From NCBI GenBank assembly GCA_037379345.1, contig CM074516.1, positions 20,460,001 to 20,524,000 of the forward strand: a stretch of DNA of 64,000 nt. Direction: 5' to 3'. Shown here piece by piece: positions 1 to 64,000 of the stretch (the first letter of the stretch is position 1; each line of letters starts with the position of its first letter). The stretch comes from Perna viridis. Taxonomy: Eukaryota. The notes below the pieces were generated by a model. It ran no database searches. It worked only from the letters and a program-made list of their open reading frames with translations, and had not been told where the DNA came from. The translations under genes were made by a program, and so were the position numbers.

Positions 1-221
1 ATGAGCAACTCGGCGGGTGTTTCTAGAAAAGCAGAGGACGTTTACCCTACGGGTGCACCTGGTTCATGCTCCCAGATTTTAGTGGAGTTGCTTATTTACT
101 TTTGTTACTTTGTATGTATGATTTTAGTTACTTTATGTTCTTTGTTGTGTATGTCTGTTTTCCATGTCTGGTCTTTGTCCCTGGATTACCGCTGTTACCT
201 TGGTTTCCTTGATTACTCTTT
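1..221 (+). mobile_element. Naiad-type PLE 3'-end fragment
   Basis: Matches the 3' UTR of the RT-bearing copy at 18686-18960; two small microhomology deletions; ends gattactcttt. Confidence 0.9.
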
Positions 222-916
222 CAGATTGGTATGTGGACTTATAAACATTGGTCATAAGTTGTTGTTAGCGATTGTTTGGGTGCTCTCTAAAATCCATTTC
301 ATGTATTTGTAAGGGCACACCAATTCATGTTTTTTAAATAGCAGTTTTATAAAAATCAGACAAGATGTGAGTAATACATGTCAAAAACCCATCAAAGTCA
401 CGAATATTACTAATTCAACAACAATTATTTACCACATAAACAGTCTTTGTTTGTCATTTGGTTGTTGCACTTTCGAGATATAGAGTGTGTATGAAGTTGG
501 CACATTGCAAGGTTTATCGTTCTATATTTAATTTGATTCTGTTGATTTAAGTGTGAAATGAGCGAATTTTTTTCCAAAAGTACAGATGTATATATAGAAA
601 TAACTATAATAACGTAAAAATATTGCATATATAGACGGAAAAAGCATTGTTTGTTCAGATGCTCATCAATAACGATGGCAAAAAGTATGATGACTAAAAA
701 GTTAATTATCTTTCTGATGCATTACAATGTCCTTATTACCCAAAATGTTTCTTAACCCACAAAATTCTTAAAATTTACTTGAAGCAATGGTAATTTAATA
801 TCAGTTTATTCATTTTACTCCAAAAGATGTTTTAACGACAGTTTTTTTTCAAATACAATCAGTTTAAAATAATATACATAAAATAGAAGATTCACGAAAA
901 TCAATCCGTCATAAGT

Positions 917-1126
917 AAGAGAAATTAAGAGAACCAAGAATCTAGCGGAAATCAAAAGGATGTTTTTTTCGAGGGACAAAGACCAGACATGGAAAACAGA
1001 CACACATAACAAAGAACATAAAATTACCAAAATAATGCATACAAAGTAACAAAAGTAAATCAGCACCTCGGATTACACTAAAAACTGGAAGCATAGACCG
1101 GGTGCACGGTAGGGTAAGCGTCCTCT
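917..1126 (-). mobile_element. Naiad-type PLE 3'-end fragment
   Basis: Contains agggacaaagaccagacatggaaaacagaca...ggtagggtaagcgtcctct, as in the other copies. Confidence 0.88.
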
Positions 1127-2221
1127 TAAGTAAATATCATGTGTATGATAGTACCAAAATAATAAGGATTCTAATTACAGTTAACCAGTCTTCGAAACAA
1201 ATGGCTGATAATCGAAGTTCATATTTATGAAGGGTTAGGAAGAGAAAACGGATACGGAAAGAAGTTATTTCGAAACAAGGTTTAATGAAAAACACAAATA
1301 TTTTGGTTAATGTGCATCTCAAACAATGACATCGTGTGGCAAAGATTATGGCTAGTATGAAATGGAGAAAAGTCACGATGCATTTTCTAGGAGATGGAAC
1401 ACCAAATTAGTCTACATTAGATGACTCTTAAAGCTGCTGACACTGCTTAAATTCACTCTTTAAATTTACTGAAAAAAAGTTCTATAACTAGTTGTATAAA
1501 CGTTTTTGTTTCTATTCTTTTAATGATCTACCCTGGTGAATAATAAGTGTTTCAATGGACATCCAGTCCTTTTCGTGATATACAAATGACGTCAATATCT
1601 TATGACTCAATAATTTTTCACTGAACTATGAGGACAGTATTTGTTCAATGATGTTATATAGCACCCATTATGTAATAAAGAATATCTCACTACTGTTCCA
1701 TTGTTCGGAGTCACAGTTTATGTGGTACGATGTACTATAATATGACAAAATCGATAAGTGGAAATGATGTACCGGTAGTATTTGTTTTCAAGTGTTTTTT
1801 CCTTTTTCCTCATCGTCAAGAGGAAGCGTAAAATTACGTTAGCTTCGTTTAACAGTTGTATGCCGTACGGAAAAAAAGTGTAGTTATCCGTCGGTCTTTC
1901 CTTTAAATATACTTTTATGGCAGAAACAACATCGTGTTATGATGACACTTGGTACCTATGTATAACTTTAATGAAAGTGTACAGTAGTCATAGAATAGCT
2001 TCATGTTTACATCAGTGTCACATTATATTTGTTCAAGTAATAATTTTTAACAGGAGTGATTGAAAAACGTTTAAGAAGTTGTGAATAAATTTTGTAATAT
2101 CATGGTGGAATATATTAAAAATTGTCACTGTTTTCATTCCGGCAACGCTGAATTTTATAATAAAATACCTGACTATAGTTCACAATGTCGCAACAAAGGT
2201 ATGTCCCCATTATGCTTATGA

Positions 2222-2405
2222 ATGTAGACCTAGGTTAACGGGCAAAACACTTAAAAATAATTGATTCGTTTGTGTAACTTATTTTACAAGAACATGTAAG
2301 CATTTAAGCAACTTAGATTGATGAAACTTGGGCTTTGATGATATTGAATATGATACAAACAAATCAAGATTTCAAGAGTTAAGTTTCTAAGCCTAGCTCT
2401 ATCTC
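2222..2405. mobile_element. Older copy of the 53975 MITE family
   Basis: gtagacctaggttaacggg ... aagagttaagtttctaagcctagctctatctc. A solo left end of the family also occurs at ~26226-26250. Confidence 0.6.
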
Positions 2406-2974
2406 GCGACGATATTCAGTGGCAGTCTTGTATTATCGTTTAAAATATTAGAAGGCCTTTGAATTTGTGTTTGTTTACAGCTACGAGTTTTTTTCTACTG
2501 ATACCTTGGTATTAATTAGTTAAACGACAAATTTTTGCCATGGAAGAGTTTTGTTGATCTAAATTGCCTAAGTACTCCAAGATGCCTACAGAAATAGTCG
2601 CTAATAACTAATAATGACGGAGGGCAGTTTAAACAATTTTTATCAGATTATTTATTGGTCAAGTACTCATGGCGAATGCCATATTTAGTTTTCTACCATT
2701 TATTTTTGCATTGTTTTCGTTAATAACAACAATTCAATTGACTATACTGGCTGGGTTAATTACAGTAATGTATATATTGCTTCCTGCGGTACGAAAGGCC
2801 ATTTTGTTCCTGTTTTTTATCGCCTGATTTCTCTTTGATCACAAAATTCTAAAGTACACCAATACGGGATTTAGCCTCCAGTACCTTCAAATGATTATAT
2901 TCAAAATAGCAATGAAAAAAGATGGCGCACGCACTGCGGCGCTAAGGCAACGAAACCCCCACCTAATGCATGAT

Positions 2975-3330
2975 ATAGTACATGTCATCATGCAAAAGCA
3001 ATATATCAAATATCTAAGTATATGAGCGAGGAACTTTAAAAGAGAAGACGAAGTTCAAGACATCATGCATGAGCAACACATCAAATATCTTATCATTCCC
3101 TATCACAGAAGCTGAGAAATCTGTTACGAAAATTTCTAATATTTTCAAACTAAAAAAATAATAGTCGATCGGAAAACAGGAAGTAGATGAGCGAGATATC
3201 CTGAGAAAGGGAGTCACAGTACAAGTCATCATGCAAAAGCAATTAACCAAATATCTGAATACCGCTTCTCATAGAAGCTGAGAATTCTGTTACAAAATGT
3301 GGAACAGATTAACCGGCTGACGGACGGACA
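2975..3330 (+). repeat. HINE/pearl-like remnant with internal duplicated blocks and a GACG microsatellite
   Basis: agtaca(t/a)gtcatcatgcaaaagcaat and agaagctgagaa(a/t)tctgttac each occur twice; ends gacggacggaca. Confidence 0.5.
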
Positions 3331-4606
3331 TGATGGAAAATATTGTCTTTTATCCTTGATTTTGATGGTGCAAATAGCCAAATTACACTAACAAAATGGT
3401 CAGGCTTTTCATACCATGTTTAACCCATGGCCTGATTCTTACAGAAACTGACACTTAAAAGTTGTCAAGTCTACAATTATGGAAAAAAATAATTCATAAT
3501 TCATTTTACAGCAAATTATAGTGTGTTATATCATTGATTTAGGCAAATCATTGACAAGTTGAGGATGTGCATTGTGAATCATTATCTGAATCAATAATCC
3601 ATGTTTTATCAAAAGTACTTTTGATTGTGAAGTATAAAAGGAGCGTGTACTTTTAAGCATTGGTTTATAACCACCCGTAGTGTAAATCGATTCAATTATT
3701 CCTATAGCATCTGAATCTCACAAGAACTTTACAAATATTATGTTGTTCGTTAAAACAAGACGCATTTTGTATTATAGAAAGTATTATACTCATGTTGAAT
3801 TAATATTTTACCAAATTGCGACTCTCAGGTAGATTAACGGCTTGATATGCCTTAATGCAGTTATATATTATTTATAAAATTTCAAATGCAAACATCATCA
3901 AATACAACAAATACACAAATAAAATTTGTGTGTAATATATGTAGTCAGTGAAACCTTTCTAAACCAAACCTCGAAAAAAACCCGAAAGGCTGCCTAAATC
4001 ACTCATTTTTATCTCAGTTTAAATATATTTTGAACCTTTGTATACCAAACCCTGTTCAAACCAAACCAAATTTTAAAGCTCAAAAGAAGTTGATAACCGA
4101 CTAAAAACAAGAAATCATCATTCTACCGACCGAGAAACAGTTCATACCAGTAGTTCATGTAGAAAAATCAACGAAAAAACTTACTACCTACAAAAATACG
4201 CATAACACTCAAACATAATTGAGCAACCTGTTCATCTCTAAAAATTTGAGTACGCACATGAAATGAGATTCCTCTCCTTATTTAGAGAAACCAACCGAGT
4301 AGCTTAAATGATGACAAATCCTAGCTTAAATGATATAGGGAAACTGCGATATCGTAAACAAATCTAAAATTAAGTTTGAGATGGCTTCATCGTTACGGTC
4401 ATATCTTAAATTTAAATGTCAGATTTAGGAAACCAAGATTGAGCAAAATCAAAACCAATAAATTTGATATAAATACTGTAATCTGATTGGTTAAAATAAT
4501 ATTGTTATATCTCAATGGATAAAAAAGTTGGCACTGCCCTATTCAGTTAAATTCATAGCTACTTTTCTCATGTTTAAAGATAAAAATATGTTTTAAAATT
4601 AATTTA

Positions 4607-4763
4607 TAAGAATAGGCTATGATAAAAATTTTGTCTTTTGAAAAATAACATAAATTTTCCATGTGCATATTTTGTTTATTGCACTTCGCACAATAAACAA
4701 AATATGCACATGAAAAATTTGTTATTTTTCAATAGACAACATTTTTATTATAACAAATTCTTA
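4607..4763. repeat. Long imperfect palindrome (hairpin-type DNA element remnant)
   Basis: Perfect 22-bp arms at 4660-4681 and 4691-4712 around a 9-nt loop cacttcgca; imperfect pairing extends to about 75 bp per arm. Confidence 0.85.
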
Positions 4764-5527
4764 AGAAGAAAACACATAACAGTATAAAAAAAAACAAGAC
4801 TCTCAAAATCTAAGATAAACACCCAACAATGTTCGAGGACAAAACTATAAAAAAAAAATATGATAAATGACGAATCCGTAGAATTGTTAAAGTGATGAAT
4901 CAATATTTCAGAAAAAAAATCTTCTGCCTTAAAAGCATTAAAACATGTTTTAACGAATCAAACATACAGAAGAGTGGATGGTATGTAACCTCGGATAAAA
5001 TAAAATTAAAGTTGGAAAACTAATGTTCAATCAACAACTCTTACGGAAAGAATGAATGAGTACTTATCTCAGGGTACAGACAATACCTACATTTTATTAA
5101 ATTTTTCATTAATATTTATCTATGACAAACAAATCAGCTTCATATGTACACCCTATAAAAAAGAAAAAAGCATCGAACTTTTTCCAAACAGTTTGTGGAA
5201 CCTTAATGATAATTAAATATAACAAAATGTAGATGTGGAACAAATAATTCAAAATGAGAATTGATCACAAATTAAAATTTTAATTGTATTCAAACAATTC
5301 ACCCTCGTATTATATGTTTTAGCAACTTTAAACATTGATCCTGCAAATCTTCTCAGTATATGAAATAGACAATTTTATTGTCAACCGTATACTTTATAAT
5401 TGGAATGAAAAAAGAGTTCTTCTTTTGTCTTGTTTTTCACACAATGACCTGCATTTTCTCTATTATCTGTTAAGACTCATCACGTCTAGCACAAGCTTCC
5501 CTTTAGATATACACGAAATAAATCTGA

Positions 5528-5922
5528 TTGTTTGTTTGTTTGTTTGTTTGTTGGGGTTTAACGTCCGAGCAGCAATATTTCAGCTATATTCAGACGATGA
5601 ACATAAAATTGATGATAAAATGAACATGAAATGAAAAAGGGATGGAACACAAGGACAATGGGATCGACAAATTTTAATTGCCACTGGAAATAGGGAGAGG
5701 TGGGTAGGGTCGGGCAATTTAGCCTCCTGTGCCGGAGCCCTATGGTTCCTACTCCAGGAGAATACCACAGTAGGGTTCTTTAACGTGCGAGGAACGTGGC
5801 ATCTTTCCCAACACGGTGCACCGCTACGGTATGCGGTCAGGTTTTCCGTATTATAGCCTGACAATCCCAGCATGTAACACGCCAGGGGTACCCCATTCAA
5901 CCACCTGGGGCACACATCCCAG
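5528..5922 (-). mobile_element. Retroposed SINE/LINE-tail insertion with (CAAA)n tail and 14-bp target-site duplication
   Basis: GC-rich 395 bp. The minus-strand 3' end is atatagctgaaatattgct...cgttaaacccc(aaac)n. Flanks cgaaataaatctga (5514-5527) and cgaaacaaatctga (5923-5936) are 13/14 identical. Internal gcacgttaaagaaccc recalls Meta-domain SINEs. Confidence 0.8.
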
Positions 5923-6511
5923 CGAAACAAATCTGAATAGACTAACACTAGGTAACAAGATCGCGTGTGTTTTTAACTGAAAAATTCTCGGATCTTTTTC
6001 TTATGGATCTCCATTTAATAAAATCGCATTCAATTAGCGGGATTTATTTCATATGGTCGAATAATTTCAATTATATTCAAATAGCATTCGCAGCTCACGA
6101 CATGATATAAAACCCCTAAAAACTCTCTGAAACACACACGTTTAATCACTCCTCGATTTTCATTTTAAAAAATCTAGAAAGAAAACATATTTGTGAGTGT
6201 AACCTAAAAGGAGTCGCATGTCAAAAATTCCGGAGCGTAATTTAAAATTTCAAAAACGCAAAAACTACATTGCATTTTCTGCAAAATTGTAATAATTAAT
6301 GAACACAAAACTTTTTTTAACTTATGCTGTTGCAATTCAATAACCCAACCTTACCTGATAAATTAAAACAACACTAGTAAATGTATTACAGTTGAAAGCT
6401 TTAACCTATGAAACAGTAGTACTTAATGAAATTACATATACTTTAATGCTGTCATTTTTATTAATGAAGTCTCCCAGGGCCTGCTTTATCTAAGAACACA
6501 TTTACTTAGTA

Positions 6512-6866
6512 CAATTATTGAATTTTCATTGATTCTCTTCTAATGCGCCCAATAGTACTACAAACTTTTCTTCTGGAATTAGCCTTTCTTTTCTTACATA
6601 TAACAACTGGGTCAACTGAGTGAGACGTTGAGCTGTCGTTTATGCAGTCGCTTGCTCGGTGGAGACCGAGACCCATATATACATTGTACATTTCTACAAG
6701 TTCAATTATTGAATTGCCATTAATCTCTTCTAATGCGCCCAATAGTACTACATACTTTTCTTCTGGAATTAACCTTGCTTTTCTTACATATAACAACTGG
6801 GTCAACTGAGTGAGACATTGTGCTATCGTCAATGCAGTCGCTTGCTAGGTGGAATCTGAGACCAAT
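6512..6866. repeat. Tandem duplication, period ~191 bp
   Basis: caattattgaatt...tctcttctaatgcgcccaatagtactaca...gggtcaactgagtgagac...gagacc begins at both 6512 and 6703. Confidence 0.9.
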
Positions 6867-6939
6867 ATTTAAATCTAAATTATTAATCACTTCTGTAAGG
6901 TTGCTCTATGCTTTTTTACAGGTGTTTATATTTCCCGCT

Positions 6940-7064
6940 TTTTCTTTTTACTTTGTTACTTTGTATATATTATTTTAGTTACTTTATGTTTTTGTTTGTT
7001 TTCCATGTCTAGTCCTTATATTCTTTGATTTCCACTAGAATCTTGGTTCCCTTCATTTCTCTTT
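6940..7064 (+). mobile_element. Naiad-type PLE 3'-end fragment (short)
   Basis: ttgttactttgta...ttagttactttatgtt...tcttggttcccttcatttctcttt matches the family tail. Confidence 0.8.
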
Positions 7065-7250
7065 AATCATAGTTTTGATTTATTTACTTCATGTATCACG
7101 CCATATTCGCGATTGAGAATCATGTTATAATACAGTTACATTTAAACTTAGTAATTTCTTAAGGTATTGAGAGCTTAAGGTGAGTTCTTGTTTTCTTTTT
7201 TAGTGCTGAAAGTCATGCTGTAAATCTGATGTGTTGGAATTGCTACTATA

Positions 7251-7482
7251 AAAGAGTAATCAAGGGAACCAAGGTTATAGCGGTAATCAAAAGAGTGCAA
7301 TCCAGGGACAAAGACCAGACATAAAAAAAACAACAGATATACACAACAAAGAACATAAAGTAACTAAAACCATACATACAAAGTAACAAATGTAAATGAG
7401 CAACACGGACTCCACTAAAAACTGGGAGCAAGGACCAGGTGCACCGGTAGGGTAAGCGTCCTCTGCTTTTCTAGAACCACCC
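7251..7482 (-). mobile_element. Naiad-type PLE 3'-end fragment
   Basis: Near-consensus tail, truncated at ctagaaccaccc. Confidence 0.9.
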
Positions 7483-7844
7483 TAAAAATTAGAATTTGAA
7501 GGTTGGATTAAATAGTTGATTTCAATATACACCATGCTACACATAAAATAGGCATAAGAGCATTGCAATCAATCACAATAAACGAAGGCATATCAAGAAT
7601 ACAAATACAACATATACAAAAACAAACACACCTATAGTGGTTGAATAGCCTTAAGTCGTATGAAAATAAGTTCGTAAACGTTACTTTGAAAGTAAATAAA
7701 GCATCATGGTTTTCACTTATGACTTTCGTAAATACGAAGGCGGACTTTTCATTAAGTAAATGTTTTTCTTGAATCTAGGAAAAAAAACCATGAAACAGAA
7801 ACAGAGGTAGACAAAACGTATTCATTAAAATTATATGTATTCAC

Positions 7845-8160
7845 ATTATGCGATAATTATGTGGTAATTATATGACAATCATGTTGTAATTAAATGACAA
7901 TTATATGGATATCATATAACAGTCATACGGTAATCATGTAAAAATCATATGATATTCATATGACAATCATAAGGTAATAATAAAACAATCATATGGTAAT
8001 CATGTGACAATAATATGATAATTTACATATAATAGTCATATGATTATTATATAATTCTCATATGTTAATTTTGGAATAGAAGTATATGATGTTCATGCAA
8101 TAATCATACAATCGTTTCATATAATTACTGTATGTTCCAAACCATATGATTCTCATGTAT
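7845..8160. repeat. Degenerate minisatellite of ~10-11-bp units (aatcatatga(c)/ggt)
   Basis: Repeated caatcat, atatga and ggtaat units. Confidence 0.7.
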
Positions 8161-8806
8161 GACGATTAGGCTGAATATACAACACAATAGACATAACTAT
8201 ATTTTTTACAGGATATAAGATTATTTTTTGCGATATGGATTCTCCTAGAAAAAATGCATTTTCAAAAGTATTGAATTTTGTTCATTTTTACTTCATGAAT
8301 TTTATCCCATCATATTCTAAACCAATTTCAGACTACTGGATACCTCAATAGCTATTACACGAGATTACTTTATAATTAGATTTATTTTATTAGAAGATTC
8401 ACGATGTATCAAATAATACGATTTGTATATCGTTTATGAATTGCTATGATAACATGAATTACAAAAAAAATCATTGAAATTTGTAATTAGCTGTTTTAAA
8501 ATTTTGTTAATAACTATTTGCCTCCAGCATTCAAAATAATGGTTTGCAAATACAGTTTTGTATTTCCGATGCTTATGTCATCAAAATAATGAACAGTAGA
8601 ATATTTACATGTTAATAGTAGCAACAAGAATCAATACTCACCTTGAAATCAATAGCAGGTGGAATTAAGCAATCGTCTGTCAGGACAGCTAATAGCACGT
8701 GAGATCCGGAATAGAGAACTATCTTCTGCCCGGAGTGAGTCTTCGAAATAGACATGGATAAATGAATTTTCAATAGGATGAAGGAATATTATAAATCAAA
8801 AGAAAA

Positions 8807-8870
8807 ATGAAGAAGTTTCGATATATTTTATTCTTATTTGTTTTTATACTAGAGTCATGTTTTAATTTAG
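8807..8870 (+). CDS. Coding exon 1 (signal peptide) of a predicted 72-aa type I membrane microprotein
   Basis: ATG at 8807 reads MKKFRYILFLFVFILESCFNL plus 1 nt: basic n-region, then hydrophobic h-region. It ends at a consensus donor TAG|GTAAGT (GT at 8871), phase 1. Confidence 0.7.
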
Positions 8871-10109
8871 GTAAGTTTTTTGTACTTTTGAAAAGTTAAT
8901 TTATTGACATTTTGTAGATTTAGTCATTTTAAATGTATATATAATTAGTTGATTTTAATATGCTCTACTGTTTCCTGGCCGTTATTTTTAACCTCGAAAT
9001 GATTTTTTGTAAATTTTCGGGTTTTTTTTATATTCAGAAGTAGAAAGTATACGATGTAATGAAAGTATGACCGTAACTTCTAAATTGGAGTCGACGGTGT
9101 TGTTTAATTATTGGCATATCCGAATAAAACCTACATTTGTTAATGTTATTCTTTTAAAAATCAAAATTATTAAAAAAAAAAAAAAAAAAAATACTAGTGT
9201 CGGATAAATATATTAATTTAAAGGTTTTGTATTATTTTTTATTATAATGTTCTTGGTTTGAGATATATATTATAATGATCTCTTTTAATTAATACGTTCA
9301 ACTTAGAAAAATAAGGGCATAGTTTTCATAGACGTCGTAAGCGCATTAGACTGTCCTGGGAAGTTGTCATATAGACCTTTATGTTCGAAACATTACTCCC
9401 TCTGTCAATCTATAGCAGGCGTCAAAAGGTTAATTTAAAAACTATGTTCAACAACAATGTAAATTAGCTGATATTTGAAAAAAATGAAAATCTATACCTA
9501 CGGGAAACTTTATCATTTGTTCATTCTACTCTACAAAGCAAGATTCCTATCGATTTTTTAGCTTTCCCAGTGTTGTAAAATTTCAATGTACTATTACATT
9601 AAGGCTTTTCCTGGGTTGTTGGAATGCACTTAGTTTAATTTAGGTAGATAACATGATCTATAGTAATTAAAGCATATAAAATTTATTTCGAAGGTTCTTG
9701 CATAATACTTAAAGTAAGTTCATATGATATTGAGGAAGGGCGCTACATGGAAGAGAATTAAATTTGGTAAAAGCTAAGTACATTACATAATGTAGGCCCC
9801 ATAAATAATTTGTAATAGGACGGAAAGCGATTCCGGTTAGTAATTTCGTGACAAACCGGACCAACTCCTGATCTTATAATGGTTAGTCCATACTGTTTTG
9901 AAACTATAGTACCATTGGGAGCGTTCCATGTGTCTTTTATTGAGTACAGATGCGATTTTGTTTAAAATGAGAAGAGCAGTTGAAAACTTTTTATAAAATA
10001 TTTGAATGTACATTAAGGTTTATAACAAAGTAAACGTCCTATAAAATGTCAGAACTGTATAGAAATAGACGAAAAGAAAAGTCTGTACAACAAATAGCAA
10101 TATCAAGAC

Positions 10110-10765
10110 AAAAACCGGAAAGTTGAAAACAACTGCATTGGTCCTTATTTTGTACAGGCATTTCCTGAGTATGTCATTTGTGTATTGAAAGAAATTGTTG
10201 AACTCTAAATAAAACTATCTAAGTATTGTCAAATCAAGTATGTCGTTTGCAGCACAGGAAGCGATGATACCTAATTTCAATTTCAATGTAAGTGGCATTA
10301 TCTCGTTCTCGTCATTTATTTCTCGAAAACATTCCATCTATACATGTATGTTGTTGTCATAGTTTTGTTACCAGGACGTTATTTGCAGAAGTAAGGAGTT
10401 TCAGATAATGTTGTTCGGTGTAAACAAACCGTTGCATTCTTGAACTTTGGACCGAGAGATTTTTTGTATTCATTTTCAAATTTATTAAGGTACAACCTAC
10501 TTGCAGGAGACGAAGATATTTTAATGGAATATGATGAATTGCTTCATTAGCATTGTAACGTTGAAATAAAAATATCTTTATTTGTTATATAATAAAAACT
10601 AACTTTTGTATGAGACAAATTGCCGATACATTTATACTTACACGTATACGGATTCTACCGACTATGACCGGTGGCAGTTTTATCCACCCCCACCCCCCCC
10701 CCACTTTATCGGAAATGCCTGTACCAAAATTAGGATCATTGTGGTGGTTTACAACTTCCGGTTTT
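10110..10765. repeat. Inverted pair of a dispersed repeat fragment (10110-10167 -, 10711-10765 +)
   Basis: ggaaatgcctgtac(c)aaaat(t/a)agga...caact(t)tccggtttt is present in both orientations. Confidence 0.7.
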
Positions 10766-12066
10766 ATACTGCGATTTGTTATACGGACTATCCATTTGGT
10801 TATTTTTGTTGGCTATTGTCTAGAGTTTGTCAATACGGTAATTTTGTTATCCATCATGAAGGCTCAAAAGTAAAATTTAGATTGTTAATAAGATCAGTAT
10901 TCCTGTAAAATCACTGAAAATTCATAAAATTAAAGGTTGAAATATAACCGACTTTATACGTAATGATACTTGAAAATAAATCCTACGCCAATAAAGCAAA
11001 ATGACCATTAAACATATCGAAATATACGACAAGTATAATTATATAACTAGGGACTCTACCTTTTTTTTGACTGATTTTTAAGGTATGTTTATTTGGTTAT
11101 TATTTTTCCACAGTGGTCAAGGGGGGTGACGCCAAAGTACTTTAACCCGCCCCATTTTTTAAGCCCGTCCCAAGAAAGACATTTCTTGCTCTTGTATGTT
11201 TTGTTTTGTTTTCACTTTAAGTTAACATTATTTTGATGGAGTAACTTTAATAACAGTCCGAAAAATAAATCTTTTTTATATTAAACTGAAAAAAAGGCAT
11301 TATCATTTTTAGAAATATAAATATTTTCAGCTTCGTCCTCTTACAGGTTCAACCTACCTCTTATCATTAAATAATTTTAAACCTGACTTGAGCAAACCAG
11401 TTGCAATATATTTGATATATAATGTAACAAATACCGACATTCTTCATTTTCTTAGAAAATACAAATCTTTAAAGATTAAAGTTAAGTATACAATAAGAAA
11501 ATGCCGTGTTACTTCGGTGAAAAGGCAAGAATGAAAGGATTTTAAAAAAAAAATAATTAAAACTTTAGAAATAAGAAACCTGTTTGAAAAGTTGTTGAAC
11601 TTGTCGATCAGTGTAAAAAAAAGTACAAAGATACTTTTTATTACTGGTAAATACTGACTATGTTGAGTATTTTACGTTATTATCTCAACATCTTAAACTG
11701 TCGACGAATTTTAAAATTTAAATATTTTAATGTACATCGAAAGTCCTGTGAACACTTCACCTTGCTATCATTTCCACAAAAATTATATGTGCGTTGTGAC
11801 GTCAGACAAGGAGTGGAACGTCTTTAATTTTACAAAATCTTTTTTTTTTCAAATATATACTTTTGAAACATTATTAACACAAGTGTATAAATGGCGAGGT
11901 GAAGAGGTAGTTTGGACTAGTGTTTTTAGGAAGAAAACATTTACGGGAAACAGAGGTATTTGCCAAGACCGAAGAAATTCTTACTAGTGAAAAATAATAA
12001 TGAACCCAACAACAAATATGCAATTCGAAGTCTATAAACGAGCAGTATAGTTTTTTTCTTCTTATT

Positions 12067-12265
12067 TTACCCTACCGGTGCACCTGATCCATGCTCCCAG
12101 TTTTTAGTGGAGTCCGAGGTGCTCATTTGCTTTTGTTACTTTGTATGTATGATTTTAGTTACTGTATGTTCTTTGTTGAGTATGTCTGTTTTCCATGTCT
12201 GGTCTTTGTACCTGGATTACATTCTTTTGATTAACGCTATAACCTTGGTTCCCTTGATTACTCTT
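12067..12265 (+). mobile_element. Naiad-type PLE 3'-end fragment
   Basis: ttaccctaccggtgcacctg...ccttgattactctt. Confidence 0.9.
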
Positions 12266-12280
12266 GGACTTTTTAACTGA

Positions 12281-12480
12281 AAACACATTTGTACAGTTTG
12301 GTAGATTAGTTTGTCTCAACACAACAAGTAGTGGGAATCTCGATGGGCACCGATTGTGCGCCTCCACTTGAGGATCTATACCTACACTCCTACTAGACAG
12401 ACTTCATAAAAAATAACTCTAACAAAACAAAATTGGCAGAATCCTTTGACTTGCATCAATGTTGCTATCTCTCTAAATAA
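12281..12480 (+). pseudogene. Decayed PLE RT fragment, more diverged than the main family
   Basis: Reads NTFVQFG...QQVVGISMGTDCAPPLEDLYLHSY*TDFIK, homologous to RT motif B of the 18963-19760 ORF. Confidence 0.75.
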
Positions 12481-13811
12481 ATCATTGATCTCAAATATTA
12501 CTCTGCTAAGAAGCGCTGTTGAAAGAAATACTGACAACAAGAGATTTTAGAATATGTCTGAGAGTTTAACATTAATTCTAATATTCAATAAATTGAATAC
12601 ATGTTCGGACACCCCTCAGAGATAATTTTTTTTTATCACAATGCATGTTCCTTTTTTAACAATAAATAAGGTATTTGATTTAGAAAAATTAAAGCCAATG
12701 AATATAATGACATCGTCTGTCTCACATCAGTAGTTGGTCATCTGGTCCTCAGTCTGGTTTTTCGTCACCATTAGATTATTACCCCTGATTTTACCTATCA
12801 GGAAAAGTAAAGTGTATTCCTTATTTTTAAATTCATTAGATGATTTTTATTATTCTCATCATATTTCAAAACATCTTAGTATCAATTCAATTCAAATTCC
12901 AAACAAACAACGTTTTCAAAGTTTAATTAAGTACATACTGGTATTCCAAAGACAATAGATGAATAAGTGATTGGTATTGAACCATGACCCGTAAGAAAGT
13001 TCATAGCATTGCTTTCATGAATAATTGAATATACAATCTAGAAATGCCTAAATACTTAAGGATGATTGATATTTCAATTAACTCTGTTATTTATGTGCAT
13101 TTCGAAGTATGGGTTGATAAAAGTCCAACAACGCTCCAATGACACCTGCATAAATGACCCTTAGTGTAAACGACCACTTGTGTAAACGACCACCTGGTAA
13201 ACGACCAATGCAATCAGCAATAACCTAACTTAAAAGACTATGATATAAATATCATTGAAAAATGAATACTATGTACAAAAATGTAAAATTAAACTATTTA
13301 AAAAACTGGTTGTCCTATATTGCTCTCCATTGCAGGTCATTTAAGACAGGTTTGAAAGTATCAAACCTTTTTGGTTTTGCGGTGGTTTCCAACTTTTCGA
13401 TCTTTACCCTGATATTGTCATTTCTTTTACAGACTTTTCTTCTGACTATTCCCCATGAACATTGCTTACATTTTCTAGTTCGATAATTTTGATATTATCC
13501 TTCATTTTAAAGACGACACCAACATTTTTCTATTATTTATTAGTATTTATTATTTTTGTCAAAACTGGAAAAAAGAAGATTCGTCTGTAATTGCTATTTT
13601 GGTCACTTAAATTGTGTATGGCGTGTGCAACACCATGGATTTTTGTTTTAGTTTATTTCAGAAAAGTACGAGTGTATTGATGTTACTACACATGTCCTTA
13701 AATAAAGGATGCAAGGATGATAACGATTGTGGAATTTTTACTAAGTAACTGCAAATTACACCCTGTCCCATAGCTTTACATATTGATTGAGAAGTTTCTG
13801 TTTTATTATAG

Positions 13812-13840
13812 GGCGATGTTCAAGTACAGATGCACCACAG
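13812..13840 (+). CDS. Coding exon 2 (29-nt microexon, GRCSSTDAPQ) of the predicted microprotein
   Basis: Acceptor ttctgttttattatag| and donor CAG|GTGAGA. The 29-nt length converts phase 1 to phase 0, exactly what is needed to join exon 1 to exon 3 without a stop. Confidence 0.65.
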
Positions 13841-13953
13841 GTGAGAGGATAAAATTGTTTCAAATGCATGTTTATCTGTATTTCTTCTTCTTTTTCAGTT
13901 TTTTATATGCTTTTTCTTGCTATTTGTTGTTGTTTTATTATTTGTTTGCTAAA

Positions 13954-13984
<31 letters not shown>

Positions 13985-15965
13985 TATTTATTTTGTTTTT
14001 ATTGATTGGTAAAATATAATATGAGTTTGCAAGCTCTTTTTAAAAGTATGGTCATCTGTTTGTTGAAGACGTTAGTTCACGTATTCAAATAATGATCATG
14101 CATTCCAAGTGTGATAATGAAAGTAAGAAATTAAACTGGGAAATTTAAAATCAATATTATTTTTCTTTGACGATTACATAATTATTTGCTGAGTGATACT
14201 ACCAGAACATTTAAAAAGTTAAAAGTAAGAAGTGTAGTCGCTATTGTATTCAGTGTATTTTTATTTGTCTTCAATAATATCGTTTTATGTTTTTTTGAAT
14301 TATGAAAAGCCAATATAATTAACAATAACTAAGGAATAATAGCACCTTTATAAAATATCGAATTCTCGAATACAAAGTCGCGTTGAAAAATGCATGAGAC
14401 GATTGCAATAAAAAATAGATTATAAAACAACACTAATGATGTGTCGCATTTAAGACTGAAAACTACAGCATATTTGTCCAGAGGTAGTACCTTAAATCAA
14501 AAGTATGACAATAGGCTATAAGGAGTGTTTTTTTTTCAGAGTCTGCTTAAGCACTTCCAAAATCTGAAATACAGATTTAAAATACCACAAAAACTAGTGC
14601 TAATGTCCTTGTTTTGTATGAAAGATCTCATTACCTAAAGTAGTTTGTTAATTTCAACAATCGTTGATTTTAACTTGAACACACAAGTAGTCAATTCCAT
14701 TTCCGATTAAGACGGCAATTCATGCTACTTCTTCAGTTACGTATTGATTATACCATCAATGTGACTTATTCTTTTGTAATTTATTTGATTGAGAGGGATT
14801 TTACAAGGTATGTTTGTGTAACGCTAAGGAAATGGCAAAAGCAACCAATGTTAGTTATCGCAATTCAGAATCTTGCACGAACAATAAAAAGCTCGAATCG
14901 ATCACAAAGTATAGTATTAACAAAACCTGTAATTGAAGACAATTTATACGAACTACACTTGTATCTATTTTCATGAAACCTTTGGCAATTATAGGCAAAA
15001 CTAAATAAGTGGAAGTCAATACGAACTCATTTATGCCAAATTATAGCCTTTGTTTAAGGATATTTTTAACCTATATATTTGTCAGTGTAGACAGGTCAAA
15101 CCTGCACTGTCAACTATGTCACAAGTCAATTTTTTTCAACTGTATATCAAGACAATCATGTTTTCATGTGTGATACTGAAACATCAAATTGTTTAAAATG
15201 AATCACAATTTATCGGCAACTTTATCGTTTTTTTTTCTATTGTTTTTACCGCCTGATACTTTCTATCGCTTTACCAAAATGTATCGGCAAATTCCAATAA
15301 CAACATTATGTCAAAGCAAGTGACGTCACCAATAAACATAATAAAGCCAGTTTTGAATGTATCTATAAAACGTCATATCTATCCCTATCGGCCTCACTGT
15401 GATATTTTCTGTCTTGACTTTCGTCTTTATTCTGTATCATGAATGAATCCAGTAAAATTGGTAAAATGTGTTCGACACTGTATTCTGTACAAGTAGCCAA
15501 GGTCCTAGAACTTGTAACTGGTCCTATTTATTTTTGTCATAGTTGATTTTCATTTCATGTTTTTCTTTTTTTCTTTCATTTTTCTTTTTTTTTTGGGGGG
15601 GGGTGTTTGGTTTTGTTTGTTTCTTTGTATAAGCCTTATGAAAATTAGGTTTTTACAGACTGTACCTAAAGACGATGCATTTCTTTCATTAATGTTTATT
15701 TGGTGCAATAATTCGCCTTAAAGTATTTTTGTTTAACTTGTTACTAGTCGTTATATTTTTCTTGTTACATTACCATTTTACAGTTAGGTTATTGTGGTCA
15801 ATGAATTTACAATTTTTGTTCAAATTTTCCCTAACACCCTATACCTGTTTGGATTAATAAGTTTTCATTCAGGCTTCATTCCTATCGGACATAAATGATA
15901 AATTGGAAACTGACTGCTTTGTTTCGTCATGTTTCGAATCAGTGTTCATTTGTAAATAACGTTCT

Positions 15966-16133
15966 CCATGAACTCGTGGATCGTTATGGTCATTTACTTT
16001 TGTTACTTTGTATGTATGATTTTAGTTACTTTATGTTCTTTGTTGTGTATGTCTGTTTTTCATGTCTGGTCTTTGTCCCTGGATTACATTCTTTTAATTA
16101 CCGCTATAACCTTGGTTCACTTGAGTACTCTCT
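15966..16133 (+). mobile_element. Naiad-type PLE fragment with a deletion joining the ORF end to the tail
   Basis: catgaactcgtggatcgttatggt (HELVDRYG) is fused directly to catttacttttgttactttg. Confidence 0.88.
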
Positions 16134-17105
16134 CATCCTAAAACGCATGAAATATTTGTCAAAAGACACTTAATAAGAAATTATATGGCTTTTAAAGGAG
16201 AATGATCTCAAAGGCTAAATCACAAAAGTAACGTCCTTGAAGCAATCGACAAAGTATTGATGCCTCTAACATAGGGCATTTAAAAGTACCCTAGCAAATA
16301 ATTTAACCCACCAGAAGCATAACAAATATATTGCTATACTCAAATATACACCTTGGGATTAGTTTATGGATTATCATATATATATATCGCTGACTCATAA
16401 AATGTTCTTAATCAAAACATCCTCAATTATTTATGAAAATTCGGACTTTTTAATAAATCTCTAATTGATTATGTGCCATGAACGGTTCAGTAGAAATCCT
16501 TAGAAGCGATCAGATGGCACATATTTTTACAAATGAATGAGCAAAGGCAGTAATGTGAACTGTGTTGCCGATTTCTGTATAATAACAGGCCATTCATAAT
16601 TAACAATTGTTAGGTAACTAAGGTAAATAGACATTGTTAATCCACAAAATTTAGAATCGGCTTCAACTGAAAATTGCGTTTCTTTCATTTAAATATAATT
16701 AATCAGTTTATGTAATTACAAAAATATTACTCATATTGATATTGTCAATTTCGGTATGCTGCACACGTGTATCGAGGAATACACTATCATCAGCTGGATT
16801 AGATTCAAACAAAATTAGATTTAGATCTTTAGGAAGATCTAAATTCAAAAATAAATCGTACACAAGCAGTACTAAAAACAAAAACAATTGGAAGCCACGA
16901 TACAGCACCTTGACGTTTTACCAATTGCAAAACAAGATTTTATAATAATGCGTTAAAATCTGTGTAATCTATTTCATATCCCATCTGAAAACGAATCAAA
17001 GCACCTAACAACGTCAAGAATAGATGTATATTTACAAAACTGAAATATAAGTCATCAAGTAATTAACACTTCATAAACGTTATTTGATCTAGATCTATCT
17101 TTTAA

Positions 17106-17502
17106 GTAGCAATCCAGCTAAGAATCATGCAAAAATGTGATTCATGGTTGGAAAGCCTACATCTTTTTATTTTTTACATTTTGTTTGAAATATTATGGTA
17201 AACAGAAACTAACATGTGGCTTTTCATCTAACCTTTGTTCACAGGAGACAAAAATTATATAGAATATACTACCGAATTCAAAATTAAGGGAGATAACTCT
17301 GTAAATGACACAAAGATACAATAGAAACTGTTGGATTTTTTTGTGTAGATTATCTACTAAGAGCAGACAGATAGGAATGAATAACAATACATTTCATTAT
17401 ATAGACTTTTAAAACAACTTAATACCAAAAATAAAAATATGTAGGCTTTTTTAGGTGTACTACATTTTACAGAATTTGCCTGATTCTTACAAAGACTGCT
17501 AC
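17106..17502. mobile_element. TTAA-flanked MITE (AAGAATCAGGC TIR group)
   Basis: ttaa|gtagcaatccagctaagaatcatgcaaa ... tttgcctgattcttacaaagactgctac|ttaa. Confidence 0.7.
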
Positions 17503-18685
17503 TTAAGCTTTTCATCAATGGTGCCACAGAAATGAAATACACGGTCGAGATCTAACCCCTTGAACAGAGTGCTAGCGCATTTCAACTTATTCTGCTTTAA
17601 AAGTGGTCTATATTTTTCGTTCATTCCGTATTAAACCCGCCTTTGTCATTCCCAGATTCCCCCATATCGCTATTCCTTTTAATATCCCTATCGCATAATC
17701 AATTATTGGTTTATTCCATAATCAATTAAAACTAATATTTTGAATAATTTAACATGCAAACTTTTCTTTAAATTAAATCAAATATGATTTTGAAATAGAT
17801 GAAAACCTGTAACTCCATTCTCCCGTTCAAAATCCCAATATCTATATACAAAATCTCCATCCCCGTCCCCCCAATGTTCGATTACCTATTTAATATCGAA
17901 TAGATAGGATTAATCAAGTAAAGTTCCGTATTGAAGAATTCGTAGAATCCGTCTTCTATTTGTTTATTTAGCTATCCAAGTACTATCCAAATTACTAACT
18001 CACTTTTGTTTGTTGGCTTGTATTTTCGGGGGGGGGTGTTGTGTGTTTGTATTTGTTTGGTTTTCTTTTTGTTCTTTCTTCATTTTTTTTTGTTTTGGCT
18101 TTTTGGTTTTCTTATTGTTTTGTTTTGGGTTTTTTTTATACTGGTTGGTTTTTGTTTTGTTCTTTATAATATATAATAAAATAAACGAAGTTCCAAAGCA
18201 AAAAAAGCAGATCAGATTCACGGGCCATCTACCAACTTGAAATGTTTAAGAAAGCATATTTAGAAACAAAATATAAAATCAACATTATTACGAAGTAATC
18301 TGCAAGCAAATAGGTCATAAATGCCGATCACATACTTATTGTTAAATCTAATGTCAATAATAATCTTGTTGCTGTTTGTAAAGACCACAACTGTAAAACG
18401 TCGTTATGTCAGTTTAAGTGTGATCGTATTTGCCTTTATTCTCGAAATACTGTCAATCACCGAATAAGGCAAAGATAGTCCTTTAATATACAAATGATTC
18501 CGAAATAAACAAAACTGAAAGAGCTAGAAAATTTAGAAAATCTGTAGTAAATCAATAGTCGATTAGGGTTTCACTACATGAAAAAGAAAATATTAGAAAT
18601 CATCTTGTAGTAAATGTGACGTTCTGTGTTGTTAGAGTCTTAATCCTTAAACATCATTGCTTAAATGTATGACAACAGATCACTT

Positions 18686-20101
18686 AAGAGTGATCAAGAG
18701 AACCAAGGTTTTAGCGGTAATCAAAATAATGTAATCCAGGGACAAAGACCAGACATGGAAAACAGACATACACAACAAAGAACATAAAGTAACTAAAATC
18801 ATACATACAAAGTAACAAAAGCAAATGAGCAACTGACTCCACTAAAAACTGGGAGCATGGACCAGGTGCACCGGTAGGGTAAGCGTCCTCTGCTTTTCTA
18901 GAAACACCCGCCGAGTTGCTCATAAAAAGTCAAGTCCGGGAAGGCAAACGAGGATAGGAAAACTATAACCAGTTGAAAAAATCAGTTTTCATGGTGCAGA
19001 TGGATACACTATAACGATCCACGAGTTCATGATGACGACCATAAAACTTCTGTAGTGATGACTTCAATCTTGTAGCAACATAACCCTGTTCCAGAAGCCT
19101 ATTTGTTAGAGTTCTAGCGCGATACAAAAATTCTGCGTAGTTTCGGCAAGTTCTGGCATAACGTATGAGTTGTGATATGAACACTCCATACGCAGGTGCC
19201 GAAGGGATGTTGCCACAGATGAAAGGAAAGTTGACAATTCTGAATGAAAAGTCATCACGTTTGTCGTAAAATTTTGTCAATAGTTTTCCTCTACCATCGA
19301 TTTCTAAGTGTAGGTCAAGATATGAGGCTGACTTCACATTGTCTGTAGTATCCTTTATCTCAGGTTCTTTTGGGTAGATGCGATGTATCAAATCCCCGAA
19401 ATTAGGATTGTTTAAAGATAATATGTCATCTATATAGTGGAAACTGAGATTGAAGGATCTAGCCAAACGATATTCTTTCTTTCTGATCTCATCAGCTATA
19501 AAGTCAGCCTCATAAGAGTGAAGGAATAGGTCAGCAAGTAAAGGAGCACAATTTGTTCCCATTGGAATGCCGACTGTTTGTTGAAAAACACGTCCACCAC
19601 ACTGGACAAATATGTTGTCGATTAAAAATTCCAGCATTTTGTAAACATCTTCCTCTGTATGTTTGGAAGATGATTTGGAATTATTTGTTACAAAGTATGA
19701 GGAATCTCTACCAAGAACTATATATATGTATCTAGGTGTACCATCTGTTTTGGAAAACAACGAAGTATAATGTTTGTAAGTCTGGAGTTTAACTGAGTAT
19801 GGGGAATAGAAGTATACAGTGTTGAAAAATCATAGGTTTTAATGTTATTATGTTCGGATAATAGTCTTGAACTGATTGTCTCCAAAAGATCTTTCGAATT
19901 TTTCAGGATCCACATTGAATTAATACCACTACGGGAATAACAAGTGTTGTGGTAGGACTGCCGACCCTCTTTGACAGTTGTGAATATAGAAGTTAAAAGT
20001 TTTGAAAGAGGTTTGGTGGTACATTTTGCAGATCCAGCTATGACACGTTGTTTGTATGGATTCTTGTGGAGTTTAGGAATCCAGTACATAGACGGTAAAT
20101 C
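18686..20101 (-). mobile_element. Penelope-like retroelement (Naiad type), 5'-truncated: frameshifted RT plus complete 3' UTR
   Basis: ORFs 19718-20116 and 18963-19760 together give PLE RT motifs YWIPKLHKNP, TYDFSTLYT, QQTVGIPMGTNCAPLLADLFL, YIDD, YLDL and YDKRDDF. The ORF stops after the thumb region with no C-terminal GIY-YIG. Confidence 0.9.
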
Positions 20102-20250
20102 ATTTAAACAATGCAATTATAATATACTTAAATTAACCTTTTTAGTAAATATTGTATCTGATGATCATATACAAAAAACTAGTGACTCAAACGGCTGCAT
20201 ATTCATTGCGTAATATTTTAATCGAAACACTTCTTCGACGTAAGTGTTAA

Positions 20251-20551
20251 TAGTCAGTTTCTGTAAGAACCAGGCAGAGGATTAAACATGGTATGAACCA
20301 ATCTGACAGTGTACTTTTACTATACGCACCATCGTTTTAGTAAATTGAATTATTGCATTACAGGGGCCCATAACTCTGTCAAAAATCTAAATTTCCTAAC
20401 TTTTTATTGAAAAATTGCTGAAAAAATAGGGTGAGATATATCCATTCTTCAAATGGAGGTCATCCTTGAGTAAAGTTATATTGTCAGATCGGTGGGCCGT
20501 GACATGCATGTTCTTTTTCCCACTTTGCCTGATTCTTACAAAAACTTACAC
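20251..20551. mobile_element. TTAA-flanked MITE (AAGAATCAGGC TIR group)
   Basis: ttaa|tagtcagtttctgtaagaaccaggca ... tgcctgattcttacaaaaacttacac|ttaa; interior homologous to 51177-51560. Confidence 0.78.
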
Positions 20552-21220
20552 TTAAGTTTTAGGTAATACCTCCTGAATCATGTACGCTGTGTTATGGTTT
20601 TATCGAAAAACCACATCAGGGAGCTTCTTGTAAAACTTTAGTGACTTCCTCGTACAATTTTTCGAAAGATGCATCATACAATTCAGTGCTCTTTTATGAA
20701 GGTAAAAAACAAGAAATAATTATTAGCTTTTCGTGTTAACTCGTCATTGTAATTCACCGAACATTGAAAGGCGATTCAATAATGACTAAGAAATTCCTGT
20801 TGATAAACAAGCCACATCCAGCTCACGCTAGAAAGCACTAATCTCATAATTAACATGTTTTCAATAACGGAAGTTAAATTGATCTAGTCAGGTGATATGA
20901 GTATAAATTTTAGCACCTCTAATTTCCTATTTATGATATGTTCATAGAGTCATGACAGATATCCTGTTCGGAAGCAAAGTAGTAGTAATAGTGCTCTTTG
21001 GGGGCTGAAAGTTAATAGTATAGCACCAAGTATAGGAAAAATAAACTATTAATATCTGTATTTTTTAAATAAAACAAACACCAAATAGACCATAGTATAA
21101 ATTTTAAAACGAACATAAGTTTATTTCATATGTAAAGTTATGTCTTTGATAACATTACTTTAATACAAGTATAAACATGCAATTTAACAATTATACGAGG
21201 TAAAACAGATTTGTTTTAAC

Positions 21221-21470
21221 TTAGTAGGGACGGAGCGTCAGCGACGTCCTACATACATACATACATACATGCATATCCTTCTGTCGGAAATGACGTATTT
21301 CGGAAGTGACGTATGCAGTTAGGATCAAAATTGTGCAAACTTTTAACGTAGGCGCACACCACGTGTTTTAGGAAGTATAGCATATTCCAATACATCAGCG
21401 ATATCACAACAAATCAGTACATTATTTCAGTACAAAAAGCTCCGTCCTTCATAGGCAAAGCCTAAAGTCA
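21221..21470 (+). mobile_element. Helentron-associated (HINE/DINE-like) non-autonomous element
   Basis: Subterminal inverted repeat ggacggagc (21228) / gctccgtcc (21439), 5' internal inverted repeat gtagg..cgtcctac, (TACA)n microsatellite, 3' hairpin taggcaaagccta. Confidence 0.65.
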
Positions 21471-21825
21471 TAAAAAATCATAATAGGTTACTATCACACA
21501 AAAACATGTTGTATTAATTAACACCATAATATTGAATACAGGAAACTTCTCGACTTCAGCTTGCAGCATTTTGATAATAGTACAGTAGGGTAAATTTAAA
21601 TGCAAATGAAAGACGTCATTTACAAAAAAATTGAACCAAAATCTTGAATATTAGGCTTTGCTTTACACCATAAGGGTTATTGTAGGTATATTGGGGAATT
21701 TTCCCAGAATATCATTTCACAATGTATGAGCAGAACTTATTGTGTAAAAAATAAAAATGTTGTGGAATAGTCTTTTAAGAATAAATAAGCCTAGCATGAT
21801 AATTATTCAAATATTAATTGCAAAC

Positions 21826-23031
21826 ATGTGGTCCTCCCGGTCACGTTGCTACGGGAGATTTTACTATCATCAAAAATAAATCTCTTCATAGGTCATTCCT
21901 AAAGGTCCCAAGTACCGTGAACCACGCCCCATAAATTGGAACTATAACTTTAAAGTTCCTATGGATGCCATGGAGGACTACGCAAAAATGAATAGAACAA
22001 GAAAATATTGATTCTCTGTCAGAGTGCGTAAAACCTGTGAGGTATTCAGTTTTGAAACGTATGAAAGTTTTAAGTAGGGCAATGAGTTTCAATACTACAT
22101 CAGTTTTCAGAGTCCCCGATGTAGAAAAAACACTGTCTTTTGTACATGCCAAATATGTTACCGTTCCAGTAGACAAAGCCAAAGTCTGCAAAACGCATCA
22201 CATCCAATGTTTATTATCAGAGGTAGACGCAGAACAAAATAGCAGTAATAAGACATATACTGCTATCACACTCTCTAAAGAAGTGATAGTGGGAAAACAC
22301 CAATCTATGCTATCTTCTTTGGTTTCTTTATGATTGTGATCTACCGTCTATGTTCCGGATTCCTAAACTCCACAAGAATCCATACAAACAACTTCACTCT
22401 TATGAGGTTGATTTTAAAGCTGATCTGATCCAAAAGAAGGAACATCGTTAAGCTAAATCCTTTAATCTCAGTTTGACCAAACTACACGACAAACGCGATA
22501 ATTTTTCATTCCGTATTGTCAACTTTCCTTTTATCTGTGGAAACATCCCTTCAGCACCTATATGCGAAGTTTTCATATCACAACTCATACGTTATGCCAG
22601 AGTTTGCTGTAAATACGCAGACTTTTTGTATCGGGCTAGATTTCTGATAATAAAGCTTCTGGGACAGGTTTATGTTGCTTCAAGACTGTAGTCATCACTG
22701 CAGAAGTTTTATGATCGTCATAGTGAACTCGTGGATTGTAACGGTGTATATATTTGCACCATGAAAACAGATTTGTTATAGTTTTTTTTTCTCTTTCGTC
22801 TACTCTAGACTTGACTTTTTGTGAGCAACTCGGCGGATGTTTCTAGAAAAGCTGAGGACGATTACCCAACCGGTGCACCTGGTCCATGCTCCCAGTCTTT
22901 TGTAGAGTCCGGTTGCCATTTTACGTGAGTTGCTGTGTATGTATTATTTTGGTCATTTTCTGTACTTTTTTGTGTGTGTCTGTTTCCATATCTGGTCTTT
23001 GTCTCTGAATTACATTTTCTTGATTTTCTTG
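21826..23031 (+). mobile_element. Decayed Naiad-type PLE copy with internal deletions
   Basis: Translatable remnants GHVATGDF, KGPKYREP, YVTVPVDKA, IPKLHKNP and HDKRDNFSFRIVNFPF, followed by the family 3' UTR. Many stops and frameshifts. Confidence 0.85.
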
Positions 23032-24458
23032 AACCATAAGCCGAAGAAGGATTTTCGGGGACGAACCGCTGATAATTAAGTACCCACATCAGCAAGATTT
23101 CTAAAACTTGAGTCAGATGTTTGACTAAAAAGGGAATTTCTGGGGAATTGTTCACTTCAAATTAAAACAGGTCCTTTGGCTTTAATGGACATTGTAGGTA
23201 GTCAGTATTGAGTTCAGATACACTATTCACAACATAATACAAACGTTTCTAATTGTCATGCGAGCTTAGTGATATGGTGACAAGCGACGACGATTATTAC
23301 AGTAATATGTTCCTTTTATTTCATCTATGAATGTTTGTTTATGCATTTGTAGCTTGTAATTCATTAATGTTAATCAAGCTCGGTAGTTTTGACATCTAAC
23401 GTAAAACAGAAGTTTTTTAATGCTAACTATCAGTGTCAGCTCGTCACCTTCAGGAACATATAGAAATGTTCCTTAATTAAATTCACAATGGTTTAACCTT
23501 TTTATCTTTCTCTTCGTAATACCAATGAAACTCGCAGATATCCATCCATGATATCTACATATAATATTAACTGTTGTTCAAGGACATTTGGTCTGGGTAT
23601 TTGGCATTGTCTTATTCAGAGAGTTACTAATACCAAGAACCGATCATGCTTTGTTATTGCCTCATGCGATGACTATTCACTATTAAAGGAAATACCTGAA
23701 AGAGATGACGCCTAGCATTTAATACTTTGTTGTCGATCAAGATTGTGATTTACCTTATTTTGATTACTACAACATTCATATAAAGAGTTTAACTTGAAAA
23801 TTTTCAATAGTTTTTTTTTTCAATTCTTTTCTTCACCTGCTAGCAACTTACCTCTAGTTCAACCTTGATTGATTATCGTTCTTTATCTGATATCTTTCCC
23901 GCGGAAGAGATTTATGCAAACGAAGAAAATGAACGATTAACTTATTCGTCTAATACTATTCTTGTATAAAGCTTGTTAAAATGGAAGGGAAATCATACTG
24001 CCTTATTTTGATAAATTTTGCATTGTTAAGACATTTGCTAACATTTGCCCCAAGCAGCATTTGGCCAAACAAATAAAAGTCTTGTTTCCTAGCCCAAGCA
24101 AGTAAAATACGGGTAGGTAGGTAGAGAAATTATTATATTTTTTTTCAAAAACGTGTTTACATTGACTTAATGTGGAAACATTCGTGACATTAACTGTGGC
24201 TAATCAAAATGGTTATAAAATGTTTAGGGTATGCACACAAGATAGGGTAGGTAGGATAGCACGAAATAGACATACTTTTTTGCCATTGTGATTCTTGAAA
24301 ATACAAGCATTTAAAGGAGTTATATTGTTATGGTATGTGAGTACTAGTATTATAATTTGGATGATATCGCCGTTAAAAATTCATTTCGCCAACATGGGAA
24401 TAAATTGTAGACGTTGACGTGACGGTAAATATTGATACACAATACTTATTTATTGCAG

Positions 24459-24584
24459 GAAGAAGAGGATTTTGTGAAGTCTGAAAAATTCGTTGGATTG
24501 ATGATAGGCCTGGGATCCTTTGCAGGATTGTTAGTCTTATGCTGCATCTTTTGGAAATGCTGCTGTGGAGGCAAACCAGAATAA
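24459..24584 (+). CDS. Coding exon 3 (transmembrane helix and Cys-rich tail) of the predicted microprotein
   Basis: Acceptor cttatttattgcag|. Phase 0 reads EEEDFVKSEKFVGLMIGLGSFAGLLVLCCIFWKCCCGGKPE*, with a ~22-aa hydrophobic helix. AATAAA occurs at 24610, 25147 and 25164. Confidence 0.75.
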   Translation, partial: EEEDFVKSEKFVGLMIGLGSFAGLLVLCCIFWKCCCGGKPE

Positions 24585-25270
24585 TACGAATGATATCAAA
24601 TAGAACATAAATAAAACTCCAGTATTCAGTGCATCTTTGTGAAATGTGACATAATATTGCACGGCTTCCTAACCTATTTCATTTAACCCTTCGTTGTTAC
24701 TGTCTACTGTCAATATTTTTATCTCTAGTTTTTCATCGATTCAACTATCATCTATGATGTCTGCTAGTTTTAGATGAAGTTTAACTTGAATACAATTTAG
24801 AAAGCCTTAACTTGTATGTGTCGCTTACGTGTTGAACGATATTTAATGCAAGAGAGGGTAAATGTTTGGATTCTTTTTGAATGGAAGAGATGGCTTATTT
24901 GTCTTCAATTTTGTTGCGTATCTTGACATTTCATTTAGTTTCAGACACTGAATGTTTAAGCTTTGTGGCTTTGTACATACTTGTAAAACCATTGAATTTT
25001 CCGTCCACAAACATGTTTTCTTTCCTCCTTGATGATGTCCTATAATATAGATTGTTTAATTCACTTTTTTCTTGTGTTTGATTTTTTTCAACCTTGACCA
25101 GATAGGCAAGCACTATACGCGGCAATATTTATATTTGTGAAATGAAAATAAATACTCAAAACCAATAAACAAATTGAAATGAAAAAAAAACATTCACAGC
25201 AAATATCAAATAAAAAAGCTCAAAACCACAGTAATCAGAGTAACAACTTACAGAAGAATGAACAAACTAA

Positions 25271-25531
25271 CCCGGACTTGGTTTTTTTATGAGCAGCTCG
25301 GCGGGTGTTACTAGAAAAACAGAGGATGATCACCCTACCGGTGAACCTGGTCCATGCTCCCAGTTTTTAGTGGAGTCCGAGTTGCTTATTTACTTTTGTT
25401 ACTTTGTGTGTATTTTTTAGTTACTTTATGTTCTTTATTGCGCTTGTTTGTTTTCCATGTCAGGTCTTTGTCCCTGGATTACAATCTTTTGATTATCGCG
25501 CTAGAATCTTGGTTTCCTTGATTACTCTTTC
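25271..25531 (+). mobile_element. Naiad-type PLE 3'-end fragment containing the full structured element
   Basis: cccggacttg...atgagcagctcggcgggtg...ccgagttgcttat...gattactcttt. Confidence 0.9.
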
Positions 25532-25914
25532 GTTATTGTGATGATCAGGAGGTTGTTCAATCAAAACAACTTGGAGACGAGGTATTTCTCAGCTATATTA
25601 CGGAAATTTCAATGCTAACCGATCATTTTATCTTTACATGCAAACTTCCCGCTCTCATACTAGTAAAATTAGTACACGTAGAGCACATGTGCATGGTATT
25701 TAAGAGGTATATTTGTATCTCGAATGACTGTTCTATGGCACCTTTTTGCTACATTAGGTGGTTTAGTAGTATAATATGCAAATCATATACGAATGTACAG
25801 TACTGAAATCACGAGTGCAAGAAGTCACTTACACTATTAGCGACTCTAAAAATATACAAGTGCTGACAATATGAAAGGTGACATGAATTTATACTTTTTC
25901 GGAAGCGTTTCATG

Positions 25915-26092
25915 TACTGTAAACCTACTTTTGTTCGCGGTGTACTAATTTTCGCTATTTACGCGAAATTGATTTTTAACACTATATAACGCTTATCATT
26001 TTTTGAAACCGCGAAAATTGATACCGGCGAATATGTTCGCTTGACAGAATTCGCGAAAATTAGCAACTGCGAAAATAAATACGTTTACAGTA
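25915..26092. mobile_element. TA-flanked MITE (Tc1/mariner-like) with repeated CGCGAAAAT motifs
   Basis: tactgtaaac ... gtttacagta termini, with inverted ttcgc/gcgaa subterminal motifs. Confidence 0.75.
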
Positions 26093-26904
26093 TTTAAAAA
26101 TAAATACATTTCATTCGATTATGCTACATGTAACATATAGCTTCATTGGCCAAATCCACGTGATTTGAAATACAAACGCTAATGATTATGTGATTATTTT
26201 TGTGGTTGCTTTTTAAGTGGTGTCTTTAAGGTGGTAGACCTAGGGTAATTGGTTTTTGTGAATGGCTAGGTATCTGAAAAGTATTTCAGTATTTCAGAAT
26301 GTTAAATATCATTTTCTCGAGTACAATTGTGTGTATATTGTGAAAATAAATACGTATACAGTAGTATAAAATTTGTTTTAAATTTACATATGCGATTTCA
26401 AATAAGAAACAAAAGGTCAACGTAATTATCAATTCAGTTTTACGCCTCAAACTGATATATATGTGAATAAATATATTTCTGTATATTTTATTAAAACGGA
26501 GAAATATATTTCTGTCCAAAAGAGAACGGGTATTATTTTTTTAATCTAATACCATCATTTAATATCTACCGCTGGTATGATGCAACTGCTGATGGACCGA
26601 AGATGCAAGAGGTAATCCACCAGTCTTGAGGTCAGACCTGCATGATATGATAGATTGCTAACTGAACTTTGCAGTGTCACAAAATTCAAAACCCCTGAAA
26701 TATTAAGGCTTATTCCTTGTATTGTACAAGGTAGAACTTGACAGTTTTGGATTTTGGCTTCCTATTTCGTTTTGGTTTTGAGAACCATCTGTATACAATT
26801 TATTGTTTTGATTAAGGACTTCCTATATATTTAGTTCGCTTTGGTCATTTAAAGACCAATCAAAAACCTCATTGTTCCTGTCGTTGTATTAACAGCCACT
26901 ATTG

Positions 26905-27205
26905 TCTCAGGGTAGCCTGCTCGCCGACCGAGTCACACCAAAGTCTTTAAAATTAATTTTCAGTGCTTCTGTGCCAAGCATGCGGTATTTAAGGAAAAAG
27001 AGTGAAGTCTAGTAGGCTCAGAGTCAGAATAATGTGCCCGTGTGGGGTGACATACCTACTTGCATGCTTCAGCTTCTGTGAGCTAGCAAGCAGGTAGATT
27101 CGGTTCAGCGTGTCGGCCCAGTACAAAGCAGGGTCTGTTCGATTAGTTGGTCGTTCTCGTCCTGAAATGCATGAAATATCCGCCATAGATTTAAATCAAT
27201 CAAAC
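26905..27205 (+). mobile_element. V-domain SINE, head truncated or decayed
   Basis: gagtcacaccaaagtctttaaaatt...gtgcttctgtgccaagcatgcggtatttaagga...gagtcagaataatgtgcccg...gtgagctagca...cagtacaaagc matches the recalled V-SINE core; (AATC)-like tail. Confidence 0.75.
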
Positions 27206-27938
27206 TGTCATTTATTCATTTGTTGGTTGATTATTATGTAAAAATAATTCGTGACATCAAGCGATTGGTATGAAATGTTGATAATGACCATATTTTCGTA
27301 TAGATATTTTATAAGTGAGTACCTTTAAAAATCATGCAGACCATGTAAAAGTATAATACAAATAGTTTTTTAGGAAAAGAAATCCTATAATCAATTGTTT
27401 TCATACTTTTTGCATGCCAACGGAAAGGGAGAAATATCAAAATTTGTATCGATGATAAAAGCGTTACTGTTGTCAAACATGTAGCATATGACTCATTGAG
27501 AACTGATATCATAATGTTGACGCAATGCTTAGGTCGTATAGGTTCAAAATAGATAAAAAAAAATCTTTGCTTCAATAATTCAATCAGGCAAGATGTTATA
27601 ATGCATTACACCTTTTCATTTCAAGGTCGACTGTACTAATTAATACTGAAATTGAAGGAAACGTGACGTACAGGTAAACACTTTCTAAACTTGATATCAA
27701 AATCAAGAATACGTAGCTTATATCTATTAACACCTCCCAGCAAAAGACAATAGTCGAAAAGCATACATATGCAAGTCAATTTCAGTGATCAGGTATCCAC
27801 CAAAACGCCCCTTAAATTATTTTGTTTATGTTGCATCTGACCGTATAAGAAGGAGAAAATACACATAGTTATGCACTTTTTGACTTTTCGAGTGTATCAT
27901 CCGAGACCGACTGACCGATATTGTTTTGACCATTGTCT

Positions 27939-28121
27939 TGGTCCATGCTCCCAGTTTTTAGTGGAGTTCGAGTTGCTGATATACTTTTCTCACTTTGAAT
28001 GTATTATTTTAGTTGCTTAATGTTCTTTGTTGTGTTTGTCTGTTTTCCGTGTCTGATCTTTGCCCCTTGAGTTCATTCTTTGGATTACCGCTATAACCTT
28101 GGTTCCCTTGATTACTCTTTC
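27939..28121 (+). mobile_element. Naiad-type PLE 3'-end fragment
   Basis: tggtccatgctcccagtttttagtggag...ccttgattactctttt. Confidence 0.88.
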
Positions 28122-29929
28122 TTAACAGTAGAGAATGAATTTTCTTACATAATCGAACTTAAAATAATGGTTTATAATGTTTTATCAGTTTACAAATCTG
28201 ATGTGACATCTAGCAAACGATATATTCTTTCAAGCTCGGTGGATGGGTGATCTAAAATCTTTTGGGCCGATCAAATTATAATGGCGATCATCCCTTTTTA
28301 TTGATAATTTTTCAAACGCAATTCATGCATGTTTGTACTCTAAAATGAAAATAGAAATAACCATACATTTTGATTGTTGACATAGACATAGATAAATGAA
28401 ATTAGTGCAGAAGTAATACCAAGTGTCAATCTCCTTTCAACCTACATGCTTTTTTTTAATTAGTTTACAATTAAACATTAATATGGCATTGCTCTGCTGA
28501 ATACACGTGATAAATACATGGCTAAACTTTTTTTCTAGTACAACTTATATACAATGTTAAGTTACTCTGTTTTTGTATCAAGATGAAACATGCATCGACA
28601 AACGATACGATTAATAATGAATATTTTGCACATGTATTTCTGTGTTACTTGCGCGGGTGGCTAATTACTTGATAAAGACTGTTTTGTTATTAACATGTTA
28701 CACTTATTTTGCCTACCTGAAATAAACAGAAACAAAACCCATTAAGTGTAAAACTGCCAAAAAGCAGCAAAACGTTACAACAGAATCAGAGCTAGTTCGT
28801 AAATAACAAAATTAAAATATAACGCGCACAAACGAAGACCATAATATTTATACAGCAACAAAGATAAATCGTTCAAATCACTTGAAATTATTGAAAATGT
28901 CATGATGACAGTCATTTGCTGACAAAAATCAATTTAATGAGGTGTTGTCTTAAGGAGTCATCATACGCTTAAAGTGTTATATGAAACCTTACCATATGGC
29001 AAAACACTTGACAGTCTTATTGATAAACGGATAGTACTATTCTCTATCTTAAATGTGAGACTCTATTGACATTTTTGGTAAGCAAATTAAACATATATCA
29101 TACAGAATTATCATGACTTACAATCCATTAGTAAACATTAAGGAACACATTCATAAGTGATTAGTCTCTGTCAGAATAATGCGGTCAGTGAAACATGGCA
29201 TGAAATACCACTTTGTCAGTGTAATTTTACTATTCTTCCTTATATTAAGAAGAATAAAGACAGTACTTAACTTATCAATTTGGTACAATAACTTATAAAT
29301 TAACGTTCCCATGATTTCTATCTCATTGGAATGCACTGCAAAGAACAGTTCAGTGATAGATACTCGGTCATAAACATCAATTCTTTGAAACTAATGGAAA
29401 ATGTCTGTACATCTCCGGTGATTAAATAGCAGTCATTTCAAATAAAGTAGATTCATTTGAGTGAAAGTATACTGTCTTAACTGTTGGTTTTTGACATGCA
29501 TGTTTCCCATTTTGCCATATACATTACTAGTTTCTTGTGATTTTAATTTTGTTTCTTTAAGGATTTGATTTTACTATATATATTTGTTTCTCTGGTTGAA
29601 TATGTGTAATTGATATTTAAATTGTAGGTATCACTTGATCGAGAGAATGCCATAGTTATAAAAATTACTTTAACCGGAAATGACATTTTGATTTTGAATG
29701 TTTTTTTCAGTAGGTTTGATGGATAAATGTTGATGACTTTTTTCTGGAACAATTATATACATGAATCAATTAATAATGGTAAGTATAAAGTATAATGGAG
29801 CAGATACTACCCAAAATATAGCAAAATAGAGCATATTTGGGTACAATGATACAATTTGAGACCAAAGTTGCATTTGATCTAAAACTTTCCATTTCACAAT
29901 TTTGAAGATCGTGATATTCCAACCCTTTC

Positions 29930-30339
29930 TACACTCCTTGAGACGTTTAAGTTTCCCGCACGCACGATACCTAAATGCACGGTAGACGAATGACAAAAAA
30001 ATAATAATATTGACATATAATGAAGACACAAAAAAATTTAAAAAATAAAATTAATGAAATTACATAAATTAATAATAGCAAAAAAAATATAAAAATAACA
30101 GTTAAATCATTGAAATAATCAAAGTAAAAAATTAAACGAACGCGTTTATCGTGCGTTTAAACGAACGCTCCTGTCGTGCGTTTAAACGAATGCTTCTTTC
30201 GTGCATATATCGTGCGTTTAAACGAACGCTTCTATCGTGCGTTTATCGTGCGTTTAAACGAACGCAAAATGATGTGTAAACGCATGATGAACGATGCACG
30301 AATGCTAAAATGGGAAACGTGAACGTCTCAAGGAGTGTA
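29930..30339. mobile_element. TA-flanked MITE with ~28-bp TIR (CACTC termini, CMC/EnSpm-like) carrying an internal minisatellite
   Basis: tacactccttgagacgtt is perfectly inverted as aacgtctcaaggagtgta. Internal ~23-bp repeats tcgtgcgtttaaacgaacgc at ~30133-30265. Confidence 0.8.
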
Positions 30340-32516
30340 ACTAAGTATTAACAATTAATTAAAACGTTACTAGTAGCGGTCATGTGACAGTCGGCAAATT
30401 AATACCAAAAAAGACTAGGGTATACCAGTATTTATCGACATAAAATCAAAGCAGAAAATCAATTCAGATGCATTGGTCTCAAATCAATAGACGGTCCACA
30501 TACACAAAGTTAAAATAGTTAAATTAGATTACACATAAAATTTTAAAATACGAAAATCAAGACAACACATCAAGATGTCATCAGGTGCACGTCCTTATTA
30601 TTCAGTTACATGCATGTTATCACTGAACCTGAACACTTTATTCTGCTCATCGAGTTTTGTTGTCAAAAACATTTTAAAGTTACGAATATAATATGGCTGA
30701 AATAATTGTAAGGATAGGTCAATCTGTCCTTTCTTGCTGCACAACATCAAATTAAATCAACTTACATTAGTTGGTAACGTTAAAAAGTCGATTTTAAAAC
30801 TGAAACCAAATGGTTTAATGAAACTGTGATTAATTACCATTTCCACAAAATCGTGATTCTAACTTGTTTTATATGTTTAAAGGACTCTAAACCGGAATCA
30901 GGAATTGCAAATAGGAACATAAAAACTAATTTCACAAACGTTGTCACGATTTTTGTTCTCAGTAACCAATTATATAATATTTTCTTAGAGATGACAAAAT
31001 ATGTGGTACTTTAATAATGAGTTTCGAAGACTTCTTGTCACGAATTTAATATGTGATACCAAATACTATAACTTTATATCACGAATTAAATTTATTTTTG
31101 GCTTTGGACAGTCCTAAAAAGGCTTACGCCCAAAATTATTTTACTATCGAAATTTGTTTACACCTACCCTAACGTCATTTAAGAATTCTATCCTGACAAG
31201 TGCTATTCTCTGTGTGAATCAAGCATTGGATGAATCATAGTGGAAAAACACACAAGTATTTCCATACCATCTTATTCAAAATGTTGTCTGAAAAGCAAAA
31301 ATAACATACATTTTTTTTATATTAGTAACTCGAGGTGTGGTGTATGAAATGCATTGAAATCATGTCATCGAAGAGGGTTCCCTCCTTTTTCTTCCTTTAA
31401 TCTATTGTTGATTTTAAAGTAAAGATTCAGTAAGTGAATGCCGCATAGCGGTATCTATGTAACGTCATTGAAGAAAAACGGCGCTAAATTGATGCAGCAC
31501 TGTTTCCTACATTCGTACGTTGATTTGGCATTAGATGGATGAGTATTTCATTGGCAATTACACCACATTTCCTGTTTTATATGTTAAATTTTCACATTCC
31601 ACATGCATACTGTAAGCAAATCGTGTCTAGTTCAATTTGGCACATTTGCACATATCTCATTATTTCGGGACATCATCGGACATTGACAGATTGTTTGATT
31701 AATTGCAGTAGTTTTTTATCAATTTAGATCGAAGATCAGAGTTGATTTTGCCTCGCCAGATTCTATAGTTTTGTAAAGCCTGAAAGCATATACAACTATC
31801 TCTTCCACTGCCGCAGGAAAATAGTTCCATTGGCATACACCGTTGAGATTTGATTTAAACACTAACCTATACCGTTACTTCTAAAATATCAGGATCAATT
31901 TCTTGTTATTTACGCAAATAAACAAAAGCAATACACAACTCTAACTCCGAACTAAATATGCTGATTAATTTTTTGAATTAACAACGCGATCCAATTAAAA
32001 ACAGTTGACCTCTAACCTCTTATCAGTACCTATTGCTCATTGTCAAATTTGTGGGTTTTTTTTCTGAGTATGATTCACTATTTCAATTTTTATCTGATTC
32101 TAACAGATTCAAGCACTTAATTTCAGTTAGAATGCACATTAGTCAAAACTATGGCGTCTAAATTGTATCCGTTTATGTGGTTCACTACATTAGACAATGT
32201 TTTATATTTCAATTGCTTAATTATTTAGTAAATTCAAGATAGAGAAAACTATTGTGGTTGTAAAAAAGTTAAAATACCGAATCGTTAAAACTAGATATAT
32301 ACCTATCTGATAATATAAAGCGCTCAAACAATGATAAATACAGACATATCCCTGTTTGTTCTTGGTTATATTTTCTACTTTTTATTGGTTACTTAACAGT
32401 GATGCGTTGGAGATCGTCACAATCATTTTTTTAAAGCTTCAATAAAAACGTTTAGGTACTATTAGAGGCATAACATAGGTGAACATTGTTTTTTTCTTTG
32501 AAACTTCATTGTTTTG

Positions 32517-32745
32517 GGCGGGTGTTTCTAGGGAAGTAGGGGACGCTTACTCTACCGGTGCACCAGGTCCATACTCCTAGTTCTAATGGAGTCCGAGTTG
32601 CTCAACTGCTTTTATTATTTTTCATGTATGATTTTAGTTACTTTATGTTCTTTGTTGTATATGTCTGTTTTCCATGTCTGGTCATTGTCCCTGTATTACA
32701 TTTTTTTGATTACTACTATAACCTTGGTTTCCTTGATTACTCTTT
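32517..32745 (+). mobile_element. Naiad-type PLE 3'-end fragment
   Basis: ggcgggtgtttctag...ccttgattactcttt. Confidence 0.88.
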
Positions 32746-33096
32746 CAATAAACGACATTACCAATTTAAAAAAGGATTGATAAACTCATGTGCACGTACA
32801 TCAAATGCTGTGAGAATAGGTGTTGCCCTTTAAAATTCAAGTGATACAAAGAATTTCAAATATTATTAAACGCTTTACTTAATATTCCAACTAATATATA
32901 ACATCGATCGAGTAACCTTGCGAATTAGAAACTAAATACTTTGTAATAGGGTACGTAAGTCTCGTTCTAGTTTCATTTTCTTTACCGGAATTTCCGATGT
33001 AGAACGTATTGAAAACCGAAGACCGATTTGTATTTTATTGTTTACTTCCTGATACTCGAAACTCTGTATAACAATGCAAAATCTTTAAGTTTATTT

Positions 33097-33097
<1 letters not shown>

Positions 33098-33139
<42 letters not shown>
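33098..33139. repeat. Poly(T) tract (other T-rich tracts at ~34014-34072 and ~35678-35706; (TAT)n at ~13957-13984)
   Basis: Direct inspection. Confidence 0.9.
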
Positions 33140-33140
<1 letters not shown>

Positions 33141-34384
33141 TTAATAGATTTATTATGTAAAAATATTTATTTGTCATTTTTATCGGGATTTTTACACAGA
33201 AAGATTTTTGCCCTTAACACTGAATTCAAAGCTCTCTAAATGACAAATCTCCATGCTTTTGAATGGTAGACTAGGACCCATTCTTGTGAAATCACGGGAT
33301 CACATGATGAGACTTACATACCCTATGGCTCATTACTTTAAAAAAAAAAAACTTATATGCGATCTGACATAATTAAGCAAATTGTTATATACTGATATCA
33401 TTTAAACTAAAATTTGGAATAAATTTATTTAGATTATAATAATAGTTTAAAACACGGCGAAGGGAGGTAAGTCTGTTTAACTCAATTGATTTATTTACAA
33501 AATACAAAGCAGTTATACTTCTTTCAATGAAAGCCTCTTTCTAATAGGATTAAAATTCTTTAATTGAGATCGTATCGTTTCTCCATCTACAGAAATATAA
33601 CTTATTCGTATGTGAAAGGTACAATATTTAGAGCGAGTTAAATTATTTTGCCAAGTCCTAGAATTATCTCACCTTCAGCTATAATATGAATTACGCCTTT
33701 TTAATAATATAATTGGTAATTTTTGTATCTATTTCACCAATCACTTTCATTGCATCTATTAGATCTTGCAAATTTCGATGTACTGTATATGTATTTCAAA
33801 GAATAACATCTCATCAGAAGCAATCAAATCAAATATAAAGGAATATCCAAATCCCAAAATGACTAGTACACAAGAGGATCTCAAATCCAAAAGTATCAGA
33901 ATAACAAGCCAAATCTACAAGAAGTTTTGCAATCAGTAATATAAGGAATGAAGCCTTGGTATTTTAAAAATTGTAAAAAGTTTGTTATTCTGCAAATTTC
34001 AATAAATAATACGTTTTTTTTGTTTTTTTTTTTTTGTTTTTTTTTTCTTTTTTGGTTTTTTTTTTTTTTTTTGCTATGATGTATTCAAGAACCGTATCAG
34101 CAGCCTTTTTTCACAAAAAATCGTAAGAGTAAAATTAGTCGTAAGTATGGCTATATAGGTAATCAGATATATCATTTACAACTTTACAACATTCAAACAT
34201 TCAAACAAGAGTTGAAAAATATGAGTTGCAATTTTTTTCTTTTTGAGGCCATTTTTCGGCGGAGTGCTACGGGACGTCACTTATGTTGTCCAGCTATACG
34301 ATCATTTTCACTCGACTGGTGTGAGGTTAAAAATTATCGTATAGCAAGATCCAAGGGATTTTAAACAAAATAGCGATAAGGAAA

Positions 34385-34615
34385 AATATAGATTCTTCTT
34401 CAGTCTCGAGGGGATTACAAATTTTTCAACTCAAAATAGTTAGATTTCAGATTTCAACCCACGCTTCAGAATTTGGTATTGAAAATGGAAAAAAATCTTG
34501 TAATCCTCGCGAGTATTGGAGGAGAATCTGTTTCACCTATGAAATCTGTAGAAAATTCGGAAATTAAATGGCAAGAAAACTCTTGCAGAAATTTTAAAAA
34601 GTCTCGTGCATTTTA
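34385..34615 (+). repeat. Dispersed repeat with internal palindrome; second copy at ~52915-53115
   Basis: Shared atttcaacccacg, gtaatc, agaatctgttt and aaatctgtagaaaattc blocks; arms agattct...gattacaa / ttgtaatc...agaatct (34390-34529). Confidence 0.7.
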
Positions 34616-34873
34616 ATCGCCGGCCTAGAATGGGAGAAAAGAGAATGCACAATGAGCTAAGAAATATGTGCTTATTTGTTTTTTTTTTACAAAATTACAT
34701 TCCACGTAATATAGACATGCAATTCGGATTAAGATAAACATAATAAAATATTCGAATTCAAAGAGACACAACCCCTCAAAACCTTATGAGTCGTTATATT
34801 TTAAATTGTACTTTGACACTCCTATTACACAAAATGATATTTCTATCATTTACGCAACAAATAAGTTGAAACA

Positions 34874-35060
34874 TACACAGGAAAAATTATGTCACATGAT
34901 TTTCACCTGAGTTAGCAAATAAATTAAGTGACATAGTTCACGTGAAATTCACACGACATGTTCACACGAAATTCGAATGTTTAGTGAATTTCACATGAAA
35001 ATCATGTTAATTTCATGTGAATTTCACATGAATTTCACGTGAAAAATATTTGCCTGTGTA
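34874..35060. mobile_element. TA-flanked MITE (CACAG termini) filled with TTCAC(A/G)TGAA palindromic repeats
   Basis: tacacaggaaaaat ... atttgcctgtgta; many ttcacatgaa/ttcacgtgaa units inside. Confidence 0.7.
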
Positions 35061-35672
35061 ACTTCATTGATGACATTAGTAACCATCATGTTCTTTTTCT
35101 ATTGATACCCAAAAGAAAATGACGGCCGGTGAATGATAATTTAAGAACAAAAATCGCCACATTGTATGGCTAAGTTATTCATTTAAAACATGATTCCTTA
35201 AAATAATTGCAATCATAAAAGTCATTATAACAGTCTACTCAGCACGATTGGTGTGAGGTATATTTAATTACCCGTGTTGTGGAATATTTCCAGCTTAATA
35301 CTCTATGGATTGCCAAATGATGCATTGATTGTATTATTTCCAATATGATTCCAGACCTTTTGTCCATTTTATGACAAAGTAATCACTCCAATTATTCAAT
35401 AATTGTGAGATATTAAAGTCAAGTCATCGGATCATTTATCATTATGATCATTTTTCAAGGTTTTACATTTCAATATGAATTGGTATATATCATTGTGTAT
35501 AATTTGCCGAAAGAACCTAATCTATCTGCAAGTGGCATCCCTTCGTTTTCCTAAATGGAACGAATGTAACTTTCCAGTTGGGTGTCTAGTAAATATTTTG
35601 TTAACGACATATATATGACCGAACATGATATTAAAGACTTTTACCAGTTTTATCTTCATGTTTGTTTGTTTG

Positions 35673-35712
<40 letters not shown>

Positions 35713-36230
35713 ATTTCAAGGCAAAAAGGATTGGGCCGAAATTAAAATCAAGAAAGGAAAGACCAGTGCATAATCAAGCCAAAATAATAGAAACTTCACC
35801 TTACATTAGGCAAATACTCAGAGTTGCATTTAAAATGGTTGTATCAATTTCACATCTGTTAGTAAATGTATTGAACCTAAAATACAACAATTTGTCGTCG
35901 GTCACCTGACCTGATAATCAAAATTTAATTAAAATGATCAAAGAAATGTCATGTAAGAAACTCAATCCAAACGGAAAGTAAGTAAATCATTCGTGAATGA
36001 CATTTAAAAAAATATATTTCTATTATCATTTGATTTTAATCACTTTTAGTGTCATGGTGGTTTGATCATTTTGATATAAGATAATTAAAACGATATTACA
36101 ATTTAATATCCTTTGTGTGTGTGTTGACATCCGGCTTGGCATCAATATGATTAATTTTATCTCTCAAGGTTCAACAAAACATGTTAAAGTTCTTGTGTTT
36201 TAAGTTTACGGTAATAACATTTTTTGTCTG

Positions 36231-36421
36231 AAAGAGTAATCAAGGAAACCATGATTCTAGCGGAAATCAAAATATAATCCATTGACAAAGATATGGAAAA
36301 CAGAAAAATGCAACAAAGAACATAAAGTAACTAAAATAATACATACAAAGTAAAAAAAAGTAAACGAGCAACTCGGACTCGACTGATAAACTAGAAACAT
36401 GGACCAGGTGCATCGGTAGGC
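36231..36421 (-). mobile_element. Naiad-type PLE 3'-end fragment
   Basis: aaagagtaatcaaggaaacc...catggaccaggtgcatcggtagg. Confidence 0.85.
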
Positions 36422-37314
36422 TAAGCAAGATACAAGTAAATTTGCATTTTTGTAAGTGCAAATCGATATAACTGTTATACAAATCAAACAGTTATACAAT
36501 TATCTCATTATTGAATTCATTTTTGGGGGATTTTGATACACCTCATTGCTTTCTTTCGAACATGTGAATAGCATAAAAAAATATGCATATTCTATGTTCC
36601 TTCCACATGAGAGTGCGTCGGTTTTCATGTAACTTGCATATTTCCTTGGTAAGCTTTAGTATATTTTTTTCAGATATGCTCGATTCAATCAAATTGTATT
36701 TTGGTTGCTACTGGTATAGGTAGCTTACTTCTACTTTAGAACTCGATATAAAAACCGCTTATAAGCTCTTGAAATTGAATCTTCTGGTTGAATGGAGTCA
36801 CTAACTATGGATCCCTAAGCTTTGTAATATATGATCATTTTTTTTCCTAAATAAAGTGAGTCTTTCAATTAAGACACTAACTTATGCAAAATTATAAATG
36901 GATTAATGAAGTTAATGAGAACATCTTTTTGTAACACGCAGTTCTTTCAATTGAGTTGAACATCGATATTACAGTAGAATAGAAAGAAAGATTTTAGCAG
37001 AATGCTGCTTAGACTGATATGGAGCAAATGCTAATGAAACAATATACGATACACATAAAATTCGATTTTTAACCATAAACATGTACGACGAAATTTCAAC
37101 CATAAATACAGATTTTCCCGCGCCATTATAAGGTTAAAATATCGGCAACAATATCGACTTATCAAAACAGCAGGACAGTTCAGAGGCATCAAAATTCAAC
37201 TCTTTTGGGCAAAACGTGAAAATATCAAACAAAGTCTATCAACATTCACAAAGTAAGCTACATAATAAAATACATAATTACATATCAAACCTGAAAGAGA
37301 ATAATACAAAAAGC

Positions 37315-37410
37315 TAAAACAGATGCAATATGAGCTCCAAATAAAACCGAAGTGATATCAGGTGCTCCGGAAGAGTAAACACATGCTGTTCCACCTATGA
37401 CACTTGTCAC
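37315..37410 (-). mobile_element. Diverged relative of the PLE 3' structured element
   Basis: Reverse complement ttactcttccggagcacctgatatcacttcggttttatttggagc aligns with ttaccctaccggtgcacctggtccatgctcccagtttttagtggagt. Confidence 0.65.
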
Positions 37411-38723
37411 ATTAAAAATCAGTACTATCTTAATAACATGCACGACAGCAACGATCACTGTGAGGTGTTTGTAAATTTTCACTTAGTTTTATAGGAGGAA
37501 ATAGTAAGTCTTTAATAAAAAGGTCAAAATCGTAAAAAGCGTACCTAGTTATTTTGTTAGGATTTCAAACGACCAGTATCATCCATGCGTAGGTTAATGA
37601 CTCGGTGTATAGCAGGAGATATTGTACCAGTTCTTTATTACATTTCAATTCCATATGGATAGATCAAATATCTTAGTAAAATGTATACCTTGATATTAGG
37701 AACAGTCAGAAACATCCCCATAACAGAAACCGGAATTGAAGGACTTTGTTAGTCTCTTCTCTTAGCTATGTATAAACATTAAAACAGATCGGCGATTGGG
37801 GTACATAATTCGCTCTCCCCAGAATTGTCTGTTGAAAGACCTCTTTTTGATTTGTATGGTAGCCTATGCTTCCCTTTCTTTGATATATTGATACAGAGCT
37901 TATACTTCGAGTTACTAGCACTCAAATTTAAATTTAAGCTGCAGATTTACACATTCCATTCTATTAATCATTTTAATTATAAACACGCGGACAACAAAAT
38001 GGGAAGAATCACTTTTGTTTTAGTAATGAGAAGGGTGTTACTCTAGTCATTAACAATCATTGAGTATAATACATTTGCCAGTGTGACGACAAACGAAGAC
38101 AATTCTCATGCAAATTAGTAATTGTTAAAATAGGGTACGCGGATCGAGTTTTTATAAGGTTTTGTCTTTATTCATTGAAATATTTTTGTTGTATCTGATG
38201 GTATACGAGATAATAATTATACCTATAAACTTGAAAGAGTAAAATATGTAAAAATGTCTATTTCGATCTCCAGTTTCATAATAGTGGCAAAAATTGAATC
38301 TAAAGAAATCCATTTCAAGAGGTTATGATACTGTATTATTAGTGACGTGACGACAAGATGAATATCACAGAAACTTGTTTAAAATTAAAAAGAATTCAAT
38401 CCTATTTTGAATGTAATATGCATGCAGATCAATATATTTTTAATGTTGATTTTGATCATGTTTGCTTTGTAAATGTAACGATGTAACTCAATAACGCAAT
38501 ATGTCTAGTGACGTGGAAACGAACTTTTTTTTTCGAAGTTCATAGAGTGTAATAACTTCCGATGCAGTTGATTAAATGCGAATTATGTCTGTCGAATGTT
38601 CATATAAAGAATTAATAATTCTAGAGATTCTTCGCAACAAGATCTTACATGTACTAAATCATTCTAACGATAAAAAATAGCTTTCGTATTATAACACAAA
38701 AAAATACACAATTATGCAAACTG

Positions 38724-38967
38724 AAAGAGTAATAAAGGGAACCAAGGTTATAGCGGTAACCAAAAGAATGTAATCCAGGGACAAAGACCAGACATGGAAA
38801 ACAGACTTACACAACAAAGAACATATAGTAACTAAAATCATTCATACAAAGTAACAAAAGCAAATGAGCAACTCGGACTCCACTATAAACTGGGAGCATG
38901 GACCAGGTGCACCAGTAGGGTAAACACCCACCGAGTTGCTCATAAAGTAGGGTAGGGTAAGCGTCCT
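38724..38967 (-). mobile_element. Naiad-type PLE 3'-end fragment, internally rearranged
   Basis: Near-consensus tail with a ~21-nt internal deletion and a re-copied segment at 38947-38967. Confidence 0.9.
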
Positions 38968-39149
38968 GAAGTTAACCAATTATGACAAGAGTGTTTTCTT
39001 TAAACATACCTCTCGAAACACAAAAAAATGAAGAACAGATCTAATTATTCTAGTCTTGCTATTTAAAACTCAGTCAATGAAGGGCTTGACTGTATATATT
39101 AAGATATAAGATATTATATAAAATAAAAATGACTGAATTTAAATGAATT

Positions 39150-41190
39150 TTAAAATAGATTTACACGGGTATGTTAGTAAAAACAAATTCGTCGCTGGAT
39201 TACATTTCCTTTGAGCATCTATATTTATCGATTATTTCCTTGGCTGTCCTTTTAAAAATGACAAAACCCGAAAATGTTCCTACACTTAAGTTAATAAAAC
39301 CCAGATTACAAACGCATTTTCAAATAAAAAAATGGCATTACAGGACTTCGAGAGTGAGAACTAAGGCTAAATCACCAGACTGTTCTTGAAAAAAACGATC
39401 CATTCAAATATGGTCCTTCTTGTCGCGTCATAACGGGCGATTCAAACATAGAAAACGAATCTCTCCGTAAGGTCCTTTCTAAAGGTCCCAAGTACCGTGA
39501 GCCACACTCCATTAATTGGAATAATAACTTTATTATTCTTATGAATAATGTGGAGTACTATGCAAGAAAATGGATTAAACGAACGCAAGAAGACATGGTT
39601 CACGGTCAGAGTGGATAAAGGCTGTGAGTTTTTTAGTTTTGAATCGTATGAAAGTTTTAAGTAGGTCAATGAGTGTCAATGCTACATCACTTTTCAAAGA
39701 CCCAAATTTACCTAAAGCTTTGTCTACTATACACGATTAATATGTTTTCGTACCAGCATACAATGCCCGAATCAACAAAGTCTTCAAGACGCATTACATC
39801 CAATGTTTATCATCGGATATAGAGGTAGAAAATAATAGCAGTAATAAGACCTGTACTGCTACCACACTCTCCAAAGAAGAGACAGTGGAAAACAATAAAT
39901 CTGTATTATCCTCTTTTTGCCTCTCTACTAAAGACGATGCTTGTGGACTACCATCTATGTACTGGATCCAAAGCTCCACATACAAACAACACTTCATACC
40001 TGGATCTGCAAAATGTACGACCAACCTTCTTTCAAAAATTTCAACTTCCATACTCTGCTCTCAAAGAGGATCTCCAGTCTTAATACGACACTTGTTACTA
40101 CCGTGATGGTTTAATTCCATTCAATTCAATTACAAATCTTGAAATCATCAATTCAAGATTATCATCAGAATGCAACAGCACAAAAACCTATATTTTTTCA
40201 ACTGTTTGTACTAATATTCCCCATACTGACTTAAAATCCCATCTCAAATTATCTTCCAAGTATACGGGAGATGTTTTCAACATACTGGAACTTTTTATCG
40301 ACAACATATTTGTCCAGTGGTGGACGCGTTTTTTAACAAACGGTGGCATTCCAATGGGAACAAATTGTGCTCTTCTACTCGCTGACCTATTCCTTTACTC
40401 ATATGAGGATGGCGTTTTAGTTTAATAGATGATATGATCCAAAGAATAAAGATCGTTTTGCCAGCTCCTTTCTTTTCAGTTTCCGTTATATAGATGACGT
40501 ATTATCGTTAATCTTAGTTTCGAGGATTTTATACACAACCCGAAAGAACTTGAGATAAAGGATACTGCAGACACTGTGAAGTCAATCTCAAATCTTGATC
40601 TACACTAAGAGATCGGTGGAAAAAGATTACCATTGAACAAACCATACAACAAAAGCAATGACTTTTCATTCTGTATTGACAAAGTTCCTTTCATCCCTTC
40701 ATTACCTTCGTATGGCGTTTTCATATCATTCGTCATGCCATAGATTGCCGTAACTTCGCAGACCTTTTGTATCGCGCTGAACTTCTTAAAATTAGGTTTC
40801 ATGAACAGGGTTATGTTTCTACAAGATCATCTAAAGTCATCACAACAGATATTTTATGACGTGGTGGATCGTTACCGTGTATCCATCTGCATCATGGAAT
40901 TTGTCCACTGTGTCATAGTTTTCCTTTCTTCATTCGTTTTCCCCGGACTTTTTATAAACAATGGTTCCTAGAAAAGCAGGGGACGCCTACCCTACCAGTG
41001 CACCTGGTCCATGCTCCAAGTTTTTGGAGGCGTCTGAGTTTATCATTTACTCTTTTTTTTTTACTTCTTTGTACGTGTTATCTTTGTTGTTTAATGTAAT
41101 TGTGTGTGTGTGTCTGTTTTCCTTGTCCGGTCTTTATCCCTGGATTACGTTCTTTTGATTTCCGCTTGAATTTTGGTTCCCTTAGTTTTC
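39150..41190 (+). mobile_element. Decayed Naiad-type PLE copy, from the linker CxC region through RT to the 3' UTR
   Basis: Remnants PDCS*, PFKYGP, KGPKYREP, LPSMYWI, GSAKCTT, GIPMGTNCA, FRYIDD and PKELEIKDT; 3' UTR at ~40940-41190. The 5' boundary is approximate. Confidence 0.85.
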
Positions 41191-41732
41191 ACTATTTTTG
41201 TATTAGTAGTTTAAACCATCTACGGTCGCAATCAACTAAGTGGTATGATGACTCTTTCCCTGTCACGCAATTGTGTTATTGTCATATGGAAAAAAATTAA
41301 ACCAAATGATGGTAATACATTTTTATAAGTTTCCGATATTCGTCTTTTAAAAAATGAATGACAGATTGAAAGCAAAATGATACTCTTTTTCTTTGTGGAT
41401 ATGTGTCACAAAAACTGCTGTAAAAATAATCTGACATTTCCTCTGTGATGTAGTTGAAACCTACAAAAAAAAATTATATGACAAAATAACTTGCATATTT
41501 TTCAAAAAAAACAACATCTGAGCAGTGTTCGACCCTAAGTTCCATGTTAAGTCATTTGGATGTCTGAAATTAAGATAAAAATTCTTCGTAATTAGTTGGA
41601 TTTGTTGTTCTTCAGCGCGAAGTATAATACAACTAAAAGTGGTTCATGAAAAGTGTCAATGACCTTGTGATAGTCTTGATAAATAATTAAAATGAGATCT
41701 TCTATGTAAAGAGAAGACGTAGCAATGTTAAG

Positions 41733-41885
41733 TGTCCTCCGAGGTCAATGTCTTGGACAACAGCACGCCGGAAAAACCAGAAATGTACTCCGATGTCAAT
41801 ACCATGGACAACATCACACCGGGAACACCAGAAATGTACTCCGAGGTCAATACCTTGAATAAAACAACGTCGGGAACACCAAAAC
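41733..41885 (+). repeat. 51-bp tandem repeat, 3 copies
   Basis: ctccga(g/t)gtcaat at 41737, 41788 and 41839. Confidence 0.9.
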
Positions 41886-44800
41886 TATGGGATCCTTTTA
41901 CAGCACCACGCTGAAGTGAATCCAGTGAACTCAGGCTTGATGCACGTTGAGATAACGAAATTTTGCAATTGCAGCGGCCATTGCCTAATAGATACGTGGA
42001 AGTTTTTGTTTCATTTTTTCAAAATAATAGTAGGATAGCAAAGATTCACGTTTGAGTCAGTAGTTAGTTATCGTCTATTAAAACAACTTTTTTACAAATT
42101 CCGGTTACAGGAATTAAAGGACAAGAGCGTTGAAAAAGAATTTTGCATGTGCAAATGAATAACAGTCAATCTAGAGTCTCTTTATCGTCATGTTGAAGAT
42201 TCCGGAATGACTACTATTGTCAAGGCGAAGTCCACTTTCTGACGATAGCATATCAAAACAATTTATGATAATTTTACTCTTGAACGACTCTGCATAAAGA
42301 CAAAGCTACTCGTGATGATTTCTGACAAAAATTGTTATAACCTCTTTCAGGGACTGTTCTAACACTGACTGACAATTATTGAATCATCGGCGCTGACGAC
42401 ATTGGAAATGATTGGTCAGATCCTATCTGTTTGGACCGTGAATCTATATTATTTTTTCATCGGGTGTATAGATTAATTGAGCTGCCTGACAGGCATTTCC
42501 TTGACCTCACGTTTATCTATATGTATTTGTGTGTATAATTTCAATCACCGGTCACAGAGTTAAAGATAGTCTAGCATATTATTTGTTGTATCGAGGTCGT
42601 ATGTCTTGTACGCTTCCGGCATTTGTTTTTTTTTTTTTTCCAAATTTGGTTTAAAAGTTGTCCTGATTAAATTTCGTCTACTTTGTAAGTTCTTGTTTTT
42701 AACCTTTATTTTGTATACATATATCATTGTAATTTGTATTATCCTTTCTCATATATTCTTAACTCGTTTTGACCTTTCTCCTTGTGTTTTCTTCATTGCT
42801 CGCTTTCATTTTTTTATTTCTCGAATTGTTTGTAAGTTAAAGATCAATCCGAGTTATATTTCTATAGTAAACGCTGATCTAACAATGTGCTCTAAGCCTT
42901 CGCATCGGCTTCATTTCTGTGTTGTTTGGATTTTTTATTCTACTCGTACCATAATCTGATAGTACAAAGTATTTTGTTTTATTACATGGGAATATTTTAT
43001 CATCTGTCCTACTTCTCCCTTTCCTATCACATCTGCATTTTCGAAATTTTTGTTATTTCTATGGTTGCACTATTCTAAACATGGAAATTTTCACGCCGTC
43101 TTAATGAAATGTCCCATAAACGTTTCCCTCATTTGTTTTTGGCTATTCAATCTTGTATTTACTGTGCTAATGAAAAAAAATATAAACTAATAATTCATAA
43201 AAAAGTTTCGAATCAAGAGATCTTAGTTTGTTGTCATCGTCACGTGGTCGGCGCTGTAATACACATGTAAACAGTTTGTGAATAATTAATTGAACAAATG
43301 TGTTCTTAAAGCATTATTTTGTACTTCTAATTTTGTGGCTATCCAATAAACACCATTTACAATAAGGAAAATTCTAACCTTTCTTGAGAACTGTCATACA
43401 TCGTCAGGATTGTTAATCCGGAAATTCAAAACACTTTAGGCTAAAAACCACTAATTCCACTTCCCATAGGCTTCTATGCTAATTTCACAATATTCAATGG
43501 CTTCTCTGGACTTTACCTTAACTTTAACCTGCAGAGGACTATATATCAGCATGATTCTACATATGTCAGCTCACAATCCTCAGAATGGCATGTGGGGTTA
43601 GCAGACTTGCAGTGCAGTACTGGTCACCGGAAGTGAAGGGTCTATAAATAGCATGGGAAATCCCAGTGTTTTCACAAGATAGGGGTATATTTAAAAATCA
43701 TTATGGAGATTAGACTTCACATCACAAGAAGCAAAATGCACCTATAAAATGTACAGAAATGTTTTTCCTTTCAGAAACTGTTTAAATTTTTTAAATAAGA
43801 TGAGAACTTTTTTCACAGCACTATGAGGAACAAGGGTAATTTCTGCGTAGGACTATTTTTGCGTACGTTCCAAATGCTTATTGGTTGAATTGGTGGTCTG
43901 TAACCTTTATTTGGAATTTTGCGAGGTTTTATCACCAAAAGGAACAGAGTCTTATTTACAGTGTCTAAAATTCACATCATGAAGTATTTTTGATGCATGT
44001 CCCCAGTTGTACTTTATCTACTTGGCAAAAATTATTATTTCAAGACTAAATTGTATTTATTCTATAAATACTCGCAATGAGTTAAATTTCAAGTTATCAA
44101 AGCATCAAATGAAATCTAATGTTTGTCTTCAATGACACTGTGACCATCCTGACCTTAAAATTGAAAAAGATGTATAAAAACACTTTCAATTAGTTAAAAT
44201 AGAAAATCATGGAAACGAGAGATAGTGATGAAGAGGTCGCCGAGTAAAATATCCTGTCGATGCACCTAATTTCGTTTGTATGAACTTAAAGACTCTTTCA
44301 TGACTGACAAATTCTGTATAAATTAACTTGTTCATTCCCTAAGTTGTTGAACTTATGAATAAAAGTAAAATTGGACTTGAAAAGGTATCACAAATTAAAG
44401 ACAGCTTTTGTGGGGATTAAGAATCTGATAAGAGCGTCGTTTTGTTGCAGAGCATCAGATCATAAAAGCAATTAACTGCATTTGTACTCAAATGTGACGT
44501 AGGTTGGAACACAGTTATATGTGCCAATGTCGGTCAATGGACTGATTTAGAAACTGTGTAGCATTCTCGGATAGCTAGTGTTCACAAAGTTCCTGATTGG
44601 CCGAGACGTATTTTACGAGTATGTTGCGACTACGCAACGTACGTTGTTAAAAAAGACGGAAGTTGAATTTCTGAATTGGTCCATTAATCAGATATAGATG
44701 AAGTTCGGTGACCTTTTATATTCCATATCAATAATGTTTTGATACGATTTCTTTCCTGGTACATGTGTTCTAGTTGATATATGACTTATCAGACAGAAGT

Positions 44801-44972
44801 CAATATTCGTGAATTTGATTCCAATTGGGAAGGGATGTGGTTTCCAAGTACTACAATATTCTTTTTTTTATTGAGTTCAAATTCAATCTTCGACTTTCTA
44901 TATGAAAAAGCAGTATAAGAGCTGATTTTTGCTTGCATTCATATGATTTAGGCAAGTATGTGTACGTTATGA

Positions 44973-45260
44973 GAAAATAATCAAGGGAACCAAGGTTATA
45001 ATAGCGGTATTCAAAATAATGTAATCCAGGGACAAAGACCAGACAAGGAAAACAGACATACACAGCAAAGAACATATAGTAACTAAAATCATACATACAA
45101 AGTAACACAAGCAAATGAGCAACTCTGACTCCACTAAAAACTGGGAGCATGGACCAGGTGCACCAGTAGGGTAAGCGTCCTCTGCTTTCCCAGAAACACC
45201 CACCGAGTTGCTCATAAAAAAAGTCCGGGGAAGACGAAAGAGGAAAGGAAAACTATGACA
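44973..45260 (-). mobile_element. Naiad-type PLE 3'-end fragment (entire 3' UTR back to the ORF stop)
   Basis: Matches 18686-18970 along its length, ending ggaaaactatgaca. Confidence 0.9.
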
Positions 45261-45402
45261 CGAAAAGTTTAAACTGGTATGAAGGCCTTTAGGAACAAAG
45301 ATGATTTAGACAGATGCCCGATTCATATTATTTCAGATTTTGACAGGAGTCTGGCTTCAAAGAAATCGTTAAGACCGACACTCGTTAGATGTGTTCAGTT
45401 AG

Positions 45403-45760
45403 TGAACTATTCAGTGAAGAAATGTGTGCAGCTCTTTTGATATTTTTTTATAAGAGGTGCCCATCTAATAAACTAGTCCATTATGTAATGTACCCGACTC
45501 CTTTGATATTTGTATTTGAGGTGTCTACCCCATGAACTATTCGGTGAAGAAATGTGTTAGTCTCCTTTAATACTCGTGTTTGAGGTGTCTACCCCATGAA
45601 CTATACGGTGATGAAATGTGTCCGGCTCCTTGAATATTCTTATTAGAGGTGTCTACCCTTTGAAATATTCGAAGAAGAAATATGTCCATCTCCTTTAATA
45701 TTCGTCCTATAGAGGTGTCAATGAATCATTCAGTAACAACAGGCGTCCAGCCTCTTTCTG
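45403..45760. repeat. 64-bp tandem repeat, about 5.5 diverged copies
   Basis: tgaactattc.gtgaagaaatgtg...gaggtgtctaccc units start at 45403, ~45468, 45533, 45597 and 45661. Confidence 0.85.
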
Positions 45761-47431
45761 ATTCGGATAAGATTCAGATTTCTGACTCATAGACATTTCT
45801 AGTTGGACAGGTGATCGATTCATAAATTACTGGACTAGGACATGTGCTCGCTTAATGTTCGTACAGGGTTTGGTTTCGACTTGTATATTTGTCCTGTCCA
45901 TAAACAATTTGGTCTAGACAAATGCCATGAATATACACGGCTTGTCCGATTTGTTGGGTATCGATCACGGATTTTCCGTAGTGGAATCATGCCGTTTAAG
46001 AAGAAGAAACTTGCTTGAAAAAAATATTTAATTTATTCTAACGATCGTCATTGTTTGACTTCTCAATACAGTTTACATACTTGTACATGTATTATACCGA
46101 ACCTATGTTTTCATTTGCTTAAATTAAAACCACAAACTTCCTTACAAATAGTACGAAATACGTTTATTATTACAACCTATAGAAAAAGCGAAATAAAAGT
46201 ATAATGTGCGTTATATACCTTCATTTAATACATTCCATGGATATATTATTTCATTCATGTATACACTGAAATAGATGACATCCTTTTGACTTTCTATGGG
46301 TCGTCCTCGATCTGTACATAGGATTAGCTCTCCCCTTGACTTTTAAAACAACAATAAATCGGAGTATTGAAAAATAGGTGCTTCAAAGTCTTATCGATCG
46401 AAAATTGTTTAAATTCATATATATCTTCAAACATAAATATGTGTCAGACTGCTAGTGTTTGAAGTTTACTTAAGTTTAAAACGCATCAATTTATCTATTT
46501 AATCTCAATTTTGATTTTGTGATCAGTTAAATACCCGTTCAATTATATTTCCCGTAATTATATACTCGTATGAATATTGAAATAGGGTTGCGGTATGTCT
46601 TAAGTGACCATAAATCGGTGAGATATACGCCTGAGATTGTGTTGATTCATTGGCTGAGTTTTAATACGTTTCAAAAACAATCTGCACATGACAACTGTAA
46701 AACGTAGGTTGAGGCGAAGCGCTGCGAAAATCAATTGGTATAAGATTGATTAGAACGAATTGTCTGTAAACTGGCAACGACAATACCTTTAAATCTATAT
46801 CGCCTTTTGACAGAATATAAGGGTACAAAAAATATAATACAATTAATATTCACGCCAGTGAAGCGAGCAGTATTTTATATTTGTTAGAATCTTAAGGATA
46901 TTCAATACTCTATATGTGACTAAATGGAAACGAAATAAAAGGAGAAATTTGAATGGTTACCAACATGGATTGACGATTGTGTACATGTAATCGCAGATAG
47001 TTCCGTGAAAAAAATTAAATGTACAATAATCTACTCAACAGTGTTCTTTACAACGTGTGAATTGTATGTGTTAGGATGTTAGTACTATTTACATATGAAA
47101 TTGGATTTAGAAAAAGAATTATCAACATACAAACCTGATTTTTATGAAAACATTCTCCGTGAAATATCAACAATAAAGATTTAATATTGAAAAACACCAA
47201 CGTAGTGGAAACGAGGTTGACAAAAGGATTTTTAAGCATAATTACTCTCAGTTTAGCAGTATTTACCGAGGAATTTATTCTCTGTAGTAAGTAAATGAAT
47301 CTAAACGTCTTGTCTGGAATTATTTTATAATTTCATGGATAAATTGCAATTCAATACTTTGATAACCATCTGTTTTCGAAATGGAATAGTTAAATAGTTC
47401 TTGGTGTTTTAAAGTTTCATTTTTCTAAGTC

Positions 47432-49201
47432 ATGTCGGCTAGTTCGTATTCGTCTATTTCGACGACCCATGGGGCCTGTAGAACAGAGTTCAAGCGACAG
47501 AAGACCTACTTATCAATGGAAAAACAGTATATATTTGACAATGAATCTGCAGACCCTATACCGATTGTTGAGTTAAAACCGTTTGTTAAAAAAGTATGGA
47601 GAAGGGAGAAGAGCCTTCCGGCATTTTACGACATGCTACCGCCGTCAAAGCCATTATCAAATAGGAGAAAACGGGAAAAGACTGAGGTTTACAATTCTCC
47701 TGAACCAGCTCCGGAAAAAATTGACTTAGTCGTAGGAAACAGTCCCAGTGAACCAAAGCAAGAGAGATCTAAACATAACAGTGGACACTTGTCACCGAGA
47801 TGTAAATCTAAAAACCATATTCATCCTCAAGCTGAAACTATAACCGTTAAACAAATAGAACATTCTCAAAGTCTGGTTCCTGGATTTATAACTCGAGATG
47901 AGAGAAGTAAAACAACTCTTATGGAAATCCAGCATTCTGATAGTCCAACAAAGCAACACACTGCTTTGCAGTCCTGTCTGGAGCGGAAGGAGATAGAAGA
48001 ACCGGGGATGTATATTAATCTTAGAGGAGATAGCTTCAAGCCGAACGGATCAGTACGACGTCCTCTCAGTTATTTTGTTCCTTACAGAAATTCAATGAAG
48101 AAGAATGGCATGTGGCAGCAGCTACAGAGCATGGAAAGCCTACCGAATTATATTTCTCGTCATGTAATGACACAAAGCCCCCAGTCAGATTTAACTACTC
48201 GCTCTTCATCGCCGTATTACGATTCCTTTGACAAAAAGGGAACTTTGCCTTCAATTAAAATTTCTTATTCCAACTTGGCTAAAAGAAATAACAAACAAAG
48301 AGTTGCCTTTGAGGATTTAGAGGGTATGAATGAATCGTATTCTCCATATCATCAAATCAGCAAAATCAACAATGCTCTTCATCATTTAAGTAAGTTCGGT
48401 GTAGCATCAAAAGTTGAACACCAGCTAACATACCAGCTAAAGATCGATTTACAAAAGTTCAAGAGGTCTAGAGACTACTTTCCGTTTGATATATCACCCA
48501 GTGAATTAGCCAAATATTATCCACCGCCGTCTATCAATCTAACGAATGGCGAACTGCAAATTAGGAAAGCTCAGCAAATGAATACACCGAAAAAGAGACG
48601 CAAAACAAGAGAAAAATCTCAGGTATCTTTTCAATCAACCCCAGAAAAGTTGGAGATGCAAGACTGGGGTCCGAGTAGGTCTGAGGACGACAGATTCATA
48701 GATACTAGAAATACAAGAAACTTAGAAAGTGCATTAGAAAATATTGCCGAGAGTGAATCCGAAGAGGAACTGAAAATCAAAAGTAACGATATCACAGTGC
48801 CAAGTCAGTTTGACAATGCTACTAATACGCAAGAAAGTGAAGGGGTAACCCCAGCAGTTAACGACTCAAGCACAGGATTTACGCAAAAGAAACCGACGAC
48901 AACAATCGACATCGGTCTAGAGTCGACATTTCAATCAAATGTGGCCGAGCCGTCGTCACAGGAACCGGAAATGGATAGCGTTGAGGAAAAACGAAGTGCT
49001 AAATCTCCTAGAACCTCAGATATTATTTCGGGCGTTAGGGATGCTAACATTTCATACTTGAACGCAAGCGATATTCAAAAGGAGAGTGAAATTAGAGAAT
49101 CTACGAAAGAAAATATTGATAAATTAGAACGGGATAGTACTTTTCTTACGTCTGATCTTAACACTGAGTATGGAAATCCGGATTTATCTGTCGGGAGTTG
49201 A
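47432..49201 (+). CDS. Uncharacterised intronless 589-aa protein, Ser/Glu/Lys-rich and probably largely disordered, with NLS-like basic clusters
   Basis: A 1770-nt uninterrupted ORF in AT-rich DNA, GC-richer than its flanks. Basic clusters NRRKREK and PKKRRKTREK; acidic C-terminal third. No transposase, RT or other domain recognised. Confidence 0.85.
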   Translation: MSASSYSSISTTHGACRTEFKRQKTYLSMEKQYIFDNESADPIPIVELKPFVKKVWRREKSLPAFYDMLPPSKPLSNRRKREKTEVYNSPEPAPEKIDLVVGNSPSEPKQERSKHNSGHLSPRCKSKNHIHPQAETITVKQIEHSQSLVPGFITRDERSKTTLMEIQHSDSPTKQHTALQSCLERKEIEEPGMYINLRGDSFKPNGSVRRPLSYFVPYRNSMKKNGMWQQLQSMESLPNYISRHVMTQSPQSDLTTRSSSPYYDSFDKKGTLPSIKISYSNLAKRNNKQRVAFEDLEGMNESYSPYHQISKINNALHHLSKFGVASKVEHQLTYQLKIDLQKFKRSRDYFPFDISPSELAKYYPPPSINLTNGELQIRKAQQMNTPKKRRKTREKSQVSFQSTPEKLEMQDWGPSRSEDDRFIDTRNTRNLESALENIAESESEEELKIKSNDITVPSQFDNATNTQESEGVTPAVNDSSTGFTQKKPTTTIDIGLESTFQSNVAEPSSQEPEMDSVEEKRSAKSPRTSDIISGVRDANISYLNASDIQKESEIRESTKENIDKLERDSTFLTSDLNTEYGNPDLSVGS

Positions 49202-51176
49202 TATTGGATTAAACATTAACCATGAGGTTTAACCTTTAATCTCATTAATCCCAGTTCTAAACTATGCATTACCTTTGAAGTAATAAGCTCAACTGTGATA
49301 AAGAAAATGTGCAAACGTATTTTGTTTCTTTTGTTCATTAATAAGTAAGACGAAAAGCTTGTGTTCATTCCCCCAAAACAGCAGTTCAAGTCTAGTTCAA
49401 TATTCGAGCTCACTTGTAACTTTCAAGGTTTCTGTAAATCTTTACGGTAACTTTGTGGTCTAAAGTAGTTAAATTGCTCATTTGAAAATCTATACTGATG
49501 CATGTACATTGTGGTAAAAATTCGTTTCGTAAAGCAGAGATTAATGTACCTGTCAACAGAAACAGTATTTTTATATCCATTTTAACCAATAGCAAATTCA
49601 ACAATTAAATTATCAAATGTACATGTACACTAAGCTGTCTCAATAATCAATTGATAGACAGAGTTTTTTTTTAGCAAATACCAACCACATTGGGATTTCT
49701 TTAATAATCACATACCGTAAAATGAACTAAGAGATATTACTGAGGCGAACTGTCGTTTATAAAATTGATCAACTGTTTAGCAGAAGTACAATGTAGTCAT
49801 GCTGGCAGTGAGTTCAAACGGGTTTCTTTAATTTAAGTTCCGCCTTTGAGTTTGAATGTTCCCTTAAACATTATTTTATCTTTGTATATAATATGTTCAT
49901 GTACGTAAAATCACGTTGAGTCCTTGAATTAAGGTCACGCTTTGAATTTATTCAATTCTTAATTTATTTGTTTTATCTTAATGACAGTGATGGATCCAGG
50001 AGTTTTCGAAAAAATTTGAAAATTTTATTAATATCCTGCAAAATTTTGACCAAAAATGAGCAAATTATAGGCTGGAACCTTCTTTTCAGAATCTTTGGAC
50101 CTATGCCTGTACATATATCTATGGCTGACACTTTAGGATAGGAAATAATTGTAAAATTTAAATTGCTTTTATCACTGCACGTATTTGTATTACTTTATTC
50201 GTTGTCGGGGCAGGAAGGAATGATTTTATCAAGCCAGTGTATATATCATAGTATCGTACAATAGCTACACTCAAAATTGCCAGGTTTTCAAAGAAAAAAA
50301 TGTACTTGAAGACTTCATAGCGGTTGTTGGCTAAAGGTCATTTTCCGAAGTCATAAAACAAATGACAATATTGATCCTTCTGAACATTTTAAAGTTCGAA
50401 TCAATACAAAACGTTATCATTTAAATATTTTGTTATTTATTTTATAGGATTATTTGGAAATGTTTAATGTTTAAAGTATCTGAAAGTCTATAAATATGCC
50501 AGTCTCACTTATCAAGAACAAAGCTTTTAATGTATGATCGAATAATCCACCTAAATTTACATAAAACGTAACAAATCGGTTGGCTCCTGTTTGAATACAG
50601 AATCAAACACATATTTAAATTATATAACGTCAGTTGCTTTTTTATTAAATGGCAGCTTGATATTTTCATTATATATATGTCCTGCATATTTTGGTGCCAC
50701 GATTTAAAAACAAAATTAATCTCTGTCCACATTGCGGTTTCTGTTTAAGTCCAGCAAAATCTTTCCAGTAAACCAACTTGCATGCATTCTAATGCGATTT
50801 ATTTATGAATTTTTCTATTTCGCGGCGACTTAGTTCTGCTAATTTCGCGAGAAGGGGAAATTGGAAAATAATTCGCCGCGAATAAGTCTCTTCATTAGTA
50901 AATATATGTTTCACAAGTTCATTTATTGCTGCAGAATTGAATTGAAATGCATTACAGCGAAAATAAGTCTATTTGCATTGGTCTTTATTGTCTCTTCTTT
51001 AAAATGATAACACCATTTGTTAATGGCAGTAATTATGATAATATGTAAACAAAAAAAAAAGGGATTCTTAATAACTTCTCTCATGGTTTCTATTCTTATT
51101 CGATGAGTGTATATTTTAAATAGTGGCTGCATTATCACCTCTGGGGGGACTCCGAAAAACAAACAAAGATGCTTAA

Positions 51177-51560
51177 ATGTCAGTCCCTATAAGAATCAGG
51201 CAGTAAGTGAAACATGGTATGAAAAAAATCATTATTTTGATAATGTAATTTGATTATTTGTACCATCAGAATCAAGGAAATCATACAAGATTTTCCATAT
51301 CATGCTGGACCACTGAGTTACAATTTCATTTAAATGCACTGAAAATGAACAATTCAATGGCAGAAAACTCTGTCAAAAACCTCATTTTTCTAACATTTTA
51401 TTGAAAATTTCTGAGCAAAGCCAGTGATGCAGAGATCAAATAATGGTCTTTTCAAATAGGGAAAGTATCCTTAAGTGATATTACATTGTTAGATCGGTGG
51501 GTTTAGACATGCATGTTTCTGATTTTTCCCGTTTTGCCTGATTCTTACAAACACTTACGC
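51177..51560. mobile_element. TTAA-flanked MITE, same family as 20251-20551
   Basis: ttaa|atgtcagtccctataagaatcaggca ... tgcctgattcttacaaacacttacgc|ttaa; shared interior agatcggtggg..gacatgcatgtt. A solo end lies at ~3407-3458. Confidence 0.78.
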
Positions 51561-53974
51561 TTAATTTGATAATCCTGTGCAAACGTATACTTCTGTAATC
51601 CTCGGTATATTACAGTTGCCTTATTATGCATATTACACATTTTTCTTAATAACTAGTCATCTTCTCGTGTGAAAAAAAACAATTATTTCTTGGATACACA
51701 CAATTCGAAACTACTCGGCCTTTCTCATTACACAAAATACACGTCGAGTAGAGGAAATTGTCGAGTAGTTCTGATTGGGATGCACATGAGCTGTTCGGTT
51801 GGGCAGAGAGGATTACATTTTCGCCAAATCAAATCTGAAAAAAAACGTAACTGATTGATATATTTTAAATGAAAATGTCAGACAAGGTTGAAATTGTGTA
51901 ATTTTTATAGCAATTTTTGTGAGCAAGCAAACCTAAGAGGTATGCTCAGCTAGTGATTCGTTTTAAGCTCAAACCTGTGTTACAATTTAGGCTCACCCAA
52001 ACTACTGATTCGGACAACGGCTTAGTATTGAAAAGAACATTATTTCAGATGAGAAGCGATTTTTTGTCGTCTCTGAAAAAAAGCTGAAATTTATTTACTA
52101 ATCCAGCATGACAAAATTGACACATGACAATACCACTGTTCATTTTATATTAGTGTATTCGACTAGGACGATTCACTCTGTAGATTAAACCTCTCCAACT
52201 AAAATGAGCCTCAAGTTTCCGAAGCTCCACGCAGCGGTAGACGTTCGTTTCCTCTCTTACTAGAGTGAATTCGAAACATCAGGCGCTGTTCGATGCATGC
52301 AAGTTTCTAGTTCTATCTTGATTGCTTTGAATTCCTGTTTCATTGGTGTCTATTCGGTGGTATAAGCTATTAACTATGTGTGCCCTTGCATCTACAAATC
52401 TAATATCGTTTTATGTATTTTTTTTTCTCAATATATTCAAAATAGATTTCGACCAAGGCTCTCCAAAATGTAATATCTGACAGAACTGGTTTCAGGTATG
52501 GAAAGTTCTATCTAAAATTACATTAATTGACAGATTGTAGACCTAAGATTTAATGCAAAGTGTTAACTTAAGTGTCAAGTAAACTTTTAGAATTTAAAAA
52601 TCTTTTAATTGCAAAATAAAGAAATATTAACATACAGATAAATCTCTATTCATGACAGGACAAAAAAAATTGAATGCCAAAAACGATTTATACGTTTCCA
52701 AATCAAACAAAAGAAAATTTCGTTTAATGAGGAGATCATTTTTCAGCCATGCCAACAAATTAAACTTCGAATATCTTTAGGTTAAACGATCTTGTCTCAG
52801 ATTTATCTACAGTCTGGCAAAGTGGTATTATTTCAGAGCCGGTAAGACCGTTGACAACAAAAGGTAGCTCAATTTACGTATGAAGTTTCGATGCGAGTTA
52901 TATATATATATAACGATTTCTCCACTCGAGATAGTTTAATTTTTTATTTCAACCCACGAGCTTCAGCGACTGGATTACTATCGAGAATGGAGAAATTTTG
53001 TAATCGCCGAGAGCACTGGATAAGAATCTGTTTTTCCCATAAAATCTGTAGAAAATTCTGAAATGTAAAATGGCAGACAAACTCTCGCCCGGTAGTAAAA
53101 AAGGCACGTGCATTTTTTTTTTTTTTTAGGAGGGTGTCTCCTCTTATTTTGTTGTGTATTAATTTGTTTCCTTTATGTCTTTCCGTTGGGGAGGATTTTT
53201 TCCAAAACAGTTTTAAATCGACAAGCTCCACCTGGTGGTAACTAACACAGACGCTAGGCTATAGATTACCATTGATTGTGGATTATATAGTTCGGACTGC
53301 TATTCAGTGTCATACCACGGTCGATGGTATTGTAAACGCGCGGTCTGAGAAATGTAAATTTTCATTTAAAAAGCCATACCCGATAATGATATATCTGTAG
53401 TGTATAGTATGTTTATGTCAACAAGGCATATGAATTACTTTTTGAAATAGTTCGTTTGCATTAAAGTTAGCATTAACGTACGATAATGAGAAAATTATTA
53501 TAACCAACTTTCTCAATAACAGTTTCCCAAAGGGTAAATACATTCTCTTTCCATGTGAGACAATTATGACGGAAGATGACATTGTGCTTTTGGTGTGTTG
53601 ATTCTGTGTCAGAAGTCGTGATTTTATTGTCGTCTATGTTTTATTTAAATCCATTCTATAGAATCGATGCTAAATGATAAAGCAATTGCACAAACTTACG
53701 GATATGACAGTCTTTATTTCTCTTGACAGAAAATTAAGTTCATAAAATATGTAGAGATGTTTGCTTCGTGGCCTGTGTGAAATGCATAGCATGAAATAAT
53801 GAAAAGATATATACGCGTCAAACCGTGTTGAAAAAAAATGTACATGTATTACAAGCTTCTCCGTAGTGTTAAAATACAAGTACAGTTTCATCTTTTATCA
53901 CAACCCTTCTTGTTTTATTACAAATCTAACACCACCATACTGTAGTAAGAATCTGATTTCTTTTATGCGATTAA

Positions 53975-54192
53975 AGAGGTAGACCTAGGGTAAGGGACAT
54001 AACTCATTAAATAAGTGATAAGTTTGTATTACATGTATATTCAATTTCACCAAAGCCTCTCAAGCTTTTGTTTGAAGCAGCATAAAATTAATCCATGTTA
54101 ATTAGATGCTTACATAGGATTGATGTAAAATGTTGAATACAAACGTTTGAATGATTTTTAAGAGTTGTGTCTCTTACCCTAGGTCTACCTCC
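53975..54192. mobile_element. MITE with ~31-bp TIRs and TTAA TSD (Kolobok-like non-autonomous element)
   Basis: ttaa|agaggtagacctagggtaagggacataactc ... gagttgtgtctcttaccctaggtctacctcc|ttaa, with RR..YY termini. Confidence 0.85.
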
Positions 54193-55324
54193 TTAAATTA
54201 GGTTGCCAGTGTTGTAGTGTCTGTTGATTTACCAGAATACCGGTATAATGTGTTAACCTAGCTTTATTCAAGACTTTGCAACCTACTTTCGCGGCCATTA
54301 TAGTACTAGACATAATGAGGGTACTAGATCATTGTAAATTTTATTGGACTGAAGTTTCTGTCTTTATAAAGATATCAACACTTTCGGGTATCATCAAGGA
54401 TTATGGAAAGATGTATTCTATCTCGTTCTTTGTTTAAACAGCTTAAAACTCACTTTACAAATTAATAAAGCAACTAATTTGAACACTGAAACTTGATAAT
54501 GATAATAAAATGATTACTTTATCAATCTTAACATTCCTTTATATCTTAGTTTTCCATTTAAATTTATTGAATTAAAAATTACCTACATGCAGTTGCCAAA
54601 CAACGGCCGTGTTTTACTAAGTAGTAATACTAGACTTATCCATATCAACGTAAAGATTATTATTCATTCTAAATATCTGCACATATGTTTTATTTCATTT
54701 TTACTTGCAACTCATATATTTTATGTAATTCGTGAGAAATGCAGTGTCATGGTTCGTTACATATCAATATTTGTTAATGCTACTTACATGTATGCATATC
54801 TGATAGCAGAATATTATTTGATAGGTTCAAGTGCATCAAAACTCTTGAGTGTGTTTTTTTTTAAATCGTATAATAGAAGTATAATCGTTTGTATGAAATT
54901 TACACAAAACACGCTATCAATAAAGGTCTAAAACTGGTATTTTGTTACTGGTAGGTCTCAAGTTTTCTTTTATTCAGCACAATATTTAGAGCAGATTGCA
55001 TATGTTTTTTTGGGGTTTTTTTGTGCTTTAAACTTACTTTGTTGTTTCTCATTTACATTTGTCATAATTCGTGTAGTTTACATTCGGTGATCTTTTGGTG
55101 AATGTGTTGTCTGTTACGCGATGTCTGTGTCTAACATTGCTGTCCATCAGTTATACATGTTGTCCGTCTCTAACATTTCTGTCCCTCGGTCATACATGGT
55201 GTCCATCTATTACGTAATTGTTACATACGGCGTTTTTTTTTAGATGTGCTGTCCAATTGTTACACATGATATACAGTAATTATATGATAAGCGTTATCTA
55301 CAAGTAACATGTGTTTGCAATATG

Positions 55325-55560
55325 TTACACATGATATTATATTGTATATGTACATGATGTACAGATAGTACATGTGCCGTCCGTTCGTAAGATGTGGTGG
55401 TCGTACGTTACATATGTTGTATACACACATGATGTACAGATAGTACATGTGCTGTCCGTTCGTTAGGTGTGGTGGTTGTAGTTACATATGTTGTATATGC
55501 AAATGATGTACAGTTACATGTAGTACTTCTGTTGTCCGTCCGTTAGACGTGGTGGTCTTA
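55325..55560. repeat. ~75-bp tandem repeat, about 3 copies
   Basis: atgatgtacag...gtccgt(t/c)cgt...gtggtggt at ~55353, 55428 and 55502. Confidence 0.85.
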
Positions 55561-56811
55561 CGTGCGCCTATAAGGAAGTCTGTAATTTATTCTACAATCA
55601 TAATTGCCCGAAGCCGAATGTAGTGCCTTGACTGGTTTTGTTCAAGCGTGTTCATGTCTTTTAAAGAGGGATTGACATCAGTTCTATGCTACGGAATAGA
55701 TCGCGAGGAATGCCTTATAAAACACAACTGAGATATAAACATTTAATGCACATCAAAGTATTCGAGGAGGTCCTTTAAAGAATATTAATTTATTGAAAAA
55801 AAAAAAGAAAAGTCGTCATTCTTTGAGCTATGCTTCAATAAATTGCATTAACTTCAATCAAATAAAATCGAACCTATTACAAATTAAATTTCATGCACGG
55901 TTTTAATCATACACTTTAATATATATAAGTACTTATATTCATGATAAGACAGGCAGAACTCGTTTTTTGACAAATTGTTTTGTTGAACTTTTTAATTAAT
56001 GTAAGAAAAAAAGAAATTCTATTATCTTTCACAAAGAGGTTGCATAAGATCTCGGGTCCTTTTTGGTGTCTGTTATTAAATTGCTATCTTGGCGAGGGTG
56101 CAAGGCCGAGTATATCAACAAATATTTGTTGTGTTGACAGCCGATGAATACGATTTTAAATGAGGGGCTTATTTCTTATGAATAACTAATTGAGTTTAAC
56201 AAGACGGTCTTTAAGCTTTGTTATGTTATGTGAAGTACTGCAGCATTATAATAACTTGAGCAGCTTGCTGCAAATTCAAATTAAGGAGTTAATCCGGAGC
56301 TTTTAAAAAGTATCGAATGTCTGTTTGACAGAAAGTTTTAATTCGGTAATCGTTAAAGGTAGAGATTGGGTTAAATGTGTGAAACTTGACCTTCAGGAGT
56401 TCTCACAGGGAGACATTTTCATGGTTTTAAGTTTACAAAGGAAAATATGGAACCGTATATGTGTCATGTCTTTGACTAGCGAGATCAAACAATTATGTGT
56501 CATTGCGTCTCATCCTTTACTCATGAAATTTCAAAATTTAAAATTTGATTCATGTATTTCCATTTCGTCTGACGAGTCTAACCTTGGCGAGGTATCACGG
56601 ATATTTTTTCTGTGCTTAACTTAAACCTTGCAAATAAAATTTTTAAGATTGTAATATCACTGTAATAACTTTAGTAATTGCTATTATGAAGCCCTTTTCG
56701 ACCGATATGACGTGTCTATTGCTCTCTTCATAGGGGACTTTGTTCCTGTATATAACTGCAGAATACATAGGCATTTAACCGATGGTGATTATAGTCATAC
56801 AAAGAACACAA

Positions 56812-57045
56812 ACCCTACCCCGGTGCATTAGGTCCATATGATTTTAAACTTTGGTGGGATCAGGGTACTCACTTTTATTCAGTTCTCTGTGTCCTCTACG
56901 GTAACAGTACAAAAGACAATGCAACTGAATGTACACGCGTAAAAATGAGCACGTCGAACCCCATTAAAACCCAGAGGTAAACTCAGACTCTTCGGAGGGA
57001 TGATCAATACATGCTTCTTTCAAGACACATGTCCTGCTGCTCGTT
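56812..57045. mobile_element. Two converging diverged relatives of the PLE 3' element (56812-56890 +, 56943-57045 -)
   Basis: accctaccccggtgcattaggtccat on the + strand and aaatgagcacgtcgaaccccattaaaacccagagg (reverse copy) resemble the family motif. Confidence 0.55.
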
Positions 57046-57545
57046 GAAAGTTAGATCTTGTGAAAGCGGTGAAATTCTATGACAGATGGGGTTGTTTATC
57101 ATACCCGTCCGGAAATTAATACTTCTTCTGGTAAATCAGGTCATGGTGACGACAGCAGACTTTTATATCGAAATTCTTCACACTTGATACAGCCAGTTTA
57201 TATCTTTGGCGTTTTTTTAAACGGTTTTTCTTCAGAAGACTGGCCCAAGCGCCACAAAACTTTAAACAATTTTTAAAAGTCTAAGAAAATTCTTAACTTG
57301 CATGACAAATTTAATCAAACCCTTTGAACTTAACTTGATGACGTCTCAAACAGTAACGGATTTCTCTAGCTTAAGCAATATTTTTAAGTTTTGTATCAGT
57401 GGGGCCTTGTCACTCACTTTTGCATCTACAAAAATGTATATACATCTGGAAATTGGTACCAACATAACTGTTTTAGACATACCCGGGCTGCTTTTTTTTC
57501 TTGGTGGTTAAACAACCGTGTTTTCTTGGTTCGTTAATTGTGTTG

Positions 57546-57652
57546 TTTCATTGGTTCGTTGATTGCGTAGCGTTTTTAAGGGTCGTTGAATGCGTTGCGT
57601 TTCATTGGTTCGTTGATTGTGTAGCGTTTCTAAGGGCCATTGAATGCGTTGC
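57546..57652. repeat. 54-bp tandem duplication
   Basis: tttcattggttcgttgattg...ttgaatgcgttgc at 57546 and 57600. Confidence 0.9.
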
Positions 57653-60600
57653 TTTTCTTTTGTTAATTGAGAAGAAGTCAGATCCGAGTCAGCTCTTTTC
57701 ATTACCCAATAGTCGATGTCGGTAAGTAGAATAGAGCCTTTGTTGTTTCACGTGAATGTTCGTATGTAAAACCACTGAAAATGGAATTCGAAAACAAAAC
57801 AAAAGTTTGAAGCTCTAAACGTCAATTGAAAAAGGCTTGAAAGGTTCAAGTAAAGAAAACAGGTAAAAGAGCGATTTCGTGTTGTATTTCTCAAGAGTCT
57901 TGAAATCACAAATATTGTCTAAACACTTCAAGTTTACAAAAATTTAAGTTAAAATACTTAAAGGGCCAAAATCTATTTCCATTTTCTTAAAATATCGATA
58001 CGCTTTTAAATTTAAACAACAATTAAGAAGAACTGCTTCCATTAAATATTTTTAATTCGGAGACATAATCGCGTGTCAGCCCATTGTATGAATCGTCCAA
58101 ATTGGTCCAAAAGAGGGTTTTAATGACCAATTATGTCTTTATATCAGTTTTTCTGAAATCATGATGAAAGTTTGTGCCGACCGGGATCGGCGATCAATTA
58201 GCTTTCTAGTGAACATCAAAAAGTAATTAAAGAAAATGACAAAATCAATTTATATTTATAATCTGAACAGCATCCAAATTGTTATGTCATTATACTGTTT
58301 TTCTACATGGTTCTTACTTCATGGAAAGGCGTTATGTCACGTCGTGTTTTACACAAGGAAGAGCTGAGTTTTATGTGCATTTATGCGGAGATCAAAGATC
58401 TGCAAGACGGATACAAATTTGAAGTTTGTGGAGGCATGCAAGATTTCATTTTTTTGGGAGGGTAGTGTTTTACGGGTTACTCGTTTTTATTTAGTTTTCT
58501 GTCTCTATGTCTTATCCTTTGTGTATTATATGATGTATTTCAGTGTTTGTATTCATGATTCCTTTTTCTTTCGATATTTCGATATTTTACATTACTCTTA
58601 TCATGGTTAACCATTTTTTTCGTCTGTGCACACAACGAACTAACGGATGCTGCACATACTGGGTACTTAGTGTGCAAATAAATGGCGTTTTAAAAACAAA
58701 TGTTCGTTCGTATGAAGCTATACAGATCGTATAAGAATATCAATATAAAAATACTTGAAACAAGTCTAAAATAAACAGTGTATATGTTTTCATAGACCCT
58801 GAAATATACAAATGTACAAAGTTGATAGATCTATGCTAAAGTGTTTACTGTATAAAAAAATATCTCTATCTAGCAAACAATAATAAACCAATAATCAGCG
58901 GATAACGGGTCATTTTAATATGTTTTAGTTTCATAGCCACTAATGATTTTTAAATGTATTAAAAATTGAACTGCATCTTCTATATTAAACGGAAACTGTA
59001 GTAAAAGTTGTTCTATTCCATGTTTGGCTTTCCTACACGTTTAACTTATTTTATCAAATATCGTATTGTATTTGATGGTCTTTTATCACGACATTGGTTG
59101 GAAAAAATAATTGGAATAATGGATACACCTTAAAGAGAAGTAATGTTATGAAAAGTCCGTTATCAAACAGAATATAAATAAATATTGTAAACTCTCATTA
59201 TTTTAGCAAAATTGGAAGCAAACCTTTAGAAGGTTCAAGATCTGGAAATTAATTGTATTCATTACCAAGAAGTATTAAAAACAAAAAATATCGAAAACTT
59301 AAGCTTTAAAGATGTCAAAATCCCAGCACCGACAAGTGTTTCCATATGTAATACAAGGCATGAAGCCTCGGTGTAAAAGTGAACGAGGGACATCGTCTTC
59401 CCTTCAAAACATAATAGGATGCGCTAAGTAGTAAGTTCCTCCAACGAAATCTACAAAACTTATTTAAAAAACACTGAATTATTTGGTTAACAATGCGCAA
59501 GTACTATCACCACAGAACAAGTCACGTGACACATAAACATGCAGGGCACGACAAAAGCAAAACATTTACATGTACAGGTTGATAAGTCTCATTACACCGA
59601 ATTACCTATCAGCATTTCTTGCTTAAACGATTGAACAAATTAAAACCTATATTTTTCCTGTGGATGATAACTTGAACTAGTAATTTCGATAGAACTATTT
59701 TCCGCGGGGTGTTTACAGGTTTTACCAATCTCTCGGCTTGGGAGACAGCTCTTTCGATTCCGATTTTCGATCTTAAAAACATAAGCATGACTGTAATAAC
59801 ACTGTTCCTGGTGAGATAATGTTTGGAGATATACAGTTAATTCAGCGGGATAGTAAACAGGATCTACCCCCTTCTGTGTACAATCAGATATTAAAGAAAC
59901 ATTAAAGCAAAAACGTTATTTGAATGCGCGCGCATTCGATTTATATTAAAGAATAGTGAAAAACTAACAACGAGACAAGAGACCTATTTTTTATCAATCA
60001 TGGTTAAATCACAACTTTGTCACTAAGCAAGACGCACACTATGTGTTGAATAAAACATAAATGACAAAAAATAAAAACTGTCCTGACCAATGCAAAATAC
60101 ATTTGTAAAGACAAAATGAGGACAAGACTAAGTGTACATGTACGTCTAAGCTGACTCCTGGCTTGAAGTAAGGAATGCGCAATGAATGCTTATCTATACT
60201 ACTAAAGAAAGAGACTGATTTCTTTGAGCATTATCTCCTCTGAAACCATACAAGGTCGAATATATTTGTGATATGAAGTATAAATTTAGCGTTGTGTACT
60301 TCCTAAATTTGTCTTTGAAACAATCTTTTTTCTATGGAAAACGTGATTTGTTTGGGAAAATATCAAAATTCGAAGACCGTCATATGTCCGTGTGTTTTAA
60401 TACACTTTCGCGTATGCTCAATTAAACTACATCCACCATTTTTCTGGGGTGCAAAACTGTCCAGGCATGGGAAGTCGTAGAAAGTGTCGAAACAAATCTT
60501 CTCCTTCTATGTGTAAACATGCATGTGCGCCCGAAGTCCGGACTCCTTTTTAAGTGTAAACTGGCATGACTGGTAATCCCCCCTACCCATTGTTTGAGTA

Positions 60601-62433
60601 ATTTATGAATTTATTATCCACATTTTAACTGGGTGGAGCTGAACTTTCAGAAAATTAATAGATGTTCAACCCAGCCCCCTTTCCCTCCCACTCCACCCAG
60701 TGGTAGAGTCAAAAAGAAAACCAAGTCCCCCTGAAAGGTTAATGCTCAACTCCTCTTTAACCACTAAAGCAATTTGATCATTTGAACATCTTTAACGTAT
60801 TGTAGATAATTGTAGATCTTTTACAACGATTACTCATTTGCTTCATCCTCTATTATTGTCTAAACTTTTGCAATGAAATCAGAATACTAAAATTAGGAAA
60901 TGTTACATGGTACATATATCTCTGCTGTAACCAGAGTCAACTTTACGGATTTTGTGCAGTTCCGTTGTCTTTTATGTGACCAGAGTCAAATGGACTGGCC
61001 TTCCTTGTCTCTTTAAGACGATTGTTTAACTTTAAATGATCAACATAACTAGTAAGAATATATGTTCTTAATACTGATAACAACGAGTAATTCATTAAGA
61101 CAATATACTGCCCTTTTGGTCACTGGGTTTAATTGTAAAATTACAATGAACGAGATTCTATCTTAATGACAAGTTGAAGTATTTTATCAGATTTTCGCCA
61201 ATTGTAATTTTCGTGTTATTAAGAAAAGATTTAACCCTAGCGATCTTACAACATTGCAGTGGTTTTGTTTCGTAATTTAAATCGGTGCTCTAAACTTGTA
61301 GCAGGTTGTTGTAGGTTAATGGCAAATCAAACCTCATCTTTGAACGGTGACGATTTTTGATTATGCATAATTGCTTCTAAGCTATTTTTGGACACATTAT
61401 GCATGTAAATGGATTTTTAAAACCAAACAGATTTTTTTTCTATCATTTATTGCCATTAGAGTACATTGTATTAAAATAGGTGATTTTTAATTTCAGACCT
61501 AATTTGAAATAGATGTTATCTAAACTATCGAATAATCAAATCCCATTATAAAGCAATAAATGATTTGTAAATGTATTCCGAAATAACAGACTGTTGTGAT
61601 GCACAGCCTCTTACAACAACACTTCTCGCAAAATGAGCGATTTCTACACGTAAGCATAATTCCACGAAACATTTTTTTTTCTTTTTTTCAAAAATGGAAC
61701 AATCGTGCAAAAATTAATTTAAATGGTGGGTCGTGAATTTGGAGTTACAGGTCATAGGTCGCTATTCATGCCACATAAACCTTTTTAATGCGGATGTTCA
61801 TATTGTCATGTTTTGTTAACTACGTGTGTTACCCAAATCGATGTGCATTGATCCCCCCTTTCTTTACCAAAGTCATCCAACGCTTTGCCAATTTCTGTAA
61901 AGGCGCACGGCGATAAGACTCACATACATTTATTTGATACTCAAAACACAATATTCAGTGTTAGTTGTCCCGTATTTACCGTAAATATACGTAGGACAAC
62001 ACTGCGTTTTGGAAGAGCTAGTCATTTCCTTACATGACAGACTTACCTTTTTTTACCTTCAGGTTTTATGGAAGGCATATGGCAGTTCTCAAACCTAAAC
62101 AACTCAAATCGCCTCACTGTGTTCGCTCGTGCGGTAGGCTTTTTATGAGGTGTTGTTCATGCGTGACTGTATCTACACATCAAGTCGTGAAATGCCTAAA
62201 CGCATTTGAAAATTCGTTCATTAAGTCATTTTTGGTCATTCTGTTTAGTTGATATTTATAAAGGTGTTCACGCGAAAAAGAAATGCTTTTTGCAGGACCA
62301 ATGTCAATTCATTTATGAATACAAGTCTTGCTTTTTGTCCATCGGTTTGAATTTTTAGAAATGAATTAAGAAGGATAACATTGACATTTTCAAGACGTAC
62401 TCAAATTGAAGAATCTTTTTGGGTTAATTGATT

Positions 62434-62449
62434 GGCTCTTATAAGAGCC
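62434..62449. promoter_or_regulatory. Perfect 16-bp palindrome with central TATA, overlapping a CCAAT box
   Basis: ggctcttataagagcc equals its own reverse complement; ATTGG at 62431-62435. The function is inferred only. Confidence 0.3.
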
Positions 62450-62485
62450 GTTGTGTAACAGAAATGGGTACAGCTGTGCATTAAT

Positions 62486-62821
62486 CTATTCTTCGCCATC
62501 AGAGTAATCCGATTCCGATTCGGCGTCTGAGCTGTCCGTATCCGAATCTCCTCCATACAGCTTCTTTCTCAGGTCGTTGATATGAAGCTGCTTGGCTCGG
62601 GTATATTCATAATAAAGGTTGATAAATCCTTCAACCGTGACGATTCTCATACGGAGAGGGTACCTCATTGACCTCCGATTGGCTTTAATGGCACCATGGT
62701 ACCTCTTCTTTAGCCCCTCAAGTCTATCGTAAAGGAGAATCATCTGATCACAGGCAAGGCGGATGGATTTTTCGGCGGCTTTCAAGTCGCCATACAATAC
62801 ATGTTCTTCTACCGTCTTCAT
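62486..62821 (-). CDS. Uncharacterised 111-aa helical protein with acidic Asp/Glu/Ser tail, possibly from a mobile element or virus
   Basis: Intact ORF, GC-richer than its flanks, good Kozak context (gtcaccATG), TATATA at ~62978-62985 upstream, protein-like composition. Confidence 0.7.
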   Translation of the reverse strand: MKTVEEHVLYGDLKAAEKSIRLACDQMILLYDRLEGLKKRYHGAIKANRRSMRYPLRMRIVTVEGFINLYYEYTRAKQLHINDLRKKLYGGDSDTDSSDAESESDYSDGEE

Positions 62822-64000
62822 GGTGACAAGGATTGAACATACAGTATCACGCGAGTATGAATTATGTACAGAAACAAGACAACACTTGATTTCGGTAAAC
62901 TTTTGTTAATGGATATGGCTTTTGCTTGTCCGGTTTTCGGAGCAAACATTTGTGATTTGATTAATTCTATCAATGTCTATATATACTAATGTCAGATGAT
63001 CAATGTTCATTGATTAAAATCAGAAATATTTAAAAAATAATTTTTCAATATGTTTTATTGTTTGCAGTTAACCTGCAGCAGAAGATGGCAACTTGATATC
63101 CGGTCATGCATTGTCCTCAGGGGGAAGTAATACTTAACTCGGGGATTTCATTCAATAATGATTTATAACATTTAAAAAATAATTGACATTATTCTCATTT
63201 TAGCCCCGAGTCTTGAGCAAACATACAAAAGAAATACAAAATTTTGGGGGATGTTTGATTTTATATGCTATAAATATTATATGTTCCATTTTGTACCATG
63301 TCAATTTCATTTGAAGTTAATATAATAGATTGAAAGTGTCAGTACATTAATTTTACGTTTTATATTGCTACTTGTACTTGTAAAATAAATGACAAAATTA
63401 GGACTTTTAAAATTAATACATGTTGAACACTAATTACAGTTAATGTACCTATACTTATTTATTTAATAATTACAGATTTTGATTTGATTTTATATCTAAA
63501 TCTAAATCTTAGGTATAAGGTTTGAATTTTTGGTGGCATGGTACATTTTTATGTTAGTCTGGCCAAAGAAAGATAACTCTTAATTTATCAAAACATTTCA
63601 TTTCCTTCACATGATTTTAAAAAGACTAATATTGTTCCTTTAATTGATTGCAATACTGAGTCAGATTTTAATTTTGATAATTAATTCTTAAAATTTTGAT
63701 ATTTTCAAATTTTATATTTCATTATGTATCGATTTCAAGGTTTTTTGCTCATATAATTCAATGAGACTAAGTGGTTTAATTCCGAATTAAATGTTAATTA
63801 ATTGATAAAAACACATTTACAGAGTTACTGTTATTCAATCTAATTGGTCATGTTTTGTTTTTTTTTATCATTGATTTAATTAAATTTCGCGGATTAATTA
63901 TCGCCCTTGTGTAAACAACCAAGTTTTGGCCGGCAGTGACATGTTTTATCTTGTTCATCAGAAACCATGTAAGTAAAATAAATTGACATTCAGTGTAATA

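What the first reader, a model, noticed from the sequence alone, without database searches (positions are those of the whole stretch)
8807..24584. Hidden 72-aa single-pass membrane microprotein gene spread over 15.8 kb, with a 29-nt microexon
Seen: three exons with consensus GT-AG sites and matching phases give MKKFRYILFLFVFILESCFNLGRCSSTDAPQEEEDFVKSEKFVGLMIGLGSFAGLLVLCCIFWKCCCGGKPE. It has a signal peptide, a ~17-aa acidic ectodomain, a TM helix with two GxxxG motifs (GLMIG, GSFAG) and five juxtamembrane cysteines (CC..KCCC). None of this appears in the ORF track. Established: clustered juxtamembrane cysteines are typical palmitoylation sites, and GxxxG mediates helix packing. Inference: the architecture resembles small pump or channel regulators such as FXYD proteins, but there is no PFxYD motif, so it may be an undescribed molluscan regulatory microprotein.
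Basis: partly seen in the sequence, partly recalled or inferred. Interest (0 to 1): 0.75.

Follow-up and report, generated by a model that had tools for sequence, protein, structure and literature searches.

The report
Conserved bivalve membrane microprotein gene, confirmed
The three tiny exons spread over 15.8 kb are a real, spliced and expressed gene for a 72-residue membrane-anchored protein that belongs to an unnamed family shared by distant bivalves, and whose job is still unknown.

Summary
Observation confirmed. The three exons (8807-8870, 13812-13840, 24459-24584), their GT-AG sites and their phases read exactly as described. Transcript-sized contigs from 4 of 4 runs laid (4 studies) carry the joint 8870^13812. 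In 2 of those 4, the letters after 13840 are the start of exon 3. Introns are almost uncovered. A 73-aa contiguous ORF from another organism (P0001) matches all three exons in order. Exon 3 alone finds 7 relatives, three of them unnamed "hypothetical proteins" of Mya arenaria, Dreissena polymorpha and Sinanodonta woodiana. They share [P/D]FxxSxxF[IV]GLxxGxG...LCCxxWKCxCGG. No Pfam, PDB, Rfam or paper match was found. FXYD membership fails on the motif and on the profile. Best reading: a signal-peptide-bearing type I microprotein with a short Ser/Thr-rich stalk, a glycine-rich transmembrane helix and a cysteine cluster that is probably palmitoylated. It probably acts inside the membrane as an accessory subunit; this part is inferred, not shown. 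The joined peptide was never searched. dN/dS could not be computed.

The parts
8663..8806 (+). 5' untranslated part of exon 1 (minimum extent). It holds three short upstream ORFs: 8754-8765 MDK*, 8762-8776 MNFQ*, and 8778-8810, a 10-codon ORF whose TGA overlaps the main ATG.
   Evidence: The contigs end at 8665, 8663, 8692 and 8727 with no letters beyond (table 8). uORFs. Contigs cannot show a true start.
8807..8870 (+). Coding part of exon 1: 21 codons plus 1 base. It encodes the signal-peptide-like N-terminus MKKFRYILFLFVFILESCFNL.
   Evidence: 17 of 21 residues are identical to P0001. The model of the orthologue has a helix at 2-23.
8871..13811 (+). Intron 1 (4941 nt, GT..AG). It contains a dispersed repeat at about 12067-12266.
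   Evidence: Skipped in 4 of 4 runs (table 5). Repeat.
13812..13840 (+). 29-nt microexon. It completes the Gly codon and encodes RCSSTDAPQ, the likely signal-peptide cleavage region plus a Ser/Thr stalk.
   Evidence: 4 of 7 aligned residues are identical to P0001.
13841..24458 (+). Intron 2 (10618 nt, GT..AG). It contains decayed reverse-transcriptase ORFs on the minus strand (18963-20116).
   Evidence: The letters after 13840 in X1 and X6 equal 24460 onward. ORFs. RVT_1 E=0.0051, below the cut-off.
24459..24584 (+). Coding part of exon 3: an acidic juxtamembrane piece, a membrane helix with GLMIG and GSFAG, CC..WKCCCGG, and the stop TAA.
   Evidence: 35 of 41 residues identical to P0001. 11 of 41 columns invariant in 7 sequences. 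Single copy in the genome.
24585..25374 (+). 3' untranslated region (minimum extent, inferred). It runs into a dispersed repeat at about 25300-25520.
   Evidence: If colinear, the contig lengths reach 25361, 25374, 25069 and 25040. 14 transcript-sized runs hold 62-87% of the words of 24300-25300. The X2 contig's far end also fits the intron-1 copy of the repeat (joint 13841->12069). Repeat alignment.

Best explanation
Shown: this is a genuine three-exon protein-coding gene. Exon 1 spans about 8663-8870, exon 2 spans 13812-13840, and exon 3 runs from 24459 to at least about 25374. Its spliced mRNA carries a 72-codon ORF. It belongs to a family of small proteins that has no name and no Pfam model and is found in distantly related bivalves.

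Read from the sequence: the protein has an N-terminal signal-peptide-like helix and a short Ser/Thr- and acid-rich outside stalk of about 18 residues. It then has a conserved juxtamembrane motif [P/D]FxxSxxF, one glycine-rich membrane helix (GLxxGxGxxxG), and a stub of about 9 residues inside the cell. Five cysteines sit at the inner membrane edge (LCCxxWKCCCGG).

Inferred mechanism (my odds about 0.4-0.45). After signal-peptide cleavage, the roughly 50-residue mature protein sits as a type I anchor and is S-palmitoylated on the cysteine cluster. It then works inside the bilayer by packing its glycine-rich helix against a conserved multi-pass partner such as a pump, channel, transporter or receptor, in the way FXYD, phospholamban or KCNE-type accessory subunits do. 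The reason is that nearly all conservation lies in and next to the membrane helix, while the tail is too short to signal and the stalk too short and variable to fold.

The confidence given below is for the shown part, a real, conserved membrane-microprotein gene.
For: - Splice junction 8870^13812 is present in 4 of 4 runs from 4 studies. The letters after 13840 equal exon 3 in 2 of 4 runs. Introns are about uncovered.
- Exon 3 is single copy in the 723-Mb assembly, so no retrocopy there explains the joined form.
- 14 transcript-sized runs from 6 studies hold 62-87% of the words of the exon 3 and 3'UTR stretch.
- P0001, a 73-aa contiguous ORF seen on 12 contigs of another organism, matches exon 1 (17/21), exon 2 (4/7 aligned) and exon 3 (35/41) in order, with the 20 residues FVGLMIGLGSFAGLLVLCCI unchanged.
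- Exon 3 alone finds 7 proteins at E 5e-8 to 2e-4 among 1.84 billion representatives.
- The family profile scores the members at 1e-15 to 3e-32 (the 27-aa fragment at 5e-6). Three are hypothetical proteins of Mya arenaria, Dreissena polymorpha and Sinanodonta woodiana.
- 11 of 41 exon-3 columns are invariant in 7 sequences, and all lie between F5 and C36.
- Hydropathy shows two peaks. AlphaFold gives helices 2-23 and 41-68 with a disordered linker in the orthologue.
- An in-frame stop at 8792 and the TAA at 24582 bound the ORF inside the transcript.
Against: - The runs are labelled RNA only by guess.
- Contigs cannot give levels, starts or ends.
- Three further runs of the same species label hold next to none of the words.
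- Three upstream ATGs precede the start codon, one in a good context (GACatgG), which could damp translation.
- There is no proteomic or ribosome evidence.
- No nucleotide orthologue could be fetched, so there is no dN/dS.
- For the mechanism, no partner is known and no sequence link to any accessory-subunit family was found.
- The invariant residues are spread all round the helix (resultant 0.2) rather than on one face. This fits several interfaces or self-association as well as a single partner.
- Palmitoylation is inferred only from the position of the cysteines.
Confidence: 0.88

Rival explanations
1. Self-associating palmitoylated helix. The protein has no foreign partner. It forms homo-oligomers through its two overlapping GxxxG motifs and organises ordered lipid patches or a small pore.
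For: GLMIG and GSFAG are offset by two residues, and the invariant residues are spread round the helix (resultant 0.2), as expected for more than one interface. There are five cysteines at the inner leaflet. One relative gives a weak, sub-threshold hit to the reovirus p10 fusion protein, which is of similar build (E 0.1).
Against: No tool here tests oligomerisation. The p10 hit is in 1 of 7 members and below the cut-off. The conserved outside motif [P/D]FxxSxxF is not explained by lipid ordering alone.
Confidence: 0.2
2. Miniature mucin-type surface glycoprotein. The function lies in the O-glycosylated Ser/Thr stalk (coat, anti-adhesion or receptor), and the helix is only an anchor.
For: Ser/Thr/Pro-rich stretches follow the signal peptide in the 5 relatives whose N-terminus is long enough to show it. 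The protein atlas lists glycophorin-like and other small type I proteins as look-alikes, all under 0.9.
Against: The stalk is the least conserved part, and only about 10-20 residues long. The helix and cysteine cluster are the most conserved, the opposite of what a mere anchor shows. No match to Glycophorin_A or any other Pfam family.
Confidence: 0.12
3. A true but very divergent FXYD relative that regulates the Na,K-ATPase.
For: Same overall build: signal peptide, short outside piece with a PF dipeptide in 5 of 7 sequences, one glycine-containing helix, and cysteines just inside. That FXYD1 is palmitoylated on such cysteines is recalled knowledge, not a call.
Against: PFxYD is absent from 7 of 7 sequences. 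PF02038 does not appear for any member at E<=10. It does not hit this locus in the genome at E<=10 among 22 scored candidates. No FXYD chain appears in the PDB profile search at E<=10. The spacing between PF and the helix differs from my recalled FXYD signature.
Confidence: 0.06
4. Non-coding or accidental: a spliced transcript whose 72-codon ORF is chance, or part of a longer protein with more exons.
For: The ORF is short relative to a transcript of at least 1.1 kb. There are three upstream ATGs. This genome's own 72-aa protein is not in the 5.8-billion-protein collection.
Against: The ORF is kept end to end in P0001, with the same start (MKKFRYIL) and a stop 1 residue later. The motif is kept in named bivalves of different orders. 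An in-frame stop lies 15 nt upstream of the ATG in the same exon. The contigs carry no extra exon between the three (with the length arithmetic).
Confidence: 0.04

Closest known systems
Unnamed bivalve proteins: Mya arenaria MAR_018575 (P0005), Dreissena polymorpha DPMN_044582 (P0006), Sinanodonta woodiana ACJMK2_028578 (P0007), and the unnamed P0001, P0002, P0004
   Same: They share the signal peptide, the Ser/Thr stalk, the [P/D]FxxSxxF[IV]GLxxGxG helix and LCCxxWKCxCGG. Exon 3 gives E 5e-8 to 3e-5 against them, and the profile gives 1e-15 to 3e-32.
   Different: Only 33-60% identical to P0002. Some database models carry longer N- or C-terminal extensions (101 and 134 aa) that may be prediction artefacts. 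This lineage has DF where the others have PF. None has a tested function.
FXYD proteins (Pfam PF02038; phospholemman, Na,K-ATPase gamma subunit)
   Same: Small type I single-pass proteins with a short outside piece, glycines in the helix and cysteines just inside the membrane. It works like these only by analogy of build.
   Different: No PFxYD motif, no profile match and no PDB match. The tail is far shorter and lacks a basic or phosphorylatable region. No partner is shown.
Glycophorin-type and small sialomucin-type anchors, and vertebrate small integral membrane proteins (TMEM213, SMIM3, SMIM9)
   Same: Signal peptide, Ser/Thr stalk, one helix with GxxxG. Listed as feature look-alikes at 0.75-0.83.
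   Different: All atlas scores are under 0.9, which the tool calls leads only. No Pfam match. Those families lack the CCxxWKCCC cluster, as far as I recall.
Other type I membrane genes of the same genome with a similar helix-plus-cysteine exon (C2:22335725, C11:698120, C11:30177825, C11:30186103, C5:35911053)
   Same: A GLxxGF helix followed by CC(C)xW[KR]xxC, each directly after a splice-acceptor-like site.
   Different: Weak matches only (E 5e-6 to 0.01). They have long tails of 45-100 residues in the same open frame and lack the [P/D]FxxS motif. They are probably other genes, and the likeness may come from composition alone.

Membership tests
Unnamed bivalve microprotein family (MAR_018575 / DPMN_044582 / ACJMK2_028578 type) | Significant sequence match over the juxtamembrane motif, helix and cysteine cluster | tested here: met
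   Exon 3 alone gives 7 hits at E<=1e-3 among 1.84 billion representatives. The profile finds 7 of 5776 candidates at E<=0.01. 11 columns are invariant.
Unnamed bivalve microprotein family | Same order of parts: N-terminal hydrophobic signal, Ser/Thr linker, one membrane helix, short Cys-rich end | tested here: met
   Two hydropathy peaks in 4 of 7 relatives scanned. P0004 and P0008 start too late to have the first peak, and P0006 falls below the threshold. Alignment. The model of P0001 has helices 2-23 and 41-68. Window exons 1 and 3 carry the two hydrophobic pieces.
FXYD (PF02038) | PFxYD signature before the helix | tested here: not met
   Columns 4-9 read [P/D]-F-x-x-[S/T]-x in 7 of 7 sequences, with no Y-D. 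The wording of the signature is recalled.
FXYD (PF02038) | Match to the family profile | tested here: not met
   Not listed for any of the 7 members at E<=10 (HMMER filters drop most hits above 0.1). The genome-wide search with PF02038 gave 18 matches at E<=10, none at this locus and none over the cut-off. No FXYD chain in the PDB profile search at E<=10.
FXYD (PF02038) | Binds and tunes the Na,K-ATPase | not testable with these tools
   Needs co-purification and pump kinetics.
Glycophorin A (PF01102), TMEM213 (PF15192), SMIM3 (PF17307), SMIM9, DAP10 (PF07213) | Match to the family profile | tested here: not met
   Raised only as atlas look-alikes at 0.75-0.83. None is listed by hmmscan for the 7 members at E<=10.
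S-palmitoylated membrane proteins (a functional class, not a family) | Cysteines within a few residues of the cytosolic end of the helix | tested here: met
   C28, C29, C34, C35 and C36 of exon 3 flank W32-K33. C29 and C36 are invariant, and C28 and C34 are kept in 6 of 7. Actual acylation was not tested.

The most novel reading that the evidence does not exclude
This bivalve family is the lophotrochozoan counterpart of the vertebrate FXYD or phospholamban-type regulators. On this reading it arose independently as a palmitoylated single-helix subunit that tunes an ion pump or channel. It would give molluscs, which face large salinity swings, a so far unknown layer of ion-transport control. Its glycine-rich helix, invariant on all sides, would be the docking surface.
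Probability: 0.12. Interest if true: 0.7.

Novelty: new variant of a known kind. Interest (0 to 1): 0.4.

Why it matters
Three things follow.

First, a gene with 64-, 29- and 126-nt coding exons spread over 15.8 kb can be read from raw sequence and then proven. This genome's own protein is absent from a 5.8-billion-protein collection, so such genes are probably still being missed in mollusc annotations.

Second, the finding defines a small protein family whose membrane helix is almost frozen across distant bivalves. That is a strong sign of a specific partner inside the membrane.

Third, it makes that partner findable. The protein is short, easy to tag, has clear mutational handles (Gly faces, Cys cluster) and is expressed at a level that assembles in many transcriptomes.

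Even so, it remains one more uncharacterised small membrane protein. Relatives are already deposited as hypothetical proteins, and nothing here points to a new principle.

Tried and rejected
- **Own-genome search with exon 3 and with the family profile.** The locus is single copy. The five other hits are weak helix-plus-cysteine exons of other genes, so I did not count them as paralogues.
- **Pfam.** I scanned exon 3, P0001 and six relatives, then all 7 alignment members at E<=10. Eight families were each hit by 1 of 7 members, all below their cut-offs (DUF5665, DUF2189, SPC12, Orthoreo_P10, PUNUT, DUF6336, MASE8, Mid2). I rejected these as hydrophobic noise.
- **PDB profile search at E<=10.** Only Serinc3 appeared, at E 1 and 4.9. 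Rejected.
- **PF02038 over the whole genome.** The best hit, C13:16633847-16633951, scored 24 bits against a cut-off of 26.9. I fetched and translated it. It has no hydrophobic helix after the motif-like piece, so I take it for chance.
- **Protein atlas with P0002 and P0001.** The best scores were 0.86 and 0.83, so these are leads only.
- **Rfam on 8000-26000.** 0 matches.
- **Nucleotide orthologue for dN/dS.** The JGI metagenome scan with the exon-3 open frame matched 504 pattern stretches, but none was confirmed. A degenerate DNA pattern for CCxxWKCCCGG found 1 contig, L011. It is GC-rich with a stop right before the match and has no blastn likeness to the window, so it is chance. dN/dS was therefore not computed.
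- **Papers.**
  - FXYD in invertebrates. I read the single FXYD passage in PMC6267510, which describes the gamma subunit in general, and in PMC6114146, where it is only a reference-list entry. Neither speaks of mollusc FXYD.
  - The three locus tags and three motif strings gave 0 papers.
  - Microprotein/smORF with bivalve terms: of 10 listed titles and abstract starts, none concerns this family (listing only).
  - Supplementary files were not consulted and are closed. A transcript or proteome table there could list relatives.
- **Fold search.** I did not run one on the model (pLDDT 68.2, two lone helices), because it would be meaningless.
- **Joined peptide.** P0001, a natural full-length relative returned by a tool, served instead.


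Full report
**1. What is in the sequence**

The window is AT-rich (GC 32.8%) and has no N. It is G000:C6:20460001-20524000 of a 723-Mb assembly in 46 contigs.

- The ATG is at 8807, preceded by an in-frame stop at 8792.
- Exon 1's coding part is 64 nt and ends at TAG|GTAAGT.
- The 29-nt piece 13812-13840 sits between TTTTATTATAG| and |GTGAGA.
- The last piece starts after TTATTGCAG| at 24459 and ends with TAA at 24582-24584.
- 64+29 = 93 nt, so exon 3 opens in phase 0.
- Read apart, the exons give MKKFRYILFLFVFILESCFNL, (G)RCSSTDAPQ and EEEDFVKSEKFVGLMIGLGSFAGLLVLCCIFWKCCCGGKPE.

The ORF lister shows only two ORFs of 150 aa or more in the whole window, neither of them here. Exon 3 appears only as a 50-aa TTG-started frame. 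The gene is indeed invisible to an ORF track.

**2. Is it transcribed and spliced that way?**

The look-up of sequencing runs, given 24300-25300, listed 23 runs, of which 20 hold at least half of the words.

- Fourteen (X1-X14, 6 studies) are transcriptome-sized (56-101 million letters of contigs) and hold 62-87% of the words. The tool labels them "RNA?", a guess.
- X15-X17 are far larger (658-934 million letters), about genome size for this assembly. X18-X20 are small (95-102 million letters). All six carry the kind '?'.
- X21-X23 (one sample) hold next to none.

The results were:

- In 4 of 4 runs (X1, X2, X6, X8, from four studies) one contig (1138, 1153, 819 and 755 nt; word depth 18-70) carries the joint 8867->13809 'GT..AG (cut +3)'. 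That is 8870^13812.
- At 13841 the onward letters listed for X1 and X6 are a 30-mer that occurs once in the window, at 24460. Base 13841 is G, like 24459, so the joint is 13840^24459.
- For X2 the same contig is instead listed with a 'goes back' joint 13841->12069. I read this as the contig's far end lying in a repeat that has a second copy in intron 1 (see section 3).
- For X8 no loose end at 13841 is among the rows shown (84 rows were not shown).
- Intron bins are at or near zero depth apart from that repeat, which is what RNA gives.

Exon 3 is single copy in the assembly, so a processed copy in this assembly cannot explain the joined form.

**3. Transcript ends (inferred)**

The four contigs stop at 8665, 8663, 8692 and 8727 with no further letters. 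This gives a 5' UTR of at least 144 nt.

The 5' UTR holds three upstream ATGs: MDK*, MNFQ*, and a 10-codon ORF whose TGA overlaps the main ATG.

By length arithmetic the contigs would reach 25361, 25374, 25069 and 25040 if colinear. This fits the 62-87% word share.

At about 25300-25520 lies a dispersed repeat that also sits, on the same strand, at about 12067-12290 in intron 1. In the RNA contigs that repeat has depths of 16,000-160,000. I did not test that identity.

Contigs tend to break at such repeats, so the true 3' end is open.

**4. Is the ORF conserved?**

The 51-codon open frame around exon 3 found one protein, P0001 (73 aa, unnamed source, 12 contigs, longest 1587 nt). P0001 is a contiguous ORF that matches all three exons in order:

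- exon 1: 17 of 21 residues identical;
- exon 2: 4 of 7 aligned residues identical;
- exon 3: 35 of 41 identical, with 20 helix residues unchanged;
- one extra residue lies at the exon 2/3 boundary.

A contiguous ORF over what are 5- and 10.6-kb introns here means a spliced message in that organism too. Searching with P0001 found only itself.

Exon 3 alone, scored against 1.84 billion representatives, gave 7 proteins at E 4.8e-8 to 2.1e-4. The profile of 7 sequences (A2) recovered 7 of 5776 candidates at E<=0.01. Three of them have names: hypothetical proteins of Mya arenaria, Dreissena polymorpha and Sinanodonta woodiana.

This genome's own 72-aa protein is not in that collection.

Eleven of 41 exon-3 columns are invariant in the 7 sequences: F5, F11, G13, L14, G17, G19, L27, C29, W32, K33 and C36. 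All lie in or next to the helix, and they are spread round it (resultant 0.2). The stalk and the last five residues vary.

A nucleotide orthologue could not be had, so there is no dN/dS.

**5. Build of the protein**

Hydropathy shows an N-terminal peak and a stronger second peak. AlphaFold2 on the orthologue with the 6-row alignment gives helices 2-23 and 41-68 and a disordered linker, at modest confidence (pLDDT 68.2, pTM 0.38).

The N-terminus looks like a signal peptide rather than a second span. It has MKKFR, about 10-13 hydrophobic residues and a small-residue site. This is inference, since no SignalP was available.

The linker is Ser/Thr/Pro-rich in the relatives, so O-glycans are plausible. 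Five cysteines flank W-K at the inner end of the helix. By general knowledge this is the usual place for S-palmitoylation.

**6. What it is not**

- No Pfam family reaches its cut-off for exon 3, P0001 or six relatives.
- The PDB profile search at E<=10 lists only Serinc3, at E of 1 or more.
- PF02038 (FXYD) does not hit the members or this locus.
- The PFxYD motif is missing in 7 of 7 sequences.
- The atlas look-alikes (TMEM213, SMIM3, SMIM9, glycophorin, DAP10) score 0.75-0.86, below the tool's 0.9 line.
- Rfam finds nothing in 8000-26000.
- Searches of 8.4 million papers for the three locus tags and three motif strings found none.

**7. How it most likely works**

Shown: the gene, the splicing, the conservation and the build.

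Inferred: the helix is far better kept than a mere anchor needs, the tail is about 9 residues long, and the stalk is short and variable. The function should therefore be exerted in the membrane.

I put about 0.4-0.45 on a palmitoylated accessory subunit packed against a conserved multi-pass partner. I put about 0.2 on self-association, about 0.12 on a mini-mucin role, about 0.06 on true FXYD kinship and about 0.04 on no coding function.

**8. Verdict**

The family is real, bivalve-wide on present evidence, unnamed and untested. It is a new family within a known kind of protein and is of moderate interest.

Noticed in passing
window 12067-12290 (+) and 25300-25520 (+): Two same-strand copies of a dispersed repeat about 200-250 nt long, one in intron 1 and one at the end of the 3' UTR (alignment A3). 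In the RNA-like contigs its summed depth is 16,000-160,000.
   Followed up: partly
window 18963-20116 (-): Overlapping 265-aa and 132-aa ORFs in intron 2 with a weak reverse-transcriptase match (RVT_1 E 0.0051, below the cut-off) and a YIDD-type motif in the translation. This is a decayed retroelement.
   Followed up: partly
window 47432-49201 (+): The longest ORF of the window (589 aa, ATG start) has no Pfam match at E<=1. It was not examined further.
   Followed up: no
window 8754-8810 (+): Three upstream ORFs in the 5' UTR of the microprotein mRNA. The stop of the last one overlaps the main start codon (ATGA), an arrangement that suggests translational control by re-initiation.
   Followed up: partly
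G000:C11:30177825-30177956 (-) and C11:30186103-30186210 (-) (L007, L009); also L005, L006, L008: Other exons of this genome encode a GLxxGF helix followed by CCCxWKxxC and a longer tail. Two of them lie 8 kb apart with near-identical tails, so they are a tandem pair. A wider set of type I proteins may share this helix-plus-cysteine exon.
   Followed up: partly
G000:C13:16633847-16633951 (-) (L010): The best genome-wide match to the FXYD profile (24 bits, cut-off 26.9). Its translation has a DFYY..VRVGG piece but no hydrophobic helix after it, so it is probably chance.
   Followed up: yes
runs X21-X23: Three transcriptome-sized runs of one sample with the same species label hold next to none of the words of the exon 3 stretch. 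Expression may therefore be tissue- or stage-limited. The tool warns that this is no proof of absence.
   Followed up: no
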